A DNA stretch of 25,873 bases from a virus (lineage: Duplodnaviria; Caudoviricetes): the IMG/VR virus record IMGVR_UViG_3300006025_000047, positions 1-25,873 of that record; one strand, written 5' to 3'. The notes under the pieces were generated by a model. That model did no database searches and was not told the origin of the DNA. It saw only the letters and a list, made by a program, of their open reading frames with translations. The position numbers were made by a program, and so were the translations under genes. Positions 1-25,873 of the stretch are shown in pieces (within the stretch, counting starts at the first letter, position 1; every line of letters starts with the position of its first letter).

Positions 1-2
1 TG

Positions 3-1385
3 GCTGCTGCTGATACTGGTGATTTGGCTGAAGGCTCAAATCTCTACTGGACTGTCGCTCGTGGTGAGTCGATGTTCGACAGCAAAATGGCTGCGGCTGA
101 TACTGGCGACTTGGCTGAAGGTTCCAACCTTTACTTCACAGACGCTCGTGCTATTGCTGCTGCAACAGGATCATTGTCTGCTGATGGAGATCTTATTTCT
201 TACAGTGCGGGTGTTTTCTCAACTGTTGCTTCTAACTTCTCTGCTTCTTGGGATGTTAAGATGGCTGCTGCTGATACTGGCGACTTGGCTGAAGGTTCCA
301 ACCTTTACTACACCGAGGCTCGTTGGGATGCTAAAATGGCTGCTGCCGACACTGGTGACTTGGCTGAAGGTTCCAACCTCTACTACACTGACGCTCGTGC
401 TCGTGCATCCGTAAGTGCTGATGGGGATCTTGTTTTATATAACAGTTCAACTGGCGTATTCAGTTCTAATGCTTATCAATTCTCTGGTTCTTGGGACGCA
501 AAGATGGCTGCTGCTGATACCGACGACTTGGCTGAAGGTGCAAGTAACTTGTACTGGACTGTTGCTCGTGGTGAAAGCATGTTCGACAGCAAGTTGGCTG
601 CTGCTGACACTGACGATTTGGCTGAAGGTGCAAGCAACCTTTACTACACCGACGCAAGAGTTCGTGCTGCTGTTTCCGCTGGAGACGGACTTGACTTCAA
701 CTCAAGCACAGGCGTATTCTCGGTTGATCTTAAGACATTAGGTGGTCTTCAGATTGATTCAACAGAACTTGCTATTGATCTCAACAACCTCGCAACTGTT
801 GGTGGTCCAGTTCTTGCAGAAGACTCCATTGCATACATTGATGCAGACGGAAACGTTTCTGTAAAGACTCCAGTTTCCACAATGGTTGGAAATATGGCTG
901 GTGCTGGTCTTGGTCAGAACTCGACTTCTAAGGCATTAGAAGTTAATGTTGATGATTCCTCAATCGAAATCAACCTTGATACACTTAGAATCAAGGCTGC
1001 TGGTATCACCAACGATATGTTGTCTGGATCGATTGCTTCTTCAAAGATTGCTGAACTCAACAGTTTCGACACTGATGATTTAGCAGAAGGTGCAAGCAAC
1101 CTCTACTACACAGACGCAAGAGTAAGAGCCGCTGTAAGCGCAGACGGAGATCTTATCTCCTTCGACAGCAGCACTGGTGCTTTCTCGACTGTTGTTGCTA
1201 ACTTCTCTGCTTCTTGGGATGCTAAAATGGCTGCTGCTGATACTGGTGATCTTGCAGAAGGTTCCAACCTTTACTGGACAACTGCTCGTGGTGAGTCGAT
1301 GTTCGACAGCAAAATGGCTGCGGCTGATACCGACGATCTCGCAGAAGGTGCATCCAACCTTTACTTCACTGACGCTAGAGCAAGA
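3..1385 (+). repeat. Intragenic repeats encoding AAADT(G/D)DLAEG(A)SNLY(W/Y/F)T units (9 copies in window)
   Basis: Near-identical DNA blocks such as gctgctgctgatactggtgatttggctgaaggctcaaatctctactgg recur at about 3, 90, 265, 340, 508, 598, 1230 and 1318, with a shorter copy at about 1068. Confidence 0.9.
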
Positions 1386-2381
1386 GGTGCTGTATCTGTA
1401 AATGACGCTGGTGGAGACGGAAGCCTTGCTTACGACTCAAGCACTGGTGTTATTACTTACACTGGACCGTCTGCTGCTGAAGTCAGAGCACACTTCTCTG
1501 GTGGAACAGGCGTGGACATCACTGATGGTGTTGTTTCTGTCGGACAAGCAATCGGAACTTCGGATAGCCCAGAGTTCGCTGGACTTACACTTGGCGAAGC
1601 AGAAGATCAAATCTTGTTCCCTGCTGCTGATGGATCCATCGAAAGCAGTGCAGATCTTAAGTTCGTTGCTGGTCAAGGTCTTAAGGTAGGCGCAAACATC
1701 TCTGGTTCTGCTAATGTTTTGGTCGGTGGTGCTCTTGTTCTCGGACAATACGCTAACGGTGCTGGAATCGCTAACGAATCTGGTCAGGGTGTTATGTCTA
1801 TCACGGGTCAAGACGCATACTTCGCTGCTGATCTTAATGTAACTGTTGACCTTGGTGTTAGCGGTGACTCTGTTCTCGTTGGTGACTTGACTGTTGGTCA
1901 GGACGGTGCTGTTGATGTTGCAAGATTCCACGGTGATACTTCTGGTACTAAGATGGAATACTCAGCAGATATGCTTAAGTTCTCTACCTCTGGTCAGGCT
2001 GATCACATCAAAATCGGTGGAGACGCTTCAAGTGACTTCGCTATTGATGTTTCTAACGTTGCTGGAAACGGTGGTAAAGTTCGTGCTGCTGCATTCGTTA
2101 CTTACTCGGATGAATCTTTGAAGTCCGATGTCGAAGTAATGAACACTGCTCTTGATGCTGTTATGGCTCTCAACGGTGTAGAGTTCACTTGGAAGGATTC
2201 TGGCGAAAGAGACTTCGGTTTCATCGCTCAGGAAGTTGCTCAAGTTCTTCCAAAGGCTGTTCACACTGCTGCAAACGGCATTTCCGGGGTTGACTACTCA
2301 AGACTTACTTCTGTTCTCGTCGAGGCTGTAAAGGCTCAACAAGTTCAGATCGAAGAATTGAAAGCGATCCTCAAGAAGTAA
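3..2381 (+). CDS. Tail fibre-like protein with DLAEG(A)SNLY repeats and C-terminal peptidase S74-type intramolecular chaperone (5' end truncated by window)
   Basis: The frame is open from position 3 (AAADTGDLAEG...), so the true start lies upstream. It has nine T(G/D)DLAEG(A)SNLY repeats and a Gly/Ser/Ala-rich body. The C-terminus reads YSDESLK...FTWK...GFIAQEV...VDYSRLTSVLVEAVK plus a coiled coil, typical of S74 chaperone domains. Confidence 0.85.
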   Translation, partial: AAADTGDLAEGSNLYWTVARGESMFDSKMAAADTGDLAEGSNLYFTDARAIAAATGSLSADGDLISYSAGVFSTVASNFSASWDVKMAAADTGDLAEGSNLYYTEARWDAKMAAADTGDLAEGSNLYYTDARARASVSADGDLVLYNSSTGVFSSNAYQFSGSWDAKMAAADTDDLAEGASNLYWTVARGESMFDSKLAAADTDDLAEGASNLYYTDARVRAAVSAGDGLDFNSSTGVFSVDLKTLGGLQIDSTELAIDLNNLATVGGPVLAEDSIAYIDADGNVSVKTPVSTMVGNMAGAGLGQNSTSKALEVNVDDSSIEINLDTLRIKAAGITNDMLSGSIASSKIAELNSFDTDDLAEGASNLYYTDARVRAAVSADGDLISFDSSTGAFSTVVANFSASWDAKMAAADTGDLAEGSNLYWTTARGESMFDSKMAAADTDDLAEGASNLYFTDARARGAVSVNDAGGDGSLAYDSSTGVITYTGPSAAEVRAHFSGGTGVDITDGVVSVGQAIGTSDSPEFAGLTLGEAEDQILFPAADGSIESSADLKFVAGQGLKVGANISGSANVLVGGALVLGQYANGAGIANESGQGVMSITGQDAYFAADLNVTVDLGVSGDSVLVGDLTVGQDGAVDVARFHGDTSGTKMEYSADMLKFSTSGQADHIKIGGDASSDFAIDVSNVAGNGGKVRAAAFVTYSDESLKSDVEVMNTALDAVMALNGVEFTWKDSGERDFGFIAQEVAQVLPKAVHTAANGISGVDYSRLTSVLVEAVKAQQVQIEELKAILKK

Positions 2382-2394
2382 TACTTTTTGAAAC

Positions 2395-2433
2395 GGGGTT
2401 GGGGATCTACGGGTCCCCAGCCTCACTTTTCTT
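2395..2433 (+). terminator. Rho-independent terminator after tail fibre gene
   Basis: Stem GGGGTTGGGGATC / GGTCCCCAGCCTC closes a cUACGg (UNCG) tetraloop and is followed by ACTTTTCTT. Confidence 0.8.
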
Positions 2434-2436
2434 ATT

Positions 2437-2691
2437 ATGAAAATCCGCAATAGAATAGACATTATAAACTATGTAAGGCAACACGATCCTACTTGTCGTG
2501 TGGAAGATAATGTTATATTCGTTCCCAAAGCATTTATTATTAACACTGTTATCCAATGGTGCTACAATCAACTCGAAACAAAGAAAATGAACCCAGAAGA
2601 AATGAACTTTTATCTAATGGCTATACAAGGTTTTGTCGAAGGCAAATCTAACTTATCTTGGGATGAACAAGGTAACTTAGTGATTTCATAA
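2437..2691 (+). CDS. Hypothetical protein (84 aa)
   Basis: The ORF fills the gap between terminator and scaffold gene and has a plausible protein composition. There is no clear Shine-Dalgarno and no recognisable motif. Confidence 0.55.
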   Translation: MKIRNRIDIINYVRQHDPTCRVEDNVIFVPKAFIINTVIQWCYNQLETKKMNPEEMNFYLMAIQGFVEGKSNLSWDEQGNLVIS

Positions 2692-2729
2692 AACAAGTAG
2701 TTATTTTTTGGCGTTTTTCATTTTTATAG

Positions 2730-2739
2730 AACTATTTAT
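2730..2739 (+). promoter_or_regulatory. Putative phage late promoter motif AACTATTTAT
   Basis: The motif recurs upstream of several structural genes. This copy is about 50 nt before the scaffold start codon. Confidence 0.6.
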
Positions 2740-2787
2740 TACGACGCAAAATGTCTATTTTGTGATTAAATATTAGGAGATTACACA

Positions 2788-3816
2788 ATGTCATCAATGT
2801 TAGATCAAGCAATCGTCGATGCTAAAGCACTTAAGGAAGCCGCTATCAAGAGCGCAGAGTCAACAATTATCGAGAAATACTCTCAGGAAATCAGAGAAGC
2901 AGTTGATACAATGCTAGGACAAGAAGTTCTTGTTGAAGAAGAAATGGTAGCAAATATTCCAATGGCTGCTTCTGACGTTTCTGCTGCACCAATGGGCGGC
3001 GGAGAAGAAGTTATTGAACTTGACTTTGCAGAACTTGAGCAAATGATTGATCAAGAGTTGGCTGATGAAGAAGGTGCCGAAGAGATGACAGATCGCCACG
3101 AGTTTGCAGAAGAAGAACTTGAAGACGAAGAAGAAGGCGAAGAAAATCTCCAAGAAAGCGACGAAATAGACTTGACTTCATTGTTTTCAATGCTCGAAGC
3201 CGAAGACGACGAAGACGAAGAAATTAACTTAGACGAAGAAGCAGTTAAAGAACTTGCTGAAAAACTTACCCTTGACTTTCAACCAGAGAAATCCGGTTGG
3301 TTAGGAACTCCAGTTTCTCAATCAGACGATGCACACGAGGAATACAAAGCACTCGAAGCACACGCAGAAGAAGCAGAAATGGAAGTTGGAAAGTTGAGAG
3401 AATCCGTCGAGACTCTTGAAGCAGAGAAAAAAGAACTTCAAGAAAGCCTTGAGAAACTTCAGGCTAAAACCAAACACTTTGAGGGCGTTGCTCTCAAGTT
3501 AAAAGACGCTTTGAACGAAACCTCCGTTCAGAACGCAAAACTTCTTTACACAAACGAAACATTGATTAGCGACTCGTTGAATGGGCGACAAAAAGCAAAA
3601 CTTGTCGAGGCTATTTCAAATGCGAAGTCTGTTGAAGAGGCTAAGGTAATCTTTGAAACCCTTCAAAGCACGGTGAGTGGCACTAAGAATGAGTCCCCAA
3701 AAACACTAAGCGAGGCGGTTAGTAGGAAATCTACTTTATTACCACAAACTAATGAGGCTAAACAACCAGTTGATCCTCGCATTGACAGAATGCGTAGATT
3801 AGCCGGATTAAACTAA
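2788..3816 (+). CDS. Prohead core scaffolding protein (T4 gp22-like role)
   Basis: It lies directly upstream of the major capsid gene. The protein is very acidic with a long coiled coil, many L/I-x-E motifs and a C-terminal RMRRLAGL. An SD AGGAG precedes it. Confidence 0.75.
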   Translation: MSSMLDQAIVDAKALKEAAIKSAESTIIEKYSQEIREAVDTMLGQEVLVEEEMVANIPMAASDVSAAPMGGGEEVIELDFAELEQMIDQELADEEGAEEMTDRHEFAEEELEDEEEGEENLQESDEIDLTSLFSMLEAEDDEDEEINLDEEAVKELAEKLTLDFQPEKSGWLGTPVSQSDDAHEEYKALEAHAEEAEMEVGKLRESVETLEAEKKELQESLEKLQAKTKHFEGVALKLKDALNETSVQNAKLLYTNETLISDSLNGRQKAKLVEAISNAKSVEEAKVIFETLQSTVSGTKNESPKTLSEAVSRKSTLLPQTNEAKQPVDPRIDRMRRLAGLN

Positions 3817-3840
3817 CTTTTAATAGGAGAAATAAAAACT

Positions 3841-5661
3841 ATGTCAGTTTTAGATAAATTAACAGAAGGTATTGTTAATCGTGATCTCCAGAAAGAAGGT
3901 GCAGCCCTACTTAACAAGTGGGAGAAAACCGGACTTCTTGAGGGACTTGACAATGACCAGAAAAAAGACGGAATGGCTCGTTTGCTTGAGAACCAAGCAA
4001 AAGAATTGCTCCGTGAGGCTTCCAGTATGGCTGGAGGTGATGTTGAAGGTTTCGCAGCAGTTGCGTTCCCAATCGTTCGCCGTGTATTCGGTTCTTTGAT
4101 CGCTAACGATCTTGTCAGCGTTCAACCAATGAGTTTGCCTTCGGGTCTCATTTTCTTCTTGGACTTCACAACAAATGGTGATATTCCAAGCCCAGCAAAG
4201 CCGGGATATCCTGATAACTCTTCCCTCTACGGTGGCGGAGTTGTTGCTAGTCAGTTGACTGGTGGTGTTTCACTCACAGGTGACAACCTTGAAAGAGGAC
4301 CATACAGTTTGAACAACGGTTTTTCAAGCCCAACTGGTTCTGAGTTGATTGATGTTTCTGTAAATCCATTATTCTTGGTTGCTTCTGGTACTGTTGGTGC
4401 TGCTGGTCCTTCTTCTAATCAGGATGACTACCCACTTACAGTTGCTGCACAGAGAACACTTGATAAACTCGTTCGTTTTGACGCAGACCTCTCTGGTTCA
4501 CAAGTTGCAGTCTTTGAAATGACAGGTACTTCTGACTTGGCGCAAATGGACTTGAGAAACTTGGTAGCAATCGGAACAAAAGATTCTACAGTTGCAGGTC
4601 AAGGTATCCTTGGTGGTCGTCTTGTTCGTCGTTTGACTGAAGTATCTACTGGTTCTGTTGGTGATGATCCTGAACTTGCGATTTTCAAACTTAAGTTGGT
4701 ATTTGAAGCAACTGGTTCACAAGTTTTGGGTAACGGAACTGATACTCCAATCGACGGAACAAACTTGCTTCACTGTGTAACTGGTGCTGACTTCACATTG
4801 AGTTTCCCAATCGATGACAACTTCAACGCAAGCAACGCTATTGGTTCTGTTGTTGGTGCTTCTGAGTGGCAACTTGAAAACCAAGCAGCAATCCCAGAAA
4901 TCGACATCAAAGTTGATTCCGTTGCTGTTACTGCTCAGACCAAGAAACTCAAGGCTAAGTGGACACCAGAATTGGGTCAAGACCTCAATGCTTACCACAA
5001 CCTTGATGCAGAAGTTGAACTTACAAGCATCCTTTCTGAGCAGATCGCTCTTGAGATCGACAGAGAGATTCTTGAAGACCTTATCAAAGGTGCTACTGCT
5101 GGAACTCAATACTGGTCCCGTCGTCCGGGCAAGTTCGTTGTAAGAGACACTGGTGCTCCAATCAGTTCTGCTGCTAACGAAGCATTGCTTGGTGCTGACT
5201 TCACTGGTACTGTTTCCGAATGGTACGAAACTCTTGCAGAAACCATCAATGATGTTTCGGCACAAATCCACAGAAAGACACTTCGTGGTGGAGCAAACTT
5301 CGTAGTTGTTTCCCCAGAAGTTGCTAACATCCTTGAGTTCACTGCTGGCTTCAGAGCAAGCGTAACTCACGATGCTGACCGTGGAACTATTGGTGCTGTT
5401 AACGTTGGTTCGTTGAGCAAGAAGTTTGATGTATACGTCGATCCTTACTTCCCAAGAAACGTTGTTCTTGTTGGACGTAAAGGTGGATCGTTCCTTGAAA
5501 GCGGATATGTATACGCACCTTATGTACCACTTCAGGTAACTCCAACCATTTTCGGTGTCGAGGACTTCGTACCTCGTAAGGGTGTTATGACCCGTTACGC
5601 TAAGAAGATGGTTAGACCTGATATGTACGGTCTTGTTATCTGTCAAGATCTTCTCGGATAA
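3841..5661 (+). CDS. gp23: Major capsid protein, T4 gp23-like (606 aa)
   Basis: Motifs LLENQ, FPIVRR, VQPMSLPSGLIF, V.AQTKKLKAKWTPELGQDL.AYH.LDAE.EL..ILSEQI.LEIDREI, YAPYVPL and PRKGVMTRY are characteristic of the gp23 family. An SD AGGAG precedes it. Confidence 0.95.
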   Translation: MSVLDKLTEGIVNRDLQKEGAALLNKWEKTGLLEGLDNDQKKDGMARLLENQAKELLREASSMAGGDVEGFAAVAFPIVRRVFGSLIANDLVSVQPMSLPSGLIFFLDFTTNGDIPSPAKPGYPDNSSLYGGGVVASQLTGGVSLTGDNLERGPYSLNNGFSSPTGSELIDVSVNPLFLVASGTVGAAGPSSNQDDYPLTVAAQRTLDKLVRFDADLSGSQVAVFEMTGTSDLAQMDLRNLVAIGTKDSTVAGQGILGGRLVRRLTEVSTGSVGDDPELAIFKLKLVFEATGSQVLGNGTDTPIDGTNLLHCVTGADFTLSFPIDDNFNASNAIGSVVGASEWQLENQAAIPEIDIKVDSVAVTAQTKKLKAKWTPELGQDLNAYHNLDAEVELTSILSEQIALEIDREILEDLIKGATAGTQYWSRRPGKFVVRDTGAPISSAANEALLGADFTGTVSEWYETLAETINDVSAQIHRKTLRGGANFVVVSPEVANILEFTAGFRASVTHDADRGTIGAVNVGSLSKKFDVYVDPYFPRNVVLVGRKGGSFLESGYVYAPYVPLQVTPTIFGVEDFVPRKGVMTRYAKKMVRPDMYGLVICQDLLG

Positions 5662-5684
5662 TCTGATTAGGTTTTAAGTAACAC

Positions 5685-5719
5685 AAAGAGCCTCGTCATT
5701 CATTTGGCGGGGCTTTTTT
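5685..5719 (+). terminator. Rho-independent terminator after major capsid gene
   Basis: Inverted repeat AAAGAGCCTCGTCA / TGGCGGGGCTTTTT runs into a T-tract. Confidence 0.8.
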
Positions 5720-5748
5720 GTTTCTATTTTGCTTTATCTTCTAAGGGC

Positions 5749-5758
5749 AACTAATTAC
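5749..5758 (+). promoter_or_regulatory. Putative late promoter motif variant AACTAATTAC
   Basis: This is a variant of the recurrent ACTATTTA motif, located between the terminator and the neck gene start. Confidence 0.5.
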
Positions 5759-5790
5759 TATGATACAGTCGTGTCAAGGAGATTAAATAA

Positions 5791-7092
5791 ATGGCTTACC
5801 CAACCTTAACACCAGCAAGCAATACCAGCGTCTCAAGGCTACCAGTAACTGGAACAGTTGCTAATGTTAATAGCGCAGACAATCCGCTTCCTTATGGCGT
5901 ATACATTGAACACGCTCAATCAGAAGAAGCACTTAATGCTTTTAAGGAAGGTGCAGCAGACCAAGTAACTTATGTATATAAGAAACTCGGCGGTGATGTA
6001 TTAGACATTGAGATTACAGAGTATCAAGTTTATGCTGCTTATGAAGAGGCGTGTCTTGAATATTCTTATTTAATTAATGTTCATCAAGCCAAGAATGTTC
6101 TTGGAAGTGTTCTTGGTGCTGGAACAGGATCATTTGATTCAGATGGTGAGTTGGTTAGCGGAGATACTCTTAGTGGATCAGAGGTAGGCTTAAAATATCC
6201 AAAGTTTGATTTCCAGTATGCTATGAGAGTTGGCGATGCAGTTTCTACTCAAGTAGGGATTGGCGGAACAACCCCAATCTATTCTGCTTCGTTTACAGCG
6301 GTTGTAGATAAACAAGATTACGATCTACAAAGCATTATCAGCGACACTTCTTTGACAGATGCAGATAGCCCATTTTATGGAAAACTCGGTGCTACAGGAG
6401 ACAAAAGAGTCACCATTAGAAAAGTATATTATAAAACTCCTAATGCTATGTGGAGATTTTATGGATACTATGGCGGTCTGAATACTGTAGGCAACTTGTC
6501 TTATTACGGACAATACTCAGATGATTCTACATTTGAACTAATCCCAACTTGGCAAAACAAAGCACAAGCAATGGCTTTTGAAGATTCAATCTACACAAGA
6601 GCATCTCATTTTTCTTATGAGATTAAAGATAATAAACTTAGATTATTCCCAAAGCCATATTCAGGTGGACCAACAAGTTATTGGGTTGAGTTTACAGTAG
6701 CAACTGATCCTTGGTCTGAAGAAGCAGGAAAAGAAGATGGTGCTTCCGGTGTCAACAATATGAACACTCTTCCATTCGAGAATATACCATACGATAAGAT
6801 TAATGCTATTGGTAAGCAATGGATTAGAAGATTTGCTCTTGCCTTAGCAAAAGAAATGCTCGGATTGATTAGATCTAAGTTTGCTTCTATTCCAATCCCA
6901 AATGACAGCATATCTATGAACGGTTCAGAACTTTTATCTCAAGCCAAAGAAGAACAACAAGCATTGAGAGATGAATTGAAAACTGTGCTTGATGAACTCA
7001 CTTATGAAAAACTTGCTGAAAAAGATAGCAGCATAAGTGAATCAGCACAAAATGTATTAAAGAATATTCCACCTTCACTTTTTGTAGGATAA
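5791..7092 (+). CDS. Neck / head-tail adaptor protein (T4 gp13-like)
   Basis: It follows the capsid gene. The N-terminal YKKLGGDVLDIEITEYQV and C-terminal WIRRFALALAKEMLG.IRSKF..IP.P...I.MNG.EL..QA.EE...L match the gp13-type neck protein pattern. Confidence 0.75.
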   Translation: MAYPTLTPASNTSVSRLPVTGTVANVNSADNPLPYGVYIEHAQSEEALNAFKEGAADQVTYVYKKLGGDVLDIEITEYQVYAAYEEACLEYSYLINVHQAKNVLGSVLGAGTGSFDSDGELVSGDTLSGSEVGLKYPKFDFQYAMRVGDAVSTQVGIGGTTPIYSASFTAVVDKQDYDLQSIISDTSLTDADSPFYGKLGATGDKRVTIRKVYYKTPNAMWRFYGYYGGLNTVGNLSYYGQYSDDSTFELIPTWQNKAQAMAFEDSIYTRASHFSYEIKDNKLRLFPKPYSGGPTSYWVEFTVATDPWSEEAGKEDGASGVNNMNTLPFENIPYDKINAIGKQWIRRFALALAKEMLGLIRSKFASIPIPNDSISMNGSELLSQAKEEQQALRDELKTVLDELTYEKLAEKDSSISESAQNVLKNIPPSLFVG

Positions 7093-7097
7093 GATAA

Positions 7098-7586
7098 ATG
7101 GCAAACAACAAATGGTCACAACCCGAAGCACCTCCTCCTCCCTTATTTACTGGGGAGAAAGAGCGCAATCTCGTCAAGCAGATCAATGATGAGATCATTG
7201 AGAGGGTCATAGGTCAAACAATCCTTTATTATCCTATAAGTCTTGAAAAAACTAACTTTCATCCTTTATATGGTGAAAGTATAAATAAGACTTTTTTGCC
7301 GCCTATTAGAGTTTATGCTTTGATTGGCTGGGAAGGTCAAGAAACAAGCACAGCAAATATGGGAGTAGATAAAGAATCAAGTATTAACATTTACTTCCAC
7401 AAGCGAAGATTAACCGAAGATCAAAATTTGTTTGTAAGAGAAGGTGACTTTGTTTTATACGGTCAGTTCCACTATGAAATCGTAACCTTAAACGAGCCAA
7501 GGCAAATATTTGGTCAAGTGGAACATAAAATGGAAATAATGGCTACTTGTAAGAGAGCAAGAAAAGGAACGTTCAATGGCTATTGA
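7098..7586 (+). CDS. Neck / head-closure protein (T4 gp14-like)
   Basis: It follows the gp13-like gene. Motifs include INDEIIE..IGQ.I.YY, HPLYGE and EGDFVLYG..HYEI. Confidence 0.6.
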   Translation: MANNKWSQPEAPPPPLFTGEKERNLVKQINDEIIERVIGQTILYYPISLEKTNFHPLYGESINKTFLPPIRVYALIGWEGQETSTANMGVDKESSINIYFHKRRLTEDQNLFVREGDFVLYGQFHYEIVTLNEPRQIFGQVEHKMEIMATCKRARKGTFNGY

Positions 7587-8499
7587 TAACAGATATACAG
7601 GTATACCATCTGAAAAAGCCAGTAGATATGATGATGATCTGCATTTCTCGCCTTCAACATTTGAGACGATTGATTATGCAATCTATGATTATGTCAATGA
7701 GAAGTTGGATCTTCACTCAACCACAAATACAGGATGGAAGAAAGCACCTGTTGTTTGGGTTTCTTCCGAGAGATCATTTCAGATTAAGAATAACGAAACC
7801 TATAGAGATAACGAAGGTATGATTATATTGCCTGTTATCACTATTGAAAGAACTGCTATTGTAAAAGATCTCAACACAAGAGGAGCCTTTTATGGAGATC
7901 AGTTCCCAATACAAAGTCAACCAGAAAAAGGTGGCTCTCTTGTTATTGCGAGAAGAATAAAGCAAGACAAGACTTCTAACTTTGCAAATGCAGATGCTAA
8001 TAAAAAATACAACAACAGGGTCGGACCTAACTTTGTTAGACAATCAACAAGCAAAGTTGTCTATGAATATATTTCTATTCCGCCTATTGTTTATGTTGAG
8101 ATTACCTATTCAATTACATTGAGAACAGAGTATCAGCAGCAGATGAACGAACTAATGCAACCTTTTATAACAAGACCGGGAACAATCAACAGTTTTATGA
8201 TTGAAAGAGAAGGTCATCGCTATGAGACATTTGTCCAAGGAGATTATAGTCTTAACAATAATCTTTCAGAGATGACAACAGAAGAAAGAAGATTTGAAAC
8301 AAAAGTTGATTTAAAAGTATTAGGATACTTAATAGGAGAAGGAAATAACCAAGACACACCAAAGTTCTCTATTAGAGAAAACGCCGTTGAAGTAAAGATC
8401 CCAAGAGAACACGTTGTATACGACGATCCTTTGTCTGTAAGTGGTGATGGAATAACAAACAGGTCAAATACAGCAGTGGATGGTAAGTATAGAGAATAA
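7576..8499 (+). CDS. Tail completion / sheath terminator protein (T4 gp15-like)
   Basis: It sits between the neck genes and the sheath gene and overlaps the upstream gene by 11 nt. Motifs LPVITIERT and P.YVEITYSITLRTEYQQQMNELMQ.F resemble gp15-type tail terminators. Confidence 0.6.
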   Translation: MAIDNRYTGIPSEKASRYDDDLHFSPSTFETIDYAIYDYVNEKLDLHSTTNTGWKKAPVVWVSSERSFQIKNNETYRDNEGMIILPVITIERTAIVKDLNTRGAFYGDQFPIQSQPEKGGSLVIARRIKQDKTSNFANADANKKYNNRVGPNFVRQSTSKVVYEYISIPPIVYVEITYSITLRTEYQQQMNELMQPFITRPGTINSFMIEREGHRYETFVQGDYSLNNNLSEMTTEERRFETKVDLKVLGYLIGEGNNQDTPKFSIRENAVEVKIPREHVVYDDPLSVSGDGITNRSNTAVDGKYRE

Positions 8500-8522
8500 T
8501 TTTGGACTTTGGAAAAAAGAAA

Positions 8523-8532
8523 CACTATTTAT
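8523..8532 (+). promoter_or_regulatory. Putative late promoter motif CACTATTTAT
   Basis: Recurrent motif in the intergenic gap upstream of the tail sheath gene. Confidence 0.6.
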
Positions 8533-8586
8533 TAGAGAAATAAATTCGTCAAGAATATTGGACGTTTCAAAGGAGAATAGAATAAA

Positions 8587-11500
8587 ATGTCGGCAAAAGA
8601 TTTTAAGTTTGTTTCACCCGGAGTTCACGTTGAGGAAATTGATAACTCACAACTCCCTAAGACACCAGAGGCAATCGGACCTCTCGTAATCGGTCGTTCC
8701 CGTAGAGGTCCGGCAATGCAGCCAGTAAAAGTTGATTCTTTTTCTGAGTTTGTAACCATTTTTGGAAATCCAGTTGCTGGTGGAGAAGCAAGTGACTTAT
8801 GGAGAAATGGAGTTCCGACTGCTCCTACTTTTGCCGCTTATGCTGCTCAAGCGTGGTTAAAGAACAACAACTCCCTTACATTTATTCGTCTCCTTGGAGA
8901 TCAATCTCCAGATAATGATGGAACTGATGCTGGTAAAGCAGGTTGGAAATCAGCCAATACAGATCCGGCAGTTGGTGGTGGAGCATACGGTTTGTACTTA
9001 TTCAACTCCGCTTCTGATGCTGGGGATTCTGGCGATATTGAAGCGGTTAATGGAACCCTTGCTGCCATTTTCTACACAACAGAAGGATCTATTGCCTTAT
9101 CTGGAACCATTCGTGGTGCGGTCGCTGGCGATATTGACGGAACTCTTGAAAATACAACAACATCATCTTGTGTATTGGTTAATGGAGCAAGCAAAACATT
9201 TGGAGCAGTTGTTCTCGATAATACAAGTGCGGTTGTTAAATCAACAGCATTTAACTTTGATCAGTCTTCACAAAACTATATTCGTAAGGTATTCAATACG
9301 AATCCAACCTTCACAAATAGTAGCATCGTTGATTCAGCAGCCGCAAACGCTACAACTTACTGGTTGGGTCAAACATATGAAAGAGCAGTTGCGGAAACAA
9401 TCACAAGCAGTGATGCTTACGGTATCATCGTTAGAATTGGTAGAGCATCTACAGATATTGCCAACGGAGGTGATTTTAAGTTCGCTACCCGTCAACCAAG
9501 AACTGGATGGTTTTTCTCACAAGACTTGAGAAATACAGCAGGTTCCGCAACAATCGGTGATAACGACCTCAGTCCAGCATACAACCCAGAAAATTTGAAC
9601 ACAGTTACAAGATTGTTCAAAGTTCACGGTTTAAGTTCTGGTGAAGAAATCCAAAGAAAATTCAAGATTTCTATTGAAGATATTAAATACTCCAAGAATG
9701 ACAATAGTCCATATGGAACATTTACCTTGGCTATTAGAGATGCTCAAGATACAGACAATGCTAAAGTATATGTTGAAAGATTTGCTGGTCTTAGTTTAGA
9801 TCCAAACTCTCCAAACTATATCGCAGCCCAAGTTGGTGACAAATATTACCAATGGAATGCAGATCAAAGACGTTTGGTTGAATATGGAACTTACCCAAAC
9901 AGATCTAAGATTGTTCGTGTTGAAATGGCAAATGCTGTTGATACAGCACAGACAAACCCAGAGTTGCTTCCTTTCGGTGTAGAAGGACCAATCACCCTTT
10001 CGGATATCACACTTGTTGATGCTGGAGCAACTGCTGGAACTGGTTCTATTGCTAATGCAGCAGGGACTGTTACAAGCCCTCTTACTGCTGGAACTGGCTC
10101 TAATGGTATTTTCAATGCTGATCAAAGAGTCGGAGATAACTCTTTTGGAATCATTTCAGCCGCTGCTATAGCAATCTCTGAAGATAGAGTTGCTCAGTTC
10201 ACTGGATCTGTTAAACATCCAACAGTTCCACTTCGTGTAAGTTCTTCTGATGGAGATCTTTCCGATCCAACTGAAGCATACTTCGGTGCTCAATACACAA
10301 GATCAAGCGGATCAACTGTATATGAACCAAGTATGGTTGATTTGGTATACCCACTTGCAAACGGAGGAACTTTTGCTCCATCTGCAAATAACACCAAGAC
10401 TTCTTGGTACTTCTCATTGGATGACTTGGTATTCAAGTTTAACACAAAGAATACTGTATTCTATCGTTCTGGATCAAGAGCGCAAGGAGATTCTGTTACT
10501 GCGAGATCTGGTTCTTACAAAGGTATTATTGACAGAGGATACGATAGATTTACTTCACCAATGTTCGGTGGATTTAACGGATTTGACATTACCGAAGAAG
10601 AGCCTTTTAACCAAACAAGAGCACTCCCAGATGCTTCAACAGAAGAAGGACAGGCTATGTTCTACACTGTAAAGAAAGCAATCGATATGTTTGCTGATCC
10701 AGAGTTCATTGAAGGAAACATCTTGGCTGTTCCGGGTGTCGTTAACCAAGGTTTGACAACTCACGGTCTTCGCATTTGTGAAGCAAGAGGTGATGCTTTG
10801 ATGCTTATGGACCCAAAAGGCGGATACTTACCTTCTTCTGAAAACTTCGACAGTGAAGAATTGAGAATCACCGCTGGAACAGGTCTGGGCGGCGTATCAC
10901 AACACGTTGCTGAAGTTGGACAAAATATGGAACTTCGTAACCTTAACTCAAGTTATGGCGCAACATACTATCCTTGGGTTCGCATCTCTGATACAGTCAG
11001 CGGTCGTGGAATCTGGGCACCACCTTCAATCGCAGCACTTGGAGCAATGTCTTACTCTGAGAAGCAATCTGCTCTCTGGTTTGCCCCTGCTGGTTTCAAC
11101 AGAGGTGGCTTGACTGACGGTGCGGCTGGTCTTCCAGTAACTAACGTAAGAAGCAGACTTACTTCTAAAGAAAGAGACTTCTTGTATGAAAGAAACGTCA
11201 ACCCTATTGCTTCTTTCCCAAGCGAAGGAATTGTAATCTTCGGTCAAAAGACTCTTCAGGTTACTCCATCGGCATTGGATAGAATCAACGTAAGAAGATT
11301 GATGATTTATGTAAAGAAAGAAATCTCAAGAATCGCAGCAAACTTGTTGTTTGAGCCTAACGTAGAGGCAACTTGGGCAAGATTTACTGGTCAAGTTAAT
11401 CCTTTCTTGGATAACATTAAGAACAACTATGGATTGGATGCTTTCCGTGTTATCCTTGATGATACAACAACAACGGCAGAGATGATTGATAGAAATACGA

Positions 11501-11595
11501 TTTACGCAAAGATCTTCTTGAAGCCAACCAAGGCTGTTGAGTTCTTCGCAATCGATTTCGTAATCACAAACTCTGGCGCAGGATTTGAAGATTAA
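8587..11595 (+). CDS. gp18: Tail sheath protein (T4 gp18-like, 1002 aa)
   Basis: The N-terminus has SPGVHVEEIDNS and GP...P..V.S..EF...FG.P. The C-terminus has YGATYYPWV, WFAPAGFNRG, VNPIASFP..GIVIFGQKTL, ALDRINVRRL, FEPN and I.LKPTKAVEF. An SD AAGGAG precedes it. Confidence 0.95.
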   Translation: MSAKDFKFVSPGVHVEEIDNSQLPKTPEAIGPLVIGRSRRGPAMQPVKVDSFSEFVTIFGNPVAGGEASDLWRNGVPTAPTFAAYAAQAWLKNNNSLTFIRLLGDQSPDNDGTDAGKAGWKSANTDPAVGGGAYGLYLFNSASDAGDSGDIEAVNGTLAAIFYTTEGSIALSGTIRGAVAGDIDGTLENTTTSSCVLVNGASKTFGAVVLDNTSAVVKSTAFNFDQSSQNYIRKVFNTNPTFTNSSIVDSAAANATTYWLGQTYERAVAETITSSDAYGIIVRIGRASTDIANGGDFKFATRQPRTGWFFSQDLRNTAGSATIGDNDLSPAYNPENLNTVTRLFKVHGLSSGEEIQRKFKISIEDIKYSKNDNSPYGTFTLAIRDAQDTDNAKVYVERFAGLSLDPNSPNYIAAQVGDKYYQWNADQRRLVEYGTYPNRSKIVRVEMANAVDTAQTNPELLPFGVEGPITLSDITLVDAGATAGTGSIANAAGTVTSPLTAGTGSNGIFNADQRVGDNSFGIISAAAIAISEDRVAQFTGSVKHPTVPLRVSSSDGDLSDPTEAYFGAQYTRSSGSTVYEPSMVDLVYPLANGGTFAPSANNTKTSWYFSLDDLVFKFNTKNTVFYRSGSRAQGDSVTARSGSYKGIIDRGYDRFTSPMFGGFNGFDITEEEPFNQTRALPDASTEEGQAMFYTVKKAIDMFADPEFIEGNILAVPGVVNQGLTTHGLRICEARGDALMLMDPKGGYLPSSENFDSEELRITAGTGLGGVSQHVAEVGQNMELRNLNSSYGATYYPWVRISDTVSGRGIWAPPSIAALGAMSYSEKQSALWFAPAGFNRGGLTDGAAGLPVTNVRSRLTSKERDFLYERNVNPIASFPSEGIVIFGQKTLQVTPSALDRINVRRLMIYVKKEISRIAANLLFEPNVEATWARFTGQVNPFLDNIKNNYGLDAFRVILDDTTTTAEMIDRNTIYAKIFLKPTKAVEFFAIDFVITNSGAGFED

Positions 11596-11607
11596 AAAAT
11601 AGGAACT

Positions 11608-11617
11608 AACTATTTAC
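11608..11617 (+). promoter_or_regulatory. Putative late promoter motif AACTATTTAC
   Basis: Recurrent motif between the sheath and tube genes. Confidence 0.6.
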
Positions 11618-11652
11618 TATAAAGGAAACTATTACAAAGGAAACCTAAAACG

Positions 11653-12213
11653 ATGGCAGATAAGAAATTTTGGGCTAACGCTCCACAACCAAAAAGAGCA
11701 TATAGATTCGTTCTCAGATTAAGAGGGATTGATCAGTGGGTCATTACAAAGGTCAACAGACCTTCTTTGACAGTATCTGAAACACAACATCAGTATTTAA
11801 ACCATACTTTCTACTATCCGGGAAGGGTTGAATACAATACTGTTTCCTTTACAATGGTTGATCCTATTACTCCAAACGCAACAGGTTACGCCTTGGCTCT
11901 TCTTTCACAAAGTGGTTATAGACTCCCAGCAGTAAATAATCTTGAGACTATTTCAAAAGCAGAGGCAATCAATGCTCTTCAAACTCCAGAAATCGTTACA
12001 CTTGACGACCAAGGAAAAGATATTGAAAAGTTCACTTTGATTAATGCTTGGGTCAAAAATGTTGAAATGGGCGATTTTGACTATGGTTCAGAAGATTTGA
12101 TGAACATCACAGTTGAAATGCGTTACGATTTTGTCAAATATGAAGCAACCCAAGGATCAATTGAAGATCCGGCACTTGCTGCATCCGTTTCTCAATATCG
12201 TCCGGGCAACTAA
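11653..12213 (+). CDS. gp19: Tail tube protein (T4 gp19-like)
   Basis: It directly follows the sheath gene and is 186 aa. Motifs PKR.YRF, RPS, YLNH.FYYPGR.EY..VSFT..DP and E.F.L.NAW...E.GDFDY.S.D..NI.VE.RYD are typical of contractile tail tubes. Confidence 0.85.
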   Translation: MADKKFWANAPQPKRAYRFVLRLRGIDQWVITKVNRPSLTVSETQHQYLNHTFYYPGRVEYNTVSFTMVDPITPNATGYALALLSQSGYRLPAVNNLETISKAEAINALQTPEIVTLDDQGKDIEKFTLINAWVKNVEMGDFDYGSEDLMNITVEMRYDFVKYEATQGSIEDPALAASVSQYRPGN

Positions 12214-12221
12214 TAAAATAC

Positions 12222-12250
12222 TTTACAAATCATAAATCTTATCATATAAT
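12222..12250 (+). promoter_or_regulatory. Sigma70-type promoter upstream of gp26-like gene
   Basis: TTTACA (12222-12227), a 17-nt spacer and TATAAT (12245-12250), ending 30 nt before the ATG at 12281. Confidence 0.7.
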
Positions 12251-12280
12251 GCATACAAAACTTAACTCAATGAGGTTTTA

Positions 12281-13135
12281 ATGAGCACCAGAAATAATCA
12301 GGATCGTTTCGGATCCGCAGAGCCAGACACTTCAACTGGCGCAACCGCAACCCAAACAAACCCTTTAGATTTTGCAACACCAACAGAAATGGTGGAGTTG
12401 CCTTCTAAGGGTCAGTTTTATCCAGAAGGTCATCCTTTACACAATCTTGAAACTGTAGAAATCAGATATATGACAGCAAAAGATGAAGATATTCTTGTTA
12501 ATCGTTCTTTGATTAAAAAGGGTGTTGTTTTGGATAGGCTGCTTCAAAGCGTTATTGTTGACAAGTCCATTAATGTTGACGATCTTCTAATCGGGGATAA
12601 AAACGCTATTCTAATCGCAACAAGGATTTCAGGTTATGGAGCAGACTATAACACAAAAATTCCTTGCCCTTCTTGTGGTTCTGTGTCAGATCATACTTTT
12701 GACTTAGAAGAAGCCTTAGAAGAGTCTTATGAAAGAGGATCTGATACAACCTTCGCACAACAGACAGAAAACGGAACCTTCCTTGTAAGTCTCCCAAAAA
12801 CTGGAGTAAATGTTGAAGTTCGTCCTCTTTCTGGGAAAGATGAAAAGACAATCTTGAAAACAAACAGTATGAGACAAAAGAACAAACTTCCAGAAATGAG
12901 TTTGACAGACCAGATGATGCTCTATGTTGTCTCGGTTAATGGTGAAACAAATCAAGGAACCATTGCAAACTTTATTCAGAATATGCCAGCGATTGATTCT
13001 CGTCACTTGAGATTCGCTTATCAAGACGCAATGCCAAGTGTTGACCTTGCCCAACATTTTGAGTGCGGAGATTGTGGTTACGAGCAAGAAATGGAGGTGC
13101 CGTTTACCACTGAATTTTTTTGGCCTAAGCGATGA
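12281..13135 (+). CDS. Baseplate hub / tail assembly chaperone (T4 gp26-like) with two CxxC motifs
   Basis: It lies between the tail tube and tape measure genes. Motifs include VELPSKG.FYP, IRYMTAKDEDIL, DLLIGDKNAILIA.R..GYG, CPSCG, CGDCG and a terminal FFW. Confidence 0.7.
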   Translation: MSTRNNQDRFGSAEPDTSTGATATQTNPLDFATPTEMVELPSKGQFYPEGHPLHNLETVEIRYMTAKDEDILVNRSLIKKGVVLDRLLQSVIVDKSINVDDLLIGDKNAILIATRISGYGADYNTKIPCPSCGSVSDHTFDLEEALEESYERGSDTTFAQQTENGTFLVSLPKTGVNVEVRPLSGKDEKTILKTNSMRQKNKLPEMSLTDQMMLYVVSVNGETNQGTIANFIQNMPAIDSRHLRFAYQDAMPSVDLAQHFECGDCGYEQEMEVPFTTEFFWPKR

Positions 13136-13313
13136 ATACATTGAAGGAGTGTATGAAGAGATATTCCAACTAAAGCATTTCGGTGGTTGGAGTTTTATTG
13201 AAGCATACAGTCTGCCAATCGTTTTAAGAAGATGGTTTTTGGAGAGATTGGCAAAGCAATTTGAAAAAGAAAAAGAACAAATGGATAAGGCTACTAAAAA
13301 AGGTAGACGATAA
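13113..13313 (+). CDS. Small chaperone partner ORF, probably translated as a frameshifted extension of the upstream gene
   Basis: The segment YEEIFQLKHFGGWSF.EAY.LPI..RRWFLERL resembles the small ORF that follows gp26 in T4-like phages. There is no in-frame ATG before it, and the frame overlaps the upstream gene at a T7 run. The ORF track starts it at GTG 13038. Confidence 0.65.
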   Translation, partial: NFFGLSDEYIEGVYEEIFQLKHFGGWSFIEAYSLPIVLRRWFLERLAKQFEKEKEQMDKATKKGRR

Positions 13314-13318
13314 GACCG

Positions 13319-13349
13319 AAGACCAAAGATGTTTTTGGTCTTTTTTTTT
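13319..13349 (+). terminator. Rho-independent terminator after chaperone genes
   Basis: Stem AAGACCAAA / TTTGGTCTT runs into a tract of 9 T (13341-13349). Confidence 0.75.
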
Positions 13350-13368
13350 ACTATTTACAACTATTTAT
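13349..13368 (+). promoter_or_regulatory. Tandem putative late promoter motifs TACTATTTAC-AACTATTTAT
   Basis: Two adjacent copies of the recurrent motif lie immediately after the terminator and before the SD GGAGGAG. Confidence 0.6.
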
Positions 13369-13385
13369 ACTCGGAGGAGTTACAA

Positions 13386-13715
13386 ATGTCTAATATAAAT
13401 GAAGAACAACTCGCATCAATTGAGATTAATTTAAATCCCAAGACGATTGACGAAGGATACTTGAGAGCATTAGGGGGTCAGATTGAACTCTTACTTAAAA
13501 TGATGTTCGGGGGATCTTTGATTCCTGCAAGGTTTAGAGGAACTCAAAATCAAATGTCAAGTTTTGCAAGAGCACTTGGAAATGAAAAAAGATATCTTCA
13601 GTCGTTTGAGAGACACGGATTGACTGATCCAAGAACAATGAACAACAGGCACAAACTCGAAAGAGCACTCGCCAACTTTGAAAGAGAAACAGGAATAAAG
13701 TGGCCCTTTAAGTGA
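13386..13715 (+). CDS. Hypothetical protein (109 aa) preceding tape measure gene
   Basis: A strong SD GGAGGAG (13373-13379) precedes the ATG at 13386. The longer start at 13329 lies inside the terminator and is unlikely. Confidence 0.75.
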   Translation: MSNINEEQLASIEINLNPKTIDEGYLRALGGQIELLLKMMFGGSLIPARFRGTQNQMSSFARALGNEKRYLQSFERHGLTDPRTMNNRHKLERALANFERETGIKWPFK

Positions 13716-13725
13716 GAACTAATCT

Positions 13726-16215
13726 ATGGCAGATAGAACAGAAGAGTTAGAAACTATACAGGAAATCAACAAAGAACTCGCAAAGGAAGTAGAATACGAA
13801 GCGAAGAAGGCACGATTGCGTGGTGAATCTGTTGATAAACTTGAAACAGAAAGAAATATATTGGTTCAACAAAGAGAACAATATGCCATAACTTTAGAAT
13901 ATCTTCAAACTTCAAGAGAAGAAAATGAGAAACTCCTTGGTATAGAAAACGCAAGGCTCGAACGCCTACAAGATAGCAAAACGGCAAGCGTAGAAGATAT
14001 TCAGGCACAACAACGAAAGATTGACTTATTAAAAAAAATAAAAAAACTTCAAGATGATCTCGCAGGAGATGATGAAGAAGCAAAAAAGCAAGCAGAAGAA
14101 AGAATACGGCTATTAAACGAAGAATTAGCGATACAACTAAAAATAGCAGACGCCAAACAAGCAGGTATAAACGTCGGTAAAGGACTTGTAGATAACCTTT
14201 CTAAGATGGTTGGCTTCCAGAGAGATTTAAATAACACTCTAACTGGGAACTTTCTTAAAGCAGCAAAATCAGGAGAAGGTCTTAAGAGTGTGGTAACTTC
14301 CATCGGTAAAGAAATGGCAGCAACATTCGGACCAGCAAATGCATTACAGTTTTTGATTTCTAATTCAATTCAAACTGCTGTCGCTTTAGATGAACTACAA
14401 GCAAGTTTTGTTGGAGCCACAGGCGCATCAAGAGAATTTGCTGGCTCTATAGAAGATGTATTTAGAGAGAATGTTCAATTTGGTGTCAGCCTTCAGGAAT
14501 CAGCGGCAGCAAATCAGGAGTTATATCTCAGTTTTGGTGCTTTTAGTAACTTAAGTAAAGAAGTAAGAAATCGAGTAGCAGGGACTACTGCTGTTCTTCA
14601 AGAACTCGGCGTTAGTGCCTCTACATCTGGCGAAAACTTCAACTTCCTTGTTTCTCAGTTAGGTATGGGAGTAAGTGAAGCGGAAAATGTAATCAGAACA
14701 ATGACTGAGACAGGGGCTTCAATAGGTATACCTCCGCAACAATTAAATGATGCATTTAGAAATCTATCTCCAAGATTGGCTGCTTTTGGTCGCCAAGGTC
14801 CAGAAATCTTTATGAAAACAGCAAAAACTGCCAAGAGTCTTGGTATGACTGTTGATGATCTTGGAAACACTTTATTTGCTTTATCAGATGGTTTAGATAC
14901 CTTTTCAGAGTCAGCATCAGCCGTTGCTGCCGTTAATCTTTCTCTTGGTGGTTCTTTTGTTAATGCGTTTGATTTAACAATGGCAGCAGCAGAAGGTCCA
15001 GCCGCACAACTTGATATGCTGAGAAGCGGTTTTCAAGCAGCGGGAAAAACACTTTCTGATATGCCTTTCTTTCAGCAAAAGATGTTGGCATCTGAACTGG
15101 GATTGGAACTCGGAACCCTTCAGCAAGTTATTGATGGAAATATGGACTCTCAACAAGCATTGGCTAAAGAAAATCCTCTCGAAGAAATGGCAGTTAAGGC
15201 CAATAGTGCTATGGATAAACTCAACGAAAGTCTTAAAAGTATATCAGCAGGGCTTGAGCCACTAATAAGTGTTTTCAACTTTCTTGCTGAAAATATTAAG
15301 TTAGTCGGAGGAGCATTGTTGTTTGCTACGGCGGCTTATCAAGTGTATAATTACCAACAAGAAAAGGGATTATTATTTACTACTACCCAGATAGTAAAAG
15401 AAACTGCTTTGGCAATTGCCCTAGGGACAAAAGCAATCGCCCTCAAGATACTCAGTGTAGCCTCGGGAGTTGCTGGAGCAGCAATGACAGCCTTTGGAAC
15501 AGCGGTAAATTTTGTTACCGCAGCAATGATAGCAAATCCAATAGGTGCGATTATATTGGGTGTGGTCGCTTTGGGCGGGGCGATATATGGACTAATCAAG
15601 AACTTTGATCAAGTTATGGAGTATATGGGCGGATTTTTCACTGATTTTGGAAATATGTTTAATGACCTTCCATCTTTTTTTAAGGCAGTTGCAAGGCTAA
15701 TTATGTTACCATTTGATGCTGTTTGGGGAGTTTTGGCTGGAGTTGGTCAAGGAATTATTGATATTATAAATTTATTTGGAGCAGATATCCCAACGCCGGG
15801 ATTTTTGTCTACTTCTCCGTCATCTTATTTGCTGTCGCTTTTTGATGGGGGAGAAGTCCCCGGCTTGGCTATTGGTGGAAAGATCTCTTCTTCTGGTATG
15901 GCTATGGTTGGAGAAGAGGGACCAGAACTTGTAAGCCTCCCAAAGGGTGCTCAAGTTGTTAACAACCAAAGTACAACAAACTTGATGAAGACAATGGAAG
16001 AAACAAGAGTTTCTAACACAACAAACAATACAACGGCTAATGATAGCGCAATGTTACAGGCTCTTCTCCGCATTGAAAAGGCTTTAAATATGAAACCAGC
16101 CGCTGGCACAGCAGGACAGCCAATCAATGTGTCAGTTAATTTGGACAAGAAAAAGGTTGGAGAAGCGACGGTGGATTATATAAATAAGAAATATGATGTA
16201 TTTACATCAAGTTAG
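13726..16215 (+). CDS. Tape measure protein (829 aa)
   Basis: It has an N-terminal coiled coil, an Ala/Gly-rich helical body and a hydrophobic ANPIGAII.GVVAL segment. The C-terminal LAIGG......MVGEEGPELV.LP.G..V motif and the position after the chaperones fit a tape measure protein. Confidence 0.85.
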   Translation: MADRTEELETIQEINKELAKEVEYEAKKARLRGESVDKLETERNILVQQREQYAITLEYLQTSREENEKLLGIENARLERLQDSKTASVEDIQAQQRKIDLLKKIKKLQDDLAGDDEEAKKQAEERIRLLNEELAIQLKIADAKQAGINVGKGLVDNLSKMVGFQRDLNNTLTGNFLKAAKSGEGLKSVVTSIGKEMAATFGPANALQFLISNSIQTAVALDELQASFVGATGASREFAGSIEDVFRENVQFGVSLQESAAANQELYLSFGAFSNLSKEVRNRVAGTTAVLQELGVSASTSGENFNFLVSQLGMGVSEAENVIRTMTETGASIGIPPQQLNDAFRNLSPRLAAFGRQGPEIFMKTAKTAKSLGMTVDDLGNTLFALSDGLDTFSESASAVAAVNLSLGGSFVNAFDLTMAAAEGPAAQLDMLRSGFQAAGKTLSDMPFFQQKMLASELGLELGTLQQVIDGNMDSQQALAKENPLEEMAVKANSAMDKLNESLKSISAGLEPLISVFNFLAENIKLVGGALLFATAAYQVYNYQQEKGLLFTTTQIVKETALAIALGTKAIALKILSVASGVAGAAMTAFGTAVNFVTAAMIANPIGAIILGVVALGGAIYGLIKNFDQVMEYMGGFFTDFGNMFNDLPSFFKAVARLIMLPFDAVWGVLAGVGQGIIDIINLFGADIPTPGFLSTSPSSYLLSLFDGGEVPGLAIGGKISSSGMAMVGEEGPELVSLPKGAQVVNNQSTTNLMKTMEETRVSNTTNNTTANDSAMLQALLRIEKALNMKPAAGTAGQPINVSVNLDKKKVGEATVDYINKKYDVFTSS

Positions 16216-16227
16216 GAATAAACAAAT

Positions 16228-17013
16228 ATGGCTACAGAAAAACCAGAGTTAAATAAAGTTTATAATACAAGTTATGTTAATCCTCTTGACGCAGCACGTT
16301 CAAAGGGGCACGTTTTAACAATTAGCCGTATTGATGTTCCTTCAGCCGTTATTAATATGACTGCCTTTTTGGACCAATGGAATGATAGTTTTACAAGTAA
16401 CTGGAATAGAGAAACTGTATATGGTCGTATGGATACAATCCAAAACTTTCAGAATACTCAAAGATCTATTTCTGTTTCTTTCAAGTTAGTGGCTGCTTCT
16501 AAATCAGAAGCAAAGAAAAACTTAAGAAGTGTTTCCCAGATGGTTCAGTTTTTATACCCTTCGTTTAAAGGTTTGGCTGATGGTATTACAAATGCTTACA
16601 CGATAAATGGAGCACCAGTTGTATCTGTTAAATATATGAACTTGATTACAGAGCAAGATGGAGGTGCTTTGGCAGGAACCTTGGATGGTTTAGATCATTC
16701 ATTTGATATGGAAGGGGGATTCTTTGAAGAATACGGACAAGTATATCCAAAGATTTTAAACCTGTCTTTCACATTTCATCCATTACATAAAGCAACTCAA
16801 GGCTATGTTAATGGTAAATCTCTTAATGATGGCTTCCCTTACAAGAATAGTGGATATGTTGCTGATCCCCCAAAACCTTTTGATGTAGCAAAAGACAATC
16901 CAGAGTCAACGAATGAACTTAATGGTGGTCAATCAATTCCACCTGAGATACAACAATCACAACAAGAAGAGGTTCTCGGGTCTGGGCTGGGTCAATCTAT
17001 GTTTATTGAGTAA
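16228..17013 (+). CDS. Baseplate tail-tube initiator-like protein
   Basis: It follows the tape measure gene. The DSF..NWN...VYGRMD....FQNT.RSIS.SF.L pattern is typical of tube-fold baseplate proteins. Confidence 0.55.
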   Translation: MATEKPELNKVYNTSYVNPLDAARSKGHVLTISRIDVPSAVINMTAFLDQWNDSFTSNWNRETVYGRMDTIQNFQNTQRSISVSFKLVAASKSEAKKNLRSVSQMVQFLYPSFKGLADGITNAYTINGAPVVSVKYMNLITEQDGGALAGTLDGLDHSFDMEGGFFEEYGQVYPKILNLSFTFHPLHKATQGYVNGKSLNDGFPYKNSGYVADPPKPFDVAKDNPESTNELNGGQSIPPEIQQSQQEEVLGSGLGQSMFIE

Positions 17014-17024
17014 AGGATAATAAT

Positions 17025-17363
17025 ATGGCTTCAAGATATGATTTAAGAAGAGTAGCGGTTAACTCAAACATTATGTATGATAATCTATTTAAGAATAGAG
17101 GTATCAATTATGTTGAACAATATAGAACAGGTGAGTTAAGATATCCAACTTCTAAAGAGATATCTAACTTGACAATCGTAACTCGGACTTGGAGAAGAGG
17201 GGATCATTATTATAAACTATCAAACGAATATTATGGAGATCCAAAGCACTGGTGGGTTATCGCTCACTTTAATCAAAAGCCGCTTGAAAGCGATATTCAG
17301 TTTGGTGATATTATAAGAATCCCAACTCCTCTTGAGTTAGTATTAACATATTATGGGATGTAG
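17025..17363 (+). CDS. LysM-like baseplate wedge protein (gp53 / tail protein X-like)
   Basis: GDHYYKLSNEYYGDPKHWWVIAHFN...GDIIRIP is the LysM-like pattern of baseplate X proteins. It sits in the canonical position after the tube initiator. Confidence 0.75.
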   Translation: MASRYDLRRVAVNSNIMYDNLFKNRGINYVEQYRTGELRYPTSKEISNLTIVTRTWRRGDHYYKLSNEYYGDPKHWWVIAHFNQKPLESDIQFGDIIRIPTPLELVLTYYGM

Positions 17364-17366
17364 AAA

Positions 17367-20006
17367 ATGGGTGATGTTAAAGAAACAGGATCTACAGATC
17401 CGCAAACTAAAAAACTATCAGCAGAATCTCAAATAGTTAATTTCACTAATATGAAACAATGCTTTTTGCTTTCTGAGGCAAAAACTTTAGGTGATTTATC
17501 TGTAAAAAGCGTAAATCCAAATGGATTTTTATACACGTTATGTTTGTCTGATAATGATGTAGGAACTCTTTTAAGTAAAATAAACAAGCCAGCACCAAGC
17601 ATTAAAAATCTATTAAACATTAGCCCACTTGATTATTCAAGGTTTGTTCCAAAAATAGAACTTTATAAAGTTTTATATACTGGAGAAAGAACCTATGTTG
17701 GTGAAGCCCCTATTCCTTTTTCTACTGATAGTAGTCAAACGCTTGAGTCAATACTTAACTCATCTTCTGGAAGAGGAGACGATGTAGGCATTGTTGATTT
17801 CAGTCTCAACTTTGAAAATCAATCTCCTTGGGGTTCCGGCAGAATGGTCAATGGAAGTTTGAAACTGATATTCCAGAACGGAGAATCTTTAACTAAAGAT
17901 AGGGTTTTAAGATTATCAAGCAAAGGTGGTGGAACTACGCCATTTAGATTTTCAGACTTGATTAGCAGAAGAGGTCAAAGCCCAAGAGAGTTTGCTGGAG
18001 CACATTATAGAATCCGAGCAGATGTCGGATATGCCATTCCTCCAAACCAGACAGAGACACTAAATGATAACTTAATAGAACAAATACAAAGTATGAACTT
18101 GTCTTTGATTCTGGAACTGATTGATTATGATTTGTCCTTTGAACAAAATGGTGCTCTTACATTAGATATATCTTATCGCTCTTATATTGAAGCGCAATTA
18201 GATAGGGCGACATATGATATATTTAGCATAACGAAGAATCCATATGCTGCTGCCATTAAAATGGTCGAGGCAGAAACACAAGAATTTAGAAAAAAGCGCA
18301 AAGAACTTGAAAAAGGCATTTCTAAACTTGAAGAACAAGTGGAAAAAGAAAAATCTTCATTATCAAAAAAAATACAAAATGCTAAAACTGGAAAAGGAAA
18401 AAGAGAAATAAGGGCTGCGTTTTATGAAAAACAAAGAAATCTCAGCAAGGATAAGAAGGAACTTGAAAAACTTAATACATCAGACTTAGAAGCAAAAAAT
18501 GATCAAAAAATAGAAAGATACAAAGGAAGAAACAAAATTGAGAAATACTCAAGAATATTGACTTACCTTTATGATAACGACAAGGTGAAAAAAGTAACAG
18601 TCCCAAAAGATGATCTTCTATATTTTTCTCCAGAATATCCAGATCAGGTTAAGCAGGATGTTGTAGATTCTGGGATTTTTGATGCGCTCCCCGGTTTTTT
18701 TGGAAATAAAGATAAGTTAGTTCAAGATGCTACAAACGATTCTGTTTTAGCAGCAAGAAAGAAAATAAGGGATAAAAATCTCCTTAAAGCAACGAACGGC
18801 GGGACTGCTGTAAAGGGGAGCACTAACCTGATAACAAGAGATATTGCCAGAGGTATCAACAACGCAGTCTTAAAGAATGACGGTAAGCCAATATCTCAAG
18901 AAGAGTTGACAAAAATACAAGGAGCAGTTTTCACAGATATTTCATTACAACTTGGATTAAAAGATGAAAACAAGCCGAAATCTGACTCAGATACTTTAGA
19001 TATATATTGGTTTTATTATGGTGATTTATTACAAGCGGTAATAGACACAGCAGAATTAAGTGAGAAAATAAACCAAGATCACGTTGGATATATGTTTGGT
19101 GGAATACAGATACCCGGAGCAGATACTAATAACTCTGAAATTTCAATATTAGATATGCCGATATCATTGGAAATGTATCTACAATTCTTTAAAAAAATGT
19201 ATATTGATAAAGGTGTTGAAAGACATTCACTGAATAACTTCATCAAAGAATCGCTTCAGCAACTTTTGCTTCCATCAATCAACCAAATGTGTTTTGGAGA
19301 AAGCGTTTCAAGACCCGTGACAATCAAGACAACAACTTTAGAACTTGGATCTTATGGGTCTGAACAAAGCCCCATTGAACCCTTTCCGTCTAATGGGGAG
19401 GCGTTTGTAAAAAGAATATACACAAATGGAAGTTCTGGACAAAAACTAAAAAGATTATCTTCTGGAGATGTCTTAAGAAAGTGTAGCACTAATCAAAGAT
19501 ATTATTACAACTTAGTTTATGTTGCGGAAAATGGTTTACCGACATCTCTCAATGGAGATCCCATCGCAGATCACGAAAAAGGAATTTATCATTTCTATAT
19601 TGGAGCAGATAGGGGTTTGGCAAAAGAAGTAAAGTTTTCTAAGGCTAAAAAGAACTTTCAAGCAGAAGCGATGGCACAAAAAGCGGTGGCAGATAATGAT
19701 GAGTTTGCTGAAATATTTAACTTATTTAACGTTGATTTGGAAATGATTGGCAATACTTTGCTTAAGCCGGGAGTTTATATATATATCAACCCAACTCTGA
19801 CAGGGCTAGGTCAAGAAACATCCAGAGCAGTTGGTCTCGGCGGGTATTATCTTGTGTTAGAAGTATCAAATACGATTAATAAAGACGGATGGTCCACCTC
19901 TATTCAGGCAGATTCTGTTTCAAGAGTTTCAGACCCAGTTCAGAATATCTATAGTCCAGAAGGTTCTGCTGCTTCAAAACAAACAGAAAAATTGGAGACT
20001 CCATAA
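17367..20006 (+). CDS. Putative baseplate hub protein (879 aa) with large insertions
   Basis: It follows the LysM gene. The C-terminal VDLEMIGNTLLKPGVYIYI...GGYYLVLEVSNTINKDGWSTSIQA resembles the end of gp27/gpD-type hubs. Confidence 0.55.
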   Translation: MGDVKETGSTDPQTKKLSAESQIVNFTNMKQCFLLSEAKTLGDLSVKSVNPNGFLYTLCLSDNDVGTLLSKINKPAPSIKNLLNISPLDYSRFVPKIELYKVLYTGERTYVGEAPIPFSTDSSQTLESILNSSSGRGDDVGIVDFSLNFENQSPWGSGRMVNGSLKLIFQNGESLTKDRVLRLSSKGGGTTPFRFSDLISRRGQSPREFAGAHYRIRADVGYAIPPNQTETLNDNLIEQIQSMNLSLILELIDYDLSFEQNGALTLDISYRSYIEAQLDRATYDIFSITKNPYAAAIKMVEAETQEFRKKRKELEKGISKLEEQVEKEKSSLSKKIQNAKTGKGKREIRAAFYEKQRNLSKDKKELEKLNTSDLEAKNDQKIERYKGRNKIEKYSRILTYLYDNDKVKKVTVPKDDLLYFSPEYPDQVKQDVVDSGIFDALPGFFGNKDKLVQDATNDSVLAARKKIRDKNLLKATNGGTAVKGSTNLITRDIARGINNAVLKNDGKPISQEELTKIQGAVFTDISLQLGLKDENKPKSDSDTLDIYWFYYGDLLQAVIDTAELSEKINQDHVGYMFGGIQIPGADTNNSEISILDMPISLEMYLQFFKKMYIDKGVERHSLNNFIKESLQQLLLPSINQMCFGESVSRPVTIKTTTLELGSYGSEQSPIEPFPSNGEAFVKRIYTNGSSGQKLKRLSSGDVLRKCSTNQRYYYNLVYVAENGLPTSLNGDPIADHEKGIYHFYIGADRGLAKEVKFSKAKKNFQAEAMAQKAVADNDEFAEIFNLFNVDLEMIGNTLLKPGVYIYINPTLTGLGQETSRAVGLGGYYLVLEVSNTINKDGWSTSIQADSVSRVSDPVQNIYSPEGSAASKQTEKLETP

Positions 20007-20007
20007 A

Positions 20008-21465
20008 ATGACTTATAAGTTAAATGATGAAATCGTTTTTGGTATCAACTCTCTTGGATCTAAAGTCTTATTCAAGGAGAGAACAAGATATCAAGAGTTG
20101 TTTCCAACTGGGTCTACATTCCCACAAACTTTTTCTTTCTGGGAACAACAGAATCTTTTTTATGGTAGAGAAACCAATGAAAGAAATATTATATTTCCAA
20201 ATGAAACATATCTTAAAATAATACCAACAACAAAAAAAGATGTTGCTGTTTTTGGATTTGTAGCAGATGCATATCAAGATTTTCAGCAATGGATGAAAAT
20301 AAAGATAAGTAAAAAGTTTGTTGAAGATGATGCCATAACAAAACCTTGGACTGCAACAAAAGGATGGCAGAACGTTCATCAAGCACATCACGAAGCAATG
20401 GTTGCTCTTTATCAAGATTTTGCTGGAGTATATCTTGATAAAACAGGAAAGCACAAAAGCATAAAAAACTATGAAACTTTCTTAGATGTATTCTTAAATG
20501 ATCTTGTATCAAGTATGATTTCAGAAATTCCTTTTACAAAAAGCGGGTTTATAAGATCCAGTTATTTTACACCTATGATGAGTGGGCTGTGTATAGAGAT
20601 TTACAACTTAGATCATTCTGATGACTATGAGAAATATGATAAGTTTGTAAACAATATTAATTTCAAAACTTATTTGTTGGCTGCAAAGAAGTTCGGCTTT
20701 ATGGTAGATAAAAATGCTCCTTGGAGATTGATCGCCAACTTGGAATCTCCAGAAATGAGATCATATATTGCCAAGTATATGATTAGTTATCTACTACAAG
20801 GAACAACAACAACCGCATTTACAAAGCCAAATGTAGGGACAACTCATAGCCATACTTATGTTGTTGATGCTGCTGGCAATGGCTTCACAGAATATACTGA
20901 AGATCCAATGGAGCCGGGAGTTTTTCATAGGCACGAGATTAAAAACTATCAGATTATTCAAGCAGAAAGTGCAACATATGATGTATTTAATCAGGTAGGG
21001 ATAGGTCCACACGTTCACTTCTTGGGAACTGAACCAATGGAATCTTTTAATCAGAAAGACATATATGATCGCTTCTTTATTAGGGCAGATCAATATGATA
21101 TTGACGCTTTAAAAGTTTATTTAATGCAGTTCTACAATACATATGTGGCAGCATTTCCAAATGTTGCAGTTCCAAAACTTACTGCCTGTTCTCCTTCAAG
21201 TCCATTTACTGACTATGGAAACACTCAAAAAACAAAAATCATAAAAGTTTTTAGAAAAACGATTGGTCAAAAAGTCCACGACGAGAAATATAATGATTTA
21301 TTCTGGACAAAAATGTATTTTATCATTAGATTAAAAGAATTAAAAGCCAACGTTCCAGAGCCTATCTTGAACAAGAACCTTCAAAAAATAGATCAGATTT
21401 ATAAATTTGTTGACAAATCTGCCGCTTTAGAGTATATTCAGCAATACCTAAAACAATATTACTAG
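20008..21465 (+). CDS. Hypothetical protein (485 aa) with three HxH motifs
   Basis: Long ORF starting 1 nt after the hub gene. It contains HSH, HRH and HVH motifs. No family was recognised. Confidence 0.75.
   Translation: MTYKLNDEIVFGINSLGSKVLFKERTRYQELFPTGSTFPQTFSFWEQQNLFYGRETNERNIIFPNETYLKIIPTTKKDVAVFGFVADAYQDFQQWMKIKISKKFVEDDAITKPWTATKGWQNVHQAHHEAMVALYQDFAGVYLDKTGKHKSIKNYETFLDVFLNDLVSSMISEIPFTKSGFIRSSYFTPMMSGLCIEIYNLDHSDDYEKYDKFVNNINFKTYLLAAKKFGFMVDKNAPWRLIANLESPEMRSYIAKYMISYLLQGTTTTAFTKPNVGTTHSHTYVVDAAGNGFTEYTEDPMEPGVFHRHEIKNYQIIQAESATYDVFNQVGIGPHVHFLGTEPMESFNQKDIYDRFFIRADQYDIDALKVYLMQFYNTYVAAFPNVAVPKLTACSPSSPFTDYGNTQKTKIIKVFRKTIGQKVHDEKYNDLFWTKMYFIIRLKELKANVPEPILNKNLQKIDQIYKFVDKSAALEYIQQYLKQYY
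21410..21438 (+). promoter_or_regulatory. Sigma70-type promoter for the polymerase/tubulin-like genes
   Basis: TTGACA (21410-21415), a 17-nt spacer and TATATT (21433-21438), inside the 3' end of the upstream CDS. Confidence 0.7.
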
Positions 21466-21475
21466 AAGGTCAGCA

Positions 21476-22660
21476 TTGTTATTCCAAGCCCTAGACGAAA
21501 AAGAAAAATGCGTTGGTATTTATTCAGAGGGTAAAATCCTAAAAGACCTGCCCCAAGGCGGAACCCACACTTGGGAATACGCTTCCTTCCTCAAAGACCT
21601 AAACATAGAATACGCCAAGATTTATTGCGAGGGTAAAACGCTAGAACAGGCTTGTCCTCCCGAACTTAGGGAAGACTATGACCGTATCTGGAAAAAACTT
21701 AAAGCATTCTATAAGTCCTTTATAACTGCTAAGGTTTCTCTAAACGACCATTGCTTCTTTGATCTTGTCCCAGAAGGCTTCCTAAAAGAATACTGTGTTC
21801 TCAAAAACAAGATTACACAGCACGTTATTGATACACACAAGCGACCAGACAACTACGACAACTTGCTTCACATTACAAAACTGGTAACTGAAATCAAACA
21901 ACAGAAACTAAACATAGACTTGTCTGTTCTAAACAACGACTTGGCTGACCCAAGAACAAAAGAGTTCTACAAAAAGATAATGAAAACAGAGCCTTACATA
22001 AAGTATAATCCTTTTGGAACAAAGACAGGAAGGCTCACAACCCAGAAGAACTCTTTCCCAATCCTCACTATGGATAAGAAGTTCAGGAAAGTAATCAAGC
22101 CAACGAACAACTGGTTTGTTGAGTTTGACTACAACGCAGCAGAAGTCCGTGTCCTACTGGGTCTTCTCGGCGTAGAGCAACCACACATAGACATTCACGA
22201 CTACAACTCCTATGAACTCTTTGACGGCAAACTAACCAGAGAAGAATCAAAGAAGAGGATTTTTTCGTGGCTTTACAATCCAAATGCCGAGGACAAGGAA
22301 CTATCCAAACTCTACAATAGAGAGCGTATCAAAGAAATGTTTTGGGACGGTAAGTATGTAAAAACCTTATTCCACCGAAAGATAGAAGCAGACGAGTATC
22401 ACTCTGTTAACTACATAATACAAAGCACTTGTAGCGATATGATTTTAGACAAGGCTATTTTGATAAATGATTTGTTGAAGGGTAAGAAAACTAAAATAGC
22501 ATTTATCATTCACGACAGTATTGTGCTAGACTATTCCGACGAAGATGGGGATTTTATCAACTCAATCTACTGGGAGTTTATGGGAACACCGTTTGGTGTA
22601 TTCAAAACAAATGTGTCTGCTGGAAAGAACTTTGGAGAAATGAGCGGTTTATGGATATAA
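21476..22660 (+). CDS. polA: Minimal family-A DNA polymerase (394 aa)
   Basis: Contains GTKTGRLTT, motif A FDYNAAEVRVL, motif B REESKKRIFSWLY, NYIIQSTCSD and motif C IIHDSIVLD. The start codon is TTG. Confidence 0.85.
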   Translation: MLFQALDEKEKCVGIYSEGKILKDLPQGGTHTWEYASFLKDLNIEYAKIYCEGKTLEQACPPELREDYDRIWKKLKAFYKSFITAKVSLNDHCFFDLVPEGFLKEYCVLKNKITQHVIDTHKRPDNYDNLLHITKLVTEIKQQKLNIDLSVLNNDLADPRTKEFYKKIMKTEPYIKYNPFGTKTGRLTTQKNSFPILTMDKKFRKVIKPTNNWFVEFDYNAAEVRVLLGLLGVEQPHIDIHDYNSYELFDGKLTREESKKRIFSWLYNPNAEDKELSKLYNRERIKEMFWDGKYVKTLFHRKIEADEYHSVNYIIQSTCSDMILDKAILINDLLKGKKTKIAFIIHDSIVLDYSDEDGDFINSIYWEFMGTPFGVFKTNVSAGKNFGEMSGLWI

Positions 22661-23490
22661 TAATTGGACTGGGCAACGTAGGCTATAAAATAGGCAAAGC
22701 CTTTTCGCAACACCCACAATACAAAGTAATCACTATTGACCACGAAGAAAGCGCAGACATTCGTGTGCCTAAGTATGACCACCCTGAGAAATACGAAGAG
22801 AACTTTCCACTAATCGCAAACCAACTGCGAGACGTTGAAGGCGAGATCCTCTTTGTTATTTCAGGAGCCAGCATTATTTCAGGCGCAGCCCTTCGTGTTC
22901 TAGAACAAATCCACGGCAAAGGACCAATAAGCATTCTTTACATTCACCCAGACGTAGATACCTTGTCTCAGACAAGAAGACTGCAAACAAACTTGGTATT
23001 TGGTGTTTTGCAGCATTACGCAAGGTCAGGCGTTTTCAAGCAGTTCTATGCGATTGATAACCAACAGATAGACAAAATCTTAGGTGGAGCACCGATTATG
23101 GGCTATTACGATAGATTGAATGAAGTTATTGTCGCAACGATACATATGACTAACATTTTCAATCATTCAGAGCCAGTCGTTGGAACTCTGTCTGACCCAA
23201 AAGATATCTGCCGTATCTCAACTTTCGGCATTCTAAATCCAGAAACAGGCGACGAAAGCCCGTTTTTTTCTCTTGACAATGTTGTGGAGAAGCGTTATTA
23301 TTACGCCATTCCCGAAGAGGAACTAAAAACTGATAAGACTTTGATGAGTAAGATTATGAGCCAAGTGAAAGATTCGCCACAGGAAAAAGACGTAAAAGTT
23401 TCCTACGGCGTATTTCCAACCCAATACGCCGATAAATACGCTTATTTCATCGCAAGTACTTCAGAAATACAAAATGAAAAAAATGCTTGA
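22651..23490 (+). CDS. Divergent tubulin/FtsZ-superfamily protein (279 aa)
   Basis: IIGLGNVGYKIG (T1-like loop), VITID, LFVISGASIISGA (degenerate T4 loop), LYIHP, AIDN, YDRLNEVI and GTLSDPKD occur in the order expected for the tubulin GTPase fold. It overlaps polA by 10 nt. Confidence 0.7.
   Translation: MDIIIGLGNVGYKIGKAFSQHPQYKVITIDHEESADIRVPKYDHPEKYEENFPLIANQLRDVEGEILFVISGASIISGAALRVLEQIHGKGPISILYIHPDVDTLSQTRRLQTNLVFGVLQHYARSGVFKQFYAIDNQQIDKILGGAPIMGYYDRLNEVIVATIHMTNIFNHSEPVVGTLSDPKDICRISTFGILNPETGDESPFFSLDNVVEKRYYYAIPEEELKTDKTLMSKIMSQVKDSPQEKDVKVSYGVFPTQYADKYAYFIASTSEIQNEKNA
23273..23301 (+). promoter_or_regulatory. Possible internal sigma70-type promoter inside the tubulin-like gene
   Basis: TTGACA (23273-23278), a 17-nt spacer and TATTAT (23296-23301), preceded by a T-rich tract. 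Confidence 0.5.
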
Positions 23491-23515
23491 CATTCAATTT
23501 TAGTTAGTGTATAGT
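23487..23515 (+). promoter_or_regulatory. Sigma70-type promoter upstream of SSB gene
   Basis: TTGACA (23487-23492), a 17-nt spacer and TATAGT (23510-23515). An A-tract lies upstream and an SD AAGGAG downstream. Confidence 0.75.
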
Positions 23516-23543
23516 TCGTGTATAACTTTGAAAAGGAGAAAAA

Positions 23544-24299
23544 ATGGCTATTAATCTTGATAAAATGAAAGAGAAACTTGCTTCTGCCCAAGGGAAAGGA
23601 GGTCAGAAGAAATCTGAGTTCTGGCGTCCCCAAGACGGAGAGAATGTAATCCGCATCCTTCCGTCCCCAGACGAAGATCCCTTTAAGGAGCATCACTTCC
23701 ACTACAACCTTGGAAGCCAATCTGGTTTCCTCTGCCCGAAGCGTAACTTTGGGGACGATTGCCCTGTATGCAACTTTGCAACCAAACTCTTCAACGAGGG
23801 TTCGCAAGAGAGCATTCAGCAAGCAAAAAGCCTCTTTGCTCGCCAACGCTTCTTCTCGCCTGTTCTTGTTCGAGGACAAGAAGCCGAAGGTGTTAAAGTC
23901 TGGGGATACGGTAAGACCGTCTATGAAACCCTCCTCAGTCTGGTTCTGAACCCAGACTACGGTGATATCACTGACCCAGACGAAGGAACAGATCTGGTCC
24001 TGTCTTACGGTAAGGCTCCCGGTATGCTTTATCCACAGACGAAAGTCCAGCCACGACGTAAATCCTCCCCATTGTGCGATGATGGCGATGAGGCTTGTCA
24101 GGAGATTGTCGAGGCAGTCCCAGATCTGGATACACTCTTCGAGCGTAAGTCCACTCAGGATGTGCAAGACATTCTGGATGAGTTCCTCAACTCTGATGTG
24201 AATGCAGAGGACGCTTCCTCTGAAACCACAAAGTATGCCTCTACCACGAGCGAGGCATCTAATGATGTTGAGGCTGCTCTTCGAGAACTCGCAGGCTAA
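23544..24299 (+). CDS. gp32: Single-stranded DNA-binding protein, T4 gp32-like
   Basis: Contains FWRP..GENVIRILP, a His/Cys zinc site (HY...CPK...CPVC), VKVWGYGK.VY, DITDP.EG.D and an acidic C-terminal tail. Confidence 0.85.
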   Translation: MAINLDKMKEKLASAQGKGGQKKSEFWRPQDGENVIRILPSPDEDPFKEHHFHYNLGSQSGFLCPKRNFGDDCPVCNFATKLFNEGSQESIQQAKSLFARQRFFSPVLVRGQEAEGVKVWGYGKTVYETLLSLVLNPDYGDITDPDEGTDLVLSYGKAPGMLYPQTKVQPRRKSSPLCDDGDEACQEIVEAVPDLDTLFERKSTQDVQDILDEFLNSDVNAEDASSETTKYASTTSEASNDVEAALRELAG

Positions 24300-24302
24300 C
24301 CA

Positions 24303-24330
24303 AGGGGGGCGCAAGCCCCCCTACTTTTTT
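24303..24330 (+). terminator. Rho-independent terminator between SSB and recombinase genes
   Basis: Hairpin AGGGGGGC-GCAA (GNRA tetraloop)-GCCCCCCT followed by ACTTTTTT. Confidence 0.85.
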
Positions 24331-24344
24331 CTATAGGAGATATT

Positions 24345-25445
24345 ATGGCTAAAGCAGGTAAACTGTCTATGGCAGATATGCGAAAACTCATTAATAAGAG
24401 GGCTGGCATGACCGTAGCACACAACCTAAGTGAAGAGAATCCAACCGAGGTTAATGATTGGATTCCAACAGGGTCTAGGTGGCTAGATTCTATTATTTGT
24501 AAAGGACAACTGGCTGGCATTCCAGTCGGCAAAGTAACGGAGATCGCAGGTCTAGAAGCAACAGGTAAGTCATTCTTGGCAGCACAAGTAGCAGCCAACG
24601 CACAGAAGAAGGGAATTGATGTCATCTATTTCGATTCTGAATCTGCTATTGACCCTGCTTTCTTGGAGAGGGCTGGATGCGATGTTGATACTATTCTATA
24701 TGTTCAGGCTCAGTCTGTTGAGTTTGTATTGGAAACTATCGAAGACCTTTTGGCTAACAATGAAAATCGTATGCTTTTCATTTGGGATTCTCTTGCTCTT
24801 ACACCTGCTATTTCCGATGTGGAAGGAGACTTTAATCCACAGTCTTCAATGGCAGTAAAAGCAAGAATCTTGGCTAAAGGTATGTCCAAGTTGACTGTGC
24901 CGATTGCTAACAGCCAATCAACCTTCTTGGTGCTAAACCAGTTGAAGACTAACATTACCAGTTCGCCTTCAGAGGCTTTGACCACTCCCTATGTAACTCC
25001 GGGTGGTAAGGCTATGCACTATGCTTATTCTCTGCGTATCTGGCTGACAGGTCGCAAGGCAAAGGCTGCTTACATTACTGATGAAAGCGGTTTTCGTATT
25101 GGCTCTGAGGTCAAGGTCAAGTTGGAGAAAAGCAGGTTTGGAACACAAGGTCGGCAATGCAACTTCAAAATCTTGTGGGGAACTGAGGGTGTCGGTGTCC
25201 AAGACGACCAAAGTCTATTTGAAGCAGTCAAAGGCTCAAAGTATATGAGTTCTGCTGGTGCTTGGTATTCTTTGGAAATGGGCGACGGCAAAGTAGAAAA
25301 GTTCCAGCCTTCTAAATGGGAAGACAAAATGCAAGACCAAGCCTTCAAGCAGCGTGTCTATGACATTATGGACGAAGAAGTAATCAAAAAGTTTGACCAG
25401 CGACTTGGCAACGCTTCAGATTTTTATGAAGAAAATGATGAATAA
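24345..25445 (+). CDS. recA: RecA/UvsX-family recombinase
   Basis: Contains IPTGS..LD, GIPVGKVTEIAG, Walker A GLEATGKS, YFDSE, Walker B FIWDS, LNQL and TPGGKAMHYAYSLRI. An SD AGGAG precedes it. Confidence 0.95.
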   Translation: MAKAGKLSMADMRKLINKRAGMTVAHNLSEENPTEVNDWIPTGSRWLDSIICKGQLAGIPVGKVTEIAGLEATGKSFLAAQVAANAQKKGIDVIYFDSESAIDPAFLERAGCDVDTILYVQAQSVEFVLETIEDLLANNENRMLFIWDSLALTPAISDVEGDFNPQSSMAVKARILAKGMSKLTVPIANSQSTFLVLNQLKTNITSSPSEALTTPYVTPGGKAMHYAYSLRIWLTGRKAKAAYITDESGFRIGSEVKVKLEKSRFGTQGRQCNFKILWGTEGVGVQDDQSLFEAVKGSKYMSSAGAWYSLEMGDGKVEKFQPSKWEDKMQDQAFKQRVYDIMDEEVIKKFDQRLGNASDFYEENDE

Positions 25446-25490
25446 ATAATTAAACCCTTCGTCTAATAAAGGAACGGAGGTTTTAGTTAT
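25446..25490 (+). promoter_or_regulatory. RNA hairpin sequestering the SD and start codon of the downstream lipoprotein gene
   Basis: ATAATTAAACCCTTCGT (25446-25462) pairs with ACGGAGGTTTTAGTTAT (25474-25490) at 16 of 17 positions, including two G-U pairs. Confidence 0.65.
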
Positions 25491-25821
25491 GAAGAAAATC
25501 ATTATTACAAGTTTATTTCTCGTCCTTTTGTCTGGCTGCGCTTTTGCCCACCCAACAGTCAAAGTCCACAATCCACACTATGAATGTGAAGAATACTATG
25601 TAATAGGTTATTCTCCATACTACTATGTCTACTATGATTATGACCATCACTACCACAGCAGTTATCACTATGGTCACAAGCATCACTACAAAAAGAAAGG
25701 GCACAAGCACCACTACAAGAACAAGTTTGGGAAGAAGCATTACAAAAAGAAGTATGTAAAAAAGCACTACCCAAAGAAAACCGTCCAAAAGAAAAAGAAA
25801 AAATACTCCCACCACCACTAA
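25489..25821 (+). CDS. Putative His/Tyr/Lys-rich lipoprotein (110 aa)
   Basis: An SD GGAGG precedes it. The signal peptide MKKIIITSLFLVLLSGC has a canonical lipobox LSG-C, and the mature part is low-complexity with KHHYK/KKHYK repeats. Confidence 0.7.
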   Translation: MKKIIITSLFLVLLSGCAFAHPTVKVHNPHYECEEYYVIGYSPYYYVYYDYDHHYHSSYHYGHKHHYKKKGHKHHYKNKFGKKHYKKKYVKKHYPKKTVQKKKKKYSHHH

Positions 25822-25827
25822 AAGTTC

Positions 25828-25856
25828 TTGACTTCTCTCCAACATTTTGATACAGT
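25828..25856 (+). promoter_or_regulatory. Sigma70-type promoter for next gene (outside window)
   Basis: TTGACT (25828-25833), a 17-nt spacer and TACAGT (25851-25856) with an extended -10 TG. GGAG lies at the window edge. Confidence 0.6.
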
Positions 25857-25873
25857 AATCGCAATCATTGGAG

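What the first reader, a model, noticed from the sequence alone, without database searches (positions are those of the whole stretch)
22651..23490. Tubulin/FtsZ-like protein with a degenerate GTP-binding signature in a T4-like phage
Seen: GLGNVG (aa 6-11), ITID (27-30), SGASIISG (71-78) where tubulin/FtsZ have GGGTG(S/T)G, IDN (135-137), YDRLNEVI (153-160) and GTLSDPKD (178-185), which resembles the FtsZ T7 loop GLINVDFAD. No GAG-type T3 loop is visible and the protein is only 279 aa. Inference: this is a divergent tubulin-superfamily branch that may have altered or lost GTPase activity. It could also interfere with host FtsZ.
Basis: partly seen in the sequence, partly recalled or inferred. 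Interest (0 to 1): 0.8.

Follow-up and report, generated by a model that had tools for sequence, protein, structure and literature searches.

The report
Tailless, GTPase-dead phage tubulin family
This phage gene encodes a stripped-down relative of tubulin/FtsZ, from a large unannotated family that sits beside the DNA polymerase gene; it lacks the usual GTP-splitting residues yet is predicted to still stack into filaments, so it would likely be a static phage cytoskeleton rather than a dynamic one.

Summary
Window 22651-23490 encodes a 279-aa protein whose predicted fold (pLDDT 91.6) matches tubulin/FtsZ over its whole length (VIA Z 21-24; CetZ, TubZ, FtsZ and tubulin nearly tied). It is not a TrkA-type Rossmann domain. 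It belongs to a large unannotated phage family (571 clusters at 50% identity), single-copy in 5 of 5 near-complete 168-190 kb Far-T4-like genomes, between a minimal PolA and SSB/RecA. Family-wide, T1 and the guanine-binding Asn residues mostly survive, but the T3 glycines, the GGGTG(S/T)G signature (0 of 140), a fixed T7 acid, helix H8 and any C-terminal tail are gone. 46 of 588 members have also lost the guanine pocket but keep an invariant QEYARS patch. Residue covariation links the H6-H7 loop to the S8-H10 loop, the known FtsZ filament contact. Best reading: a non-hydrolysing head-to-tail filament made with the polymerase, likely a replication scaffold (role inferred). Host-FtsZ interference remains possible but unsupported. 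The scan found this family before on another genome (e1-5879635). Nothing was assayed.

The parts
22651..23490 (+). Minimal tubulin/FtsZ-fold protein, 279 aa (P0001), no N- or C-terminal extension
22666..22683 (+). T1 loop, aa 6-11 (G8 99%, G6 86%, G11 83% in 140 representatives)
22768..22797 (+). Remodelled T3/H3 start, aa 40-49: glycines lost, replaced by conserved E46-x-Y48-E49 (117 of 140)
22864..22884 (+). Degenerate T4 loop, aa 72-78: two residues shorter than FtsZ, Thr lost, Gly replaced by Ile/Val
23011..23031 (+). Family signature at the end of H5 (Q121, Y123, R125, S126, G127); predicted to form one surface patch with R188 and the C-terminal Q274
23059..23121 (+). T6 Asn (N137), H6-H7 loop (145-151, predicted top filament face) and H7 start (Y152, Y153, N157; guanine pocket)
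23164..23214 (+). Segment replacing T7 and H8, aa 172-188: extended coil in both models, no fixed acidic residue
23320..23349 (+). S8-H10 loop, aa 224-233 (predicted bottom filament face), covaries with the H6-H7 loop
21410..21438 (+). Sigma-70-like promoter (11 of 12 match) in front of the PolA-tubulin pair
   Evidence: pattern upstream of PolA in 93 of 134 loci, background 340 of 4860 windows
21476..22660 (+). Minimal family A DNA polymerase, 394 aa, catalytic motifs A, B, C conserved; overlaps the tubulin start by 10 nt
23487..23515 (+). Sigma-70-like promoter (11 of 12) at the tubulin stop codon, in front of SSB
   Evidence: pattern upstream of SSB in 129 of 152 loci
23544..24299 (+). gp32-like single-stranded DNA binding protein
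24345..25445 (+). RecA/UvsX recombinase

Best explanation
The gene encodes a minimal tubulin/FtsZ-fold protein that likely cannot hydrolyse GTP but is predicted to polymerise head to tail into a static filament, likely made early with the phage DNA polymerase as a scaffold for phage DNA replication. Shown from sequence: loss of the T3 glycines, the T4 signature and any fixed T7 acid; retention of T1 and of N137/N157 in this protein; no tail; fixed position between PolA and SSB. Predicted: the two-domain fold, the absence of H8, and the top-to-bottom contact (H6-H7 loop against the next subunit's S8-H10 loop). Inferred: the pocket holds a guanine nucleotide structurally and is dispensable in some lineages, where an Asp/Glu takes the phosphate position; the working surface is the invariant Q121/R125/S126/R188/Q274 patch, which would dock a partner along the filament; that partner is a replication component. 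Step odds: fold 0.97, no canonical GTPase 0.85, self-assembly 0.65, replication-scaffold role 0.4.
For: Fold: two AF2 models (pLDDT 91.6 and 96.4); Foldseek top hits all FtsZ/tubulin (E 1.8e-11, TMq 0.59-0.74; E 1.7e-12); VIA Z 24.0 CetZ, 23.1 TubZ, 22.1 FtsZ, 21.4 tubulin, 256-275 residues aligned, rmsd 2.7-3.7. Catalytic loss: GGGTG(S/T)G 0 of 140, Gly at the G109 position 0 of 140 (I/V/L/M 110), Thr at the T108 position 10 of 140, D-x-x-D in the T7 zone 13 of 140, no acid at all in 174-187 in 13 of 140; no helix between H7 and S7 in either model. Pocket dispensable: 46 of 588 lack both N137 and N157 (weighted 12% against 2.1% if independent), 42 of those 46 carry D/E at position 74 against 17 of 542 others, and 45 of 46 keep Q121/R125/S126. 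Self-assembly: mean-field DCA on 588 sequences (Meff 360) gives I149-L225, P148-K229, G146-K229, P148-T227 (z 4.6-6.0); the patch recurs in both random halves and in a re-aligned set of 258 pocket-retaining representatives (4 pairs in the top 134, 0.28 expected). Other couplings (F170-A219, M166-Y259, E224-K262) place 219-231 at the far end of the 20-residue H7 from 146-150. In E. coli FtsZ filaments the H6-H7 loop contacts R271 and L272 of the neighbouring subunit (PMC7010359, passages), and I149 aligns with L178. A T7 mutant of PhuZ-RAY forms filaments at all expression levels (PMC10299810, section 11). Context: PolA directly upstream in 175 of 215 distinct proteins (overlapping in 155), within 375 nt in 30 more; SSB within 1 kb in 196 of 200; shared promoter.
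Against: No biochemistry. I could not inspect model coordinates, so the claim that the 146-150 x 225-231 contact is intermolecular rests on helix geometry and FtsZ precedent; the family has a short extra helix (222-227) there. The covarying pairs are of middle rank (30-110) and the random halves share ancestry. T5 and T3 couplings to the bottom face are weak and unstable. T7 and H8 form much of the canonical interface (PMC3678025, passages), so their loss could also abolish polymerisation. A residual acid preference remains at 182 and 185 ([DE]-x-x-[DE] in 58 of 140, shuffled mean 33). Covariation with PolA is no stronger than with SSB. Cultured relatives run the same PolA-SSB-RecA module without this gene, and 30 or more members have a gene inserted between PolA and it, so it is not an obligatory polymerase subunit. 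Early operons also hold host-takeover genes.
Confidence: 0.45

Rival explanations
1. Host-division inhibitor: a tubulin mimic with a partly intact nucleotide face and a dead T7 face caps or poisons host FtsZ filaments, keeping the infected cell from dividing.
For: Half-functional anatomy suits a cap (T1, N137, N157 kept; T7/H8 lost). Host-type sigma-70 promoter implies early expression. Phage division inhibitors are known (lambda Kil, P1 Icd, SPO1 gp56; search listing only).
Against: Top and bottom faces covary within the family, which a pure heteromeric cap would not need. Only 10-14% identity to FtsZ and the T3 loop, part of the top face, is remodelled. Pocket-dead members persist. Fixed position in the core replication module is unlike the usual variable host-takeover genes (inference).
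Confidence: 0.15
2. Non-polymerising accessory factor of the minimal PolA (processivity or loading subunit, or dimer), using the tubulin fold as a binding module.
For: Translational overlap with PolA in 155 of 215 and a shared promoter; the polymerase is only about 396 aa with intact catalytic motifs; H8, T7 and the tail are gone; cultured relatives have another small gene in the same slot.
Against: No PolA-specific covariation (z>5 pairs per 10,000: 1.97 with PolA, 2.13 with SSB, low power, Meff 123). Longitudinal-type couplings argue for open head-to-tail stacking. Insertions separate the genes in 35 of 215.
Confidence: 0.2
3. Still a dynamic GTPase filament (PhuZ/TubZ-like DNA positioner) that uses a new catalytic set, for example invariant Q121, R125, H165 or N168 supplied in trans, or an external activator.
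For: Q121 99%, R125 97%, S126 96% are enzyme-like invariants; H165 and N168 (74% each) sit where T7 begins. About 85% (weighted) keep each guanine Asn and the pocket residues covary. PhuZ also has a relaxed T4 (strict motif 0 of 6).
Against: The same residues are kept in 45 of 46 pocket-dead members, so they are not conserved for GTP chemistry. PhuZ keeps D-x-x-D in 6 of 6. The gamma-phosphate contacts (T3 glycines, T4 Thr) are lost in cis as well.
Confidence: 0.15
4. Ordinary NAD(P)-binding Rossmann protein (TrkA-N or dehydrogenase-like); the tubulin resemblance is chance.
For: Best Pfam hit of P0001 is TrkA_N over aa 3-33 (E 0.0015, below cut-off); the family profile's best PDB sequence hit is KtrA over positions 3-87; 9 of 136 members hit TrkA_N against 4 of 136 for Tubulin at E<=0.05.
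Against: These hits cover only the first beta-alpha unit. Both models align to FtsZ/tubulin over the full length including the C-terminal domain; in the viral library the top nine hits are FtsZ, tubulin, PhuZ or unnamed, ahead of Rossmann enzymes.
Confidence: 0.02

Closest known systems
CetZ (archaeal tubulin-like; PDB 3zid, 4b45, 4b46)
   Same: Highest VIA scores (Z 24.0, 23.8, 22.4; 256-260 aligned), within 1 Z unit of TubZ, so tied.
   Different: 13-17% identity; no T4 signature or T7 acid; 50-60 residues shorter than the solved chains; viral, not archaeal.
TubZ (Bacillus plasmids; 4ei7, 2xka, 3m89)
   Same: Z 22-23, up to 275 residues aligned; encoded by a mobile replicon; predicted head-to-tail filament.
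   Different: No H11 or C-terminal tail (median 3.5 residues after Q274), which TubZ uses to recruit cofactors (PMC3678025 passage); no T7 acid; neighbours are PolA and SSB rather than a partition cassette.
PhuZ (nucleus-forming jumbo phages)
   Same: Phage tubulin with a relaxed T4; structural hit in BFVD (Noxifer PhuZ E 1.4e-5).
   Different: PhuZ keeps D-x-x-D (6 of 6) and needs a C-terminal knuckle to polymerise; this family has neither, keeps H6, and sits in 168-190 kb Far-T4-like genomes in which phiKZ shell protein found no match (0 of 5, no positive control).
Bacterial FtsZ
   Same: Top Foldseek hits; T1, T6 Asn, H7 Asn and the L178-type top-face residue align.
   Different: No GGGTG(S/T)G, no GAG T3, no N-x-D-x-x-D, no H8, no linker or C-terminal peptide; 5-residue insertion at the end of H5 carrying the family signature.
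FtsZl1 (Makarova and Koonin 2010, PMC2875224)
   Same: A divergent branch in which part of the filament-forming elements could not be identified (passages).
   Different: FtsZl1 keeps the T4 signature and has long coiled-coil extensions in cellular vWA operons; this family lost T4 and keeps the C-terminal domain.
AlpC of prophage CGP3 (functional analogue only)
   Same: A phage cytoskeletal protein tied to viral DNA replication (PMC4446434; search listing and abstract start only).
   Different: Actin fold, unrelated.

Membership tests
Tubulin/FtsZ superfamily | Two-domain fold: N-terminal GTP-binding domain, helix H7, C-terminal alpha/beta domain | tested here: met
   AF2 models and Foldseek/VIA over residues 1-279; predicted, not solved
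Tubulin/FtsZ superfamily | T1 glycine loop | tested here: met
   136 of 140
Tubulin/FtsZ superfamily | Guanine recognition by T6 Asn and H7 Asn/aromatic | tested here: met
   Present in P0001; N137 113 of 140, N157 117 of 140; both lost in 46 of 588
Tubulin/FtsZ superfamily | T4 signature GGGTG(S/T)G | tested here: not met
   Strict 0 of 140, relaxed 0 of 140; FtsZ control 17 of 17; PhuZ relaxed 3 of 6
Tubulin/FtsZ superfamily | T7 loop acid and helix H8 completing the active site in trans | tested here: not met
   D-x-x-D 13 of 140; no helix at 172-188 in two models with pLDDT 90-98 there
Tubulin/FtsZ superfamily | Head-to-tail protofilament | tested here: inconclusive
   Covariation matches the canonical H6-H7 x H10 contact; no complex model or experiment
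Tubulin/FtsZ superfamily | GTP binding and polymerisation-dependent hydrolysis | not testable with these tools
   Needs biochemistry
FtsZ | GAG-type T3 loop, N-x-D-x-x-D T7, C-terminal linker and peptide | tested here: not met
   T3 1 of 140; [ND]-x-D-x-x-[DE] 3 of 140; tail at most 17 residues; PF00091 no match in own genome
PhuZ | T7 D-x-x-D and extended C-terminal helix/knuckle | tested here: not met
   definition from PMC3678025 passages
PhuZ | Nucleus-forming (chimallin) phage context | tested here: inconclusive
   0 of 5 genomes match phiKZ shell protein, single query, no positive control
TubZ | C-terminal helix H11 and tail | tested here: not met
   Model ends about 9 residues after the last strand
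TubZ | TubR adaptor and tubC centromere | not tested
   Immediate neighbours are PolA and SSB; no genome-wide search made
CetZ | Phylogenetic placement in the archaeal CetZ clade | not tested
   No CetZ sequences in hand; structural Z tied with TubZ; sequence identity too low for a reliable tree
TrkA-N / NAD-binding Rossmann | Whole-domain match to a dinucleotide-binding Rossmann fold without the tubulin C-terminal domain | tested here: not met
   Only aa 3-33 match, below cut-off; C-terminal tubulin domain present in both models

The most novel reading that the evidence does not exclude
A widespread aquatic phage lineage has turned tubulin into a nucleotide-independent, non-dynamic filament that serves as a core part of its replication machinery, docking replisome proteins through a new invariant surface; in some lineages the GTP pocket is plugged by an acidic residue. 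It would be the smallest tubulin-superfamily polymer and a natural test of whether the fold needs GTP to assemble.
Probability: 0.3. Interest if true: 0.88.

Novelty: new variant of a known kind. Interest (0 to 1): 0.72.

Why it matters
Characterised tubulin, FtsZ, TubZ and PhuZ filaments couple assembly to GTP hydrolysis through T7. Here hundreds of diverse natural sequences have dropped that chemistry, some the nucleotide pocket as well, while staying under purifying selection and apparently keeping the filament interface. That gives a ready natural series for asking what the fold does without its motor. It also extends phage tubulins beyond nucleus-forming jumbo phages and partition cassettes to a common uncultured group, where Pfam, PHROGs and NCBIfam do not name the gene.

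Tried and rejected
Sequence searches did not name the protein: PDB by phmmer and by the A1 profile, Pfam, PHROGs, NCBIfam, PF00091 on the own genome. No tblastn match in 50,697 cultured phage records at E<=1; no longer, fused form among 7,992 scored candidates (weak evidence). Idea that the small gene after PolA in phages immuto and Mel-JY01 is a remnant of the tubulin C-terminal domain: rejected (hhalign E 0.24). Profile alignment to 6 PhuZs was uninformative and mis-registered (E 0.006). Inter-protein covariation and mirror-tree tests gave no PolA-specific signal (r 0.81 with PolA, 0.84 with SSB). Cellular origin: only 3 of 91 pattern hits in 185,579 species genomes were relatives, all in phage gene order, one fenced by N runs, so they were taken as mis-binned phage DNA and give no host. 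Expression: contigs of 3 RNA runs touch PolA, SSB and RecA but not this gene; low depth, no evidence either way. Whether pocket loss happened once or several times is unresolved: 27 of 224 representatives, 15 parsimony steps against 25.8 shuffled, FastTree only, monophyly not tested. A scan of IMG/VR with E. coli FtsZ found nothing. Literature searches found no description of this family; the Far-T4 paper has 0 occurrences of tubulin or FtsZ in its main text; supplements were not read, and subscription journals are not covered.
Full report
Observation. The window is a 25.9 kb virus record, 14% complete, with gp23-type capsid, sheath, tube, baseplate and tape-measure genes followed by a family A polymerase, this gene, a gp32-like SSB and RecA. 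The capsid's closest cultured relatives are Flavobacterium phage immuto, Microcystis phage Mel-JY01 and Rhodothermus phage RM378; I call the group Far-T4-like on that basis, without a tree. Runs that hold the stretch are labelled freshwater or aquatic metagenomes; some homologues come from Tara data.

Fold. Sequence libraries do not name it: Pfam gives only TrkA_N on aa 3-33 below cut-off, PHROGs nothing, NCBIfam nothing near a cut-off, PDB nothing. AF2 on a 54-sequence alignment gave pLDDT 91.6, pTM 0.91. All listed Foldseek PDB hits are FtsZ or tubulin (best E 1.8e-11, 12-15% identity). VIA, a second look at 718 of Foldseek's top 1000 chains, ranks CetZ (Z 24.0, 23.8), TubZ (23.1), FtsZ (22.1) and tubulin (21.4) with 256-275 residues aligned over model range 1-279. 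A second member 33% identical, P0229, folded on 136 diverse sequences (pLDDT 96.4), gives the same topology and FtsZ hits. The ESM Atlas lists viral clusters, one auto-named Tubulin/FtsZ, and PF00091 clusters at 0.86 (a lead only). Profile-profile alignment of 140 family sequences to 17 FtsZs reaches probability 80%, E 1.4e-5.

Family. phmmer finds 571 clusters at 50% identity with E<=0.001, 199 at 1e-30; none of the 150 listed exceeds 300 aa. A single 9-residue signature pattern recovers a relative in 594 of 600 IMG/VR stretches, about 1,900 estimated in all. Five of five genomes 92-100% complete (168-190 kb) carry one copy. The two cultured relatives have the same PolA-SSB-RecA-exonuclease-helicase module but no match. 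The gene is under purifying selection (dN/dS 0.04-0.14 in 8 of 10 pairs; 2 saturated).

Motifs. I aligned P0001 with 139 of the 150 listed representatives (11 dropped as fragments or for X). T1 is kept (136 of 140); the window's copy is less canonical than the consensus G-L-G-x-A-G-C-N-I-A. T2 Asp30 is 71%. T3 has no glycine motif (1 of 140) and carries E46-x-Y48-E49 instead (117 of 140), Tyr standing where FtsZ has G77. T4 is two residues shorter; the T108 position is free (Thr in 10 of 140) and the G109 position is never Gly (I/V/L/M in 110). N137 (113) and N157 (117) keep the guanine contacts. In the T7 zone D-x-x-D is found in 13 of 140, against 16 of 17 FtsZ and 6 of 6 PhuZ; N157 to G193 is 36 residues in 130 of 140 against 40 in FtsZ; neither model has helix H8. 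Against my reading, positions 182 and 185 lean acidic (66 and 78 of 140; both 39), above shuffles, so a vestige of T7 cannot be excluded. The tail after Q274 has median 3.5 residues. The FtsZ residue roles used here (T108, G109, N165, N186, D209, D212) are established knowledge, partly recalled; numbering was checked on the fetched sequence.

What is conserved instead. The most invariant residues are Q121 (99%), R125 (97%), S126 (96%), Q274 (96%), L81, G8 and G72. The Q-E-Y-A-R-S-G motif is a 5-residue insertion at the end of H5 relative to FtsZ, and couplings G127-R188, H122-N275, Q131-S190 and Q131-S269 gather it with the start of S7 and the C-terminus. In tubulin and TubZ this region is covered by the C-terminal helices (recalled), which are missing here, so I infer an exposed docking site. 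Of 588 distinct sequences, 46 have lost both guanine Asn residues, 42 of these with Asp/Glu at position 74 (17 of 542 otherwise), yet 45 of 46 keep Q121/R125/S126. The patch is therefore not conserved for GTP chemistry, and the pocket is dispensable in part of the family. P0001 itself keeps the pocket.

Assembly. Mean-field DCA recovers the expected intramolecular contacts and, among top-face by bottom-face pairs, one cluster: residues 146-150 against 225-231. It persists at another weighting, in both random halves, and in 258 re-aligned pocket-retaining representatives (ranks 30, 34, 54, 70; 0.28 expected in the top 134). F170-A219, M166-Y259 and E224-K262 anchor the 219-231 region at the C-terminal end of H7, roughly 25-30 A from 149 by helix length, so I read the cluster as intermolecular. 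The matching contact, H6-H7 loop against R271/L272 of the next subunit, is described for E. coli FtsZ (PMC7010359, passages). This is the main evidence for a head-to-tail polymer; I could not check it on coordinates or by a complex model. T7, the base of H8 and S9 are part of the canonical interface (PMC3678025, passages), so the interface must be remodelled. Hydrolysis-dead PhuZ-RAY D198A still forms filaments (PMC10299810, section 11).

Context. Among 241 distinct proteins from 310 loci, PolA lies directly upstream in 175 of 215 testable cases (overlapping in 155), 250-375 nt upstream in 30, further in 5, and was not seen in 5; SSB follows within 1 kb in 196 of 200. A sigma-70-like promoter precedes PolA (21410-21438) and another the SSB gene (23487-23515); the pattern occurs before PolA in 93 of 134 and before SSB in 129 of 152 loci of the first, non-deduplicated set, against 340 of 4860 random windows. 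So PolA and this gene likely form an early two-gene unit. The polymerase keeps D218, E223, R255, K259, F263 and D347 in at least 93% of 116 sequences. No PolA-specific covariation was seen.

Mechanism and comparison. I commit to a non-hydrolysing filament that serves as a replication scaffold: fold and motif loss are well supported, self-assembly moderately, the partner and purpose are inference from gene context. Rivals are a PolA accessory factor, a host-FtsZ cap and a filament with new catalytic residues. It works like a tubulin-superfamily polymer but fails the membership tests of FtsZ, PhuZ and TubZ; it is best treated as its own family in the superfamily.

Novelty. Nine literature searches found no description. 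Papers seen as passages: PMC4360716 (Far-T4; no tubulin mention), PMC2875224, PMC7824862, PMC9123017, PMC12484599, PMC3678025, PMC7010359, bioRxiv 10.1101/2024.11.05.622173, PMC10299810 (passages and section 11); they place phage tubulins in nucleus-forming jumbo phages, partition systems or phage G. Supplements were not read and could list this gene. The scan noted the same family earlier on another genome (e1-5879635); that is not independent evidence. Added here: the absence of H8, the pocket-dead subgroup and the covariation evidence for assembly. Interest 0.72; new variant of a known kind.

Noticed in passing
window 21476-22660: Minimal family A polymerase (median 396 aa in 140 loci) with intact motifs A, B, C and no conserved exonuclease acid set; a separate 5'-3' exonuclease lies downstream in relatives.
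   Followed up: partly
L227:2465-2776 and about 30 loci: A gene of about 103 aa is inserted between PolA and the tubulin gene in one part of the family (similar protein in 8 of 10 inspected). It looks MazG/nucleotide-pyrophosphatase-like by recall; no PHROG match.
   Followed up: partly
L083:1346-1801 and L082:3813-4256: Cultured phages immuto and Mel-JY01 have a shared, unannotated 150-aa gene right after PolA, in the slot the tubulin occupies; not homologous to it.
   Followed up: partly
window 20008-21465: 485-aa protein with no Pfam, PHROG or NCBIfam match, conserved just upstream of PolA in nearly all loci, variable in length (376-680 aa).
   Followed up: no
window 25489-25821: Small predicted lipoprotein with a His/Tyr/Lys-rich low-complexity tail; weak match to Cor superinfection-exclusion PHROG (E 3e-4).
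   Followed up: no
L086:7500-12900: A phage fragment of this family sits between N runs inside a WOR-3 MAG chromosome (CP070664.1), probably an assembly contaminant.
   Followed up: partly
window 3841-5661: gp23-type capsid protein of 606 aa that matches relatives in two pieces, implying a large internal insertion.
   Followed up: no
window 24-2381: Tail-fibre-like protein with many internal repeats and a C-terminal S74 chaperone domain.
   Followed up: no
window 23522-23905: One RNA-run contig begins 7 nt after the predicted SSB promoter's -10 box; contigs cannot show starts, so only a hint.
   Followed up: no
L011:13761-16253: Downstream module in relatives includes a B12-type ribonucleotide reductase and a GroES-like protein.
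   Followed up: no
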